Shown piece after piece: positions 1 through 64,000 of a stretch of DNA of 64,000 nucleotides. The position numbers were made by a program, and so were the translations under genes. The notes beneath the pieces are model-generated. The model saw only the letters and a list, made by a program, of their open reading frames with translations, searched no databases and was not told the origin of the DNA. The number at the start of each line of letters is the position of its first letter. Position 1 is the first letter of the stretch. Source of the DNA: Treponemataceae bacterium (GTDB lineage Bacteria; Spirochaetota; Spirochaetia; Treponematales; Rectinemataceae); the NCBI GenBank assembly GCA_963667725.2, contig CAXXHO010000005.1:1120001-1184000 (forward strand), read 5' to 3'.

Positions 1-1
1 A

Positions 2-1366
2 GCGGCCACACCGACGATGTTTCTTGGGTCCGATGGTAAGGTGATCCCTAGGTCCACTACGGAAGGAGCGCTTTCCATCGGTGTTCCAGGCGAAGTCAAA
101 GGGCTTCTCTACGCTTTCAATACGTTCGGCTCAGGGAAGCTATCGCGCATGGAGATGGTTGAACCAGCAATAAAATGCGCGGTTACAGGTATTCCCGTCA
201 CCGCCAACCTGGGAGGCCTGATAAAGGATAATTTTGACAAGCTCACAAAATACGAGAATGGCGCCGCGATTTACCTTGAAGACGGGCTACCCTACGAAAT
301 TGGGTCTTCTTTCACGAATAATGACCTTGCCAAGACATTGGCCAAGATTGGGGCTGGCGGCGAAGATGCTTTTTATAGGGGCGAAATCGCCCAGGCAATG
401 GTTGCCGAAGTCCAGAAACGAGGCGGAATTCTGACGCTGGAAGATCTCGCGAACTATGAGGTGAAAATCCGCAAACCGGTAAAAGGCACCTATCGCGGAT
501 ATACTATTCTCTCGGTACCTCCCGCTTCCTCGGGCGGAACCCATCTCATTCAGATACTCAATATTATGGAGAACTTCAACCTTCAGAAAACAGGCCAGGG
601 AACAGCCGCCACCGCTCATCTTTGGGCGGAAACCATGAAAATGGCTTTTGCCGACAGGGCAAAATACATGGCCGACACCGACTTCGTAAAAGTTCCTCTC
701 GATGGGCTCAGCTCCAAAGAGTATGCCAGGACGCTCGCCGCCAAGATTAATCCTGACAAGCCCATGGCTGGCGTCACTGCCGGAGACCCCTCAAAGTATG
801 AATCCGGATCCACGACTTCCTTCGCCGTCATGGACAAGGCGGGCAATATGGTGGCCGTCACCAAATCGATAAACTATACATTTGGCTCCGGTATCGTCGT
901 TCCCGGCTGGGGCATCGTCATGAACGATCATATGGACGATTTCGTGGCCACTCCGGGTTCCGTCAACTCTGTCGAGCCAGGCAAGCGCCCCCTATCCAGC
1001 ATGAGCCCTACCCTCGTCCTCGACCCGCAGGGAAGGTCATTCATGGCTGTCGGTTCTCCGGGAGCGACGAGGATTTTCACGACGGTGGCGCAGATCATCT
1101 CCAACGTGGTGGACTTTAGCATGCCGATCGACCAGGCGATTTTCTATCCGCGCCTCTTTCAGATGGCGTCAGGCTCTCTGAATATGGAAGGCCGCTATTC
1201 CATCAATTCCATGGAGGCGCTCAAGAAGCTGGGCCACACGGTCACTGTCCGCAACGATTGGGATGTCTACTTCGGCGGCGTACACGCCGTCCTATATGAC
1301 TATAGCGCGGGCCTCCTTTATGGAGGCGCCGATCCCAGACGCGACGGCATAGCGGCCGGGTTCTGA
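2..1366 (+). CDS. ggt: Gamma-glutamyltransferase (5' end lies outside the window)
   Basis: GVPG, PPASSGG, FADR, the autoprocessing site ESGSTTSF, PGKRPLSSMSP, GSPG and GADPRRDG. The frame is open to the window edge (AATPTMFL), so the N-terminus is missing. Confidence 0.95.
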   Translation, partial: AATPTMFLGSDGKVIPRSTTEGALSIGVPGEVKGLLYAFNTFGSGKLSRMEMVEPAIKCAVTGIPVTANLGGLIKDNFDKLTKYENGAAIYLEDGLPYEIGSSFTNNDLAKTLAKIGAGGEDAFYRGEIAQAMVAEVQKRGGILTLEDLANYEVKIRKPVKGTYRGYTILSVPPASSGGTHLIQILNIMENFNLQKTGQGTAATAHLWAETMKMAFADRAKYMADTDFVKVPLDGLSSKEYARTLAAKINPDKPMAGVTAGDPSKYESGSTTSFAVMDKAGNMVAVTKSINYTFGSGIVVPGWGIVMNDHMDDFVATPGSVNSVEPGKRPLSSMSPTLVLDPQGRSFMAVGSPGATRIFTTVAQIISNVVDFSMPIDQAIFYPRLFQMASGSLNMEGRYSINSMEALKKLGHTVTVRNDWDVYFGGVHAVLYDYSAGLLYGGADPRRDGIAAGF

Positions 1367-1377
1367 TTCTCTTCTAT

Positions 1378-1422
1378 ACCTGAGATACCCGAGGCGCATG
1401 CATGCCTCGGGCTATCCCAGGT
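1378..1422 (+). terminator. Imperfect inverted repeat after ggt (possible terminator or stabilising hairpin)
   Basis: ACCTGAGATACCCGAGGC...GCCTCGGGCTATCCCAGGT, 12 nt after the stop; no U-tract. Confidence 0.45.
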
Positions 1423-1468
1423 GTCACGCCAGCGTTTAAGCAAGCCTGCTCGGCTTCAGGGCTAATCG

Positions 1469-2353
1469 ATGAATTCTTTCATGGTGACATTGCGTTTTTT
1501 CGGTTTGATTTTTGCGGAGTTGACAGTCCTCTTTTTGGGGATAAGCACCTTGGACTGCATTGTTTTCGAGTACGTATCCGATGATACGCTCAAGCGATGG
1601 CTGTCCAGAAAGGGTTTGCTGGGCAATTTCCTCGGCGCGGCGATGGGGGCGGTGACGCCCTTCTGCTCTTGCTCGACAATTCCCATGACCGTCGGGCTTC
1701 TGCGCGCCGGTGTGCCTTTTGGCGCCACGATGTCATTCGTTCTCGCCTCCCCCCTGCTCAACCCGATCATACTGACGATGTTCTGGGTATTGCTTGGCTG
1801 GAAAGCCAGCCTCGTCTATTTTATGGTAACTTTTGCGGCAGCCATGGTAAGTGGCGCGGTACTGGAAAATTTAGGATTTTCGAAAGATGTGAGGAATGTG
1901 CGGATCACCGGGGGCGCTCAAGAAAAGGAAAGACTCCCGACCTTCGGCGCGAAGCTAAAAAGAGCCTTCCTTGGCGCATGGTACGACTTTAGAGGTGTTT
2001 TGGCATATCTGGCGATCGGCGTGGCCATCGGTGCCGCTATCTATGGCTATATGCCCGCGGATTTTGTGGCCAGGATCGCGGGACCGCGGAATCCTCTCGC
2101 GATTCCCGTGGCCGCGATTATCGGGATCCCTCTTTATGTAAGGGCCGAGACGGTTATCCCTGTCGCTGTCGCCCTCACGCAGAAAGGCATGAGCATTGGG
2201 GCGGTGATCGCGCTCATTATCGGCGGGGCGGGAATGAGCATTCCCGAGATGAGCATGCTGGCGAGCATTTTCAAGAAGCGGCTGGTGGCGGTATTCATCG
2301 CTGTCGTGTTCTTCACGGCGGTGACAGCCGGATTTGTGTTCAATTTTATCTAG
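1469..2353 (+). CDS. ArsP/DUF318-family permease
   Basis: TPFCSCSTIP, ASPLLNP, IGIPLYVRAE and GGAGMSIPE motifs; about 8 hydrophobic segments. Confidence 0.85.
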   Translation: MNSFMVTLRFFGLIFAELTVLFLGISTLDCIVFEYVSDDTLKRWLSRKGLLGNFLGAAMGAVTPFCSCSTIPMTVGLLRAGVPFGATMSFVLASPLLNPIILTMFWVLLGWKASLVYFMVTFAAAMVSGAVLENLGFSKDVRNVRITGGAQEKERLPTFGAKLKRAFLGAWYDFRGVLAYLAIGVAIGAAIYGYMPADFVARIAGPRNPLAIPVAAIIGIPLYVRAETVIPVAVALTQKGMSIGAVIALIIGGAGMSIPEMSMLASIFKKRLVAVFIAVVFFTAVTAGFVFNFI

Positions 2354-2368
2354 GAAGGAGATCACTGG

Positions 2369-2575
2369 ATGGAAGACAACAAGCCGAAGGGCGTACTCGC
2401 CACATTGTTCAGGCCCAAAAAGTCTGGTTGCTGCAACGTCAAAATAGAAGAAATAAAGGATGAAGAGGAACCGGATGGCTTGGGTGGATCGAAAACCGGG
2501 GGAGTCCCGAACGGCGCCCCTAAGGACAATGCCTCAGACAATGACACAAATGGGAAAAGGAAACCTTGCTGTTGA
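2369..2575 (+). CDS. Small 68-aa protein with two Cys-Cys pairs (putative metal/metalloid-binding)
   Basis: GGAAGGAG RBS upstream; KKSGCCNVKIEE and a C-terminal KPCC; directly follows the permease. Confidence 0.65.
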   Translation: MEDNKPKGVLATLFRPKKSGCCNVKIEEIKDEEEPDGLGGSKTGGVPNGAPKDNASDNDTNGKRKPCC

Positions 2576-2688
2576 AGACTTCGGTTTAGAGGATAGCCAT
2601 GAGGGGAGAAGTCGACTTTTCCAAGAAAAGCCTGCTGGGGATTTTCAGGATGGGCATACGATCCTGATCCCCCGCGATGTATGTCAAT

Positions 2689-3024
2689 TTATGGCAAGGC
2701 CGCGGTCACGTCGGCGTAGACGTCGAAGACGCGGTCCAGCATCATGAGCTTGATGACGGCCGCTACCTGGCTGCCAAGGCTCGCCAGCCTGAGGAATCCG
2801 CCGGCCTCCCGCGTCGCCTTGAGTCCCGAGATCAGGGCGGAGAGCCCCGAGCTGTCGATGAAGGTGACGCCCGCCATATCGAGTATCAACCTGGTTTTTC
2901 CGCCCTCCACGATCTGCCTGATCCTCTGCTTGAACTCGGGCGCGCTCGCGCCGTTCAGCCGGCCCGAGAGGGCGACGATGTCGCAGCCTTCCCCGCCGTT
3001 TTTCTCCACAATGACAAGGTCCAT
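2689..3024 (-). CDS. STAS-domain anti-sigma-factor antagonist (SpoIIAA/RsbV-like)
   Basis: LSGRLN..., LILDMAGVTFIDSSGL with the phosphorylatable Ser; GGAGG RBS. Confidence 0.92.
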   Translation of the reverse strand: MDLVIVEKNGGEGCDIVALSGRLNGASAPEFKQRIRQIVEGGKTRLILDMAGVTFIDSSGLSALISGLKATREAGGFLRLASLGSQVAAVIKLMMLDRVFDVYADVTAALP

Positions 3025-3041
3025 TCAGGAATCCTCCATGC

Positions 3042-5057
3042 TCAATGCGTTATGTCGCGTTCGGTCAAAAATTCCGGCGGCTCGGCGCTCCAGTCCTTGG
3101 GGAGCTGGTAATACAGCGCCTTCACTACTATGCCTAGAGAAAGGACGTTGTACGCCGACCAGAAGAGATTGACTACGAGCCCTATGACGTTGAGGCCTCT
3201 CCCGAAGAAGAACATGACGAGGCCGTAGATCGCGGCGGCGATGCTCAGGGCTATTATCGTCGCCTGAGGCCAGATCAGCCTGAAATCCCTCCCGCTGTCC
3301 CTGTGCTTGGGAGTGACGACGAAGGCCAGCTTCTTGCCGCCCAGGACGCTTATCACGGCTTTTATGTTGAGAGGGAACATGGCCAGGTTGTACTGCTCGC
3401 CCCTCCACACGGGAATGCCCGCCGCCACGAACCTGAACATGATTTTGTTCATGACGAAGAAGGGAATGAAGCGGACGAAGAAATCAACGGACCATGAAGC
3501 GACGGGCGCTATGCCCGTGAAGAAGAAGACGATGGGCGCGAGAAGGAGGACGAGGTTGAAGAAACCGGAGAAGTAGGAATACATGGTGGCGAAATACATG
3601 AGTTTCTGCGCGAAGGACAGGCCTTTCTTGGTGAATGGATTCTCCCTGAGAAAAACCTGTATGGTGCCCTGGGCCCAGCGTAGCCTTTGCTTGAGCGATG
3701 TTCCGAAATCCTCGGGAGCGAGGCCGTAGGCCAGCACCTCAGGGTAGAACACGCTCTTCCAGCCGAAGGAGTGAAGGCGCATGGCAGTGGCCATGTCCTC
3801 GGTGATGCTGATCGTGGCGAGGGCCTGCACGGGGATGGCCTCCTCGCTGCGCGAGAGGTTGAGGGCCTCCATGTATTCGGGCGATATCCTGAGCTTGTCG
3901 AGGGCCGAGGAAGGCGCCTGCCGGCTCAGGGAGTCCAGGTTGCCCACGATGTGGCGGTACACGGCGGCCGCGTCCATGTCGCCGCTCTCCGCCAGCTCCT
4001 TCATCGCCGTCGCCAGCTCGCCGACGTCTTTCCTCGCGACGAGGAATTCCGCGTCTCTGACGGCTTCGCCCACGAGATCGCTCACGCGTTCGAGGGGGGC
4101 TTTGTCGTCGAGGGCCGTTCGGGCCGCCTTGAGTCCCTCCATCAGCCGCCCGACCGCGGCGCAGCTGTCCTCGTCGTCGCAGGAAGTCTTGGCCGTCCGC
4201 TTGATGAGGTTCTCGATCGTTACCCTTTCGCGCTTTTCCAGGGTTTCCACGTATTCGCGAATGCCGATCTGCATGAGGGCTTCGCGGCGGAGCACGGCGT
4301 TGGAGCCGCAGAAGAAGGCGGCGTTCCAGCCGTCCTTGCCCTGCTGGATCGGGCCGTAGAAGAGGGAAGCCTCGTTGCCGAAGGGGTCGCCCGGCGGCAG
4401 GTTATAGAAGTACTGGGGCGTCTGGACGAAGGCGACGGCCGGATCGGCGAAGAAGCCCAGGGTCTTGCGGAAGATCGCGGGAGCCGGTATCTGGTCGGCG
4501 TCAAGGATGAGGATGAACTCGCCCGAGGTTTCGAGCAGCGCGTTGTTGACGTTGCCGGCCTTGGCGTGCCGCGGCTTTTTCGCCCACTCCGGACCCCGGC
4601 TGATGTAGCCGCAGCCGAGCTCGTCGGCCATCTTCTTCATCGATTCCCGCGCCCCGTCGTCGAGGATGTACACCTTCTTGTCGGGCCAGTCGATGCGCAT
4701 GGCGGCTTTGGCCGTCATGCCGACGAGTTCCTCGGGTTCGTTGTAGGTGGTGATGAAGACATCGACCTCGGCTTTTTCGGGAGGGGGAAGGGCTTCCCTG
4801 TCGATCTTGCGCCAGGACATCAGGACGAAGAGAACCATGTCGATGATGCCGTAGCTTTCGGCTATCACCATGGGGATGGCGAACCAGAGGGCTTTCATGT
4901 TGAGGCTCGCTAAATAACGCCAGATGATGTAGTTCAGCCCCAGGGCGACGGAGACGAGGCCGATCGCGCGGGAGAGAAGGAGCCGGTGGTCGCCGCGGCC
5001 ATGGCTGCCGTCACGGGGGCTGCCGCCAGGATGGCGGCCGCTTCGGGCTGGATTCAT
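3042..5057 (-). CDS. Cellulose-synthase-like GT2 (BcsA/CesA-like); no PilZ domain; large internal insertion
   Basis: TYNEP, LDDG, HAKAGN, DAD, QTPQYF, FFCGS, TED and QRLRW motifs plus transmembrane helices. Start reassigned to ATG 5057 (MNPARS), which forms an ATGA overlap with the upstream stop. Confidence 0.9.
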   Translation of the reverse strand: MNPARSGRHPGGSPRDGSHGRGDHRLLLSRAIGLVSVALGLNYIIWRYLASLNMKALWFAIPMVIAESYGIIDMVLFVLMSWRKIDREALPPPEKAEVDVFITTYNEPEELVGMTAKAAMRIDWPDKKVYILDDGARESMKKMADELGCGYISRGPEWAKKPRHAKAGNVNNALLETSGEFILILDADQIPAPAIFRKTLGFFADPAVAFVQTPQYFYNLPPGDPFGNEASLFYGPIQQGKDGWNAAFFCGSNAVLRREALMQIGIREYVETLEKRERVTIENLIKRTAKTSCDDEDSCAAVGRLMEGLKAARTALDDKAPLERVSDLVGEAVRDAEFLVARKDVGELATAMKELAESGDMDAAAVYRHIVGNLDSLSRQAPSSALDKLRISPEYMEALNLSRSEEAIPVQALATISITEDMATAMRLHSFGWKSVFYPEVLAYGLAPEDFGTSLKQRLRWAQGTIQVFLRENPFTKKGLSFAQKLMYFATMYSYFSGFFNLVLLLAPIVFFFTGIAPVASWSVDFFVRFIPFFVMNKIMFRFVAAGIPVWRGEQYNLAMFPLNIKAVISVLGGKKLAFVVTPKHRDSGRDFRLIWPQATIIALSIAAAIYGLVMFFFGRGLNVIGLVVNLFWSAYNVLSLGIVVKALYYQLPKDWSAEPPEFLTERDITH

Positions 5058-7228
5058 GCTTTCTCCTCTCTGGCGATCTTGACGATATGCCAGCGGTTGA
5101 TGTTCGCGGGGCCATTCCCCTGGTGTTCGTATTTCAGCTCGTCGACGAGGGCGCGAACGATGAGGATGCCCCGCCCGCCCTCCTCGAGGGGAGGGGGAAG
5201 CTTGAGCCCCAGGCTTTCGGCGTCGAAGGCTTCGCCCGGATAGCCGATGTCGAAGATCATCCTGTCTTGCTCCAGACTGAGGTGGATAGTCATGGCGCTT
5301 GCGCCATTCGCTACTCCCGGCGCTTCGCCCGGCCTGGCATGGGTTATGGCGTTCGTCACGAGCTCGGAGGCCACGAGTTCCATCGCGTCGGCGAAGGCCT
5401 CGCCGTAGGAGAGGGAAGCGTCCCTGACGAAGGCGACGGCCGGCTCGAGACACTCCATGGTGGGGGGTGAAGAAAGCTGGAGTTCCCTCCGCGTCGCTTT
5501 CAGGACGATGAGGGTGAGGTCGTCGGCGAGGGAGCCTTCGCCCGAGAAATCCCGCACGGCGGCGAGGACTTTCTGGACGATATTCGCGGCCGACAGGCCA
5601 GAGGCCTTCCCGAGCAGGTCGATGAAGCGATCCATGCCGAAGAGTTCGCCGCCGCCTTCGGCGGCGACAGCCTCGGTGATTCCATCGCTGTAGATGACAA
5701 GATAATCGCCCGGCCGGACGCGTATCTCCAGCTGGCCTATGTCCGCTTTCTTCATGACGCCGATGGGCGGGGCGGTGGAGGGCAGGCGCCGGCATTCACC
5801 TGTGGAGGGACGGCAGAGGAGGGCTTCCGTATGTCCGGCTGAGGCGTAGGCTATGGATCCGCGATCCGTGTCGATGCGAATGAGCTGGGCGGTGAGGAAC
5901 ATCTCGGTGCGCTCGAGATCGTCATAAAGGGATTCGTTCATCTCGGCCAGAAGACTGGCGGGGGGATTGTCGGGGCTTGCGGCATGGCGGAACATCATGC
6001 GCGCCGCCGAAGTCATCATGGCGGCCGGAATGCCCTTCCCCGAGACGTCGGCGATGATTATGTCGCAGAGGGATGGGGATGGCATGATGTGATCATAGAA
6101 ATCCCCGCTGATATAGCGGGCGGGGATGGCGGCCGAAGAGTACTCGAAGCCGCGTATGTCGGGATTTTCCGTCGGGAGGAGGCTGCGCTGCACTTCGGCC
6201 GCCATCAGGATGTCCTGCTCCAGCCTTTGCTGCCGCGCCACCTCGGCCTGGAGCGCCCGTATCTGGGCGCCGCCTTCCTCCACCATGAGGCCGAGCTTTT
6301 GCGATTCAGCCTCGAAGCGTTCGCGAGCCCTGAACTTGGCCAGGAAGCTGCCGAGGCCGGCCCCGATTTCGGCGATCATGTCCAGCAGCTCCCTATTGCG
6401 CTGGATTTTCCTGCGGCTGAGAAAAAGCACGACGCCGTAGATCTTCGCCTCATCGATGAGGACGGTGCCGATGGCCGATACGAGACCCGATTCTTCATAC
6501 TCTCGTCGCCGCACCGATGAGTACAGCGAGGGCAGGTCGTCGAAGAGGCTCGCCTCGCCCCTGCTCCACAATAGCCCGGGCAGGCCGACGCCGGGGGCCA
6601 GGGTTGTCGCCACGGAAGCTTCAACGAGGCGTCTGAGCCTAGCCGATCGGCCATGCCAGAAGCTCTTCCGCCTGAGAAGGACCTCCTTGTCGTCGATCAG
6701 CCAGATCTCCCCGAGATCCCAGGTGAGGCTTCCGCATATCGTTCCGAGGATGTCGGCGAATTCGCGCTCGAGATCGGTCTCCGTCGTCTTCAAGGCGGCT
6801 ATGGAATGGCGCACGGTGTTGAAGCGCTCGGCTTTCACGCGGTCGCTGATGTCGCGCGCTACCACGATGATCTGCAGCTGCCGGGTTATGATATCGCCGA
6901 AAAACTGGAACTTGCTTTCGAACCAGCGGTAGTAGCCGTCCTTGCGCCGCAGTCTGCAGTCGATCCTCCTGTGGGAGCGGAAGAGAATTTCGGGCTCCAG
7001 GGCTTCGGCCACCGCTTTCCTGTCCAGGGGATGGATGAAGTCGAAGGCGTTCCGGCCTTCCAGCTCTCCCGGCTCGTAGCCGAGAAGTTCGAGGCTGGCT
7101 GGCGAGACATAGAGGCAGATGCCTTCGATCGAGATGCGCACTATGAGGTCGGTGGAGTTCTCCGCGAGGAGGCGGTAATTCTCCTCGTAACCTTTGCCAT
7201 CACCTTTCGCCGCGCTTTCAGTCGACAC
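5054..7228 (-). CDS. PAS-GAF-PP2C(SpoIIE) phosphatase fused to an RsbW-like HATPase Ser/Thr kinase
   Basis: PAS (YVSPAS..LLGY, FIHPLD); GAF-like segment (GVGLPG); PP2C motifs SGDFYD, ADVSGKG, SDGITE, DDLT; C-terminal ELVTNAITH and EGGRGI. Confidence 0.9.
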   Translation of the reverse strand: MSTESAAKGDGKGYEENYRLLAENSTDLIVRISIEGICLYVSPASLELLGYEPGELEGRNAFDFIHPLDRKAVAEALEPEILFRSHRRIDCRLRRKDGYYRWFESKFQFFGDIITRQLQIIVVARDISDRVKAERFNTVRHSIAALKTTETDLEREFADILGTICGSLTWDLGEIWLIDDKEVLLRRKSFWHGRSARLRRLVEASVATTLAPGVGLPGLLWSRGEASLFDDLPSLYSSVRRREYEESGLVSAIGTVLIDEAKIYGVVLFLSRRKIQRNRELLDMIAEIGAGLGSFLAKFRARERFEAESQKLGLMVEEGGAQIRALQAEVARQQRLEQDILMAAEVQRSLLPTENPDIRGFEYSSAAIPARYISGDFYDHIMPSPSLCDIIIADVSGKGIPAAMMTSAARMMFRHAASPDNPPASLLAEMNESLYDDLERTEMFLTAQLIRIDTDRGSIAYASAGHTEALLCRPSTGECRRLPSTAPPIGVMKKADIGQLEIRVRPGDYLVIYSDGITEAVAAEGGGELFGMDRFIDLLGKASGLSAANIVQKVLAAVRDFSGEGSLADDLTLIVLKATRRELQLSSPPTMECLEPAVAFVRDASLSYGEAFADAMELVASELVTNAITHARPGEAPGVANGASAMTIHLSLEQDRMIFDIGYPGEAFDAESLGLKLPPPLEEGGRGILIVRALVDELKYEHQGNGPANINRWHIVKIAREEKA

Positions 7229-7308
7229 TTCCGGTCACCCTCGCTGAGTTCAGGATTTCGTCACCAGGAGAGAGTCTAGCATGCTTTTCCCCGCATATCA
7301 CGCTATCG

Positions 7309-7719
7309 TCAGGCAGGCCTCGCTCGCTTTAGTTCCTGATGAATTACCTCCAGTATAAACCCTTTTTCTCGCAGCGCCGCGGCCAGGGCTTCCGCCACGG
7401 CTACGGAGCGATGCTGCCCGCCCGTGCAGCCCACCGCGACCTTCAGCGATTTCTTGCCTTGAGCCCTGAAAGAGGCCTCCATCCGCAGGATGAGTCCGGT
7501 CAGGGCATCGAGAAAGGCTTGGCTTTCCTCGTCCTTGAGGACGTAGGAAGCGCAATCTGCATCCTTGCCGGTCATGTGGCAGAGCGAAGGCACGTAATAT
7601 GGGTTGGGAAGAAAACGGACGTCGACCACGAGATTGGCCTCGATCGCGCCGTACTTGTAGCCGAAAGTCCAAAGCTCTATCGATAGCCTTCCCGCGGCTT
7701 CATCCTCTGTCCTGTTCAC
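7309..7719 (-). CDS. Stand-alone RapZ/YvcJ C-terminal domain protein
   Basis: FGYKYG, DVRFLPNPYY and GCTGGQHRSV are RapZ C-terminal domain motifs; no N-terminal P-loop domain. Confidence 0.88.
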   Translation of the reverse strand: MNRTEDEAAGRLSIELWTFGYKYGAIEANLVVDVRFLPNPYYVPSLCHMTGKDADCASYVLKDEESQAFLDALTGLILRMEASFRAQGKKSLKVAVGCTGGQHRSVAVAEALAAALREKGFILEVIHQELKRARPA

Positions 7720-8869
7720 CTAAATTCCCCTTTTGCCCGTCTGGCTGATGCCGCGGCCGGTCTCCATCAAGGGGAATGCGCAGCGTAAAGGTGGAACCCT
7801 TCCCCTGTTCGCTCGAAACGGCGATGCTGCCGTCGAAAATGGCGATGATATCCTTCACGATCGCGAGCCCCAGTCCGCTGCCTCCGGTTTGAGAGCTGCG
7901 CGCCTTATCCACACGGTAGAAGCGTTCGAAAATTCTTTCCCTATCCTCTTCCGCGATTCCGATTCCGTTGTCCGACACGGCGATCGCGAGATCTTCCACG
8001 GTCGGGCTCGCTTCCACGAGTATGAAACCGCCCTCCTGCGTATACTTAATGGCGTTCTCCACGAGATTGTGGATAGCATGAAAAAGCCAGGTTTCGTTGC
8101 CGCTGATCGTAAGCCCTTGCAGGGAGATCCGAGCCTCGAGGGCTTGGCGCTTCTTCTCGGCGAATGGAGCCAGAACGGTGAGAACCTGACGCAGCATCTT
8201 TTCGACGTCGATCGAACCTTGCCTTTCGGTGGATATTTTATTCTCCATCTTCGAAAGGAGGAGAAGCTCGGATATCAGTTTTTTAAGCCTCTCCGTCTCG
8301 ATCTCCAGTATTTCCAAGCTGCGGTTCCTGTCTTCTGGCGAAAGGTTGTCATACATTTTCAGCATCTCTATGAAGCCGGAGATGAGGGTGAGGGGCGTCC
8401 TAAATTCGTGGGATACGGTGGACACGAATTCCTTGCGAAGGCTCTCGACTTTTTTCCTTTCGGTTATGTCCTTGACGATCGCGAGAATGCCAATGAAGGA
8501 TCGTTCGCCGTATTTGCTCATCACGGGCGTTATATTCACCTGGATATCGAATCCGATGTCATTTTTCGTCTCGAAGGTCTTCCCGCTTTTTTCGATACGG
8601 GCCGAGCGGCACTCCTCAAGTATTTTTCGCATCGTCGCGTTGTGCGCTTTATTTCCGCCATCGAAGAGACAGGATCCATGGATGCCCAGGAGGCTCTCGG
8701 CGCTCCTGTTGAAAAGGACGATGCGTTCTTCGGTGTCGGTCAGGAAAAACCCGTCCTCCATCGAAGAAAACACCGAGTTGATGTAATTGTTGTGCTCGTT
8801 GTTCCGACGAGTCATCTCGTCCAGCTGATTCTGGAGCGCCGCGCATTTTTCTCGCCAGTTTTCCGTCAT
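7700..8869 (-). CDS. Cytoplasmic PAS sensor histidine kinase (PhoR/WalK-like)
   Basis: SHEFRTPLT H-box, NLVENAIKY, DNGIGI, FERFYRVDKARS, GGSGLGL; PAS domain; no transmembrane helix. Confidence 0.93.
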   Translation of the reverse strand: MTENWREKCAALQNQLDEMTRRNNEHNNYINSVFSSMEDGFFLTDTEERIVLFNRSAESLLGIHGSCLFDGGNKAHNATMRKILEECRSARIEKSGKTFETKNDIGFDIQVNITPVMSKYGERSFIGILAIVKDITERKKVESLRKEFVSTVSHEFRTPLTLISGFIEMLKMYDNLSPEDRNRSLEILEIETERLKKLISELLLLSKMENKISTERQGSIDVEKMLRQVLTVLAPFAEKKRQALEARISLQGLTISGNETWLFHAIHNLVENAIKYTQEGGFILVEASPTVEDLAIAVSDNGIGIAEEDRERIFERFYRVDKARSSQTGGSGLGLAIVKDIIAIFDGSIAVSSEQGKGSTFTLRIPLDGDRPRHQPDGQKGNLGEQDRG

Positions 8870-9564
8870 TCGATGGCTCTGAGTCCTCTGCTGCGCACCG
8901 TCTCGATATATCCCGAGCCTGTCGGGCTTGTCCCCAGCTTCTTTCGCAGATTGCGCAGATGGACGTCGAGGGAACGTCCCGCGGCGGCTTCCCTGGCAAG
9001 GTTGAGCGATTCAACTAGTTCGTTTTTTGAGAAAACAATGCCTGGCCTGCGCGAGAGCGCGGCGAGAAGGGAAAACTCGGTAGGCGAGAGCGGAACCTTT
9101 TTGCCGGATTTTTCCACTTCGAAGCCTTCCATGTCTATCGTGAGATCCTGGATACGGATCCTGCCGTCGCCGCCAGCCGCCGGTTGCCGGCCCGAGCGGC
9201 GCAGCACGGCCTCGATGCGCGCGAAGAGCTCGCGAAGGCTGAAAGGCTTCGTGATATAGTCGTCGGCGCCGAGGCTCAATCCCGTCACCTTGTCGTCCTC
9301 CTCGCTCTTCGCGGTGAGGAAGATTATGGGGATATCCCTGGTAGTGGCGTTCTGCTTCAGCGCCGCGCAGGTTTCGGCGCCGTTCATGCCGGGAAGCATG
9401 GAATCGAGGAGAATGAGGTCCGGGCGCTCGCCGCGGGCGACGGCTATCGCCTCATAGCCATCGTACGCGATGAGCGATTCGTAGTGGTTCTGCCTGAGGC
9501 TCATCACGAGGAATTCGACGATATGGCGCTCATCGTCGACGATGAGAATTCTCTTTTCGCTCAT
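8866..9564 (-). CDS. OmpR/PhoB-family response regulator
   Basis: ILIVDDE, DLILLD, GADDYITKPF; winged helix LDVHLRNLRKKL and IETVR. Confidence 0.95.
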   Translation of the reverse strand: MSEKRILIVDDERHIVEFLVMSLRQNHYESLIAYDGYEAIAVARGERPDLILLDSMLPGMNGAETCAALKQNATTRDIPIIFLTAKSEEDDKVTGLSLGADDYITKPFSLRELFARIEAVLRRSGRQPAAGGDGRIRIQDLTIDMEGFEVEKSGKKVPLSPTEFSLLAALSRRPGIVFSKNELVESLNLAREAAAGRSLDVHLRNLRKKLGTSPTGSGYIETVRSRGLRAIE

Positions 9565-9576
9565 GCGGCCATGCCC

Positions 9577-10695
9577 TCACACTATCCGGACTGAACCTGT
9601 CGCTAGCAGGACGCCCGTCTCCCTGTCGAAAAGGAGGCAGTGGTCCCCGGCGAAGTCCACGTTCATATCCATATCGATGGGATAGTCGACGGATCCGAAG
9701 ACCACCGATGTCAATTGCTGCCCGTCGATCTGCGCTTTGACGATCGTTTCCATGCCTGAAGGGAGGGTCGAATAGATTTTGGCCGGCAAGCCCTGTTCCA
9801 CTCCCAGCCTGAGGTTTTCCGGCCGGACGCCCAGGCTCACGGGGTGGCCGCGTCGCAGCGTGATGCTCCCTGATGTGGGGGTGAACAGCATGCGCATGCC
9901 CTTGGCTTCTATCTTTATCTCGTCGAGATTCACGTTGCTGCCCGTCGCCTCGATGAAATTTATGGTCGGACTTCCGACGAAGTCGGCCACGAAGATGTTG
10001 GCGGGGCTCGCGTAGACTTGCATCGGCGGTTCGTACTGCTGGAGCAGGCCTTCCTTCATCAGGCAAATCCTGGTGGAGAGCGTCATGGCCTCGAGCTGGT
10101 CGTGGGTGACATAGACGAAGGTCGAATCGGTTTCCAGGTGGAGGCGTTTCAGCTCGGCGCGCATTTCCGTTCTCAGCTTGGCGTCGAGATTGCTCAACGG
10201 CTCGTCGAGGAGGAGGACCTTAGGTCCCGTGGCGAGGGTCCGCGCGATGGCGACGCGCTGCTGCTGTCCGCCCGAGAGCTCGCTCGGGTAACGTTTTTCG
10301 TAGTCGCCGATCTTGAGCATGCCAAGCAGCTCATCGACACGGGAGCGTATCTTGCCCTTGGACCATTTGAGGTTTTCGAGTCCGAAGGCGATGTTCTGGA
10401 ACACCGTCATATGCGGCCAGAGGGCGTAATTCTGGAACAGGAAGCCCACGTCGCGCTTGTCCGGCGCGATGTCGATGCCTTTTTCCGATGAGAAGACGAG
10501 TCTGTCATCGATAAGTATCTCGCCTTCGGTGGGTGTTTCGAGGCCGGCTATCATGCGCAGGGTGGTCGTCTTGCCGCAGCCCGAAGGTCCGAGGAGGGTG
10601 ACGAAATCGCCGTCCTGGATGACGATATCGAGGTGGTCGACGGCAGTGGACTTGCCGAACTTTTTGGTGATGTTTTTCAGCGTGATCTGCGGCAT
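9577..10695 (-). CDS. ABC transporter ATP-binding subunit (FbpC/AfuC-like)
   Basis: GPSGCGKT, LSGGQQQR, LLLDEP, VTHDQ; start taken at MPQITLK. Confidence 0.93.
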   Translation of the reverse strand: MPQITLKNITKKFGKSTAVDHLDIVIQDGDFVTLLGPSGCGKTTTLRMIAGLETPTEGEILIDDRLVFSSEKGIDIAPDKRDVGFLFQNYALWPHMTVFQNIAFGLENLKWSKGKIRSRVDELLGMLKIGDYEKRYPSELSGGQQQRVAIARTLATGPKVLLLDEPLSNLDAKLRTEMRAELKRLHLETDSTFVYVTHDQLEAMTLSTRICLMKEGLLQQYEPPMQVYASPANIFVADFVGSPTINFIEATGSNVNLDEIKIEAKGMRMLFTPTSGSITLRRGHPVSLGVRPENLRLGVEQGLPAKIYSTLPSGMETIVKAQIDGQQLTSVVFGSVDYPIDMDMNVDFAGDHCLLFDRETGVLLATGSVRIV

Positions 10696-10696
10696 A

Positions 10697-12490
10697 TCAG
10701 GTCCCGATTCCTTTATCGATGGATGCACCGGTTATCTTGTTGATGGCGGTGTTGAACACGAGCACGATGGCGACGATGAGGAGGTTAATGGCGTTGGCAT
10801 ATTGATTCCAGCCCTTTTCGTTGTACTGGAAAAGCAGGGTCGTGATGACGCGGTTGGCCGGCGTGATCAGCAACACGAAAAGCGACAGTTCGCGCATGCA
10901 GGATATGAAGGGCAGGAGATATCCGGAGAGGAAGCTCGCCTTCTGGATGGGGAAGATTATCTTCGTCATGCGCTTCCACCAGGGGATGCCCAGGATGAGA
11001 CCGGCTTCCTCGATTTCGCCCGAAAGCTGGAGCATGGCGTTGATGCCTGAGCGGGAAGCGAAGGGCAGATACTTCACGGCGCCCACGAGGACGAGAAGGG
11101 CGAATGATCCGTAAAGCGAGGGTATGATCAGCGTAGGTTTGGAGAACATCGAAAGGTAGATGGCGCCGAAAGCCATCGATGGCAGCAGGTAGGGGAAAAA
11201 GGCCAGATTGTTGACCGCGGCGGAAAGCTTCGTGCCTCTCGCGCGGACGATGGAGTAGCCGGCCAGGCCGCCGATCGTGCCCGAAAAGAAAGCGACGACG
11301 ACGGAGAGCTTGATGCTGTTCCAGAGGGCGATATAGAGGTACTTGTTTCGTAGCACGCCCGGCTCGCCCCCGCCCACATCCTCTGCGCCCTGGCCAACCC
11401 AGAACTGGGTCGTGAAATTCTTGAGGGAGTAATCGCCGGGCGCCATGATGAAGGATTCGATGGCGAAGGTGACGAGGGGCAGAATGGCTATGGCGCAGAT
11501 GAGGATCACCATCGCCGCCGAGACGGGCGTGCGGAATTTCCGCAGGTTCACGAGAGAGGAGTTGGAGCTCTTCCCGCTTATGGTGGTGAAGGATTTGCGT
11601 TTGCCGACGAACCACTGGTTGGCGGCCAGGATGAGGGTGCCGATGACGATCATGACGACGGCCATGATGTAGCCGTAGCCGGGGTTGAGGCCGTTGAGGG
11701 TGCGGTACAATTGCGTGGTAAGAACCTGGAAGCGCACGGGGGTGCCCAGAAAAGCCGGCACGGCAAAGGCGCTCATCGAAGAGGAGAATACGAGGAGAAA
11801 CGTGGAAAGAATGGCCGGCATTATGATGGGAAGGTTGATGCGGGTGATAATTTTCGCCCGCGAGGCCTTGAGGATCATGGCCGCTTCCTCGAGGTTGGCG
11901 TCCATGTTGCGCAGGATGCCTCCGATGAGGATGTAGGCGAAGGGCGAATAGTGAAGCCCCAGCACGACGCTCGTGGGGAAGATGCCGTAGGCGAACCAGT
12001 TGGGCGTGGCTATCCCCGTCAGGGCGGTGAAGAGACCTGGGGCGCCGCCGACGAGGCGATTGCGGAAGAAGTTGAGCCAGGCCATGGCGAGGGTCCAGGA
12101 AGGCATTATATAGGGAAAGATGAAGACGACGGAGATGAACTTCTTGTAGCGTATGTTGGTCCGCGTCATGAGCCAGGCCACGGCTCCGCCCAAGAGTATC
12201 GCTATGATGCTGCTGTAGAGCGAAACCTTGACCGTGTTCCAGAGAGGCTGGTAGAAGAGCTTGAGGCTCCTCTCCCCGTCAAGGAAGACCTTCCGCCAGT
12301 GGAAAAGCGTCACGTCGTTCACTTTGGCGTGTTTCACCGACATGATCTCGGAGGGGTGGACGATGAAGGTGTCCCTGACGAGGGATACAAGCGGGAAGAG
12401 CGTGAGATAGGCCAGGGCTATCGCCAGGATGACTAATATCACGTTGTGAGGCTTTTTGATGAAAGCCCTGAATCTATTGGCTATCTTCAC
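10697..12490 (-). CDS. ABC permease with duplicated transmembrane domain (FbpB/AfuB-like)
   Basis: Two EAA loops (LEEAAMILKA, IEEAGLILG); about 12 hydrophobic segments. Confidence 0.92.
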   Translation of the reverse strand: MKIANRFRAFIKKPHNVILVILAIALAYLTLFPLVSLVRDTFIVHPSEIMSVKHAKVNDVTLFHWRKVFLDGERSLKLFYQPLWNTVKVSLYSSIIAILLGGAVAWLMTRTNIRYKKFISVVFIFPYIMPSWTLAMAWLNFFRNRLVGGAPGLFTALTGIATPNWFAYGIFPTSVVLGLHYSPFAYILIGGILRNMDANLEEAAMILKASRAKIITRINLPIIMPAILSTFLLVFSSSMSAFAVPAFLGTPVRFQVLTTQLYRTLNGLNPGYGYIMAVVMIVIGTLILAANQWFVGKRKSFTTISGKSSNSSLVNLRKFRTPVSAAMVILICAIAILPLVTFAIESFIMAPGDYSLKNFTTQFWVGQGAEDVGGGEPGVLRNKYLYIALWNSIKLSVVVAFFSGTIGGLAGYSIVRARGTKLSAAVNNLAFFPYLLPSMAFGAIYLSMFSKPTLIIPSLYGSFALLVLVGAVKYLPFASRSGINAMLQLSGEIEEAGLILGIPWWKRMTKIIFPIQKASFLSGYLLPFISCMRELSLFVLLITPANRVITTLLFQYNEKGWNQYANAINLLIVAIVLVFNTAINKITGASIDKGIGT

Positions 12491-12502
12491 ACTATCCCTT
12501 TA

Positions 12503-13600
12503 TTAGTTGCTCGAAATCGTGTTGACGAATTCCTCGACATCAGCCCTGTTCTCGAAGAGGTAGGCGGGGTCCTCGATGATGAGCTTGGGTTCCCAGAAGG
12601 ACATGGGATGATCTGCCGGATCGACGGGAATCATCGGATTGGATGAGTAGGATCCGACATCCTTGCTCCAGGGAGCAAAACCTTCGGCGGTCAGCAGGTA
12701 CTCGATGAAGAGCTTGGCGGCGTTCTTGTTCTTCGCGTTCTTCGTCATATGGAGGAAGGCGGGATAGAGAAAACCGGAGAAGGGCTGAACATCGGTCATC
12801 GGGAGGAGGGCGAGGTTCTTCTTCGCGTCGTAGCGAGTCTTCGAGTAGACGAAGAGGCCCATGGTCTGGGCGGGCTGGCCTTTGATGCCGACGTTTTCCG
12901 AAATGGTGGTGTCGCTGTTGCCGAGGAGGAGTCCGTTCTGGAAAAAGCGTTTGATCCACTCATAGCCGGCGTTCTTCGTGGTGAGCGCGAGTTTCTTGCC
13001 GTAGAGGTTCTGATAGGCCTTTTCCAGTTTGGCGCTCCATTCGGGAGAGGTGAGCATGGTGAGGAAGTTCTGGTTGACGCCTTCGAGTTTCGGGTCCTTG
13101 AACTGGACGAGTCCCTTCCATTTTGGCTCGGTGAGTTCCCATACGTTCTTGATGACAGGTGTCTGAGTCTTTTCGCTGTTGAAGATGAATACCTTGTTGA
13201 TGTACTGGAAAACCAGGGGGTCCTGGTATTGCTTCGGAATGACGTTCTTCATCGATTCCGGGACGTAGTTGACGAGGTAGCCTGTGCTGATGAGCTGGCC
13301 ATAGACGCGGCCCGAATCCTGGGAGATGACGAAGTCGGCGCCCTGAATGTTGCCGCCCACTTCACGGGTAACCTTCTCGATAAGCTCCCCATCCTTGAGA
13401 TTGTAGGCTTCCACTTTGATGCCATACTTTTTCTCGAAGGCGGCGGCGGCGTTGGAAATGCGCGAGGTTATCGAATAGACGACGACTTTGCCTTCCTTTT
13501 TAGCGGCGGCGACGATTTCCGCGCTCGGTTCTGCCCAGGTGCCCGACGCGACAAGCGCCAGAAGTCCGAAAACGATGAACAACCTGCATGCTTTATTCAC
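12503..13600 (-). CDS. ABC substrate-binding protein (FbpA/AfuA-like clade)
   Basis: Signal peptide, AAAKKEGKVVVYS, WELTEPKWKG, AAKLFIEYLLT; GTG start at 13600 follows GGAGG. Confidence 0.85.
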   Translation of the reverse strand: MNKACRLFIVFGLLALVASGTWAEPSAEIVAAAKKEGKVVVYSITSRISNAAAAFEKKYGIKVEAYNLKDGELIEKVTREVGGNIQGADFVISQDSGRVYGQLISTGYLVNYVPESMKNVIPKQYQDPLVFQYINKVFIFNSEKTQTPVIKNVWELTEPKWKGLVQFKDPKLEGVNQNFLTMLTSPEWSAKLEKAYQNLYGKKLALTTKNAGYEWIKRFFQNGLLLGNSDTTISENVGIKGQPAQTMGLFVYSKTRYDAKKNLALLPMTDVQPFSGFLYPAFLHMTKNAKNKNAAKLFIEYLLTAEGFAPWSKDVGSYSSNPMIPVDPADHPMSFWEPKLIIEDPAYLFENRADVEEFVNTISSN

Positions 13601-13613
13601 GATAGCCTCCATT

Positions 13614-13669
13614 TGTTAAGGTTGTGTTAAGATGGAGTCCATGCTAACCGTGGATTGGCTATCTGTCAA
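13614..13669 (-). promoter_or_regulatory. Sigma70-type promoter followed by a TTAACA-N5-TTAACA direct repeat
   Basis: TTGACA (13669-13664), 17 nt, TAGCAT (13646-13641); CTTAACA repeated with an 11-bp period at 13631-13625 and 13620-13614. Confidence 0.7.
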
Positions 13670-13692
13670 TCAAAATTATCCGTCAAACGCAT

Positions 13693-18315
<4,623 letters not shown>

Positions 18316-18412
18316 ATGTAACTGCCGATAGTAACAGCAGCGATTCTGGAATGCAAGAGGAGATTTCAGGGATTCTTTGAGACGCTTTTTTCTATCTTCC
18401 GTTCGCGGCGGT

Positions 18413-19504
18413 TTATTTTTCGGTCGGGGAAGGTTTCCTCGGCGCGAGCCGCGTCACATAGAGGAAAAGGGCTGCCGATATGCAGAAAGAGACGAAGGTG
18501 AGGCAATGGGCGAGGAAATTTTTCGTGGTTCGGGCGACGATGAAAAGGGAGGCCTGCGTCGCCATGACGAAATATACGATGTTCAGGATTTGCAGCGGCG
18601 TATAGCCGTGGTCCAGGAGAAGGTGATGGATATGTTTGCGGTCGGGCGAGCCGATGGACAGGCCGGCGCGGACGCGTCTGACGATGGCGCGAAGAGTGTC
18701 GATCATGGGGATGGCCAACAAGGCCATCGAGGGAAGCAGGCCGGGGGACCATGAACCCTCGGCCGCCGAGAGGCCGATTTTTGTCTGCCCGAGGAAGGGC
18801 ATCACCGAGAGAGCGAATCCAAGGAAGAGACTGCCCGAGTCGCCCATGAAAAGCTTGGCTTTGGGAGCGGGGAAATTCACCGAGAGGAATCCGATCACGA
18901 CGCCGGCGAGCGTAAGGCAGATGTAGGCGCCGGGAACGTCGCCCCCCAGGAGATAGAAAAAGCCGAAGGCGATCGAAGCGATGGCCGATATTCCGCCCGC
19001 GAGTCCGTCCATCCCGTCGATGAGGTTGACGGCGTTCGTCATGCCGACGATCCAGCCCCAGCTGATGATGATAGAAGAAAGGCCCAGGGAGCCTGATAGG
19101 GCATCCGTACCGTAGCCGAAACCCCGGAAGCTGAACCCCGAGACCACGATGAAAGCGGCGATAATGGATTGAACGATGAATTTCTTTTTAGCGGGAATAC
19201 TGCGGATGTCGTCGGCGAGGCCGAGGAAGTGCATGCCCGCCGCTCCCAGCGCCAGCGGCGCAAGGCCTGTCAATCTTGCCGAAAAGCCGGCAAGGGCGCC
19301 GCGGCTCCCAATCAGTCCGAAGATGCCCAAGGCCAAGAAGAATGCCCAGAACATTCCGATACCGCCCAGCCGGGGGATCTTTCCGCTGTGGATTTTTCTC
19401 CCGCCCGTGCTGTCGTAGAGATTTTTCTTCTGGGCGAAGCCTATGATCATGGGCATGGAAAGCGCCGACAGCATTGTCGAAACTACGATCGTCGAATAGT
19501 ACAT
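18413..19504 (-). CDS. WecA/TagO-type undecaprenyl-phosphate sugar-1-phosphate transferase (MraY family)
   Basis: RKIH..IPRLGG, GLADD, NAVNLIDGMDGLA, LFMGDSGS, PDRKHIHH. Confidence 0.9.
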   Translation of the reverse strand: MYYSTIVVSTMLSALSMPMIIGFAQKKNLYDSTGGRKIHSGKIPRLGGIGMFWAFFLALGIFGLIGSRGALAGFSARLTGLAPLALGAAGMHFLGLADDIRSIPAKKKFIVQSIIAAFIVVSGFSFRGFGYGTDALSGSLGLSSIIISWGWIVGMTNAVNLIDGMDGLAGGISAIASIAFGFFYLLGGDVPGAYICLTLAGVVIGFLSVNFPAPKAKLFMGDSGSLFLGFALSVMPFLGQTKIGLSAAEGSWSPGLLPSMALLAIPMIDTLRAIVRRVRAGLSIGSPDRKHIHHLLLDHGYTPLQILNIVYFVMATQASLFIVARTTKNFLAHCLTFVSFCISAALFLYVTRLAPRKPSPTEK

Positions 19505-19505
19505 G

Positions 19506-20048
19506 CTATTCAGCCGTCTCCTTCAGAAGCGTCATGAATGCCAGCAATGGCGTCTTGAATTCCCTGAAGCCGCCCTCCTTGGAATATATTCTCAATAGCG
19601 CATAACTGTCTTTCATCAACGATGAGCGATTATAGAAATCGTCCTCGTTCATGAAAAATCGAATCGTGTACTCCATCGCGCCGCTATTCAGCTTTTTGGA
19701 AGTTGCCTTGCCGTACATGCTGAGCTTCCCTTCCGAGGGGAACTGCCACTCGAATTCTCCGGAGGCGATGAAATCGTTGCTGCACTCCAAAATGGCGCTG
19801 AGATACTTCAGCTTGCGGTCTTCGGTCAAAGCCGCCGAGAAGCAGAATCTGCCGATATCCAGAGCGGGATTCTGAACATTGACCTTGCAGACGATGAGCG
19901 GCGGGGTTTGGTCCAGTTTTTCCTTGCTTATGTGGTAAACAGAATTGTCGAGCTGAATTTCCCTGACAACAGCGTTCTGGGCGAAAGAAATAGTTCCCAT
20001 AGCCAGAAAAAGAACAAGTGAAAAAGTAAAACTTTTATTACGCATCAC
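19506..20048 (-). CDS. Hypothetical secreted protein (AT-rich)
   Basis: 180-aa ORF with signal peptide (...TISFAQ); abuts the wecA-like gene. Confidence 0.6.
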   Translation of the reverse strand: MMRNKSFTFSLVLFLAMGTISFAQNAVVREIQLDNSVYHISKEKLDQTPPLIVCKVNVQNPALDIGRFCFSAALTEDRKLKYLSAILECSNDFIASGEFEWQFPSEGKLSMYGKATSKKLNSGAMEYTIRFFMNEDDFYNRSSLMKDSYALLRIYSKEGGFREFKTPLLAFMTLLKETAE

Positions 20049-20142
20049 TTTTATGAATCAGCCATACTTGTTATCATGTTGCTTATTTTTTCTCGATGAT
20101 TTTCTAAATATGAGTAACTGATTCATTCTCCCTTTTGTAAGG

Positions 20143-20171
20143 ATTCTGGAACTGATTGAAACCGTTGTCAA
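20143..20171 (-). promoter_or_regulatory. Putative sigma70 promoter
   Basis: TTGACA-N17-CAGAAT upstream of the 20048 start. Confidence 0.5.
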
Positions 20172-20179
20172 GCCATGTT

Positions 20180-20851
20180 TCATAATCCCAAGGAGGTAAC
20201 CGCCAGCCCCGCTCCCCCCATCACCAAGGGAATGGCGATGCCAATCGCGGCGTGCGCCGTCACGAGCCCAAGATGGGCCTCATGATCTCCCCTCTTTAAC
20301 GCGTCGGTGGTCATGACGCCGATGAGGATTTCGCTGGCCATGAGCGCCGCGTGGGTTATGAAGGAGACAAGGTGGATGTCAGACGCGAGGGTTCTTTCGC
20401 CTTTGGGCAGCTTCATGGAGAGCCCTGTGACCGCGTTGCCGAGATAGAGGGTTTCTCCCGTCAAGAGAAAGCCCACGTGGAGCCAGCGGAGCGTCTGTCC
20501 GTTTTCCCATAATCCGCCGAGCGCGTTCCGGATGGCGGGATCGTCCTCATCGTCGATACCCAGATCATGCCTGATGTTGTGGCCTCTGTTCATGAGGTCT
20601 AGAGCGCGCGCCGCGCCGAGAGCGCCTGCCGCGAAGAGAAGCCCCGTCGAGGTCCATCCCGCCACCATGTGATAGTTGAGTTTGCCGGGGAAATCGAGGA
20701 AAGACTTTCGCTCCTGCAGGGTGGGCGCGGTTACCGCATCCTGGGCGCTGAGGCTGGCCAGCGTCAGGATGGCGAGCGCAAGAGTCATTGCCGCGCGAAG
20801 AATCCCCAACCTATGCCATTTTAAAGTTTTCATGGAATAAGTATACGTCAC
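20180..20851 (-). CDS. Hypothetical membrane protein with His-bearing transmembrane helices
   Basis: Signal-like N-terminus and about 4 hydrophobic helices containing His residues; start may be 20833. Confidence 0.65.
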   Translation of the reverse strand: MTYTYSMKTLKWHRLGILRAAMTLALAILTLASLSAQDAVTAPTLQERKSFLDFPGKLNYHMVAGWTSTGLLFAAGALGAARALDLMNRGHNIRHDLGIDDEDDPAIRNALGGLWENGQTLRWLHVGFLLTGETLYLGNAVTGLSMKLPKGERTLASDIHLVSFITHAALMASEILIGVMTTDALKRGDHEAHLGLVTAHAAIGIAIPLVMGGAGLAVTSLGL

Positions 20852-20924
20852 GTCGTCAATTCCCGGTATTTTAGTCCTCCGCGAGAATAACGTATATCAA
20901 ATATTGGGCGGCATCGCGGGGAAA

Positions 20925-21197
20925 TTACGGATTTTCTTTCCAGTACACTCCGGAAAAGGGCCTGGTCGCGCAGACGGCTAGACGGGGTTCGCCGCCCGAA
21001 TCCTTGTACCATACCTCGAATCGGGTTTCGTGCCTTCCTTCGCATTCCATTTCCGTCCATAACGGAGCCCATTTTATGCTTATGGGGGTTCCGCGCTTTC
21101 GCCTCAGTTCCTTCCGTATCTTCCGCTTGCATACCGTCAGATAGGTGATGGGAAGCGCGCAGCCAATGCCAATGGCGATGAGAACTTCGGGAAACAT
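20925..21197 (-). CDS. Small hypothetical membrane-anchored protein
   Basis: N-terminal transmembrane helix followed by a basic tract; GAGG upstream. Confidence 0.5.
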   Translation of the reverse strand: MFPEVLIAIGIGCALPITYLTVCKRKIRKELRRKRGTPISIKWAPLWTEMECEGRHETRFEVWYKDSGGEPRLAVCATRPFSGVYWKENP

Positions 21198-21508
21198 TGA
21201 AACCTCATGTAACGCAGATTTTACGGACTGTTCGGTTTATGTCTCGATTTTACCTCTATATGGGGATAAAACAAGGTGAAATCCGATTTTAAGCGTGATT
21301 TGTGAAACATAAGGCATGCGATGTTTCACAATATGAAATTTTCATTCTTGTTTTCGGCTTACTTCGCGGTTGGGGTCCGCGAACCGATACGGTAATCCTG
21401 CCTTGGGCGGCGCCTGCATTGATTTCCTTGCCGTTGGCCGAGGAATCGGTGGAAATAACCTGGGGCCCAGCGCCCTGGATGAATCCTACGGCATGGCGAG
21501 CGGACTCT

Positions 21509-22879
21509 TTAACGTCGCGGTTTGAGGTTTCGCAGGGAGAGGCGGAGCCGCTCGGCGAGGAAGGCGCGGTGAGTTATTTGGGGGCGAAGGACGGCGAGCC
21601 GAGCGGCTGACGGGGCATCGACGGCCAGGCCGCCATACACTTCCCTCTCCACTGTTTCCGCGATGAATGCGGCCTGGCCGGCACTGGCGGGAAAGGTGGC
21701 GGCCAGGCGCAACGAGTACTCCCTCGCCGTTTCGCATGGCTTGCGGGGCAGACCAGCGAAGCGGCCGACGGCCAAAAGCCGCGCGTACATCGCCAGGGCA
21801 GCGCTACCGTAACCGCTTCGGCGCAGGTTTCGGGCGATAAAGCCGCCGATCCGGGACATAATCTCCGCCAAAGCCTTTAAGACGGTCTTCAGCCAATTAA
21901 AAATAGAGCGTGAACCCGGATCGTCGGTCACTTTTTTCGTGCGGGAAGCGAGCAGGCGGAGAAGCTGAACGATAAGAAAGCCCAGCAGTAATAGCGCGAA
22001 CAATCCCATCACGCCCATGACTATCCACATGACGACAGGATTGGCGGGCTGCTCATCCATCGCGGGTGACGGGTTGGAGGAGATAGCGTCACCATCCTGC
22101 CGAAGAGCGCCGAACTTCGCCCTCCTCTCCCTGAAAAGCCATTGGAGGATGTCCAAAATCATGCGCAGAACGGGCACCGAAGCGCGCTTTAAAGCGACAA
22201 CGGCCTGCCTGGCCGGTTCGGTGAGGGCGGGCACGAGAAGAAGAATGCCGGCTCCGGCAAGGACGAAAATGACGGCCACGGAAGCGACCATCGTCCTCCG
22301 TGATTTGGGCGAAAGCCCGCCGCGGTTGGCGCCTTCGCTCTTGGACAGGCCGAGGGCGAGAATGCCAAAAAGGAAAAAGGGTATGACGAGCCGACTCGGG
22401 AAAGGATTCTCCACATGGATGAGCGCCGTCAGGAGGAAAGCCGCGAGCAGCAGGGCGATGCCCTCGTCGAAACGCGCGGCGCAGAACTCATGGTCGGCTT
22501 TCTGCGCTTCGAGCCAGGCCGCGCGAAGCCAGAATGCCGCGATGATCGTCAGCATAAAGAGGTAGGAAGCCGAGTCGCCGTCATTTCGGGGCAAAAGGGC
22601 GGCCAAATCAAAGCCATCGCCGAGGAATGACGAATATATCGCCGCGAAGGAGAAGGCGAAAGCCGCCAGCTCAATAAGGGCGAACCACGCGATGCGCATG
22701 TTCTTTCGGCGGAGAAAGCGGCTGAGCGCGAGAGAAAAGAAAAAGGCGAGGGAGGCGAAGGCATAGGGGAAGGCGCCGCTCAATGAAAGGATGTTTCCGA
22801 ATGCCTGGAAAGCGTATGAAGCGAGAAGGAGGAGCTTCATGAGGTCCATGGCGGCGAGGAAGACGAGGGAGGCTTTCAT
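21509..22879 (-). CDS. DUF4129-containing multi-pass membrane protein
   Basis: Many transmembrane helices; C-terminal YARLL..GLPRKPCETAREY..EVYGG matches DUF4129; ATGA overlap with the DUF58 gene. Confidence 0.8.
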   Translation of the reverse strand: MKASLVFLAAMDLMKLLLLASYAFQAFGNILSLSGAFPYAFASLAFFFSLALSRFLRRKNMRIAWFALIELAAFAFSFAAIYSSFLGDGFDLAALLPRNDGDSASYLFMLTIIAAFWLRAAWLEAQKADHEFCAARFDEGIALLLAAFLLTALIHVENPFPSRLVIPFFLFGILALGLSKSEGANRGGLSPKSRRTMVASVAVIFVLAGAGILLLVPALTEPARQAVVALKRASVPVLRMILDILQWLFRERRAKFGALRQDGDAISSNPSPAMDEQPANPVVMWIVMGVMGLFALLLLGFLIVQLLRLLASRTKKVTDDPGSRSIFNWLKTVLKALAEIMSRIGGFIARNLRRSGYGSAALAMYARLLAVGRFAGLPRKPCETAREYSLRLAATFPASAGQAAFIAETVEREVYGGLAVDAPSAARLAVLRPQITHRAFLAERLRLSLRNLKPRR

Positions 22880-24060
22880 CGTTCGCCTTCTTTTTTCAGG
22901 CGAAGCGCGTCGAAGGTCGTGAAGGGGTAGGCGCTGGTTTCGTCGCTGTCCCCCTTGTCCGCGAAGATGAACATGACCTTGTCCCTGCGTGTCGCCGGAA
23001 GGGCGTAAAACTTTTTCATGCTTTCGCCCGGCTTGCGCGCGATCACGACAAAGCCGGCGCCCTGATGGCCTACGCCGCCGATGAGGGGGAGAATGGACTG
23101 GCCCCATTCGAACTCGCATCGCGCCAGAAGCTCGAGGACCATGCCCAGGTGCTCCGGCCCTCTACCCAGAGGGAGTACAGCAGGATAATCCTTGACAAGG
23201 CGATCGGTGGCCACGGTGAAAGAAGCGCCTGTTTCCGCGAAATGCGTCGCGAGCGAAGCGAGCATTTCCAGGGCCGATTCAAAACCGGCCTTGTCCTCGG
23301 CGCGACTGAAACCCTCTCCATTCATCAGGAAGAAAATCTTTTGATGCGTGGTGGGCTCGAAAATTTTCTCCTGGAGAATGTCGAGTCGGGCGCTCGCCTT
23401 CCAGTGAATGTTCCTGGCGGGTTTGTTGCCCGAGTATTCTCTCGTGCCCTCGTACCAAGCGGGATCCTCGATGATGCCCTTGGATGGGCGTATGCCGAAA
23501 TAATCCCTGAAGGGCAGCTCCAGATCGCGGAGGGGCAGGATGCGGGGATACACGACGATTTCCTGCCTGAAGGGAAGGATCTTTTCCTTTCTATAGAGAT
23601 CGAGGAGATCGCCGGCGCTGAGTGTGGCCGGGCCAAGGCGGTGAATGCCCCGGCTCTCGGCGCTGAAACTCCAGGAACCTGAGATTTTTTCGAAGGGCAG
23701 GAGGCCGCTTTCCCCTTCGACGCTTTCGGCGGCTAAGGACTTCAAGGCTTCGGGGCGGTTCAGCGTCAGGCGCATCCATACGGGGAGTATCTTGTTGTTG
23801 GAGATTTCGGCGCGAAGGGTGAAGCTGTCCCCGCAGAAGAAACGGTCGCCGTCGCATACAAGCGACACCTCGAGGCGGGCGAGACCGAGCCTTCCCCAAA
23901 GGCGTATGGCGACCATCAGGATGAAGGCAGTGGCCGCGAAGGTGGCCAGGGCGATGGAGGAGGCGGCCGCGGCGCCGAAGGCAATTACGCCCAGTGTCGC
24001 GACGGAAAGCGTTATGACGAAATAGCTGGAGACGCCGTAGGATGTCTTGTCGGTTTTCAC
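22876..24060 (-). CDS. DUF58 family protein
   Basis: SRGIHRLG, VVYPRI, GTREY..G..ARNIHWKASAR; GTG start inferred. Confidence 0.88.
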   Translation of the reverse strand: MKTDKTSYGVSSYFVITLSVATLGVIAFGAAAASSIALATFAATAFILMVAIRLWGRLGLARLEVSLVCDGDRFFCGDSFTLRAEISNNKILPVWMRLTLNRPEALKSLAAESVEGESGLLPFEKISGSWSFSAESRGIHRLGPATLSAGDLLDLYRKEKILPFRQEIVVYPRILPLRDLELPFRDYFGIRPSKGIIEDPAWYEGTREYSGNKPARNIHWKASARLDILQEKIFEPTTHQKIFFLMNGEGFSRAEDKAGFESALEMLASLATHFAETGASFTVATDRLVKDYPAVLPLGRGPEHLGMVLELLARCEFEWGQSILPLIGGVGHQGAGFVVIARKPGESMKKFYALPATRRDKVMFIFADKGDSDETSAYPFTTFDALRLKKEGER

Positions 24061-24073
24061 TGTCGTTTCTTTC

Positions 24074-25024
24074 TCAAACCGGCGAAGGGACGGGCACCTT
24101 CTCAAGTATTTCGGCCACGACGGCGCTCGCGGACATGCCTTTTGCCCTTTCTTCGTGGCGGAGGATTATCCTGTGCGTGAGGACTGGCCCCGCCAGTTCT
24201 TTCACGTCGTCGGGAATCACGTAGCCGCGCCCGCGTATCGCCGCGAGCGCCTGCGCCGCCTTTATGAGGCCGAGCGAGCCTCGCGGACTCGCGCCGTAGC
24301 GCACCTTGGGGTGGCTCCGCGTGGCGCCGACGAGGTCGGCGATGTATTCGCGCACCTGGGGGGCGACGAGGACATCGCTCCTGCGCTTCTGCAGCTCGAC
24401 GATGCGTTCGGGGCTGGAAACGGCTTCCAGGCCGACGAGAGGGTCGTTGCGCATGAAGCGGTCCAGGATGGTCAGTTCTTCGCTTCTGTCCGGATAGCCG
24501 ATGTCGATCTTCATGAGAAAGCGGTCGAGCTGGGCTTCAGGCAGGGGAAAGGTGCCGTCCATCTCGATGGGATTCTGCGTCGCGATGACGAAGAAGGGCT
24601 TGGGCAGATCCATGGTGACGCTGTCGACGGTGACCTGGAATTCGCCCATGCTTTCGAGAAGGCTGGCCTGCGTCCTCGGGATCGTCCGGTTTATCTCGTC
24701 CGCGAGAAGAATATTGGCCATGACGGGGCCCGGATGGAAGACGAACTCCCCGGATTTCTGGTTGTAGATCGAAAATCCGGTGACATCGGAAGGGAGGAGA
24801 TCGGGCGTGAACTGAATGCGCTTGAAGACGCCGCCGATGCTTCGCGCCAGCGCCTTGGCCATGACGGTTTTTCCGAGGCCGGGCACGTCCTCCAGGAGCA
24901 CATGCCCCTCGGCGAGTAGGGCGACGGTCATCAGCTCCAGGACTCGTTTTTTGCCCACGATGACGAGGGCCGAATTCTCGACGATAGCCGCGCTTTCATT
25001 CATGGTAGGCATTGCTTCACTCAC
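24074..25024 (-). CDS. MoxR-family AAA+ ATPase
   Basis: LLEDVPGLGKT, RIQFTPDLLPSD, ADEINR, ATQNP, LPEAQLDRF, SPRG. Confidence 0.95.
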   Translation of the reverse strand: MSEAMPTMNESAAIVENSALVIVGKKRVLELMTVALLAEGHVLLEDVPGLGKTVMAKALARSIGGVFKRIQFTPDLLPSDVTGFSIYNQKSGEFVFHPGPVMANILLADEINRTIPRTQASLLESMGEFQVTVDSVTMDLPKPFFVIATQNPIEMDGTFPLPEAQLDRFLMKIDIGYPDRSEELTILDRFMRNDPLVGLEAVSSPERIVELQKRRSDVLVAPQVREYIADLVGATRSHPKVRYGASPRGSLGLIKAAQALAAIRGRGYVIPDDVKELAGPVLTHRIILRHEERAKGMSASAVVAEILEKVPVPSPV

Positions 25025-26367
25025 TTTTTGGCCAGATGGGCCAGTTTTTCGTCCCTGATCCGGCGCGATTCGCTCATGACGCGCTCGATGTCGATGGTCG
25101 TGTATTCGCCGTTCCTGTACAGAACGCGGCCGTCGATCATCGTCATGACGATGTCGCCTGAGCCCGCGGCAAAGAGAATGTTGGAAAGAACGTCGTAGAC
25201 GGGCTGCAGATGGGGGGCGTCGAGGTCATAGACGACGATGTCGGCGCGATTGCCGACGGCGAGGGAACCGCAGTCGGTCCTGCCCTGGGAAAGGGCTCCG
25301 TTGCGGCAAGCCAGCTCCAGAAGCTGCCGCGGCCCGAGGATGAGAGGATCTCCCGTCGTGCCCTTCTGGAGCAGCGCGGCCAGATTCGCCTCCTCGAGCG
25401 CGTTCAGGTTGTTGTTGCTGGCCGCGCCGTCCGTGCCTATGCTCACGCGTATTCCCTTTTCGAGCATCTTCGCCACGGGCGCCACGCCAGAGCCGAGCTT
25501 CATGTTGCTGGAGGGGCAATGCGCCACGGTAACCCCCCGCTCGGCTAGAATAGCGAAGTCGCTTTCGTCGATCCAGACGCAGTGCGCCGCCGTCGTCGGC
25601 ACCCTGAAAAGGCCGCAGGAGTCGAAAAAGGCTGTCGGGGTCATTCCGCGCCTGGCCTTGGCCTGCTCGTGCTCGTCCTTCGTCTCCGAGAGGTGGATCT
25701 GCATGCGCAGGCCTTCCGCTTCGCAGAATTGGGCGATTTCGGAGCCGATGCGCGCGTCGCCGAAGGTATACTCGGCGTGCACGGAAGCGTCGGCGACGAG
25801 GCGGCCTTCGGGAATGCCCTTGGCCGCGCCGATGAGGAAGCGCGTGCCTTCGCAGGCGCTGGAGCCCGCGAAGCGCTCTTCGTTCCGTCGCGTCGAATAG
25901 CCGTGGGCGAGGTTCGCCTTCATGCCGCTTTCGGAAACCGCCCGGACGATGCCCGGTTCGTGCATGTACATGTCGGTGAAGGAGACGGTGCCGCTCGCGA
26001 GCATCTCGGCGATGCCGAGGAGGGAGCCCCAGTAGCAGTCCTCGTCCGTGAGGAGGGCTTCGAAGGGAAACATCCTGGTGAAGAGCCAGTCATGGAGCGA
26101 AAGTCCCTCGCCGTAGCCTCTGATGAGGGTCATGGGCACGTGGCTGTGGGTGTTGAAGAAGCCGGGCATGGCCACTTTCCCGCGGCCGTCGTAGATTTCG
26201 CCCTCGAAGGCGCGGCTGGAAGCCGAGCCGGAGCCCTGGCCGGAACCTTGCGGCTCCGCCGTGCCGATATAACTTATCCGCCCGTTTTCCACGGCGATAC
26301 TCATGCCCTCGCGAGCCTCGTAGCGCTCGTCGATCAGGGTTATGTTCTTGAAAAGAAACGCGCTCAT
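25021..26367 (-). CDS. Amidohydrolase, MtaD-like (methylthioadenosine/SAH/5'-deoxyadenosine deaminase family)
   Basis: PGFFNTHSH, HAEYT, HLSET, AAHCV, GTDGAASNN; start MSAFLF overlaps the PNP stop. Confidence 0.85.
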   Translation of the reverse strand: MSAFLFKNITLIDERYEAREGMSIAVENGRISYIGTAEPQGSGQGSGSASSRAFEGEIYDGRGKVAMPGFFNTHSHVPMTLIRGYGEGLSLHDWLFTRMFPFEALLTDEDCYWGSLLGIAEMLASGTVSFTDMYMHEPGIVRAVSESGMKANLAHGYSTRRNEERFAGSSACEGTRFLIGAAKGIPEGRLVADASVHAEYTFGDARIGSEIAQFCEAEGLRMQIHLSETKDEHEQAKARRGMTPTAFFDSCGLFRVPTTAAHCVWIDESDFAILAERGVTVAHCPSSNMKLGSGVAPVAKMLEKGIRVSIGTDGAASNNNLNALEEANLAALLQKGTTGDPLILGPRQLLELACRNGALSQGRTDCGSLAVGNRADIVVYDLDAPHLQPVYDVLSNILFAAGSGDIVMTMIDGRVLYRNGEYTTIDIERVMSESRRIRDEKLAHLAKK

Positions 26368-27197
26368 CGCATTGCCCCCACGATTTCCCTGACCAGAGCC
26401 CTGAAGCGTCCGCCCGCTTCCTCGGCCGACGCGTTGACTTCCTCCGCGGAGAGGCGCTGCGGCAGGACGCCCGCCGCCATGTTCGTCATGAGGGAGAGCG
26501 CCAGTATGTCCAGACCGCAGTGCGCGGCCGTGAGGGCCTCGGTGACCGTGGACATGCCCACCGCGTCGCCGCCCAGTATCCGCGCCGCCCTGATTTCCGC
26601 CGGCGTCTCGAACTGGGGGCCGCTGAAATAGAAGTAGACGCCTTCGTGCGTCCTGTATTTCTGGCCGATTCTTTCGGCGCATCCGAGGGCGAGGGCACGT
26701 AGCGACGGAGTGTACATTTCGCTCGTGTCGAAGAAACGCGGGCCCAGTTCGGGAATGTTCGGGCCGCGCATCGGGCTGGCGCCTATGAGCTTGATGTGAT
26801 CCTTCACCACCATGATGTCGCCCACGTTGTAGGCCGTGTTCACCGATCCCGCCGCGTTGGTGAGGATGGCGGCGCGGGCCCCCAGGAGCTTGAAGACCCT
26901 GATCGGGGCGGCCAGCTGCTCGAAGTCGTATCCTTCATAATAATGGAAGCGTCCCGACATGCAGGCTACGTATTTGCCGGCCAGCGTACCGAAAATCATC
27001 TTTCCGGCGTGCGACTCGACGGTTGAAAGGAGAAAGTTGGGAATATCCGCGTAATCGATGGCGATCGGATCGACGATCTCGTCGGCGAGCGGCCCCAGCG
27101 ATGAACCGAGGATCAGCGCGATCTCGGGCTTCCGGGGAAGGCGGGCCAGCAGGTAATCGACGCTCGCCTTATAGTATTCCAGGGTATATCCGCGCAT
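26364..27197 (-). CDS. punA: Purine nucleoside phosphorylase (trimeric PunA type)
   Basis: ILGSSLG, STVESHAG, GRFHYYEG, TNAAG, GPQFETPAE, VGMSTV; GGAGG RBS before ATG 27197. Confidence 0.92.
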   Translation of the reverse strand: MRGYTLEYYKASVDYLLARLPRKPEIALILGSSLGPLADEIVDPIAIDYADIPNFLLSTVESHAGKMIFGTLAGKYVACMSGRFHYYEGYDFEQLAAPIRVFKLLGARAAILTNAAGSVNTAYNVGDIMVVKDHIKLIGASPMRGPNIPELGPRFFDTSEMYTPSLRALALGCAERIGQKYRTHEGVYFYFSGPQFETPAEIRAARILGGDAVGMSTVTEALTAAHCGLDILALSLMTNMAAGVLPQRLSAEEVNASAEEAGGRFRALVREIVGAMR

Positions 27198-27271
27198 TCT
27201 TTCCTCCAGGTTCTTGTCCATTCTACATCGCGACGGATGGATCGTACCAGCGTCGGGTGAATATTTCTCTG

Positions 27272-27310
27272 TTGCGGGACGGGCGCGCCGCGCCTATACT
27301 TGCCCGCATG
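27272..27310 (+). promoter_or_regulatory. Putative leaderless promoter of the YesM-like kinase gene
   Basis: TTGCGG-N17-TATACT, then 7 nt to ATG 27308; no Shine-Dalgarno sequence. Confidence 0.55.
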
Positions 27311-29206
27311 GACCGCAGCGAAGGGCCGCGCTCGGCGCGCTATCGGAGGAGACTCTATCGGGGCTATCTGTGGATCGCCCTGGTCCCCTTCAGTTTCTTC
27401 GTCGTATTGGGCGCCGCCGCCATTTTTCTCACCCAGAGCATCGTGATCAAGGAACTTTCCTCTCTCAAGGAAAGAAATCTTCGCCAGGTGGCCGAAAATA
27501 TCGAACTGTGGTTCGGCGAGGCCGATTCCATAGCGCTGGGGCTCTCCACCGATCCGGAGTTCTCTCGCGGCGCCGAATACCTTCTCAAGACGGGCATCCC
27601 TTCCCATACCGATCTCAAGCTCTCGAAAAGCCTGCAGAGCGTTCTCGCCTCGGCGGTGAACAGCAGGCTCTACCTGCACTCCATCACGGTGATCACCGAT
27701 TCGTCGTCCGGCTTGATCATCACGTCGATGGAAGGTCTCGCCCACCTCGCGGACTACCCCGACGCCGCGTGGCTCGACGGCACCAAGGACCACATGGGGG
27801 AGATAACGCCCTGGACCCAGGTGCGCGACTTTCATCCGCTTCCCAATTTCCCATTGAGCATACCAATCCTTTCCTTCTATAGAAACATGCTGGGTACCGG
27901 AAGTCTCGAGCGCAAGGGCGTGCTCGCCGTCAACGTCGATCTCAGGAAGCTGGACGCCCTCCTGGAAAAATCGGCGGAAGCGGCGGGCGGCCGTTTCATG
28001 CTCGTCGACAAGGCTAGCGGAAAAATTGTCGCGGGCTTGCGGCCTGGCGAGGACGAGGCCTCCATGGCCGCCTTCCTTCCGCCCTCCGAGGCCGCGGTTC
28101 CCGCGACCGAGAACGCTTCGACTCCGGCGCCCGCTTCCGCCGCGGCGGCCTTCACGCCGCTCACGCTGGTCGGCGGCCGGTACTTCGCGACATCGCGGCA
28201 ATCGGAGCGCTTCCCCTTCGCGTACTATCTTCTCAGCCCGGCCGAGGAGTTCAGGCGCATCCCGAGACGGGTCATGCTCATCGGAGGCGCGCTGGCCTCC
28301 CTTGCCCTGGCGGTGGGAATCGCCCTGGCCTTGGCCCTGGCGCGCCGAAACTTCAGGCTGCTGGACGGCATCCTCGATATCGTCGAGGCGGCGGGGCAGG
28401 GCAAGCCGCTGCCGCCCTTCCGCGAATCGCGCAACGAAGCCCTCGATTACGTGAGCCTGGCCGTGCTCAAGACCTTCGTCGAGCACGACTATTACAAGAT
28501 CCGCCTCTCGGAGCGCGAGCTTCGCCAGCGCACCTTGGAGCTCACCGCCCTCCAGGCGCAGATGAACCCGCACTTTCTCTTCAACACGCTCACGACCATT
28601 GCCTTCAAGGCCATGCAGCTGACGGGCGGGAAAAACGACCTGTCGGATATGGTGAAGCAGCTCTCCGACATGCTGGCCTACAGCCTGGCCGACGCGAAGG
28701 TACCCGCCACGCTCGGCGCGGAATTCGCCCATGCCAGACGCTATGCCGAACTCCAGAGGCGGCGCTTCGGCGATCGCTTCAGCTGCAGATGCGCCGAGGA
28801 TCCTGAACTTTCGGCCATACCCTGTATAAAACTGATTCTCCAGCCCCTCGTCGAAAACGCCTTCGAGCACGGATTCTCCGACAAGGAACGAGGCGGCGCG
28901 ATAACGGTAAGCGCTTCGCGCGACCAAGACTCGGGCAGAGTGCGGATTGTGGTGGAGGACGATGGCGTAGGCATGACCGAAGAACGCCTTGAAGAGCTCC
29001 TGGCTCTCATAGCCGCCGGAGCCGAGAGCGCCGAACATGTCGGACTCGTGAACACGGCGCGGAGGCTCTCGCTCGCCTACGGCGCGAAGGCTAGCTGCGC
29101 GGTGGAAAGCTGGCCGGGGCGCGGCACGAAAATTACCCTGCTCTTTCCCGACGCAATTCCCGCGGCCGTTTGCCCGTGCAGTCCCGAGGCAGGTTCTTTT
29201 GACTGA
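27308..29206 (+). CDS. YesM/LytS-family sensor histidine kinase
   Basis: Two transmembrane helices around an extracytoplasmic domain; ALQAQMNPHFLFNTL, LQPLVENA, DDGVG, GLVN, GTKITL. Confidence 0.92.
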   Translation: MDRSEGPRSARYRRRLYRGYLWIALVPFSFFVVLGAAAIFLTQSIVIKELSSLKERNLRQVAENIELWFGEADSIALGLSTDPEFSRGAEYLLKTGIPSHTDLKLSKSLQSVLASAVNSRLYLHSITVITDSSSGLIITSMEGLAHLADYPDAAWLDGTKDHMGEITPWTQVRDFHPLPNFPLSIPILSFYRNMLGTGSLERKGVLAVNVDLRKLDALLEKSAEAAGGRFMLVDKASGKIVAGLRPGEDEASMAAFLPPSEAAVPATENASTPAPASAAAAFTPLTLVGGRYFATSRQSERFPFAYYLLSPAEEFRRIPRRVMLIGGALASLALAVGIALALALARRNFRLLDGILDIVEAAGQGKPLPPFRESRNEALDYVSLAVLKTFVEHDYYKIRLSERELRQRTLELTALQAQMNPHFLFNTLTTIAFKAMQLTGGKNDLSDMVKQLSDMLAYSLADAKVPATLGAEFAHARRYAELQRRRFGDRFSCRCAEDPELSAIPCIKLILQPLVENAFEHGFSDKERGGAITVSASRDQDSGRVRIVVEDDGVGMTEERLEELLALIAAGAESAEHVGLVNTARRLSLAYGAKASCAVESWPGRGTKITLLFPDAIPAAVCPCSPEAGSFD

Positions 29207-29265
29207 TAAAATAGAAAAGCATATATTAGCTTTCATGAATATCTAAAAGTAAAAGGAGTGCACCA

Positions 29266-30114
29266 ATGATGAATGAATTCCAAAAACGCGGCACCGCGAC
29301 CATTCTCGCTATCTTTTCGGCGCTCGCCTTCGTCGGCGTCCTTGTCACGAATGGTCTCGCGAACGCCCTGCCCTTGAATGGGGCGAACACCGGCGTCCTG
29401 TCCGACGAAATTCCCAATCTTTTCGTCCCCGCCGGCCTCACGTTTTCGATATGGGGCCTCATCTACCTTCTTCTCGCGGGATACATCGTCGCCGTTTTGG
29501 CTGAGGCCGGAAGAACCGCGAGGGAGGGGCATTCGGATGATGGCTCCGCCTGGGGGCCGGCCGACGCAACGCTTTTCCTTCTCAACGCGGCGGCGAATAT
29601 AGGCTGGATTTTCGCCTGGCACTGGAGAAAGGTGGGTCTGGCCATGTTTCTCATGCTGGTGATTTTGGGAACCCTGATCGCCCTCGAGGCGGGGAATCAG
29701 TCGAAACTTTCCAGGGGCGGCGCCCTCGATAAAGATCGCGTCAGAGGCTGGGCTAGACGTTTCTTCCTGACCGTCCCCTTACGCGTCTATCTCGGCTGGA
29801 TATCGGTAGCCACGATCGCGAACGCCACTGCCGTCCTCGTCAAGGCGGGCTGGTCCGGATTCGGTTTGGATCCGCGGTTCTGGACGGTCTTCGTGATCGT
29901 AGCCGGCCTCGCCGTGGCTCTCGGCTTTTCCCTGCTCAAACGACAGATCGCCGCTCCTCTCGTCATCGTGTGGGCTTACGCCGGCATCGTGCTAAAAAGG
30001 CTGGAAACGGATGCTTCCTACTCGTCGCCGGTCTGGATCGCCGCCGCCGTCGCCGCCTTCATCATCCTGGCGTCTTTTGTTCCCGGACTGCTGCGGCGAA
30101 GGGTAACGCGCTGA
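29266..30114 (+). CDS. TspO-like tryptophan-rich membrane protein
   Basis: PAGLTFSIWGLIY, NIGWIFAWH, YLGWISVATIAN; AAGGAG RBS. Confidence 0.75.
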   Translation: MMNEFQKRGTATILAIFSALAFVGVLVTNGLANALPLNGANTGVLSDEIPNLFVPAGLTFSIWGLIYLLLAGYIVAVLAEAGRTAREGHSDDGSAWGPADATLFLLNAAANIGWIFAWHWRKVGLAMFLMLVILGTLIALEAGNQSKLSRGGALDKDRVRGWARRFFLTVPLRVYLGWISVATIANATAVLVKAGWSGFGLDPRFWTVFVIVAGLAVALGFSLLKRQIAAPLVIVWAYAGIVLKRLETDASYSSPVWIAAAVAAFIILASFVPGLLRRRVTR

Positions 30115-30124
30115 ATAAGCGCGC

Positions 30125-30158
30125 CGGGCGGCCTGCCGCTTGCGCGGCAGGCCGCCCG
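30125..30158 (+). terminator. Perfect 15-bp stem-loop
   Basis: CGGGCGGCCTGCCGC-TTGC-GCGGCAGGCCGCCCG just after the stop at 30114. Confidence 0.65.
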
Positions 30159-30204
30159 AATCCAGAAAATCATCATGAACAGCGGATGTTGAATAAATAT
30201 TCGC

Positions 30205-30233
30205 TTGACTTGCAAAAATATCTGCAATAAGGT
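30205..30233 (+). promoter_or_regulatory. Putative promoter with a palindromic operator in the spacer
   Basis: TTGACT-N17-TAAGGT; TTGCA-N8-TGCAA at 30210-30227. Confidence 0.55.
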
Positions 30234-30277
30234 TCTCGACTAAGTTCTGGAGATTATTACCAGATAAGGAGGATCTT

Positions 30278-31807
30278 GTGGCATCGAAAAAGAAATGGTT
30301 GCTGTCTATTCTGTCGATCGCTGTGGTTCTTGGGGTTCTCGTCGCGCCTTTAGGGGCGACGGGGACGCTTACGGCAGTGTCCACCCAGGATCCTGGCAGC
30401 TGGGATCCTGTCGACACCTACCTTGTAGCCTGGGCGGCGGTTTCCACCAATATCTACGACGGACTCACCTATCGAGGTCCGGACGCGAAGCTGGTTCCCG
30501 GACTCGCCGAAAAGTGGGAAACCCTGGACGGCGGGAAACGTATCCGGTTCTCCCTGCGCAAAAACGTGCTCTTCCACAACGGCGAGCCGTTCAACGCGGA
30601 AGCGGTAAAGTTCACGTTCGACCGACTGCTCGAGGGCGATGGCAAGAAAGGACCTCAGCGTTCCAATTACGCCATCATCGATAAAGTCGTCGTCGTGGAT
30701 ACCTACTCCGTCGACATGTACCTCTCAAACGTGGATCCCGTGCTCCTCGTTAAACTAGCCGGATATGGCGCCATGATCGTGCCGCCCAAGTATATCCAGG
30801 AAAAGGGCGAGGAATATTTCAACACGCACCCGGTCGGGACCGGACCCTTCAAGTTCGTATCCTATGAGCCGAAGGTGAACATCAAACTGGAAGCTTTCGA
30901 CAAGCATTGGGGCGGCGCGCCCAAGCTGTCCAAGCTCGAGTACCGCTTTATAAACGAGCCGGCTACCGCGATCGCGGAACTTCAGGCCGGACGTGTCGAT
31001 CTGCTCTTCGGCGCGAACATCCCCATCGGCATGATCCCTACCATTAAAGCCAATCCGAAGCTCGACGTCGTGAGCGTTCCCGGCCCGACCGTCTATTCGC
31101 TCCGCTTCAACACCAAAACTGGCATCACGAAGGACGTGAATGTCCGCAAGGCGCTGATCATGGCGGTGGACAGAGACGCCATCATAAAATCGATTCTCGG
31201 CGGACAGGCCACGGCGATCTCGAGCTTCCAAGGCCCACTGTCGTTCGGCTTCGATCCTTCCATGAAAGTGGTGCCCTACGATCCGAAGCAGGCCATGGCG
31301 CTGCTCAAGGAAGCGAAGATTCCTTCGGGCGCTCCCGTTCAGATCGATATCAGGGCAGGAAACGCCACTTTCCTTGAAGTCAGCCAGGCCGTGGCCAGCT
31401 ATCTGAAGATGGCGGGCATCAACGCTACGATAAAGCCCTATGAGAGCAACTACTTCCTGAACGACATCGTGCCTCCCGGCAAGACCGGCGAGATGTTCCA
31501 GCAGGCATGGGGCGGCTGGACGCTGGACTTCGACAACACCGCGTATCTGATGTACCACACCGGAGAGAAGTGGAATCCCTACGACAGCGATCCGAAACTC
31601 GACGCCTTGCTGGAATCCCAGCGGTCCATCTCGGACAGGGCGAAGCGTGAGGACATCCTGCAGTCGATCGCCCAGTATACGGCGAACAACGCTCTGGAAA
31701 TGGAGCTTTACAATTTGAACGAAATGTATGCCATCAATACGCGCGTCAAGAATTTCGTCGCGCCTCCCGACACGCGTCTCAGGCTCTCCAATGTTACCGT
31801 TGAATGA
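30278..31807 (+). CDS. Peptide ABC transporter substrate-binding protein (family 5, DppA/GsiB-like)
   Basis: PGLAEKW, FHNGEPF, PVGTGPF, VRKALIMAVDR; signal peptide; AAGGAGG RBS. Confidence 0.93.
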   Translation: MASKKKWLLSILSIAVVLGVLVAPLGATGTLTAVSTQDPGSWDPVDTYLVAWAAVSTNIYDGLTYRGPDAKLVPGLAEKWETLDGGKRIRFSLRKNVLFHNGEPFNAEAVKFTFDRLLEGDGKKGPQRSNYAIIDKVVVVDTYSVDMYLSNVDPVLLVKLAGYGAMIVPPKYIQEKGEEYFNTHPVGTGPFKFVSYEPKVNIKLEAFDKHWGGAPKLSKLEYRFINEPATAIAELQAGRVDLLFGANIPIGMIPTIKANPKLDVVSVPGPTVYSLRFNTKTGITKDVNVRKALIMAVDRDAIIKSILGGQATAISSFQGPLSFGFDPSMKVVPYDPKQAMALLKEAKIPSGAPVQIDIRAGNATFLEVSQAVASYLKMAGINATIKPYESNYFLNDIVPPGKTGEMFQQAWGGWTLDFDNTAYLMYHTGEKWNPYDSDPKLDALLESQRSISDRAKREDILQSIAQYTANNALEMELYNLNEMYAINTRVKNFVAPPDTRLRLSNVTVE

Positions 31808-31853
31808 AAAGCGACTTTTAGGAAGTTGCGTGGCTTCTGACTGAAGTACCATC

Positions 31854-31883
31854 AGGGCCGTTCCCGCAAAGAGCGGCCCTTTT
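31854..31883 (+). terminator. Stem-loop plus U-tract between the binding-protein and permease genes
   Basis: AGGGCCGTTC...GAGCGGCCCT-TTT. Confidence 0.6.
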
Positions 31884-31899
31884 GCTTGAGGGTGGGCGA

Positions 31900-32823
31900 G
31901 TGGCAAAGTTTTTAATCAGGCGATTGTTTCTGGCTGTTTTCGTGGTCCTCACGGTCACGTTGATCGTATCGTACGCCATCAGGCTGACAGGCGATCCGGC
32001 GTTGATGCTCGTCCAGGGCGCCGGCAGCGTGACAGAGGACGATCTCGTACGCATCAGGGAGTCCCTCGGCCTCAACGTCCCATTCCTTGAACAGTATGTG
32101 AATTTTCTCAAGGGTTTCGTGACCTTGGATTTCGGGAAGAGCTTCATGGGCGGAACTTCGGTGTCGCTGCTCATCTCGAAAGCCCTGCCGGCCACCCTTC
32201 TGCTCGCCCTGGCGTCCATGGCCATATCCATCCTGATATCCATTCCCCTGGGAATCGCCGCGGCCGTCTCCAAGGGCAAATGGCAGGATCAGCTCATACG
32301 GATACTCTCGCTCGTGGGCATATCTTTTCCTAATTTCTGGCTGGGCATCATGTTCGTGCTCTTCTTCTCCATAACCCTGAAATGGCTGCCGCCCAGCGGC
32401 ATGGAAGGGCCGTTGAGTTTCATCATGCCCGCCATGACGATGGGCATCATCATGACGGCGACGAACGTGCGTCTCGTGCGCACGACGATGCTGGAAACGC
32501 TTCAGTCGCAATATATCATGGTGACCCGCGCGAAAGGTTTGAGCGAAAAAGTAGTGCTTTACAAACATGCCCTCCGCAATTGCGGCATACCTCTCATCAC
32601 TTATTTTGGATTGCAGTTCGGCGGTCTTTTGGGCGGCGTCGTCGTGGTGGAAAGGGTCTTCAACTGGCCGGGCATGGGCACGTTGGCTTTCGACGCGGTG
32701 GCGTCCAGGGATTACCCCGTTCTGCAGGCAGTCGTCTGCATCCTGGCTCTGCTAATCGTCTCGGTGAATCTCATCGTCGATATAGCCTATGGGTATGTCG
32801 ATCCTCGCGTGCGGAAAGAGTAA
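31900..32823 (+). CDS. Peptide ABC permease (DppB-like)
   Basis: DFGKSF, PNFWLG, TRAKGL..HALRN, VERVFNWPGMG, RDYP, DPR. Confidence 0.93.
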   Translation: MAKFLIRRLFLAVFVVLTVTLIVSYAIRLTGDPALMLVQGAGSVTEDDLVRIRESLGLNVPFLEQYVNFLKGFVTLDFGKSFMGGTSVSLLISKALPATLLLALASMAISILISIPLGIAAAVSKGKWQDQLIRILSLVGISFPNFWLGIMFVLFFSITLKWLPPSGMEGPLSFIMPAMTMGIIMTATNVRLVRTTMLETLQSQYIMVTRAKGLSEKVVLYKHALRNCGIPLITYFGLQFGGLLGGVVVVERVFNWPGMGTLAFDAVASRDYPVLQAVVCILALLIVSVNLIVDIAYGYVDPRVRKE

Positions 32824-32826
32824 CTC

Positions 32827-33675
32827 ATGAAAAATAAACTGGCATCTCCTTCGCCTTATAAAAACATCGAATTCATCCTCGGCTCTCTGCTGGCTGGAGG
32901 AATCTGCCTCCTCGTCCTTTTTTCTTTTCTGTTATTCCCGGATGGGGGCGAGTCGATAGACCTCGTCAACCGGCTGCAGCCGCCGTTTAAAAGCGCTACC
33001 CATATCTTGGGCACCGACCCTCTCGGGCGCGATGTTCTGGCGCGCATGATCGTCGGAGGGCGCATCTCCCTTCTGGTGGGGTCATTCTCCGTGCTGGGCG
33101 CCGTCATCGTGGGCGTGGTGCTCGGATTGGTAGCCGGCTATTACCGCGGGTTCTGGGACACCTTGACGATGCGTTTGGCCGATATCCAGCTCGCTTTGCC
33201 TTTTATCCTTCTGGCCATCACCTTCACGGCTATCATCGGCGGAGGGTTGCGGAACACGATAATTCTTTTGATAATAACGCAATGGGTGCAATACGCCCGG
33301 CTTGTTCGAGGCCTTGTGCTTACGCTTAAGGAGCGTGAATTCATACTTTCCGCCCGGGCGATAGGCGTCAAGGACAGATGGATTCTATTTCGGCATCTTC
33401 TGCCCAATCTCGCGGGGCCGATCGTCGTTCTCATGACGCTCAACATCGCCAACAACATCCTTTTGGAAAGCAGCCTGACCTTCCTGGGAATGGGCGTGGA
33501 TGTCATGGTTCCCAGTTGGGGCGGAATGCTCGCCGATGGCCGCACCTACCTCCAGAACGCGTGGTGGGTCAGCGTGTTTCCCGGTTTGACCCTCCTCCTT
33601 CTCGTTTTAGGGCTCAACCTTTTCGGCGATTGGCTGAGGGATCGACTGGATCCCACAGGCAGGACGGCAAAATGA
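32827..33675 (+). CDS. Peptide ABC permease (DppC-like)
   Basis: LGTDPLGRD, REFILSARAIG, HLLPN, PSWGGML, GDWLRD. Confidence 0.93.
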   Translation: MKNKLASPSPYKNIEFILGSLLAGGICLLVLFSFLLFPDGGESIDLVNRLQPPFKSATHILGTDPLGRDVLARMIVGGRISLLVGSFSVLGAVIVGVVLGLVAGYYRGFWDTLTMRLADIQLALPFILLAITFTAIIGGGLRNTIILLIITQWVQYARLVRGLVLTLKEREFILSARAIGVKDRWILFRHLLPNLAGPIVVLMTLNIANNILLESSLTFLGMGVDVMVPSWGGMLADGRTYLQNAWWVSVFPGLTLLLLVLGLNLFGDWLRDRLDPTGRTAK

Positions 33676-35444
33676 CGATACTTCAGGACAAAACCTTTCC
33701 CCGCACGCTCGATGAAATTGTCGCCCGATACAGCGCCGCTCCAGCCGACACCCGGCTCGAATTCTGGACCTTCGACGACGAGGCCCATCGCCGCGAGGCG
33801 GAGCGGGCGCTCGCCTCACGCCATGTGCGTGCCCGGATTCGAAGCGCCTACAAGCCTCTCGTGCACTACTTCCTCGAGGACGTGGACCGTTCTGGTCTCG
33901 CCAGCGTCGAGGTCACCTATCCAGCACATCCAGGCTACCCTCCCGACCGCTTCCTTCTGGAAGCGTACCCGCTCTCGGCGCTCTGGACCGATGTCGCCGT
34001 GAGTTTTAAGGCGGGCGACTCAAGCGTCGATGGCGATGGCGAGGACGGCATGGATCCCTTCACCTATATCGCGAAGCTAGCCTACGGCGACGGACGCGTC
34101 GAAACCCATCGGATATTCGTTCCCAACCGCTCCTATGTGGACCATATCGGCGAGACCTGCGTGACCTCCGCAGGCTGGGCGCGTCTGAGCTCCCCTGAGG
34201 GGACTAAAGAAGAGGAACATCTTCAGACGGAATACGAAGCGATCTACGCCGAGGCGCTGAAAGCGGTGGCCGACCATGAGTGGGGCGACGTCGAGCCGTT
34301 CTTCGACTCCCTTTCGCTCCGGGTTACTCTGCCCGTTGAAGACATTTCCCTGCCTTTCGGCGAGGAAGCCTTGAGTCTGAGGGAAGCCCTGCATGAGGAA
34401 TTGTATTTTTCCATCCTCGAACTGTTCCAGAAAAAAACCGGACGACCTGTCAGCGACCGCAGGATAAAGCCGGGACAGGTGGTTCCCGAGATTCTGTATG
34501 GCGAAGTCCCCGCGCTAAGGATTGAGCTGAACCCACTCTCCGCCGAGGATATGAGCGGGAATCTCCAGGACCTGGAGACCGCGGAGCATCCGATTACCGC
34601 CGCCCAAGTGGCTTCGGAGCTTGCCCTTATCGAAGGCTTGCCTTTCCAGACTAAGTCTTATTCAGGCAGAGCGATCGCGGGAAAGTATCACAAGGGCAGC
34701 GACGCGGCGGTGATGATAAGCGGCGGCCAGCACGCGAATGAAACATCCGGCGTAATCGGGGCGCTTCTCGCCGCCCGCGAACTCGCCCGACGGCCTGGCG
34801 CGCACTTCGAGGTTTCGCCCCTGGAAAACCCCGACGGCTACGCCCTCCACAGACTTTTCTGCGTTGAAAATCCGAAGCACATGCATCATGCCGCCAGGTA
34901 TACGGCCTTGGGCAACGATCTGGAGTACCAGGAAGAAGGCAGTCCCTATGAGAAGGCCATGCGCGTGGAAGCCCAACGCCTGACCGATGCCAGACTTCAC
35001 ATAAACCTCCATGGATACCCCTCCCACGAGTGGACGCGTCCCCTGTCCGGCTATATCCCCCGGGGTTTTCCCGCCTGGATGCTGCCGCACGGGTATTTTA
35101 TGGTGCTGCGCCACCACGCTGCCTGGGCCGCGCCGGCGCGGGAATTCCTGGAACTCCTGACATCGCGTCTGGCGAAGGTGCCTGGTTTGCTCGAGTTTAC
35201 GGAAAAGCAGCTCGCTGTGTATTCGCAATACGTGAAAAAGCCGCCGTTCCAGATCATCAACGGTTTCCCTTGTGATCTTTCCGTAAATGAGACTTCGTCT
35301 ATACCGCTGCGGCTTATCACCGAGTACCCCGACGAGACTATCCACGGTGACGCTTTCATCGCCGGCCACAGAGCGCAGAAAGAAGCTACCCTGGCCGCCT
35401 ATGAAATCTTCCAGGCCATGAACGCCAGAGGGATAACGATATGA
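33672..35444 (+). CDS. M14 zinc carboxypeptidase-family protein with a long N-terminal extension
   Basis: GGQHANE (HxxE), NPDG, NLHGY, ITEYPDE; ATG 33672 overlaps the dppC-like stop. Confidence 0.8.
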   Translation: MTILQDKTFPRTLDEIVARYSAAPADTRLEFWTFDDEAHRREAERALASRHVRARIRSAYKPLVHYFLEDVDRSGLASVEVTYPAHPGYPPDRFLLEAYPLSALWTDVAVSFKAGDSSVDGDGEDGMDPFTYIAKLAYGDGRVETHRIFVPNRSYVDHIGETCVTSAGWARLSSPEGTKEEEHLQTEYEAIYAEALKAVADHEWGDVEPFFDSLSLRVTLPVEDISLPFGEEALSLREALHEELYFSILELFQKKTGRPVSDRRIKPGQVVPEILYGEVPALRIELNPLSAEDMSGNLQDLETAEHPITAAQVASELALIEGLPFQTKSYSGRAIAGKYHKGSDAAVMISGGQHANETSGVIGALLAARELARRPGAHFEVSPLENPDGYALHRLFCVENPKHMHHAARYTALGNDLEYQEEGSPYEKAMRVEAQRLTDARLHINLHGYPSHEWTRPLSGYIPRGFPAWMLPHGYFMVLRHHAAWAAPAREFLELLTSRLAKVPGLLEFTEKQLAVYSQYVKKPPFQIINGFPCDLSVNETSSIPLRLITEYPDETIHGDAFIAGHRAQKEATLAAYEIFQAMNARGITI

Positions 35445-37297
35445 ACATCAAAGCGCCCGCGCCGGCCGCGCTGCTCACCGTCGAGGATCTGACGGTGGCC
35501 TTCGGTTCCACGCCGGTCGTGGAGAACCTGAACTTTTCCGTTTTCCCAGGGAGGACCCTCGGCGTCATAGGCGAATCCGGGTCAGGGAAATCCATGACAG
35601 CCTTGTCCATCATGCGGCTCGCCGACTTGATGGGCGCCCATTTCCCTTCGGGCCATATCCATTTCGAAGGCCAGGATGGCTCGACTGACCTCCTCTCCGC
35701 TTCGCAAAAAACGATGCGCGGGATACGCGGCAAAGAAATCTCGATGATTTTCCAGGAACCGATGACCAGCCTCGATCCCATTTTCACGGTGGGCGACCAG
35801 ATCGCCGAAGCCTTGATCCTGCACAAAGGGATGGACATGAAATCAGCCCTGGCGGAAGCCAGGCGCCTCCTGGACATGGTGCGCCTGCCCGACGCGGGCG
35901 CCATGATCCGGCGCTTTCCCCACCAGCTTTCTGGCGGCATGCGCCAGCGCGTGATGATATCCATGGCCCTTGCCTGCGGACCCAAGCTCTTGATAGCGGA
36001 CGAGCCTACCACTGCCCTGGATGTAACAATCCAGGCGCAGATCCTCGCCATCATGAGGGAGCTACAGCGCGAGCTTGGGATGGCGGTCATCTTCATCACT
36101 CACGACATGGGCGTAGTCGCCGAAATGGCGGACGATGTCGTTGTCATGAGGAAGGGCAAGAAAGTCGAGGAAGGGGCGGTGGGCGATATTTTCAGGAAGC
36201 CCGCCCATCCCTACACGCGCACGCTTTTGGCGGCTGTCCCCCGATTGGGCAGCATGACGGGAGAGATCCTTCCCAAAGTTTTCCCCATTCCGATGCTAGA
36301 GGGAGAGGACAGGCTCACTACGACAGCCAGCGCCTTCGACCAGCCGGACGCCGAACCCCACGATACCGCCCGCTTCGACCAGCCTCCGGTATTGTCGGTG
36401 AAGGATTTGGTGGTCCGTTTCGACGTAAAGAAGGATATCCTGGGCCGGGCCACGCACCGGGTTCACGCCGCCGAGAAAGTCAGCTTCGACATCTTCCCGG
36501 GGGAAACCCTGGCATTGGTGGGCGAAAGCGGCTCCGGAAAATCGACGATAGGCCGCGCCATCCAGCAATTGCAAGCGATCAACTCCGGCGACATTCGATT
36601 CAACGGGCGCGCCTTGGCTTCCATGGGAGTCGAAGGCCGGAGAAAGCTGCAGCAGGAGATCCAGTACATTTTCCAGGACCCCTTCGCTTCTCTGGACCCG
36701 AGGCAGACAGTGGGTTTCTCCATTTCCGAACCGCTGCGGGTGCACCATCTTCTGAAGGATGAAAAGAAAATACAGGAGAAGGTCGTGGCCCTTCTGGAAG
36801 ATGTCGGCCTCCGCGCGGACTACGCCAAACGCTACCCCCATGAATTCTCAGGCGGCCAGAGGCAGCGCGTCTGCATAGCCCGCGCTCTCGCTTCCGGGCC
36901 GCAGCTCATCATCGCGGATGAAGCCCTCTCTTCGATGGATGTCTCCATCCAAGCCCAGATAATCAACCTCTTCATGAAACTGCAGAAGCGGCATGGCCTG
37001 GCGTACTTGTTCATAAGCCACGACATGGCGGTCGTGGAGCGCATGAGCCACAGGGTGGCTGTCCTCTATCTGGGCCAAATCGTCGAAATCGGCAGCCGGG
37101 CCCAAGTCTTCGGGAATCCTCAGCATCCCTATACCCGCAAACTGATGGAAGCCGTGCCGGTCACGGATCCGAGCCAGCGTCGCAGCCGCCCCATCTCCAA
37201 TGAGGAAATTCCCTCCCCAATACGACGGAGGAATGATATGCCCGCGATCGTGCGTCTGCGCGAAGTGGCCGCGGGACACTTCGTGGCGGAAGCATAG
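35441..37297 (+). CDS. Peptide ABC ATPase with two fused nucleotide-binding domains (GsiA-like)
   Basis: Two GESGSGKS Walker A motifs; LSGGMRQR and FSGGQRQR; two HPYT motifs. Confidence 0.93.
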   Translation: MNIKAPAPAALLTVEDLTVAFGSTPVVENLNFSVFPGRTLGVIGESGSGKSMTALSIMRLADLMGAHFPSGHIHFEGQDGSTDLLSASQKTMRGIRGKEISMIFQEPMTSLDPIFTVGDQIAEALILHKGMDMKSALAEARRLLDMVRLPDAGAMIRRFPHQLSGGMRQRVMISMALACGPKLLIADEPTTALDVTIQAQILAIMRELQRELGMAVIFITHDMGVVAEMADDVVVMRKGKKVEEGAVGDIFRKPAHPYTRTLLAAVPRLGSMTGEILPKVFPIPMLEGEDRLTTTASAFDQPDAEPHDTARFDQPPVLSVKDLVVRFDVKKDILGRATHRVHAAEKVSFDIFPGETLALVGESGSGKSTIGRAIQQLQAINSGDIRFNGRALASMGVEGRRKLQQEIQYIFQDPFASLDPRQTVGFSISEPLRVHHLLKDEKKIQEKVVALLEDVGLRADYAKRYPHEFSGGQRQRVCIARALASGPQLIIADEALSSMDVSIQAQIINLFMKLQKRHGLAYLFISHDMAVVERMSHRVAVLYLGQIVEIGSRAQVFGNPQHPYTRKLMEAVPVTDPSQRRSRPISNEEIPSPIRRRNDMPAIVRLREVAAGHFVAEA

Positions 37298-37306
37298 GAG
37301 CGATCC

Positions 37307-38077
37307 ATGACAATTGACCTGAATGCCGATGTCGGCGAAAGTTTTGGCGCTTATTCCATGGGGAACGACGCGGCGCTTCTCGAGCTCGTGAGTTCTGCGA
37401 ATATAGCCTGCGGCGCCCACGCGGGAGATCCAACCGTCATGCAGAGAACCATAGCCAACGCCATCGCGGGCGGAGCGAGCCTCGGGGCTCATCCTGGCTA
37501 CCCGGATATCCAGGGATTTGGGCGCCGATCCATGGCCATATCCGAGTCGGAGGCATACGGCTGGGTGCTCTATCAGATAGGCGCGCTTCAAGCCTTCGCG
37601 AGGGCGGCCGGTTCCGCGCTGCGGCACGTCAAGCCGCATGGCGCGCTCTACAACGACGCAGCCAAAAACCCGGCGCTCGCCCGAGGGATCGCCCGCGCCG
37701 TGCGAGCCGCCGGAGGCGACCTTTGCCTAGTCGGCCTGCCCGACTGCGAAATGGAACGCGCCGCGAAAGCGGTCGGCATAGCCTACGCGAGGGAATTTTT
37801 CGCCGACCGGGCATACGAGGACGACGGTTCCCTGGTACCCCGATCGCGCGAGGGAGCGGTGCTCCACGACGAGGAGCTCTGCGTCCGCAGGGTGCTTCGG
37901 CTCATCGCGGAAGGAAAGGTCGAAACCATGAGCGGAAAAATAATCCCCATCAGCGCCGAGACTATCTGCCTGCATGGAGACAACGAGAAAGCGGTGGTTT
38001 TCGCCAGGCTTCTGGCGCAAGCACTGAAAGACAAGGGCGTCGAGATTCGCCCCTTCGTGCCGGCGGTCCCTGGCTGA
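37307..38077 (+). CDS. pxpA: 5-oxoprolinase subunit A (LamB/YcsF)
   Basis: IDLNADVGESFG, SANIACGAHAGD, GAHPGYPD..GFGRR, HVKPHGALYN, CLHGD. Confidence 0.95.
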   Translation: MTIDLNADVGESFGAYSMGNDAALLELVSSANIACGAHAGDPTVMQRTIANAIAGGASLGAHPGYPDIQGFGRRSMAISESEAYGWVLYQIGALQAFARAAGSALRHVKPHGALYNDAAKNPALARGIARAVRAAGGDLCLVGLPDCEMERAAKAVGIAYAREFFADRAYEDDGSLVPRSREGAVLHDEELCVRRVLRLIAEGKVETMSGKIIPISAETICLHGDNEKAVVFARLLAQALKDKGVEIRPFVPAVPG

Positions 38078-38824
38078 ATGGCTATGGATCCCGACTACGC
38101 CGTCTATCCTTTCGGCGATGCCGCTCTCATCGTCGAGACCGCCGATGAGATATCGGAATCGGCGTACAGGCGGATTCGGGGCCTGGCCGAAGCGGTCGCG
38201 AAAAGCCCCCCGGCGGCGCTGATCGAACTCATCCCCTCCTACCGCTCCCTCCTCGTGACCTACGATTCGCTTCTGGCCGACTACGCATCGATGGAAGGCG
38301 CGATCCTGAGCCTCATTTCGCGGGTCGGGGCCTTTGAGGAGCCCGCTCACGAGACGATACGTATTCCGGTCTGCTATGAAAGCCCCCACTGTCTGGATCT
38401 GGACGAGGTGGCGCGCCATGCCGGGCTGAAGCCCGAAGAAGTGGTGACGCTTCATTCCGCGAACGCCTACCTGGTCTATATGCTGGGTTTTACGCCAGGA
38501 TTTCCCTATCTGGGAGGAATGTCGGAAAGGATAGCGACTCCACGCCGCCTCAGCCCCCGCACGAAGATTCCCGCGGGATCCGTGGGGATCGCGGACAGGC
38601 AGACGGGCATTTACCCTATGGAAAGCCCCGGCGGCTGGAATATCATCGGTAGAACCCCGCTTTCCCTCTTCGATCATACTCGCGAGCCGCCGGCCCTGCT
38701 AAAAGCGGGACAATACATCCAGTTCTATCCGATACATTCGGATGAGTTCGACCGGATCGCCTCCGATGTCGGTCGCGGAGCTTGGTCGCCTGAAATCGAA
38801 ACGACCCCGCGGGGCGAAGTATGA
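38078..38824 (+). CDS. pxpB: 5-oxoprolinase subunit B (KipI/AHS1)
   Basis: GDAAL, PSYRSL, IPVCY, LGFTPGFPYL, PAGSVGI, SPGGWNIIG. Confidence 0.93.
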   Translation: MAMDPDYAVYPFGDAALIVETADEISESAYRRIRGLAEAVAKSPPAALIELIPSYRSLLVTYDSLLADYASMEGAILSLISRVGAFEEPAHETIRIPVCYESPHCLDLDEVARHAGLKPEEVVTLHSANAYLVYMLGFTPGFPYLGGMSERIATPRRLSPRTKIPAGSVGIADRQTGIYPMESPGGWNIIGRTPLSLFDHTREPPALLKAGQYIQFYPIHSDEFDRIASDVGRGAWSPEIETTPRGEV

Positions 38825-39858
38825 CTGAAATCCTGGTGAAGTCTCCCGGCATACAGACAACCGTGCAGGACCTGGGGCGCTTCGGCTACCAATCCCTGGG
38901 CGTGCCTCCCTCCGGCGCGATGGATAGGGACGCGCTGGAAACGGCGAATCTCCTCGTCGGAAACCCAAGGGAGGAAGCCTGCCTGGAATGCGTCCTGGGC
39001 GGCGTGGAACTGGAATGCGGCGATTCCCTCGTCTTCGCCGTCTGCGGTGCGCCGATGGAACTGCGGATAAATGGAAAGCCGGCGCCCGGCTACGAGACGC
39101 TTCGCGCGAAGACCGGCGACGTAATCTCGCTCGGCATGGCCGAGCGCGGCCTCTGCGCTTACATCGCCTTCGCCGGAGGGCTCGCCATAGAGCCGGTGCT
39201 CAAGAGCCTTTCGACCTACTCGCGCGCCGGCTTTGGCGGCTGGTGCGGGCGGCTTCTTCGCGCGGGCGACAGAATTCCTTTGAGGGAAGGCTCTACGGTG
39301 CCATGCGACGCGGCGGCGCTCATCCGCTTCGTGCCCGAGGAACTGCGGCCGCGGTATTCCGCGGAGATTACCTTACGGGCCATTCGCTCGCACGAAGCCG
39401 CGAGGTTCGAGCCGGAATCCGTACATTGCTTTTTTTCGGAACCTTTTAATGTCTCGCCCAAGAGCGACAGGATGGGCTGCCGCCTGGAAGGGGCACGCCT
39501 CGCGCACAGCCGTGGTGCCGATATCCTTTCCGCGGGCGTCCAGACCGGAACGGTTCAGGTGCCCGGCGACGGTTTTCCAATCATCCTTCGCGTGGATCGC
39601 CAGACGACGGGCGGCTACGCGCGCATAGCGCATGTCATACAGGCAGACCTCGCGAAGCTGGGGCAGCTCCGCCCCGGTGACACCATACGGTTCGCGGAAA
39701 TGACAGTGGAAGCGGCGCAGGAGGCGTGGAAAAAACGGGAAGCGGCCATCGTCGGGTCGATTCGGGAAAAGACCTACCAGGCTCCCGTTGAAGGAACACG
39801 CCATTTCAATGTCATCGTCGACGGTATCGCGTACGACGTAATGTTGCGGGAAATTTAG
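38821..39858 (+). CDS. pxpC: 5-oxoprolinase subunit C (KipA/AHS2)
   Basis: TTVQDLGR.G, SGAMD, ANLLVGN, SDRMG, GTVQVP, QTTGGY. Confidence 0.93.
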   Translation: MTEILVKSPGIQTTVQDLGRFGYQSLGVPPSGAMDRDALETANLLVGNPREEACLECVLGGVELECGDSLVFAVCGAPMELRINGKPAPGYETLRAKTGDVISLGMAERGLCAYIAFAGGLAIEPVLKSLSTYSRAGFGGWCGRLLRAGDRIPLREGSTVPCDAAALIRFVPEELRPRYSAEITLRAIRSHEAARFEPESVHCFFSEPFNVSPKSDRMGCRLEGARLAHSRGADILSAGVQTGTVQVPGDGFPIILRVDRQTTGGYARIAHVIQADLAKLGQLRPGDTIRFAEMTVEAAQEAWKKREAAIVGSIREKTYQAPVEGTRHFNVIVDGIAYDVMLREI

Positions 39859-39893
39859 GCATTGAAAGCGCTGGATGATCGATTCGATATCGC

Positions 39894-40077
39894 CTATTGA
39901 GGCACCTGCTTCAGCAACTCGATGATCAGCTTCCCGTTCGGGGTTTTCCACTTTGTCCATGAACCTATTGATAAGGGCAAGCGTGATCTGCTCGACCTGG
40001 CTCTTGGGGTCAAGCACCTTGCCCACGAGGATGTCCCGCGCGCTGTCGATTCGTCGTTTTGTGTCGGTATCCAGCAA
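39894..40077 (-). pseudogene. Remnant: first ~41 codons of a type I methyltransferase (HsdM-like) joined to a foreign C-terminal fragment
   Basis: MLDTDTKRRIDSARDILVGKVLDPKSQVEQITLAL..FMD resembles HsdM N-termini as I recall them; it sits right after hsdR and KilA-N; no NPPF or FGG motifs follow and the frame runs into antisense pxpC. Confidence 0.7.
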
Positions 40078-40080
40078 TTG

Positions 40081-40905
40081 CTATTCCTTTAGTTGTTTCA
40101 GCGCAGGTGCTGCGATGAGTATCTTCATCTGACGGATGGCTATCTCGTTGAGACGAGTGATCCGTTCACTCTGGGGCAACCCCATTCGGATGAACTCGGC
40201 GTTCATGCCTTCAATATTGGCGAGGACGAGAAGCTGTTCAATAGACGCATAGTCCCGTATATTACCATCTTTGTCGAGATTTTTCTCGCGCCACTCTTTT
40301 GCTGTCTGCCCGAAAAGGGCGACGTTGAGTACATCAGCCTCGCTGGCGTACGTGATCGCGGCTCGCTCGGGAGATATCAAAGCCGGTATTAAAAGCTCCC
40401 TGATCGCGTCTGTGTGAATATGGTAATTCAATTTTGATAGAGTGCGGTTGAGATTCCACGAAAGAGATAAACGGCGGTTCTCATCCTCTTTCAAGCGTTG
40501 GAATTCCTTGATGAGGTAGAGCCTGAACTCCACCGATATCCATGACGCAAATTCGAACGCTATGTCTTTATGGGCATAGGTTCCACCATAGCGGCCGGTA
40601 TTGGATACAATACCAATCGCTCCAGTTCTTTCTATCCACTGTTTTGGATTGATAGTGAAGCTGTTTAGCCCGGCGACAATTTTAATTCCGTCGAATTCGA
40701 CGGAATTAAAACTGGGGTTATTGAGGCGCTCCCATATACCGAGGAACTCGATTGTATTTCGATTCCTGAGCCAGTTGCGAACGAGATCATCTGAACGTTC
40801 AGGATTCTTTGCTCGGCCTATATCTGTCAGGCTGATAAAATCATCGTTTTTCTGAGAAAACACGGCGATCGCCAAGCCTTGAACTTCCATAGTTGTCCTT
40901 TTCAT
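40081..40905 (-). CDS. KilA-N domain DNA-binding protein
   Basis: FISLTDI, NWLRNRNTIEFLGIWE, GRYGGTYAHKDIAFEFASWIS; AGGAGG RBS; lower GC than the flanks. Confidence 0.88.
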   Translation of the reverse strand: MKRTTMEVQGLAIAVFSQKNDDFISLTDIGRAKNPERSDDLVRNWLRNRNTIEFLGIWERLNNPSFNSVEFDGIKIVAGLNSFTINPKQWIERTGAIGIVSNTGRYGGTYAHKDIAFEFASWISVEFRLYLIKEFQRLKEDENRRLSLSWNLNRTLSKLNYHIHTDAIRELLIPALISPERAAITYASEADVLNVALFGQTAKEWREKNLDKDGNIRDYASIEQLLVLANIEGMNAEFIRMGLPQSERITRLNEIAIRQMKILIAAPALKQLKE

Positions 40906-40914
40906 ATGTTCCTC

Positions 40915-43369
40915 CTACGCTATGAACGCGTTAAGAGGCACGTAATCCTTCACGTATTCGGGGACAAGGAGGCGGTATTTCGCTGGCACGGCCTTGAAAT
41001 CCCGTGCCGAGAAGAGCGGATTGGTCGCCAGTTCGGTGTAGCGCCGCGATTCGATGATGTCGCGGACGCCGCCCGAGGTGATATAGGCTTTAAAATACGC
41101 CCTGATCGCGGGGATGGCGACCGCTTCCTCATCGCTCGGGTGGGCGTCGGCGACGAATTTCGCGAATTCCTCCTCCAGGAGTTCATCCTTGGACTTGAAC
41201 CGGGGAATGAGGCCGAAGACTTTCTCGAGAATTTCGCGCAGCGTGAGGCGACGGTCCACGGCGGCGGCCTTCCTGAGCTTATCGAGGCTGTAATATTCCT
41301 CGGGCTTGTCGAAAACTTCCTTGTTAATGTAGTCGATTACCCTGTCCCACTGGCCTGTCGCCACGGTCGCGGCGATGAAATCGTTGGCCCTCACCACGTC
41401 CTCGAAGCGCTCGAAGAACATGCGGTCGATCTTCATTCCTTCGTAGCCGACTTTTCGCTCCTCGATGGTGGAAAGGATATCTTCGCCTGGGTGCGTATAA
41501 AGGCCGATGCGCTCGGAAAGCGAGGTTTCGTCGCTTTTGCGCTTCTTTTCGGTTTTAAGCGCGGACGGCTTCAGCCAAGGCCGGATCGAAAAGCTGTTCG
41601 AGAAAATTGTGTTTTCTTGTACCTCGCCCCTTGATCTGGATAAAATCCGTGGGTGAGAAAATGGGACGGAAAAGGCCGAGATTTAGGATATCCGTGCAGT
41701 CGTAGCCAGTCGTCATCATGCCTACTGTCACACAGACGCGCGCCTTGCTGGTTTTATAGGAAGCGATGAAGTTGCACGATCCAAGGAGGTTGTTGTTCTT
41801 GTCGGTGAAATTGATCGTGAACTGCTGGGCGTTGGCGATCTGCGAAGTCACCTGGACGGCGAAATCCGAATGATACTTGCCGGGATACATACGATCGGCC
41901 ATCTGGTTTAGGACTTGAGTGAGCTTCGCCGCATGGTTCTGGCTGACGGCGAAAATGATGGATTTCCCGACTTCGGCGCTCACCGGATCGCGCAGGGCGT
42001 GTTCGAGGAAGGTTTTGCAGAAGAGCTGGTTCGTCGCGTCAGAAAAGAACTTCTTCTCGAATTCGCTTTGCTTGTAGGCTTCTTCCTTGTCTTCTCCGTT
42101 TTCGTCGGTAAAGGAAGCCACGAAACCTTGTTCCGAAAGAAGCTCAGTGGTTATTTCGGTGCGGGCGTCCACGACGGTCGGATTGATGAGATAGCCGTCC
42201 TTGACGCCGTCGAGCAGCGAATAACGAAACGTTGGCTGGCCGCTCTCGCAGCCGAAGGTTTTATAGGTGTCGAGAAGAAGGCGCCGCTCGGCTTCCCGCG
42301 GATCGCGCGAGCCGGGGTTCGAGCCTTTGAAACGTTTGAGGTAGTCGCGTGGCGTGGCGGTGAGGCCGAGCTTATACCCGACGAAGTATTCGAAGACAGC
42401 CCGGGCGTTGCCGCCAATCGAGCGGTGCGCCTCGTCCGAAATGACGAGGTCGAAATCGGTAGGCGAGAAGAGCCGCTGATACTTATTGTCGAAGAGGAGG
42501 GATTGGACGGTCGTGACCACTATTTCCGCTCTACGCCACTCGTCACGGTTCTCCTTGTAGATGACCGTGCTGAAGTCGTTTGATAGATAGTCTACAAAGT
42601 TTTTCCACGCCTGGTCTTCCAGTTCCAATCGGTCGACAAGAAAGAGGACACGGCTCGCATTGCCTGATTTTAGAAAGAGCTTGATGACGGCGGCCGCCGT
42701 GAGGGTCTTGCCTGTACCGGTGGCCATCTCGAAGAGAAACCGATCGGCGCCTTTTCCCACGCCGCGCTGGAGGGCGTGGATAGCTTCGAGCTGGTAGGGT
42801 CTCAGGAAACGCAGTTTCGCGGTCTTGATGTAGGCCGGCCGCTCCGCCTCAAGGAGCCAGCCCGCTTCGGCTTTATAGGTTGGTCTCTGCGTCAAGGCAA
42901 TGAAGTCGTCTACAACCTTCGTTTCGACGAGTTTTTTGGGGTCGGGCTCGACTTTGCGATAGATGGCCGCCGATTGGGGCGTGGGAAAGCTAGTGATGAG
43001 GTAGGGATTGCCGCGTTCCAGGTCCCAGAAATAGTGCAGGTTGCCGTTGGAAAGGATAATAAAACGGCAATTTAGGTTCCGCGCATAGCTGCGCGCCTGT
43101 TCCTTGCCGACAAGAGGGTTTTTATCCTCGGATTTGGCTTCCAGAACAATGAGGGGGAAGTTTTTATCGTCAAGAAGAAGGAAGTCGATAAAACCCTTGT
43201 GAACTTTCTCGAAATTATGCCCGAGATTGTCGAGATCCCGTTCTTTTATTTTAACGCCGAGTTCGAGGCTGATATTCGCCGCTTTTTCGCCTTCGGAAAA
43301 AAACCGCCAGCCTGTCGCCTCAAGCAATTTGTTGATCTTGATTCGAGCCGTCGCTTCTTTTAAGATCAT
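40915..43369 (-). pseudogene. hsdR: Type I restriction endonuclease R subunit, split by a frameshift near 41555
   Basis: 5' ORF (43369-41555) has IDF..LEAK nuclease, MATGTGKT, DEAH, LTATP and QIKGRGTR, then TAA; the protein continues in another frame (..GEDILST..GYEGMKIDRMFF..) to 40915. Confidence 0.8.
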
Positions 43370-43541
43370 TTTCCCTCATCTTCTCATTTTTACATTGGCA
43401 GTATAACACTCAATGGAGATGGGGCATAGGAAAATATGCGGCAAGCTGCCGCATAAGGCCATGATGAAACGGGATCCCTCTTGCTCAGCCCCTGCGTTTC
43501 GGCGACACTGGTCGCGATATACATCACTTAGCGGAGCGATA

Positions 43542-44399
43542 ATGGAAATACTCGTCGCCATCAAACAAGTGCCGGATACCGATAAGGTGAAGATGGACCC
43601 CGTGACGGGGACCATGGTTCGCGAGGGGGTGGACACCATCGTCAATCCTCTCGACCTCTACGCCATCGAACTGGCCATACGACTCAAGGAAAAACACGGA
43701 GGGCGGGTGACCGCCTTCACCATGGGGCCGCCAGCGGCCGACAAGGCCCTCAAGGAAGCGATGGCCATGGGCTGCGACGCCGGTGTCCTCGTCACCGACA
43801 GGGCGTTTTCGGGCTCGGATACCTGGGCCACGTCCTACGCGCTTTCGCGCGCTGTCGCGAAGATGGGCCCCTACGATCTTATCCTCGCGGGGGAGAGGGC
43901 CACCGACGGCGATACCGGGCAAGTAGGTCCCTGCATGGCGGCCTGGCTCGACATTCCCGTCCTCACCTACGTGGGGTCGATCGAATCCTCGGACGAAAGC
44001 GGCACCGTGGCGCCGAACATAATTGCGCGGCGACTTGTCGAGGAAGGCTACCAGCGCGTGCGGGTGGACCTGCCCTGCCTTCTCACCGTCGTAAAGGAAG
44101 TGGCGAATCCGAGGCTGCCGACGCTGCGCGGCAAGAAATTCGCCCGCCAGGCGAAAATCACCGTCTATACGGCGGCCGATCTCGACGCCGAGCCGGCGTA
44201 TCTGGGTTTGAAGGGCTCCCCCACGAAGGTTTCCAAGATTTTCTACCCGAAGGTGACGAGGGGCGGAGAGACCGTGAAGGCCGCCGACGAGGCGGGCGTG
44301 GATTTGGCCGTGGAGCGGCTCGTGGACTTCCTCGCAGAGCGCGATCTGGTCGATTCGCGCGGTCCCATCGGCGCGCGCGCCGTCGTAGAGGGGCGCTGA
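43542..44399 (+). CDS. etfB: Electron transfer flavoprotein beta subunit
   Basis: IKQVPDT, NPLD, MGP, DRAFSGSDT, DGDTGQVGP, GLKGSPT; GGAG RBS. Confidence 0.93.
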   Translation: MEILVAIKQVPDTDKVKMDPVTGTMVREGVDTIVNPLDLYAIELAIRLKEKHGGRVTAFTMGPPAADKALKEAMAMGCDAGVLVTDRAFSGSDTWATSYALSRAVAKMGPYDLILAGERATDGDTGQVGPCMAAWLDIPVLTYVGSIESSDESGTVAPNIIARRLVEEGYQRVRVDLPCLLTVVKEVANPRLPTLRGKKFARQAKITVYTAADLDAEPAYLGLKGSPTKVSKIFYPKVTRGGETVKAADEAGVDLAVERLVDFLAERDLVDSRGPIGARAVVEGR

Positions 44400-44400
44400 G

Positions 44401-45453
44401 ATGGCGGAAATGAACAACACTGAAACGAATAACGTATGGACGATCGCGGAACAGTCGGGCGGACGGCTTAAGAATGTGTCTTTCGAGCTCCTGGCCCGCG
44501 GCAGGCATCTGGCCGACAAGCTGGGCGTCAAGCTCGTCTCGGTGGTCCTGGTCGACGAGATAAGTGATGAAACGTTGCGCGAACTCATCGAGCGTGGGGC
44601 GGACGAAGTCCTCTGCGTCGCGGATCCGGCTCTGGCCGATTTCGTATGCGAGACCTTCGCGAAAGCTCTCGTGGCCCTCGCGAGGGAACGCAGGCCGCAG
44701 ATCATCCTCGCGGCGGCGACGAGTTCGGGGCGGACGCTGATGCCGCACATCGCGGTGACGCTGCACGCGGGGCTCACGGCGGACTGCACCGAACTCGACA
44801 TCGAGGAAGGCACGGGTCTTCTTTTGCAGACGCGGCCGGCAATCGGCGGCAACATCATGGCGACGATAAAGACGCCCGACCATAAGCCGCAGATGTCGAC
44901 GGTGCGGCCGAAATCGGCCAAGGCGCTCGAACGCGACGCCTGCCGGAGCGGAAGCGTCGAGCGGTTAGCGCTCGATCAGTCCTTCGTCGAGAAGCGCGTT
45001 GAGGTGCTCGGGCTCGAGCGCGATGTCGAGGGCTTTGAGAACATAGAGGAAGCGGCCATCGTCGTTTCGGGAGGGCGCGGTCTCAAGAAGGCGGAAAACT
45101 TCAGACTCCTGCGCGATCTGGCCGACGTTCTGGGCGGCGCCGTCGGGGCGAGTCGCGAGGCCGTGGACAGGGGCTGGATTTCTTATCCCCATCAGGTAGG
45201 CCTTTCAGGCAAGACCATTTCGCCGCGCCTCTACGTATGCGTGGGCGTATCGGGCGCCATCCAGCATCTGGCGGGCATCAAGACGGCTGAAACCATCGTG
45301 TCGATCAACGGCGACCCCGAAGCGCCCATACACAAGTTGGCCGATTTCGCCGTGGTGGGCGATCTCTTCGAGATAGTGCCTAAGCTCACGGCGGCATTGA
45401 AGCGGCGCGCCGCCGAAGATGAAAAGCCGACGAACGAGGAGGCCTGCTCATGA
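44401..45453 (+). CDS. etfA: Electron transfer flavoprotein alpha subunit
   Basis: GLTADCT, QTRPA.GGN, VSGGRG, GASR, QVGLSGKT, GVSGAIQH. Confidence 0.95.
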   Translation: MAEMNNTETNNVWTIAEQSGGRLKNVSFELLARGRHLADKLGVKLVSVVLVDEISDETLRELIERGADEVLCVADPALADFVCETFAKALVALARERRPQIILAAATSSGRTLMPHIAVTLHAGLTADCTELDIEEGTGLLLQTRPAIGGNIMATIKTPDHKPQMSTVRPKSAKALERDACRSGSVERLALDQSFVEKRVEVLGLERDVEGFENIEEAAIVVSGGRGLKKAENFRLLRDLADVLGGAVGASREAVDRGWISYPHQVGLSGKTISPRLYVCVGVSGAIQHLAGIKTAETIVSINGDPEAPIHKLADFAVVGDLFEIVPKLTAALKRRAAEDEKPTNEEACS

Positions 45454-46865
45454 AATACGCCAAAGTGAACGAGGCTGTCGTCGCCGAACTTAAAACTCTT
45501 CTCGGAGCGCGCAACGTCATTGCCGACGAAGAGCGCATGGAAGCCTATTCGCACGACGAGACATCTGCCGAGGAATACGGCCACATGCCCGACGTCGTGG
45601 TCACGCCGACCTCGACAGCCCAGGTGGCTGAGGTGGTCAAGCTGGCGAACAAGCAACGCCTTCCCCTCACGCCGCGCGGCGCGGGCTCAGGCCTCTCCGG
45701 CGGCGCCATCCCCGTCTTCGGCGGCATCGTCCTCTCCCTCGAAAAGATGAACAAGGTGATCGAGATCGATTACGCCAACATGACGATGACCGTCGAGACC
45801 GGCATCGTGACGAACGAGATCAACAATCTCGTCAAGGAGAAGGGCCTTTTCTACGCCGGATATCCCATGAGCCTCGAGACCTGCTTCCTCGGCGGCAACA
45901 TCGCCGAGAACGCGGGCGGCGGAAAGGCCGTGAAATACGGCGTCACCTCGCGCTACATCATGGGCGTCGAGCTCGTGACGCCGACGGGCGAGGTGGTCTG
46001 GCTGGGCGGCAAGCTCTCCAAGGACGTCACGGGCTACGACCTCACCCACCTCATCGTCGGCTCGGAAGGGACCCTCGGCATCGTCACGACCGCCATCATA
46101 AAGCTGATTGGGTTGCCGAAGGCGAAGTCTGACCTTCTCGTCCTCTTCAAGACCCCGGCCGAGGCCATAGCCTGCGTGCCCGAAATCATCGCGAAGGGCA
46201 CGATCCCCACAAGCATGGAATTCATGGACAAGCTTTCGGTGGAAACCTCCTGCCAATACCTCAACGAGAGTCTGCCCTACGAATCCTGCGGGGCCATGCT
46301 CCTCATCGAGATGGACGGCTCCGACAGCGAGCGCGTCGACGCCGACGCGGAACTCGTGGGCGACCTCTGTATGGAAAAGGGCGCCATCGAAGTGTACATG
46401 GCCGACAACCGCACCACTCAGGAACGCGTCTGGAGCGTGCGCAGGAACATAGCCGAAGCCTTCAAGGTGAAATGCCCGATCCAGAGCCTCGAGGACATCG
46501 TCGTCCCGACGGCCTCGATACCCGACATCATCCCCGAGCTCGATCGCATATCGTCGAAATATGGCATTTCCATTCCCTGTTACGGCCACGCGGGCGACGG
46601 CAATCTCCACGCGACCCTGGTGAAGGATCCCGCGATGTCCATGGAGGCCTGGAAGGCCGCCGAACCGAAAGCCCTGGAGGACCTCTACGCCGTCGTCACG
46701 AAGTTGGGCGGCAAGATCTCGGGCGAGCACGGCATAGGCCTGAAGCGGAAAAAATACATGGCCGAATTCATGAGCCCCGTCGAGATGGGCCTCATCAAGG
46801 CGATTAAGAAGGCCTGGGATCCCAACGGCATCATGAACCCCGGCAAGCTTTTCGACCAGGACTGA
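45450..46865 (+). CDS. FAD-linked 2-hydroxyacid dehydrogenase (GlcD/LctD-like, probable D-lactate dehydrogenase)
   Basis: PRGAGSGLSGG, GGNIAENAGG, GSEGTLG, GHAGDGNLH, SGEHGIG, DPNGIMNPGK. Confidence 0.9.
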   Translation: MKYAKVNEAVVAELKTLLGARNVIADEERMEAYSHDETSAEEYGHMPDVVVTPTSTAQVAEVVKLANKQRLPLTPRGAGSGLSGGAIPVFGGIVLSLEKMNKVIEIDYANMTMTVETGIVTNEINNLVKEKGLFYAGYPMSLETCFLGGNIAENAGGGKAVKYGVTSRYIMGVELVTPTGEVVWLGGKLSKDVTGYDLTHLIVGSEGTLGIVTTAIIKLIGLPKAKSDLLVLFKTPAEAIACVPEIIAKGTIPTSMEFMDKLSVETSCQYLNESLPYESCGAMLLIEMDGSDSERVDADAELVGDLCMEKGAIEVYMADNRTTQERVWSVRRNIAEAFKVKCPIQSLEDIVVPTASIPDIIPELDRISSKYGISIPCYGHAGDGNLHATLVKDPAMSMEAWKAAEPKALEDLYAVVTKLGGKISGEHGIGLKRKKYMAEFMSPVEMGLIKAIKKAWDPNGIMNPGKLFDQD

Positions 46866-46867
46866 GC

Positions 46868-48280
46868 ATGAAGATCGAGATACCCTTCGAGACGGGACCT
46901 GTGGCGGCCGAGCTGCCTGATGGAACCGAGGTTCTGAGGATGAGGGAGTGCCTGCCTCTCGCCGCGCCGGGCGAAGCCATCCGGGCGGCGCTCGCGGCGC
47001 CTATTGGTTCGGAGCCGCTGGCCGAGATCGCGAGGCGAGCGCGCGGGAGCCGGGATAGTGCCAAGGCCTGCGTCGTGGTCTCCGACAAGACGCGGCCAGT
47101 GCCTTACAGAGGGCCTGACGGCCTTCTTCTCCCCATACTCGAAACGCTGCGCGCCCAGGGCTTCGCCTCGCGCGACATCACCATACTCGTCGCCTGCGGA
47201 ATGCACTCGGGGATGAGCCGCGAAGAGCTGGAGCGTATGCTCGGACCGGAACCCTTCGCCCTCGGAATCGCCGTCGTCAACCACGACTGCCGCGATGCGT
47301 CCTCGCTCGTCCAGGTCGGCGTCACCGCCCGCGGGACAGAGGCTCTCGTCAATCGCCTCTATGTCGGAGCCGACCTCAAGATACTCACCGGTCTCGTCGA
47401 GAGCCATTTCATGGCGGGCGCCTCGGGCGGCCGGAAATCCATCTGCCCGGGACTTCTGGGCGAGGAAGGCACCCGCGTTTTTCATGGCCCCGCCCTCATG
47501 TCCCACCCGAACACGAGGGACCTTCTCATCGAGGGAAATCCCGTCCACGAGGAATCGCTCGCCGTGGCCAGGCTCGTCGGCGCCGATTTCATCGCCAATG
47601 TCACAGTGGACTCGCGGTTCAGGGCGACGGGGATCTTCTGCGGAGCCCTCGAGGCCGCGCACGCCGCCGCCGTGGCGCATCTGCGCGAAAGCGTCGGCAT
47701 TCCCGTCGAAAAGCCTTATGACCTCGTCGTGACCCACGGCGGCTTCGTCGCGCAGAACCACTACCAGGCGGCCAAGGCCGGGGTAGCGGCGCTCGGCGCC
47801 CTGCCGCCCTCGGGCGGGAGCCTTCTCCTCGTCGCCGATAACAGGGACGCCGAGCCCATAGGCTCGGACGGCTACAGGACAGCGCTCGCCCTGCTCAAGG
47901 CCATAGGGCCGGAAGCTCTCGACCGCCTCCTGGCCTCGCCCGATTGGCATTTCCTCCTGGATCAGTGGGAAGCGCAGATGTGGGGCAAGGTATTCAAGAG
48001 GATGACGATGGACGATTTCGTGTATTTCGCGCCGCAGCTCGGACCCGGCGACAGGCGGATCGTGCCCGGAATCGATGGCGCGAATCTTGCTTTCCCGGCG
48101 GCCGCCGGGAAAGCCGCCGAAGCCTCTCGCGCGGGCGCCAATGCCGCAGCCGGCGTCGTGCGGGCCGCCGTCGCCCGGTTCCTCGCGCGTCGCGGCGCGA
48201 CCGAGTCCGACGTGGCCGCCGGCAAGGTCAGGATCGCCTGGCTCGTCGACGGACCTTACGGTATTCCTTTTCGCCGGTAA
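46868..48280 (+). CDS. LarA-family nickel-pincer racemase (lactate racemase-like)
   Basis: SDKTRP, ACGMH, NHD, SHFMAGASGGRKSICPG, FHG, YQAAK. Confidence 0.85.
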   Translation: MKIEIPFETGPVAAELPDGTEVLRMRECLPLAAPGEAIRAALAAPIGSEPLAEIARRARGSRDSAKACVVVSDKTRPVPYRGPDGLLLPILETLRAQGFASRDITILVACGMHSGMSREELERMLGPEPFALGIAVVNHDCRDASSLVQVGVTARGTEALVNRLYVGADLKILTGLVESHFMAGASGGRKSICPGLLGEEGTRVFHGPALMSHPNTRDLLIEGNPVHEESLAVARLVGADFIANVTVDSRFRATGIFCGALEAAHAAAVAHLRESVGIPVEKPYDLVVTHGGFVAQNHYQAAKAGVAALGALPPSGGSLLLVADNRDAEPIGSDGYRTALALLKAIGPEALDRLLASPDWHFLLDQWEAQMWGKVFKRMTMDDFVYFAPQLGPGDRRIVPGIDGANLAFPAAAGKAAEASRAGANAAAGVVRAAVARFLARRGATESDVAAGKVRIAWLVDGPYGIPFRR

Positions 48281-48975
48281 GCATTGGGACTTGAGCCGAA
48301 GTGGCGCCTGAAGGCCCTGCTGAAATTCTTCGGATTGGAATAGCCCAGCTCGGCGCTCACCTCGGTGACGCGCATCCCTTTTTCCGTGATGAGACGGGCC
48401 GCCTTCTCCATGCGCATGGCCGCGATAGTGTTGGAAAATGAACTGCCCGACTTTTCGCGGAACCAGGTCGAGAAATAGGTCGGATTCATCCTCGCGGCGC
48501 TCGCCGCGCTCTTGAGGCAGGCGTCGCCGATGTTGCCGCGCAGATAAGCGAAAACGTCGGCCAGAACGGGATCGAGGGACGCGGATTTCTGCGCGCGTTC
48601 GGCATCCAGCTCCCTGGCCACCGAAGCGAAAATCGAACGGAACTCCTCGTCCGAAGGCGGCTTGACGAGATAGCCGCGCACGCCGTAGCGGAAGGCCTCC
48701 TGGGCGTATTCGAATTTCCTGTACGCGCTGAGGAACACCACTTTCACGAAGGGATGCTCAGCGGCGAGCCAGGCGGCGAACTCCAACCCCGATTCCCCCG
48801 GCATCTTGATGTCGCAGAGCACTGCTTCCACGCCTTCGCTCTCGACGACGGCTCTCGCCTCGCCTACGCAGGAGGCCCGGGCGGCCACCACGAAGCCCAG
48901 TTCGGTCCAGGGGTAGTAGGCGGCCAGCGCTGAGCGGATTTCTGCTTCGTCATCTACGATGAGAACCCTGTACAT
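48256..48975 (-). CDS. YesN-type response regulator (receiver domain plus AraC HTH)
   Basis: MYRVLIVDDE, DIKMP..SGL, SAY..FEYAQEA, YLVKP, YFSTWF, LGYSNPKNFSRAF; start reassigned to 48975. Confidence 0.92.
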   Translation of the reverse strand: MYRVLIVDDEAEIRSALAAYYPWTELGFVVAARASCVGEARAVVESEGVEAVLCDIKMPGESGLEFAAWLAAEHPFVKVVFLSAYRKFEYAQEAFRYGVRGYLVKPPSDEEFRSIFASVARELDAERAQKSASLDPVLADVFAYLRGNIGDACLKSAASAARMNPTYFSTWFREKSGSSFSNTIAAMRMEKAARLITEKGMRVTEVSAELGYSNPKNFSRAFRRHFGSSPNAYRRKGIP

Positions 48976-49010
48976 GGGGCGATGATATGTCCGCCCCGCC
49001 GGGCGGTCAA
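48973..49010 (-). promoter_or_regulatory. Putative leaderless promoter of the YesN-like regulator gene
   Basis: TTGACC-N17-TATCAT, then 6 nt to ATG; no Shine-Dalgarno sequence. Confidence 0.6.
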
Positions 49011-49140
49011 GTTTGCCCCGCGGCTTTTCCCGCCGCCTACCTGAAGAAATGATACCATGTACGAAGATTATGTTCCTTTGCCGCCTGTTCGGGCGGGTAT
49101 AAACTCTTCTGTCATCATAAAATTCTCCGTGGAGGCATGT

Positions 49141-50436
49141 ATGAAACGTAAGCTCGTCGCCCTGCTCTGCCTTGCTTTGATCGCCGTCGCCGGCGTCTTC
49201 GCCCAAAACAAGAAAGTGGAGCTCAAGATCGCCTGGTGGGGCTCGCAAGTCCGCCACGAGGCGACCATCAAAGTCATCGAAATGTACGAGAAGCTCAACC
49301 CGAACGTTCATATCACCTATGAGTTCGCCGGATTCGATGATTTCTGGACCAAGATGACCACTATGGCCGCCGGCGGCCAGCTACCCGACATCATGCAGCA
49401 GGACTACGCTCGCATCACCGAGTGGCAGAGCCGCAAGCTTCTGGAGCCCCTCGATTCCTATGTCACGTCCAAGGTTCTCGATCTCTCCGACGTCGCCAAA
49501 CCCATCATCGAGTCTGGCTCGATCGACGGCAAACTCTACGCCGTCAGCCTCGGATCCAACTCCTATTCGATGGTTCTCGACGTGGACGCCTTCAAGAAAG
49601 CCGGCGTTCCGCTTCCCGCCCAGGACTGGACCTGGGACGATATGGAAAAGATCGCCCTTCAGATCCATGAGAAACTCGGCATCTATGGCATCGGCGGCGG
49701 CTTCGAAGTCGACGAGCTGGCGTGGAAATCCGTCTACCTCTCCGACGGCCAGTATCTCTACGCGCCCGACGGCAAGTCCCTGGCCTACAAGGACGATACC
49801 CTTCTCGTGAACAATCTCAAGATGCTCCAGCGCCTCATCAAGGCCGGCGCGGCGCCCACCTATCAGGAATACATGGCCACCTTCGGCGGCACGGTCGGCA
49901 ACATCCAGATGGACGCCATCGTGACCGGCAAATCGGCCATCGAGGCCGTATGGTCCAACCAGGTCGTCGCCGTCGCCACGGCGGCCGGTCCCGGAAGGAA
50001 TTTCGCCGTCGTGCACCTGCCCCGTCTCAAGAAGGGCGGACAGGCCGGCAACTTCCTGAAACCCTCCCAGTTCTTCTCCGTCACCTCCCAGTCCAAGAAC
50101 AAGATCGAAGCGGCGAAGTTCCTGAGCTTCTTCACCAACTCCATCGAAGCCAACCTCATCCTCAACGCCGAGCGCGGCGTGCCCGTCGCCGGCAAGGTGC
50201 GTGACGCCCTCAAGGCGACCGTGTCGCCGGTGGTGAAGACGGTATTCGAGTACCTGGACCGTGTCGCCAAGGACGCGGCGCCCACGCCCCCGCCCGAACC
50301 CGCCCGCCACGCTGAGATCAGGGCCAACGTCTATGTCCCCCTCATCAGGGAACAGGTTTTCTACGGCGTGCTGACCGCCGAGGAAGCCGCCAAGCAGCTG
50401 CGCATCCAGGCCACCGAGATCCTCAAGAGAAAATAG
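49141..50436 (+). CDS. Sugar ABC substrate-binding protein (YesO-like)
   Basis: Signal peptide, IAWWGSQVRHEAT, LPDIMQQD, WTWDD, ERGVP; GGAGG RBS. Confidence 0.9.
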   Translation: MKRKLVALLCLALIAVAGVFAQNKKVELKIAWWGSQVRHEATIKVIEMYEKLNPNVHITYEFAGFDDFWTKMTTMAAGGQLPDIMQQDYARITEWQSRKLLEPLDSYVTSKVLDLSDVAKPIIESGSIDGKLYAVSLGSNSYSMVLDVDAFKKAGVPLPAQDWTWDDMEKIALQIHEKLGIYGIGGGFEVDELAWKSVYLSDGQYLYAPDGKSLAYKDDTLLVNNLKMLQRLIKAGAAPTYQEYMATFGGTVGNIQMDAIVTGKSAIEAVWSNQVVAVATAAGPGRNFAVVHLPRLKKGGQAGNFLKPSQFFSVTSQSKNKIEAAKFLSFFTNSIEANLILNAERGVPVAGKVRDALKATVSPVVKTVFEYLDRVAKDAAPTPPPEPARHAEIRANVYVPLIREQVFYGVLTAEEAAKQLRIQATEILKRK

Positions 50437-50524
50437 CGCCGCTTTTCCGGAACAGAGCGGCCCGGGCGCCCGCCTCGGCCGCTCCGCTTCCGTCGCGCCG
50501 AAAATCCAAGTCAAGGAGCCATCC

Positions 50525-51445
50525 ATGAAAACGCCCAGCGGCCGGACCGGACAATCCGGCCAGCGTGGATCCAACAATCTTGCCGGCTACCTTTTCATAG
50601 GACCCTGGCTTTTCGGTTTCATCGCCCTGACGGTGATTCCCATCGCCGCGAGCTTTTTTTTCTCCTTCACCGACTACGACATCCTCTCGCCGCCGCGCTG
50701 GGTGGGCGTGCAGAACTTCAAGAAAATGTTTTTCCAGGATCCGCGGTACTGGAAGTCGGTGAAAGCCACCGTCTACTACGCGCTCACCGCCGTTCCCCTC
50801 CGCCTCATCGTGGCCCTGGCCGTCGCCATGCTCCTCAACGTCAAAAGGCGGGGCGTGGCCTTCTACAGGGCGTTATTCTACGCGCCGTCGGTGGTGGGCG
50901 ACTCGATCGCCGTCGCCGTCATGTGGCGCCAGATTTTCGGCGGCGAAGGACTCGTCAACGCCTTTCTTCGTCTTCTCGGCCTGCCGGGCAAGAGACTCTG
51001 GCTCGCCGACCCCAAATTCGCCATCTGGACCCTCATCATCCTCGCCGCCTGGCAGTTCGGATCGGCCATGCTCATCTTCCTGGCCGGGCTCAAGCAGATT
51101 CCCTATGAATTCTACGAATCGGCCGACATGGACGGGGCCGGACCTGTCCGGAAGTTCTTTTCCATAACGCTGCCCCAGCTGACGCCGATCATCCTTTTCA
51201 ACCTGGTGATGCAGACCATCAACGGGCTGATCGTCTTCACCCCGGCTCTCGTCATCACCAACGGCCAGCCGCTGGATACCACCAACTTCTACGCCCTCTA
51301 CCTCTACAGGAGGGGCTTCGAAAACTTCCAGATGGGCTACGCTTCAGGCATGGCCTGGGTGCTCATGCTCGTGACCGCCCTCCTCACCCTGCTCATTTTC
51401 AAGACCTCGTCACGTTGGGTCTTCTACGAATCGGAGGGCAAATGA
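50525..51445 (+). CDS. Sugar ABC permease (YesP-like)
   Basis: GYLFIGPW, FLAGLKQIP..YESADMDGA, ITLP, MGYAS. Confidence 0.92.
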   Translation: MKTPSGRTGQSGQRGSNNLAGYLFIGPWLFGFIALTVIPIAASFFFSFTDYDILSPPRWVGVQNFKKMFFQDPRYWKSVKATVYYALTAVPLRLIVALAVAMLLNVKRRGVAFYRALFYAPSVVGDSIAVAVMWRQIFGGEGLVNAFLRLLGLPGKRLWLADPKFAIWTLIILAAWQFGSAMLIFLAGLKQIPYEFYESADMDGAGPVRKFFSITLPQLTPIILFNLVMQTINGLIVFTPALVITNGQPLDTTNFYALYLYRRGFENFQMGYASGMAWVLMLVTALLTLLIFKTSSRWVFYESEGK

Positions 51446-52296
51446 AAGCGCAAACCTCAGCCCGCAAAGCAACAAGGACCCTCGTCTTCCATCTTTTCGC
51501 TTCTTTCCTGGGCATCGCGATGATCTACCCCATCCTCTGGCTCGCCGCTTCGTCATTCAAAGGGCCGTCTGAAATCTGGCGCAAGATCTATTCCCTCATT
51601 CCCGAAAACCCGACCTTCATCAACTACGTGAACGGATGGAAGGGCTTCGGCGGCACTTCCTTCGCCGTGTACTACCGCAATTCGATCGTCTATACCGTGC
51701 TGGCCGTCATTTTCACCATAGTCTCTTCGGCCCTGGTGGGCTTCGGCTTCGCGCGCATCCGCTTCAGGGGCAAGAACTTTCTTTTCGCCTGCATGCTCGT
51801 CACCATGATGATCCCGCCCCAAATCCAGATCATTCCCCAGTACATCGTTTTCAGCAAGATCGGCTGGGTGAACAGCTATCTGCCTCTCGTCGTCCCCAGG
51901 CTTTTCGGCCAAGCCTTCTTCGTTTTCATGTTCGTGCAGTTCCTGCGCGGCATCCCCCGGGAACTGGACGAGGCGGCGGAAATCGATGGCTGCGGCCTCG
52001 GGCGCATATTCGTGTCGGTCCATCTCCCTCTCCTGAAGCCCGTGCTCTTCACCGCGTCGATCTTCTCATTTTATTGGACATGGAACGACTTTTTCTCGCC
52101 CCTGATCTATCTAAACGACCCTAAGCGCTATACCCTGTCCGTCGCGCTACGTTCTTTCGCCGACCCGTCGGGGCTGACGGACTGGGGCGCCATTTTCGCC
52201 ATGTCTTTCCTAAGCATCCTCCCCGTGATAGCCTTGTTCATCGCGTTCCAGCGCTTCCTGGTGCAGGGCATCGCCACCACCGGGCTGAAGGGCTGA
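51442..52296 (+). CDS. Sugar ABC permease (YesQ-like)
   Basis: GIPRELDEAAEIDG, WND, FQRFLVQGIATTGLKG; ATGA overlap. Confidence 0.92.
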   Translation: MKAQTSARKATRTLVFHLFASFLGIAMIYPILWLAASSFKGPSEIWRKIYSLIPENPTFINYVNGWKGFGGTSFAVYYRNSIVYTVLAVIFTIVSSALVGFGFARIRFRGKNFLFACMLVTMMIPPQIQIIPQYIVFSKIGWVNSYLPLVVPRLFGQAFFVFMFVQFLRGIPRELDEAAEIDGCGLGRIFVSVHLPLLKPVLFTASIFSFYWTWNDFFSPLIYLNDPKRYTLSVALRSFADPSGLTDWGAIFAMSFLSILPVIALFIAFQRFLVQGIATTGLKG

Positions 52297-52372
52297 ACCG
52301 CGGGAAACGCCGCACCGGGCGCCGCGCGGACCATTGCCCGAACAGGGCGCCGCGCCATAAGGAGTTTACACC

Positions 52373-53431
52373 ATGGGCAATCCGCTGGATTCCATAAACC
52401 GCGCCGAACTGGAAAGCACGATAGACCTCGTCGTCGACCGAACCCTCGCCATGGATTTTCGCTGGGACTGGCCGGGCGGCGTGGCTTTTTACGGCGTGGG
52501 CCAGGCTTGGCGGGCGACGGGCAAGATCGAGTACATGGAAAAGCTCGCCGCCTGGGTGGACGGCTACATGGAACTCGGCCTCCCTCCCTTCATGATCAAC
52601 GCGATGGCCATGGGCCATTGCCTGCTTGATCTGCACGACGCGACGGGCGACAAGAAATACCTCGCCCTCGCCGAAAAGAAGATCGCGTATCTAAAAAAGG
52701 ACGCCCTCCGCTTCGGCGACGGGGTGCTCCAGCACACGGTTTCCGCCGGCAACGACTTTCCGGGCCAGGCTTGGGCGGACACGCTTTTCATGGCCGCGCT
52801 CTTCATGCTGCGCGCAGGGATGAAGCTGGGCGACAAGGAGCTCGTGGCCGACGCCTTGGCCCAGTATGGCTGGCACGAGGAGTTCCTCCAGGACCCGGAG
52901 ACCGACCTCTATTTCCACGCCTACGACGACAGGACGAAAAGCCACCTCTCAGGCCAGCGCTGGGCGCGGGCCAACGCCTGGGCGGCCTACACGATGGCCA
53001 GCGCGCTCAAGCAGATAAACTACATGTATCCGGAGTTCATGGCCATCGACGGCTCCCTCCGCGACCAGCTCGCCGCGCTCGCGCGCCTGCAGGGCGAGTC
53101 GGGGCTCTGGCACACCATCCTGGACGATTCCCGCTCCTACGAGGAAGTGTCGGCCTCGGCCGGAATCGGCGCCGCGATGGTGCTCTACGACTATCCGCTC
53201 CACGCCGCGCGCGCGGCGAAAGCATATGCCGGCCTATTGGCCAACATCGACCTGAAAGGCGGCGTGCGGAACGTGTCCGCGGGCACGGCCGTCATGGCGA
53301 GCGTGGAGGATTACTGCCGCGTGCCCAAAAAGCGCCTGCAGGGCTGGGGCCAGGGACTGGCCCTCAGCTTCCTCTCCGCCCTCCTCGATAGGGCAAAATC
53401 CGAAGAAAAGGCGCAAGGAGCGAAAAAATGA
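52373..53431 (+). CDS. GH105 unsaturated rhamnogalacturonyl hydrolase (YesR-like)
   Basis: WDWPGGVA, WADTLFM, WARANAW, GLWHT, NVSAGT, WGQGL. Confidence 0.88.
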   Translation: MGNPLDSINRAELESTIDLVVDRTLAMDFRWDWPGGVAFYGVGQAWRATGKIEYMEKLAAWVDGYMELGLPPFMINAMAMGHCLLDLHDATGDKKYLALAEKKIAYLKKDALRFGDGVLQHTVSAGNDFPGQAWADTLFMAALFMLRAGMKLGDKELVADALAQYGWHEEFLQDPETDLYFHAYDDRTKSHLSGQRWARANAWAAYTMASALKQINYMYPEFMAIDGSLRDQLAALARLQGESGLWHTILDDSRSYEEVSASAGIGAAMVLYDYPLHAARAAKAYAGLLANIDLKGGVRNVSAGTAVMASVEDYCRVPKKRLQGWGQGLALSFLSALLDRAKSEEKAQGAKK

Positions 53432-54849
53432 ACGAAACTGAACATTTAAGCAACGATATGGACGCCCTCGACCTCACCATAGCCTACATCGGCGGCGGAT
53501 CGCGCGGCTGGGCCTGGACACTCATGGCCGATTTGGCCGCCGAGCCTGCCCTGCGCGGAATCCTTCGTCTCTACGATATCGAAAAGCCAGCGGCCGAAAC
53601 CAATGCCCGCATAGGAAACGCGCTCTCCTCGAGAGATGACGCGGTCGGGAAATGGCGCTACGAAGTGGCGGACAGCCTGGCTTCGGCCCTGCGCGGCGCC
53701 GATGTCATCGTCGCTTCCATCCTGCCAGGCGGCTTCGAGGAGATGGCCTCCGACGTGCACGCGCCGGAAGTCCTGGGCATCTACCAGTCGGTGGGCGACA
53801 CGGCCGGTCCCGGCGGCCTCTTGAGGGCGTTGCGGACCATCCCCATGTATCAGGTGATCGCCGAGGCGGTGCGGGACTATTGCCCAGACGCCTGGGTCGT
53901 CAACTACACGAACCCCATGGCGCTTTGCCTGCGCACTCTCTACGAGACATTCCCCGGCATCAAGGCCTTCGGCTGCTGCCACGAAGTGTTCGGCACGCGC
54001 AAACTCCTTGCCGAAGTCGTTCGCGCGCGACTCGGGGCTTCCCTGCCCGGAGCTGCCGCCGCCGCGATGGCCGATATCGAAGTGAACGTTCTCGGCATAA
54101 ACCATTTCACCTGGCTGGACGTCGCCTCCTACAAGGGCGTGGACCTTTTCCCGGAGTACCGGGCTTTCGCGGACGAGCATTTCGAGGAAGGCTACGAAGG
54201 CGCCGAGCACGGCGGCTGGCTCAATTCCCACTTCGATTCGGGCGAGCGCGTCAAGTTCGACCTCTTCAGACGTTACGGACTGATCGCCGCCGCCGGCGAC
54301 CGCCACCTGGCCGAGTTCATGCCCGGGCGATTCTACCTGCGCGATCCCGAGACGGTCCGCTCATGGAAATTCTCCCTCACGCCGGTGTCCTGGAGAATCC
54401 AGAACGCGGCGAAGCTGCGGCAGAAAGCCGCGCGCCTGGCTTCGGGCGAGGAACGTTTCGAGCTTGGAAAATCGGGAGAGGAAGGCGTCAAGCTGATCAA
54501 GGCTGTCTTCGGCCTGGGTTCCTTCGTAAGCAACGTCAATCTTCCGAACCGAGGTCAGGTCGCCGGCCTGCCGCTCGGCGCTGTCGTGGAAACCAACGCC
54601 CTTTTCTCCCGCGACTCAGTCCGCCCCGTCCTCGCGGGCTCGCTTCCCCCGGCCATAGCGGCACTCACCGCCCCCCATGCCCTGGCCCAGGAAACCATCC
54701 TCCGCGCGGCCCTCGCCCGCGATGCCTGGGCGGCCTTCCCGGCCTTCGTCGCCGACCCGCTCATGACGGCTCAACCCGCCGACGCCGAGTGGCTCTACGC
54801 GAAAATGCTGGATGCCACGAAGGCCTATCTTCCCGATTGGAAGCTCTAG
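53428..54849 (+). CDS. GH4 glycosidase, alpha-galacturonidase subgroup (LplD-like)
   Basis: IAYIGGGS, QSVGDT.GPGG, NYTNP, the CHEV motif, GINHF, NLPNRGQ. Confidence 0.87.
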   Translation: MNETEHLSNDMDALDLTIAYIGGGSRGWAWTLMADLAAEPALRGILRLYDIEKPAAETNARIGNALSSRDDAVGKWRYEVADSLASALRGADVIVASILPGGFEEMASDVHAPEVLGIYQSVGDTAGPGGLLRALRTIPMYQVIAEAVRDYCPDAWVVNYTNPMALCLRTLYETFPGIKAFGCCHEVFGTRKLLAEVVRARLGASLPGAAAAAMADIEVNVLGINHFTWLDVASYKGVDLFPEYRAFADEHFEEGYEGAEHGGWLNSHFDSGERVKFDLFRRYGLIAAAGDRHLAEFMPGRFYLRDPETVRSWKFSLTPVSWRIQNAAKLRQKAARLASGEERFELGKSGEEGVKLIKAVFGLGSFVSNVNLPNRGQVAGLPLGAVVETNALFSRDSVRPVLAGSLPPAIAALTAPHALAQETILRAALARDAWAAFPAFVADPLMTAQPADAEWLYAKMLDATKAYLPDWKL

Positions 54850-54931
54850 CGACCCCCGCATAGTGCCGGTCTCGCCGCCTTCATTCTCGATACGAAAACC
54901 CTCTGGGATAAGCGCTATCCCAATAGCAAAC

Positions 54932-54960
54932 TTGACACGCGACGCATTGGCAATTAAGCT
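54932..54960 (+). promoter_or_regulatory. Putative sigma70 promoter for the TetR gene
   Basis: TTGACA-N17-TAAGCT. Confidence 0.6.
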
Positions 54961-55037
54961 GTAGCAACGCTGTAATTCATACGACGGAAAAGGAATCGTC
55001 CCTGTATTCTGTCAGCCGATTTGGGGAAAAATCAAAC

Positions 55038-55664
55038 ATGATCAAGAAAGAACCTACTTCGCGACAACTTCAGGCAGACAGAACTCGGACACTCCTTTAT
55101 TCCATCGCCGTCTCCCTTATGGAAAAGCAGGGATTCTCGAATACGACAATCGAGCAGATCGCCACCAAGGCGGGAGTATCGATCGGCACCTTCTATCATT
55201 ACTTCAATTCGAAGGAAGAAATATTCTACGATATTTTCAAGAAGGCTGACGAATATTTCGAAACGATAGTGGCTCCCGCGCTGTATAGCGCCGACACGAC
55301 CGGCCTGTCCGTTTTCGAGCAGGTGATCACCTTTTTCAGGTACTACGCGCACTACAATCTGAACCGCGGTTTAGCGAACATAACCCAGCTCTACAATACG
55401 AAGAACAAGATCTTCGTGAAAAAAGGCAGGTTTATGCAGGAACTGCTGATGCAGGTGCTCGCCAAGGGGATGGAGCGGGGCGAGTTTTCGAGTGAGTTAT
55501 CACCGGATGAAGCCACCGACTACCTCTTTGTCGTCGCCAGGGGCATCGTTTACGACTGGTGCATCCATGAGGGTACCTACGATCTGGAACAGAAGATGGA
55601 ATCCTATATGAGGATACTGCTGAGGATCATGGAACCCCGCGGTCCAGCGGCAAAGCAGCGCTAA
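55038..55664 (+). CDS. TetR/AcrR-family transcriptional regulator
   Basis: GFSNTTIEQIA..AGVSIGTFYHYFNSKE. Confidence 0.93.
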   Translation: MIKKEPTSRQLQADRTRTLLYSIAVSLMEKQGFSNTTIEQIATKAGVSIGTFYHYFNSKEEIFYDIFKKADEYFETIVAPALYSADTTGLSVFEQVITFFRYYAHYNLNRGLANITQLYNTKNKIFVKKGRFMQELLMQVLAKGMERGEFSSELSPDEATDYLFVVARGIVYDWCIHEGTYDLEQKMESYMRILLRIMEPRGPAAKQR

Positions 55665-55750
55665 GGCGCAGATTTTCCAATAAAATGGGCTGTCAAGGAA
55701 CTTTTTCCTCAACAGCCCCGATCTAAACCTGCGGTTTTACGGTCTGGCGT

Positions 55751-57136
55751 CTATTTCCCGTACTTCTTCCAATGCTCTCCGAAAATCTTGTTCTCGTCGG
55801 GAACGACGGGCGGAATCGGCATCGAGACCCAGGTCGTGTTCAGGAAGTGCTTCCAGTGCACGTTCTCGTTCACGATGTTGCCGCCCCAGGTGCCGCAGCC
55901 GAGGGTAAGGCCGAAGGGCATCCCGTTGTCGTAGTTGCCCGAGTTGCCGAAGGGCTGGGTCTGGCGGACCATGACGCGGCTCACCCTCGCCCTCGTGGCG
56001 AGTTCAACCATGTGGGCGTCGTTCGTCGTGTGGATCCCGCAGGAGTGGCCGTAGCCCGAATACCGGGTTATGTCGCGCACCAGGCAGATCGCCTCCTCGA
56101 ATTCCCCGTACTTCCACACCGTGAGCACCGGCGAGAGCTTCTCGCCGGAGAACATGTCGGCGGGACCCACTGCCTCGCCCAGCACCATGAGGAAGCTCAC
56201 GTCAGGCTTTACCGCGATCTTCGCGAGGGCGGCGATCTTCTGCGCGTGCTGGCCTACGTGATCCCTGCCCATGTGCAGGCCATCGGGCCACATAAGCGAG
56301 CGAAGCCGCGCCTTTTCCTCGGGACTGCAGAGGTGTCCTCCGAGCTCCTGGAAGTGCTTCATCATCGTGTCGTAGATCGACGACTGCAGGATCACCGAGT
56401 TTTCCGAGGAGCAGGAGGTGGCGTTGTCGAAGATTTTCCCGTTCCTGATCTTGGTGGCCGCGTCCAGAAGGTTGGCCGTCTCGTCCACCACCACGGTGGA
56501 GTTGCCGGCGCCCACGCCGTAGGCCGGTTTGCCCGAGGAGTAGGCCACCTTCACCAGGGGTCCGCCCCCTGTCGCTATCACGAGGTCCACGCTCCGCATG
56601 AGTTCCTGCGAGAGCTCGATCGTCGGTTCCTTGATGTTGAGGACGAGGTCTTCCGGTGCCCCGACCTTTCTCAAGCCTTCGCGCATATAGTTCGCCGTCA
56701 GATCGCAGGATTTCTTCGCCTTGGGATGGGGCGCGAAGATCACCGCGTTCCGGCACTTCAATATGGGCAGGCCGTTGCAGGCTATCGTCGAGGTTGCGTT
56801 CGTCACCGGGGTGAGGGCCCCGATCACGCCTATGGGCTTGGCGATCTTGAGGAGGCCCTTCTCTTTGTTCTCCTCGATGACGCCCACGGTCTTAAGCCCG
56901 CAGAGGTCACGGAGCGTGCCCAGGGTCTTCTTCTGATGCTTGCCCAGCTTGTCTTCGTAGACGCCCATCTCCGTTTCGTCGGCCGCGAGGCGGGCACAGG
57001 CCTTCGCGTGCTCCAGCTGGTACACTTCCCAGCCCACGGCCGCCACCATCTCGTCCACCCTTTCCTGGGACCAGAATTCTATCTTCTCCTGGGCGGCGCG
57101 CGCCCTATCCACAAGATTCTTGATTTCGTCGGACAT
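55751..57136 (-). CDS. CoA-acylating aldehyde dehydrogenase (SauS/AdhE-N-like)
   Basis: PVTN, APHP, ATGG, GVGAGN, FDNATSCSSEN, EKLSP, LGCGTWGGN; SauS-like C-terminal tail. Confidence 0.88.
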   Translation of the reverse strand: MSDEIKNLVDRARAAQEKIEFWSQERVDEMVAAVGWEVYQLEHAKACARLAADETEMGVYEDKLGKHQKKTLGTLRDLCGLKTVGVIEENKEKGLLKIAKPIGVIGALTPVTNATSTIACNGLPILKCRNAVIFAPHPKAKKSCDLTANYMREGLRKVGAPEDLVLNIKEPTIELSQELMRSVDLVIATGGGPLVKVAYSSGKPAYGVGAGNSTVVVDETANLLDAATKIRNGKIFDNATSCSSENSVILQSSIYDTMMKHFQELGGHLCSPEEKARLRSLMWPDGLHMGRDHVGQHAQKIAALAKIAVKPDVSFLMVLGEAVGPADMFSGEKLSPVLTVWKYGEFEEAICLVRDITRYSGYGHSCGIHTTNDAHMVELATRARVSRVMVRQTQPFGNSGNYDNGMPFGLTLGCGTWGGNIVNENVHWKHFLNTTWVSMPIPPVVPDENKIFGEHWKKYGK

Positions 57137-57145
57137 CTTCGTCTC

Positions 57146-58813
57146 CTATTTGGCTTCCAGCTTTTCCGGGCTCAAGGTTCTGTAGTAGCTGCCGCAGAGA
57201 TGCTTGGGATTGATAGCCTCGCGCACCTTGTACTGGTAGGCGGTGACGAGGGGCTGGGCCAGCTTTATGTACATCGCGTCATGCTCTTCCTGGCTGAAGC
57301 CGTAGCCGTCGGGGCGCCTGAGGTCCTGGTTCCAGTGCCCCATGTCGACGCCGAGCTTCTTTTCCGTCATCCAGCGCTGGGTGTCGTTGAAGAAATCCGC
57401 CGTGCCCTTGATGGATGCCTTGTCGTAGGCGTCGAAGTTGACGAAGAATTCCCAGCCTGTCACGCCGCCGCCGCCGACGATGGAGACCGATCCCATGTCG
57501 GAATCGCCGCCGGTGGCAGCGATGTAGGGCGTTTCCACTTCCCACTTGCGCTTGAGGGCGGAGGCTTCCTCCATGAGCTTCGAGCTCACGAAGAGGTTGC
57601 CCGAGAGGCCGAAGTTGCCTTCGTAAGCCCCGCACATCACGTAGTTGAGATTCTTGTGTCCCAGCCTGATGAGATAGAGGAGGACGTAATCCATCATCTC
57701 CTTCTCCATCATGAACTTGTTTTTCCATCCGCCCGAGATTTCGAGCACCTTGTCGAGGGCCGCTTCCTTGTATTCCATGTCCCGCTTCGAAGTGCCCGCG
57801 AGGATGACCTGGATCTCGATCTTCATGTCCTCGTTGACCTTCTGGAGTTCGGGGTCTTTGAGGAGTTCGGGCAGGTCGCCCAGCTGCGCGTCAGGATTGG
57901 TGATGATCTTGAGCATGGCCGTCTTGAGGTTGCGGCCGAACATGTTGAACTGCCTGTGCCCGAGGAAGAGGACGTCGTTCTCGTGGAGGAGGATGATGCC
58001 TTTGGCATAGTCGTCCCAGGTCTTGAAACAGAGGGTGTAGGCCTTGAAGTTCTCGGGGAGGTCGGCCTTGTAGGCGGGAATCGTGCCTCTTGACGGAAGA
58101 GAAGTGGGGCCTGGCCAGGGGTGGAGGCGGATCGCCATCCTCGTGCAGACGCCGAGGGAGCCCGTGCTGCCCTGGAAGCCGCGCAGGATTCCGCGCGTGC
58201 TGGGGCCAGGGCCTTCGCCGCAGAACCAGCCGGCGCCCGAGCCGAGCGAGCCTGTCCTCAGGACTTCGCCGTCGGGGAGAACCCACTCGGCGCCGAGCAT
58301 GTTCTCGCTGGCGCAGCCCATGGAGATGGAGGTCGGGCCGAAGCCCACCCAGCCTGCCGTGCTCGCGAGGGGAGAGGAGGAGCAGCCGACGCCGGGGACG
58401 TTGAGGGTGAGGCCGACTTTCATCGCCTCCGCCTGGACAACGGCGCCGATGGCGTAGGGTTCGACGATAGCGAACATGTTCCTGTCGTCGATCTCGATTT
58501 TCCTCATCCTCCGCATGTCGAGCTGGATGGCGTAGTCGGAGTCGATGAAGCCCATCGCCGACCAGAAGGTGGAGGAAGCCTTGAACTTGATGTTGTACTT
58601 GTTGCAGAGGCGCACGATCTTCTGCACCTCGGCCGTGGTTCCCGGCAGGAGGACTGCCTGGGGGAGGGGAGTCTTGTGGTCATAGGGGCCGTAGTGCGCC
58701 GAAGACTGCGAGGCGATACAGCGGTAGGTTTCGAGCACTCCCTTGTCCCGGGAGATGTTCCTGGCGCCGACTATAGTCTCAAGCGCCTCGAATATTTCTT
58801 TTGAAAGAGCCAT
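57146..58813 (-). CDS. FAD-binding oxidoreductase (FAD_binding_4; VAO/PCMH-like)
   Basis: PQAVLLPGT..EVQKIVRLCN, DMRRM, VEP, EWVLPDGEVLRTG, GPGPS, G..GVCT; no GEHG motif. Confidence 0.8.
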   Translation of the reverse strand: MALSKEIFEALETIVGARNISRDKGVLETYRCIASQSSAHYGPYDHKTPLPQAVLLPGTTAEVQKIVRLCNKYNIKFKASSTFWSAMGFIDSDYAIQLDMRRMRKIEIDDRNMFAIVEPYAIGAVVQAEAMKVGLTLNVPGVGCSSSPLASTAGWVGFGPTSISMGCASENMLGAEWVLPDGEVLRTGSLGSGAGWFCGEGPGPSTRGILRGFQGSTGSLGVCTRMAIRLHPWPGPTSLPSRGTIPAYKADLPENFKAYTLCFKTWDDYAKGIILLHENDVLFLGHRQFNMFGRNLKTAMLKIITNPDAQLGDLPELLKDPELQKVNEDMKIEIQVILAGTSKRDMEYKEAALDKVLEISGGWKNKFMMEKEMMDYVLLYLIRLGHKNLNYVMCGAYEGNFGLSGNLFVSSKLMEEASALKRKWEVETPYIAATGGDSDMGSVSIVGGGGVTGWEFFVNFDAYDKASIKGTADFFNDTQRWMTEKKLGVDMGHWNQDLRRPDGYGFSQEEHDAMYIKLAQPLVTAYQYKVREAINPKHLCGSYYRTLSPEKLEAK

Positions 58814-58825
58814 TTGCATCCTTCC

Positions 58826-60100
58826 TTACAGGGCCATTTCGACGAGCTCGACGATGTCGAGCACTTCTATCGTCCTTCCGTTCTCATCCTTGGTGCCGCG
58901 GAAGTTCGATTCGCACCAGGGACATGCGGTCACGAGGGCGCCGGCGCCGGTCGAGTTCGCCTCGGTGACGCGCTCGGCCGCCGTCCAGGAGGAAAATTCA
59001 GGATTCGTCTCGTTGCAGACGCTTCCCGCTCCGCAGCACCAGGAATACTCCCTGATCCTCTCCATTTCCACGAGTTCGACGCCGGGGATGCTCTGGATGA
59101 CGTCGCGGGGGGCGTCATAGATGCCGTAGGCGCCGTTGAAACGGGGCCTGCGCGGTTCCCAGGTGTGGATCTGGTTGAAAATCTTCTTCTCCTTGCCTTC
59201 CCATGCGACGAAGGGCTCGCCGAGACGGCCGAGGTGGCAAGGATCGTGGTAGGTGACCCGCATGGGCACTTTTTTCGTGAAGGTGAGCTTCCCTTCCTTT
59301 ATGAGCCTGTCCAGATATTCCACCACATGGAGCACTTCGACCTTGAGCCCCAGCTTGGGATACTGGCGCTTGAAAGCGTGGTAGCAGTCGGAGCAGGGGG
59401 TGACGATGATCTTCGCGCCCGAGGCTTCGATCGCCTTGATGTTGGCGGCCGCGCTCGCGTTGAAGGCATCCTTGAAGCCCATCTGGAGAGCCCTGCCCGC
59501 GCAGCACATGTCGGCGGCGCCGAGATATCCCAGGTCCACGCCGGCCTTCTTCAGGATGCGGACGGAGGCCCGGGCGTTCTTTACGAATTTTTCGTCGTAG
59601 CTGGACTTGCAGCCCGGGAAGAAGAGCACTTCAGCCTTTTCCTTCGTAAGGTCCTTGAGGCCGAGGCCTTCGGCCCAGGCGCCCCGCGCGGCCTTCTTCT
59701 CGCCCCTGATCATCGTCTTTTCCTTTTTGAGGGACTCGATGATCTCGGCCTGGCCGGGAAGGAGTTTGCCCGCCTCGATCGCGTAGGCCTTGAGCTCGAT
59801 GTTGTGGTCCAGGGGCTCGAGGTTGTACCTGGACACCTTGCAAGCCACGTCGCAGGAGCCGCAGGAGGTGCAGGTGTGGATGATGTCCGTCGTCGCCGGG
59901 GAAAGGTCGGCGTCTTTGGTGAGAAGGGCGAGACCCAGTTCGAAGCGGCCGCGGGCCGAATAGGTATTGAAGTTCCCCCAGGAGATGCTGGGGCAGTTTT
60001 CGCCATATCGCTGGCTTTTAATCTTGTCGAAGGGAATCCACTTGCAGCCGAGACAGTTGCTGCAGCGTTCCTCCATCGGCCTGAAATCGTTCAGTGTCAT
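58826..60100 (-). CDS. Fe-S protein with a ferredoxin-like domain and two CCG domains (GlcF/HdrD-like)
   Basis: CSNCLGC, CTSCGSCDVAC, FFPGC, CCAG, TPCSDC, YHDPCHLGR, CCGAG, TACPWC. Confidence 0.9.
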   Translation of the reverse strand: MTLNDFRPMEERCSNCLGCKWIPFDKIKSQRYGENCPSISWGNFNTYSARGRFELGLALLTKDADLSPATTDIIHTCTSCGSCDVACKVSRYNLEPLDHNIELKAYAIEAGKLLPGQAEIIESLKKEKTMIRGEKKAARGAWAEGLGLKDLTKEKAEVLFFPGCKSSYDEKFVKNARASVRILKKAGVDLGYLGAADMCCAGRALQMGFKDAFNASAAANIKAIEASGAKIIVTPCSDCYHAFKRQYPKLGLKVEVLHVVEYLDRLIKEGKLTFTKKVPMRVTYHDPCHLGRLGEPFVAWEGKEKKIFNQIHTWEPRRPRFNGAYGIYDAPRDVIQSIPGVELVEMERIREYSWCCGAGSVCNETNPEFSSWTAAERVTEANSTGAGALVTACPWCESNFRGTKDENGRTIEVLDIVELVEMAL

Positions 60101-60101
60101 A

Positions 60102-61580
60102 TCACTCCCCCTGTAAACCGAGCTTGCCGGTGTTCATGATGTTTTTGGGATCGAAGATCCCCTTCAGCCTCTGAAGGATCATCGTCGACTGCGCGTCCTT
60201 GTTGAGCTGGAGGCGCGACCAGATGCCGTGCGGCCTCAGGTAGTAAGCCCCCATTCCCGCGAAGGTCTCGCTGGCCTGGACGAAGAGCTTCTTCGCCCTG
60301 GCGGTTTCCGAAACGCTGTCGCCGTCGTAAGGAAGGATGAATTCGCAGTGGTAGGATGTGCCCATGTTCTGCGGATTCACGTAGACGCCGATGTCGGCCG
60401 CGGGATATCCAGCCTCGGAGGCGAGCTCGCTCATCTTCGCGTTGAATTCCGGGAAGCGGTCGAGGGTCGTGGTGAAGAAGAGCTCGGCGAAGGAGCCCTT
60501 GGACTTGCTCTTCCAGCCAGAAGCTTCGCCGGTCCCGATGACCTTCGCGTAGACCGTATCGCCGGAGAGGCCGGGGAGGGAGGGCAGGAGCTTGAGGCCG
60601 AACTGCTGGGCGATCTCGGCGATATCCAGGGTCTGGGCTTGGGCTCGCTGTTCGGGAAGGATGTTCTGTCCTGATATGCCGACGAGGGCCACCCATGCCG
60701 GCATGTCGGCCATACGTTTCGCCATGTCAGCTGAATCGTCGGCGACGAGGGCCGCCAGGGATGCGCGGTTGAGGATGAGCATCTCGTTGCCGAGGCGGAG
60801 CTTGATGACGCGATAGACGAAATCGATCAGGTCCTCGACCTTAGCGGCCGGCACCAGATGCATCGCGTGCACCGGCGAGGCTACCTCGCATTTAAGTGAT
60901 GCCCAAGTCACGATGCCCATGCTTCCCTGTGATCCCGTGAGAAGACGGTAAAAGTCGAGCATCATGGGGCCTGTGCCCGAAACCTGCCATTTCTCGCTTT
61001 TCTGCTGCTTTCCTATATCGAGGGGACCGCCGCCCGCCTCGCCCGTGTACATCTTGTTGCCGTCTCCCCAGATCACTTCCGTGCAGCGGAGTGGATCGAT
61101 GAAGTTCCACTGGTGTAGGGCGTTGAGGCGCGGCTCCATATCGAGGACGCTCGTCACGACGGACTTGCCGGCCTTGGGAGCGAGGGGCATGGAGAATTCC
61201 AGGCCTTCCTTCGCCAGTGCCGCGTTGAGTTCGCCGTAGGTGACGCCGGGCTCGACCACGGCCATCCTCTGCTGGCGGTTCACGCTGAGAATGCGTTTCA
61301 TCCCGCTCAAATCGACGACGATGGCCTCGGGCACGGAGGGAACCGTGTCGCCCCTCTGGCCGGGACCGGTCGAGCTCACGGGCACGAGGGGAGTCCCCGT
61401 CTCGTTCGCCAGCTTCACGATCCCCTGCACCTCGTCGGCGCTCTTTACTTTGACGACCAGGCGCGGCTTCATCGGAACGGCGAAACTTCCGTCCCTCGAG
61501 TAGCGCTCCAGTGTGCTCGCGTCGTCGGCTACATTTTCCCTGCCGACAATTGCGGCCAGTCTCTCAACAAGGCCATCCAT
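60102..61580 (-). CDS. FAD-binding oxidoreductase (FAD_binding_4; VAO/PCMH-like)
   Basis: EVQGIVKLAN, DLSGMKRI, VEPGVTY, GSQGSMGIVT, FDPKNIMNTGK; no GEHG motif. Confidence 0.82.
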   Translation of the reverse strand: MDGLVERLAAIVGRENVADDASTLERYSRDGSFAVPMKPRLVVKVKSADEVQGIVKLANETGTPLVPVSSTGPGQRGDTVPSVPEAIVVDLSGMKRILSVNRQQRMAVVEPGVTYGELNAALAKEGLEFSMPLAPKAGKSVVTSVLDMEPRLNALHQWNFIDPLRCTEVIWGDGNKMYTGEAGGGPLDIGKQQKSEKWQVSGTGPMMLDFYRLLTGSQGSMGIVTWASLKCEVASPVHAMHLVPAAKVEDLIDFVYRVIKLRLGNEMLILNRASLAALVADDSADMAKRMADMPAWVALVGISGQNILPEQRAQAQTLDIAEIAQQFGLKLLPSLPGLSGDTVYAKVIGTGEASGWKSKSKGSFAELFFTTTLDRFPEFNAKMSELASEAGYPAADIGVYVNPQNMGTSYHCEFILPYDGDSVSETARAKKLFVQASETFAGMGAYYLRPHGIWSRLQLNKDAQSTMILQRLKGIFDPKNIMNTGKLGLQGE

Positions 61581-61657
61581 TCTGTACCCCCAATGTGGTG
61601 ATTTGCAGACAGGAAATGGGAGATTTCCCCGAATTTCCTTGTTTGGTAGATATAGTT

Positions 61658-61701
61658 CACCGAACGCGTTCAGTGTAAAGTGGGTTTTTTATTTCTGTCA
61701 A
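61658..61701 (-). promoter_or_regulatory. Promoter of the oxidoreductase operon with an overlapping palindromic operator
   Basis: TTGACA (61701-61696), 18 nt, TACACT (61677-61672); near-perfect palindrome CACCGAACGCGTTCAGTG at 61658-61675. Confidence 0.62.
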
Positions 61702-61981
61702 CCGGAATTTTTCGGGATGGTGGAGTTTTTTGAGGATCGGGGCGAGGGAGATGGGGGGAATTGATAATAATGCAACTTTTTATTGCAAAACGGGATCTCT
61801 CCATATTTTTCCCGGAATTCCAGTGCTACGATATGCTGCGCCGCATCCTATGAGATGGAAGAACCTTTGTGCCGGAGGAAACCGCGGAAAGATAAATATT
61901 TTTCTTGACAAATCTGGAAAATGAAGGATCATAATACATAATTCGGTGAATGCATTCTATGAAAGTATCAAGGAGGCAATC

Positions 61982-63013
61982 ATGTCCAGGAGAACCACCA
62001 AAACCAGCAGCCTTGTAAGGCTGTTGGCTCTCGGACTTCTGCTCGTGGCGTTCGTCGCGCCCGCGATCTCCCAGGCCAAGGAAATCAAACTCAGGTATTC
62101 GCTGCTCTGGCCGGCCAGCCATCCCATCACCAAGCTTTCTCAGGAATGGGGAAAGGATGTGGAAGCCGCCACCGCCGGACGGGTTAAAGTAACCACGTTC
62201 CCAGGCAATACCCTCACCCCGCCCATGCAGGCATATGACGCGGTCGTGAAGGGCATCGCCGACATGGCCGGCTGCCTTCTCGCCTACGCCCCCGGAAGGC
62301 TACCCCTCTCCGAAGTGCTGCAGCAGCCCCTGGGCTACCTGAACGGCTACCAGTCGTCGAAGCTCGCGAACGCCTATTATAAAAAATTCCAGCCCAAGGA
62401 ATTCGATGACGTCAAGGTGATGTACCTCCACGGCGCCGCGCCCGGATTCATTTTCACCAAAAAGGCTGTCAACTCCATAAAGGAAGTGAAGGGCCTCAGG
62501 ATCAAGGCCAACGCCGAGAACGCCGACATCGTCGTAAACCTCGGGGCCGCCCCCGTCACCATGCCCGTCAGCGACACCTACGATTCGCTGCAGCGCGGCG
62601 TCATCGACGGAACCCTCTTTCCCCTCGAAGCCCTCCAGGGCTACAAGATCGGCGAAGTCGTCAAGACCGTCATACAGGACTACGGGATTTCCTACATGAC
62701 CTCGATGTACGTGATCATGAACAAGGACAAGTGGAATTCCATCCTTCCCGAGGACCAGAAGGCTATCGAGAAGCTCAATGACGAGTACAACGAAAAGCAA
62801 GCCAAGCTCTGGGTTGAGCTGGATGACAAGGCAAAAGAGTATGCCACGCAGAAGGGCGTGAAGTTCCTCGACGTATCGAAGGAAGAGCAAGCCGCCACCG
62901 TGGCTCTCATGAAGCCCATCCTGGACAAGTACGTGGTCCAGATGAAAGCCAAGGGTCTTCCGGCCGAGGAAGCCCTGAAGTTCTGCCTCGACTTCATCAA
63001 GAACAATCCCTGA
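61982..63013 (+). CDS. dctP: TRAP transporter substrate-binding protein (DctP family)
   Basis: Signal peptide, HP..W..VEAATAGRV, GLRIK, LGAAPV.MP..D.YDSLQRGVIDG, MNKDKWNS; AGGAGG RBS. Confidence 0.9.
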   Translation: MSRRTTKTSSLVRLLALGLLLVAFVAPAISQAKEIKLRYSLLWPASHPITKLSQEWGKDVEAATAGRVKVTTFPGNTLTPPMQAYDAVVKGIADMAGCLLAYAPGRLPLSEVLQQPLGYLNGYQSSKLANAYYKKFQPKEFDDVKVMYLHGAAPGFIFTKKAVNSIKEVKGLRIKANAENADIVVNLGAAPVTMPVSDTYDSLQRGVIDGTLFPLEALQGYKIGEVVKTVIQDYGISYMTSMYVIMNKDKWNSILPEDQKAIEKLNDEYNEKQAKLWVELDDKAKEYATQKGVKFLDVSKEEQAATVALMKPILDKYVVQMKAKGLPAEEALKFCLDFIKNNP

Positions 63014-63042
63014 AGATAGAGAAATTAGGTAGATGCAGTATG

Positions 63043-63076
63043 AGGCGCGCCCGGGTTCGCGAACCCGGGCGCGCCT
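63043..63076. repeat. Perfect 34-bp palindrome between dctP and dctQ
   Basis: AGGCGCGCCCGGGTTCG|CGAACCCGGGCGCGCCT, checked base by base. Confidence 0.9.
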
Positions 63077-63097
63077 TTGAGCAGGCGGAGGAAAATA

Positions 63098-63601
63098 ATG
63101 AAGCATTTCACGGCTGTCGTGAAAAAGGTCGATACCATTCTCTACGTCATGGCGGGCACGGTTCTGATAAGCATGGTCCTGCTAACGCTCTGCGACGTCA
63201 TCCTGAGAAATTTCGGCCATCCCATTACGGGATCCATGGAGATCATCATGTACGGCGGGGCCTTGGTATTCGGCTTTTCCATTCCCTACGCCACCTTGCT
63301 CAAGGCTCAAGTTCAAGTCGATCTCATCGTTGAAAAGCTGAAGCCGAAAGCCAAAAAGACAATCACGGTCATAACGAGGATTATCGGCATCGCCCTCTTC
63401 TTCTTCGTAGCGTACAATTTCTTCGTGTACGGATTCGACGTGAAGAACACAGGCGAAACGACCTCGAGCTTCAAGATACCCTATTACCCGATAGTATTCG
63501 CCCTCTCGTTGAGTTTTCTTTTCCAGAGCCTAACCCTCGTCTACGATCTCGTGGAAGTGCTTAGCGGCACTGACGAAGACGCCAAGGAAGCGACACTATG
63601 A
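63098..63601 (+). CDS. dctQ: TRAP small permease
   Basis: Four hydrophobic segments; DVILR..G.PI.GSMEI, VQVDL; GGAGG RBS. Confidence 0.88.
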   Translation: MKHFTAVVKKVDTILYVMAGTVLISMVLLTLCDVILRNFGHPITGSMEIIMYGGALVFGFSIPYATLLKAQVQVDLIVEKLKPKAKKTITVITRIIGIALFFFVAYNFFVYGFDVKNTGETTSSFKIPYYPIVFALSLSFLFQSLTLVYDLVEVLSGTDEDAKEATL

Positions 63602-64000
63602 GCACAGAAATACTCACCGGTCTCGTCGGCATCGTCGCCCTGCTCGTGCTGTTCCTCACGGGGCTGGAGATGGCCTACTGCATGGTCCTCGTCGGATTCT
63701 TCGGATTCACGGCCCTCATGTCCTTTATCCCCGCCTCGAACCTAGTGGTGAAGGAATTCTTCGACGCTTTCACCACCTATTCCTACACGGTCATCCCCCT
63801 CTTCGTGCTGATGGGGGAATTCGCCTCGAACACCAATATCGCCAAGAGGCTCTACACCGGAGCCTACAAGTGGTTCGGCCACGTGCCGGGCGGCCTGGCG
63901 ATGACGACGGTCGTCGGCGCCACAGCCTTCAAGGCGATGTGCGGCTCGACCCTCGCCACCGTGGGCACCTTCGCCGGCCTGGCCATCCCCGAGATGGACC
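63598..64000 (+). CDS. dctM: TRAP large permease (runs off the window edge)
   Basis: Translated by hand from ATG 63598: MSTEILTG...TVIPLFVLMGE...GHVPGGLA...CGSTLAT...AIPEM; ATGA overlap with dctQ. Confidence 0.9.
   Translation, partial: MSTEILTGLVGIVALLVLFLTGLEMAYCMVLVGFFGFTALMSFIPASNLVVKEFFDAFTTYSYTVIPLFVLMGEFASNTNIAKRLYTGAYKWFGHVPGGLAMTTVVGATAFKAMCGSTLATVGTFAGLAIPEMD

Follow-up and report, generated by a model that had tools for sequence, protein, structure and literature searches.

The window, a 64,000-nt stretch of spirochaete DNA, encodes a cellulose-type synthase next to a STAS protein and a phosphatase–kinase fusion, and the linkage of these three genes across relatives is far beyond chance. 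On balance, we consider it probable that this BcsA-like synthase, which lacks a PilZ domain and carries a clade-specific insert, is activated by the unphosphorylated STAS protein binding to its cytosolic face. In the proposed mechanism, the RsbW-like kinase would phosphorylate STAS Ser58 and switch the synthase off, the sensor-linked PP2C phosphatase would strip the phosphate and switch it on, and this STAS switch would replace the c-di-GMP/PilZ control of canonical BcsA. Judged from sequence, protein phosphorylation is likely to turn the polysaccharide output of the synthase on and off. The three genes are tightly coupled and all lie on the minus strand, at the positions assigned to them by an initial annotation:

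5054–7228, minus strand: sensor phosphatase–kinase fusion, 724 aa (PAS, weak GAF, coiled linker, SpoIIE/PP2C, RsbW-like HATPase_c_2)
5114–5410, minus strand: RsbW/SpoIIAB-like kinase domain within the fusion
3042–5057, minus strand: PilZ-less BcsA-like processive GT2 synthase, 671 aa, with its start codon overlapping the upstream stop (ATGA)
3822–4262, minus strand: all-helical cytosolic insert of the synthase, ~147 aa (about residues 266–412), family-defining
2689–3024, minus strand: stand-alone STAS protein, 111 aa, 17 nt downstream of the synthase
2851–2853, minus strand: codon for STAS Ser58, which aligns with DSSG of SpoIIAA and is predicted to accept the phosphate

The coupling described in the initial annotation can be read directly from the sequence, with the ATGA overlap of the phosphatase–kinase and synthase genes at 5054–5057 and the 17-nt synthase–STAS gap at 3025–3041. 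In one run that is possibly RNA, contigs match parts of each of the three genes, which is not enough to show transcription. Promoter and terminator scans of the locus gave scores at chance level, and clustering of the neighbouring genes returned no further constant gene beside the cassette.

Every BcsA motif named in the annotation was located in the synthase (LDDG at residue 132, HAKAGN at 164, DAD at 186, QTPQ at 212, FFCGS at 248, TED at 419 and QRLRW at 457), and a gating-loop motif, FVVTPK, was found in addition at residue 579. The protein therefore satisfies the processive GT2 signature of D,D,D,QxxRW with FFCGS, TED and FxVTxK. Pfam assigned it to GT2/Cellulose_synt, with residues 163–590 aligned in one stretch to profile positions 182–612 of Cellulose_synt. 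The structural model (pLDDT 78.6) has a BcsA fold with a transmembrane channel, and its top Foldseek match is Escherichia coli BcsA (E 6e-27, TM 0.65); the E. coli and Rhodobacter sphaeroides BcsA proteins are the top sequence and fold matches. The product is likely a β-glucan, putatively β-1,4-linked. The curated CelA model TIGR03030 was not passed (363 bits versus a cut-off of 699), a shortfall explained in part by the missing PilZ domain and the presence of the insert. As the annotation had stated, the synthase ends soon after its last transmembrane helix: in the model, the final long helix covers residues 624–648, 23 residues remain after it and no PilZ-type RxxxR or DxSxxG motif was found past residue 590, so a c-di-GMP-binding tail was rejected. 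Residue E449 is the conserved equivalent of BcsA Glu371, whose Arg partner is gone from the synthase. No longer synthase form turned up in a search covering 1176–3355 aa, a negative of little weight.

Alignment to E. coli BcsA revealed a feature omitted from the initial description, the insert of ~147 aa. It lies between CGS..RREAL and TED, that is, between E. coli BcsA positions 447 and 449, at the site of the class-specific region (CSR) of plant CesA. Sequence conservation of the insert is poor, with a mean column identity of 40%, and its length ranges from ~80 to 150 aa among relatives. Modelled alone (pLDDT 76), it reached a best Z of 7.8 against 48,161 chains; every match was a generic helical bundle, which leaves the insert without a family assignment. 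A search of 1.84 billion representatives gave five matches, and both full-length ones carry the insert at the same synthase position. Homology to the plant CSR is not claimed, as atlas scores of up to 0.82 to plant cellulose-synthase fragments are at chance level, and the shared position is probably convergent. Within the synthase, the insert is the likeliest regulatory surface and a candidate docking site for STAS. Complex prediction of STAS with the GT2, proposed in the initial annotation, gave weak support to the pairing, with a score of 0.44 versus 0.00 for the best control; the score is given without an interface and lies in a range where, according to the tool, wrong calls outnumber right ones unless the pairing was already likely. 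Runs agreed in at least 96% of contacts, with partner pLDDT of at least 84. In calibration, 116 of 157 solved pairs attained the mark, as did 2 of 215 mismatched pairs; among those at 0.60 or below were both mismatches but just 18 of the solved pairs.

The DSSG phospho-serine motif is present in the STAS protein, and F55-D57-S58-S59-G60 are invariant across 39 aligned relatives. Ser58 would be the residue phosphorylated, by analogy with SpoIIAA, which we take to be phosphorylated at the matching serine. In the fusion, Pfam recognized PAS (17–127), SpoIIE (390–577) and HATPase_c_2 (607–705), in line with the PAS-GAF-PP2C and RsbW-like architecture read initially, except that GAF_2 (151–287) scored 24.9 bits, below its cut-off of 28.6. 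The PP2C metal-binding motifs (IADVSGKG, YSDG and DDLT) are intact. The kinase keeps the N-box ELVTNAI and the G2 box EGGRG, while Tyr replaces the G1-box Asp (DIGYPG). This position is Asp in 27 of 36 kinase rows, Tyr in the clade of the window and Ala or Glu in Arthrobacter-like loci; without the G1 Asp, activity of the window's kinase is not assured. The sensor domains on the phosphatase differ among loci (PAS-GAF, REC, GAF, MASE1 and 7TM).

Conservation of the linkage was assessed by a survey of 160 synthase loci, 15 of which were dropped as partial or motif-variant, with insert-bearing and insert-less synthases compared; among the matches listed, relatives of Arthrobacter and Curtobacterium are heavily represented. 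In a tree built by a quick method, insert-bearing synthases form one clade, drawn from Spirochaetota, Actinomycetota, Chloroflexota and Myxococcota, and the cassette of synthase, STAS, kinase and phosphatase occurs in at least three bacterial phyla. A STAS gene lies directly downstream of 55 of 64 insert-bearing versus 0 of 59 insert-less synthases, and STAS, kinase and phosphatase are all found within 4 kb of the synthase at 39 of 48 versus 1 of 45 loci; these counts are not independent, because the insert-bearing synthases are one clade and the serine-less group described below is one event. Chance adjacency of the three genes was rejected on the linkage counts. The part most often within 4 kb of an insert-bearing synthase is the kinase (47/48). 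All 67 complete insert-bearing synthases have a tail of 195–233 aa after QxxRW, with PilZ motifs in none, compared to tails of at least 318 aa in all 63 insert-less synthases. BcsB is encoded beside 2 of 84 loci. One of the dropped loci (L175), insert-less and with PilZ-type motifs, has a STAS gene downstream together with kinase and phosphatase.

Within the window's own family, the synthase is present in 13 of 69 genomes and module-type STAS (E < 1e-30) in 14, including all 13 with the synthase, where the two are adjacent every time. In a 221-genome sample of the family of Curtobacterium, module-type STAS was detected in 32 of 33 genomes with the full insert. Four Curtobacterium genomes have the STAS gene relocated beside a second kinase, as the sole STAS match there, and at six Curtobacterium loci with relocated STAS the kinase still adjoins the synthase. 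Of the 188 genomes in this sample in which no full insert was detected, 13 have module-type STAS; of 12 such loci fetched, 11 have kinase and phosphatase and no synthase within ~9 kb, indicating that the switch can exist without a synthase. One metagenome-assembled genome (L057) has the synthase, and module-type STAS was not found in it. Linkage of the genes, on which the initial annotation had staked its proposal, is therefore conserved across phyla, whereas the 'self-contained' switch that it described is not general, with STAS elsewhere in Curtobacterium and the switch also occurring without a synthase.

Fusions of synthase and STAS were found in L205 (identical to P0129), in P0130 at 68% identity and in the near-identical L227. 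Chance read-through was rejected as their source, as two proteins at 68% identity share the fusion. Three more genomes encode this STAS type as a separate gene next after the synthase. All five serine-less STAS sequences have lost F55, D57 and S58 and kept L68, R72, G75, L78 and R79, and the group represents one evolutionary event. In three genomes of this lineage tested, full-length SpoIIE had no match and HATPase_c_2 matched only in frames of at least 322 aa. Retention of a serine-less STAS, fused to the synthase or adjoining it, in genomes where no cognate phosphatase was found suggests that the partner of STAS is the synthase and that the form required is the unphosphorylated one. Direct STAS–synthase binding would fit these fusions, and the activating sign of unphosphorylated STAS would match that of characterized systems: SiaC, when unphosphorylated, is an activator of SiaD and binds a helical stalk (PMC8457831, in excerpt), SypA is active when unphosphorylated (PMC4517449, in excerpt) and All4160 is inactivated by phosphorylation (PMC13555669).

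The absence of bcsB, GGDEF and sigma-factor genes from the window, as initially recorded, extends for BcsB (PF03170) to the whole 97%-complete genome, which otherwise has 21 GGDEF and 10 sigma-70 matches, all outside the window. The sigma set includes FliA and five short sigma-70 proteins; of four own-genome sigma factors scanned, none passed as SigB/F/G type (TIGR02980, E ≤ 1e-45). A SigB/F/G match at this threshold is missing in 30 of 46 carrier genomes and present in 16. The initial suggestion that the switch acts in place of c-di-GMP is favored by the linkage, the lack of SigB/F/G in most carriers tested and the fusions, and is qualified by the 21 GGDEF domains, which make indirect c-di-GMP input possible. 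The same gene content bears on an alternative that we regard as unlikely, in which the kinase and STAS control a distant sigma factor (an ECF, or FliA via FlgM) or a diguanylate cyclase, the synthase is a regulated operon member and the insert has a role in oligomerisation, the function proposed for insertions in plant CesA. FliA, the short sigma-70 proteins and the GGDEF domains would offer targets, SigB/F/G-like genes accompany the cassette in those 16 carriers, the switch stands without a synthase in the 13 of 188 genomes, and STAS-controlled cyclases are known in BgrR, HsbD and SiaD (PMC8457831, in excerpt). Such a target leaves unexplained the synthase–STAS fusion and the serine-less STAS without a kinase; no sigma or GGDEF gene was found among 58 neighbours scanned, and the 23-residue tail of the synthase contrasts with the 139-aa tail used by BgsA for c-di-GMP (PMC5567048, available part).

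It is quite unlikely, in our estimate, that the synthase, lacking both PilZ and the Arg580 brake, is active by default and is held back by an inhibitor, either the RsbW-like domain, acting on the insert as an anti-sigma factor would and antagonised by STAS, or STAS in its phosphorylated form. BcsA becomes constitutively active once the R580–E371 bridge is removed (PMC5567048, available part, citing Morgan 2014), and here the Glu equivalent E449 is conserved with no Arg partner left. The proximity of the kinase (47/48 within 4 kb, and adjoining the synthase in the six Curtobacterium loci with relocated STAS) would also suit this reading, as would loss of the G1 Asp in a kinase that only binds. 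Against it, the serine-less lineage retains STAS, even fused, with no cognate kinase or phosphatase found, and a STAS acting against the kinase would lack a target there. We assign very little probability to STAS being a structural or assembly subunit for folding, membrane targeting or oligomerisation, with the window's kinase a degenerate pseudokinase and the switch locked. The G1 Asp is Tyr in all seven own-family genomes fetched (L110–L116), serine-less fusions exist and STAS has non-phosphorylation roles in SLC26/SulP transporters (PMC8256260, in excerpt); in the window's clade, nonetheless, DSSG, the N-box and G2 box of the kinase and every PP2C metal-binding motif are retained, and the varied sensor domains on the phosphatase are as expected of live signal input.

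Activation by unphosphorylated STAS can be extended, tentatively and at somewhat short of even probability, to a distinct class of bacterial cellulose-type synthases in which the insert beside the finger helix is the STAS receptor, serine phosphorylation gates the synthase directly in place of c-di-GMP, usually without BcsB, and one lineage is hard-wired on by a fused, non-phosphorylatable STAS. For c-di-GMP control, bacterial cellulose synthases are the standard example; a second way of gating them, with PilZ swapped for a phosphorylation switch, would operate in a widespread clade whose hosts are Actinomycetota of soil and plants, Chloroflexota and anaerobic spirochaetes. The cassette would offer a three- or four-gene system for testing the direct target of a non-anti-sigma STAS, a question long open for SypA, and raises the question of how the synthase works without BcsB. 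The natural synthase–STAS fusion is a ready single-chain construct for structural work and possibly a c-di-GMP-independent glucan producer.

No STAS-switch precedent for a processive synthase and no paper on the cassette were found in the literature searched, which included few subscription papers and no supplements. Close precedents do exist, where the initial annotation knew of no characterized example: All4160/HenR/Alr3423, SiaC–SiaD and SypE–SypA. With BcsA of E. coli and R. sphaeroides, the synthase shares D,D,D,QxxRW, HAKAGN, QTP, FFCGS, FxVTxK and the Glu371 equivalent; it differs in lacking PilZ/RxxxR, in the ~147-aa insert before TED, in the missing BcsB and in the linked STAS switch. 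Plant CesA and cyanobacterial PCR-type synthases are likewise PilZ-less, with the plant class-specific region at the insert site (PMC8892547, PMC12430437), although the synthase has no PCR or N-terminal zinc finger and its insert shares position only. The Bacillus RsbU–RsbV–RsbW and SpoIIE–SpoIIAA–SpoIIAB switches share the three domain families, DSSG and the kinase N and G2 boxes; here no SigB/F/G gene is linked, in the module STAS, GE/D-LD is replaced by GRLN and Arg79 is module-specific, and the window's kinase lacks the G1 Asp. In Pseudomonas aeruginosa SiaABCD, the target is a diguanylate cyclase with output via c-di-GMP (PMC8457831, in excerpt), whereas no cyclase is linked here. Vibrio fischeri SypE–SypA likewise combines kinase and phosphatase in one protein with a stand-alone STAS at a polysaccharide locus, is active unphosphorylated and has no known sigma factor; the syp locus has 18 genes (PMC4517449, PMC8256260), compared to one synthase as the sole constant partner here. 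HenR/All4160/Alr3423 of Anabaena PCC 7120 form a sigma-less partner switch in which a STAS serine is the point of control over a polysaccharide glycosyltransferase, with the dephosphorylated form active and a STAS–enzyme fusion (PMC13555669). That strategy was described in 2026 as lineage-specific to cyanobacteria (PMC13555669), and our reading would extend it to processive synthases. All4160 is a STAS domain fused N-terminally to a Bac_transf priming transferase (PMC13555669), whereas the target proposed here is a processive GT2 synthase, STAS mostly has a gene of its own and the components come together as one cassette in other phyla.

The three coupled genes all lie on the minus strand of the window:

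7228-5054, minus strand: phosphatase-kinase gene (724 aa), with Pfam PAS, weak GAF, SpoIIE and HATPase_c_2 domains
5057-3042, minus strand: synthase gene (671 aa), Pfam GT2/cellulose synthase
3024-2689, minus strand: STAS gene (111 aa), Pfam STAS

The phosphatase-kinase and synthase genes are joined by an ATGA overlap and the synthase and STAS genes are 17 nt apart, confirming the placement in the initial annotation; its domain calls (PAS-GAF-phosphatase plus kinase, GT2 and STAS) were matched by Pfam, GAF weakly. Every motif it had listed for the synthase was found, the catalytic and gating motifs are complete, and the synthase model had E. coli BcsA as its best structural match. The C terminus extends 23 residues beyond the last long helix of the model, close to the PilZ-less end of about 20 aa read earlier. 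The synthase is present as a single copy in the host genome (97% complete), across which no match to BcsB was found. Its closest named relatives, at 82-92% identity, carry the names Rectinemataceae or Spirochaetales, which makes the host probably a spirochaete of this kind. The host genome contains three STAS matches, and the cassette STAS alone among them occupies a small frame (111 aa).

Alignment with E. coli BcsA is interrupted between positions 447 and 449 by about 147 extra residues, placed immediately before the TED motif. This insert was predicted to form three long and several short helices (block pLDDT about 80-90 for most of it) and resembled generic bundles alone in fold comparison (best Z 7.8). 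Available text on plant CesA places the class-specific region at the same site (PMC8892547, PMC12430437); the position is shared and homology is not claimed.

Upstream of the operon, on the same strand (window 7309-9564), are genes for a response regulator, for a PAS histidine kinase and for a 136-aa protein that is a stand-alone RapZ C-terminal domain and stops 80 nt short of the operon; these were not seen to recur beside related loci. Downstream, an ArsP-type permease (window 1469-2353), also found at locus L089, is part of an arsenic/metal-resistance-like region extending leftward beyond the window. By its start, a further ORF (window 18413-19504) may encode a WecA/MraY-type priming glycosyltransferase.

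The conservation of this arrangement was surveyed at no fewer than 160 loci from two scans, sorted by QTP-to-QxxRW spacing into 71 insert-bearing and 74 insert-less synthases, with 15 partial or motif-variant entries dropped, among the loci listed. Among these loci, synthases with a complete C terminus had a short tail and no PilZ motifs in 67 of 67 insert-bearing cases, and a tail of at least 318 aa in 63 of 63 insert-less cases, 41 of which had PilZ motifs. The neighbourhood survey of PilZ-less BcsA homologues proposed in the initial annotation bore out the linkage: a STAS gene started within 200 nt downstream at 55/64 insert-bearing versus 0/59 insert-less loci listed. Neighbours within 4 kb were counted at listed loci having 2.5 kb on both sides (48 insert-bearing, 45 insert-less). 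Insert-bearing synthases were accompanied by STAS at 42, a kinase at 47 and a phosphatase at 39 of the 48 loci, by at least one part at all 48, and by all three at 39/48 versus 1/45 insert-less loci. A quick tree (79 rows, insert left out) places all insert-bearing proteins together, to one side of a branch with 100% support; they occur in Spirochaetota, Actinomycetota, Chloroflexota and Myxococcota. Given this single origin, the counts show persistence and not repeated invention. Gene order is variable. In spirochaetes and Anaerolineae one gene encodes kinase and phosphatase as a fusion; in Actinomycetota the kinase has its own gene, 3' of STAS. The phosphatase carries PAS-GAF, GAF, REC, MASE1 or 7TM sensor domains. 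At two Roseiflexus loci (L043, L049) bcsB is part of the cassette, as is a PAS-GAF histidine kinase that feeds a REC-SpoIIE phosphatase.

Co-occurrence also held at the genome level. In the window's own family, a set overlapping in part with one of the two scans above, 13 of 69 genomes carry the synthase, and module-type STAS (E < 1e-30) was found in 14, including all 13 carriers, adjacent in each. Of 221 genomes sampled from Curtobacterium's family, with 16-21 candidates scored in each, module-type STAS was found in 32 of the 33 with the full insert and in 13 of the 188 without a detected full insert. An adjacent STAS was absent at nine insert-bearing loci among those listed, six of them Curtobacterium; in the four Curtobacterium genomes tested, the only STAS match lies elsewhere, beside a second kinase. 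At Curtobacterium L023, L030, L031, L033, L036 and L039 the synthase is followed by a kinase and by a protein of ~830 aa that ends in an OpgC domain; STAS and second kinase away from the synthase are seen at L090-L093. The switch lies immediately upstream of the synthase on the opposite strand at L064, STAS is encoded elsewhere in the genome for L032, and no module-type STAS was found in the genome of L057 (a MAG).

Two sets of loci speak against exclusive coupling. The first comes from the 13 genomes that have module-type STAS and no detected full insert: STAS occurs with kinase and phosphatase and no nearby synthase at 11 of the 12 fetched loci (L209-L220). At L175 (5827-8079), a sister-branch, insert-less synthase with PilZ-type motifs has a STAS gene directly downstream, which counts against restriction of STAS to insert-bearing synthases; a phosphatase, a kinase and a second STAS lie on its upstream side. 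L175 is possibly an intermediate carrying both controls.

A short-insert sub-clade was traced from three weak insert matches in the 221-genome sample. In genome G270 the synthase reading frame carries on into a STAS domain at the C terminus (L205:4546-6933, 796 aa; Pfam STAS above cut-off). L205 is identical to P0129, whose source names it Pseudoclavibacter sp. 13-3, and P0130 shares 68% identity with the fusion over the searched region and has a near-copy encoded by G330. In G252, G314 and G355 a STAS of the fusion type is the next gene after the synthase. The set comprises fusions (L205, L227, P0130) and linked separate STAS genes (L206, L207, L228); fusion-type STAS was matched in 5 of 401 genomes. 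All five have lost R22 and F55, D57 and S58 (RVTPAG, RVTAAG, RVTASG) and retain L68, R72, G75, L78 and R79. Module-type kinase and phosphatase were absent from all five loci, and a genome-wide search of three of these genomes (G252, G270 and G314) returned SpoIIE matches that were all partial and HATPase_c_2 matches confined to long frames. The group is nested within the insert family as one clade, hence one event. Because a non-phosphorylatable STAS that lacks a kinase has persisted next to the synthase or joined to it, these sequences suggest that the synthase is likely its partner. They also suggest that unphosphorylated STAS is likely the form needed by the synthase, since a permanently tethered inhibitor would leave the gene useless.

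Complex prediction with synthase residues 23-665 and STAS scored 0.44 against 0.00 for the best control; at least 96% of contacts agreed between runs and partner pLDDT was at least 84. The score mark is reached by 116/157 solved and 2/215 mismatched pairs, with 18 solved pairs and both mismatches at the mark but no higher than 0.60. The modelling check suggested earlier thus lends weak support to a complex of the two, and returned no interface. In the accessible text of PMC8457831, SiaD is activated by unphosphorylated SiaC via a helical stalk; by this analogy, and from its perfect co-occurrence with PilZ loss, the insert is a candidate STAS docking site.

The most likely mechanism, which we favour with some reserve, is a direct phospho-switch of STAS Ser58 on the synthase. 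A signal would arrive at the PP2C phosphatase, which would strip the phosphate from Ser58; dephosphorylated STAS would dock at the cytosolic face of the synthase, where the gating loop and the finger helix are close by, and polysaccharide synthesis would begin, with the kinase reversing the switch. Indirect output through a sigma factor or cyclase is unlikely. The host has 10 sigma-70 proteins and 21 GGDEF domains, all outside the window, in line with the annotated lack of both there. A scan of four of the ten (three RpoD/RpoS-like, one FliA/WhiG) gave none above the SigB/F/G cut-off. Across 46 carrier genomes, many of them drafts, a SigB/F/G match at E ≤ 1e-45 was present in 16 and absent in 30, and the cut-off was passed in one.

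A synthase that is on by default and inhibited by the kinase or phospho-STAS is rather improbable. That STAS plays a structural part beside a dead kinase is highly improbable. In the window's kinase (5114-5410) the N-box and G2 box are intact and a Tyr aligns to the RsbW G1 Asp, so a pseudokinase is possible. The Asp is present in 27 of 36 aligned kinases; Tyr occurs in all seven fetched genomes of the window's family, and Ala in Arthrobacter-like L014, L017, L018 and L021, which keep the N and G2 boxes. In the window's clade the phosphatase motifs and Ser58 are both retained, which favours a working phosphorylation cycle.

Because the synthase is close to BcsA, beta-1,4-glucan would be its likeliest product. 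Accessory genes accompany insert loci sporadically. Among 84 such loci, we found OpgC-type acyltransferase within 7 kb at 12, GH26 at 6, BcsB at 2 and GH16, GH12 and PIG-L at 1 each (L010, from unpublished genome G007, supplies the PIG-L case and one of the GH26 cases), and 38 of 56 long loci had no accessory gene. GH26 lies beside four of the five serine-less loci, and none of these genes is next to the window's operon. The glucan may well stay in the periplasm or bound to the wall, perhaps in acylated form.

The cassette is real, conserved and uncharacterised. Our literature search found no published description, though supplements could list such operons, and it is not described in the accessible portions of papers treating BcsA gating, BgsA and PilZ-less synthases (PMC8892547, PMC5567048, PMC4877384, PMC6821405, PMC12430437, PMC12267927, PMC7112194). 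In published work the Anabaena synthase alr3757 is without PilZ, and Alr3760 is listed among candidate serine kinases. Among related switches, as far as the available text goes, SypE-SypA has an unknown SypA target (PMC4517449, PMC8256260), and a sigma-less switch described as lineage-specific acts on the STAS-fused priming transferase All4160 (PMC13555669). Without PilZ and BcsB, the window's synthase falls outside canonical BcsA, and without a cognate sigma the cassette falls outside the canonical Rsb switch; it would work like the All4160 and SiaC systems.
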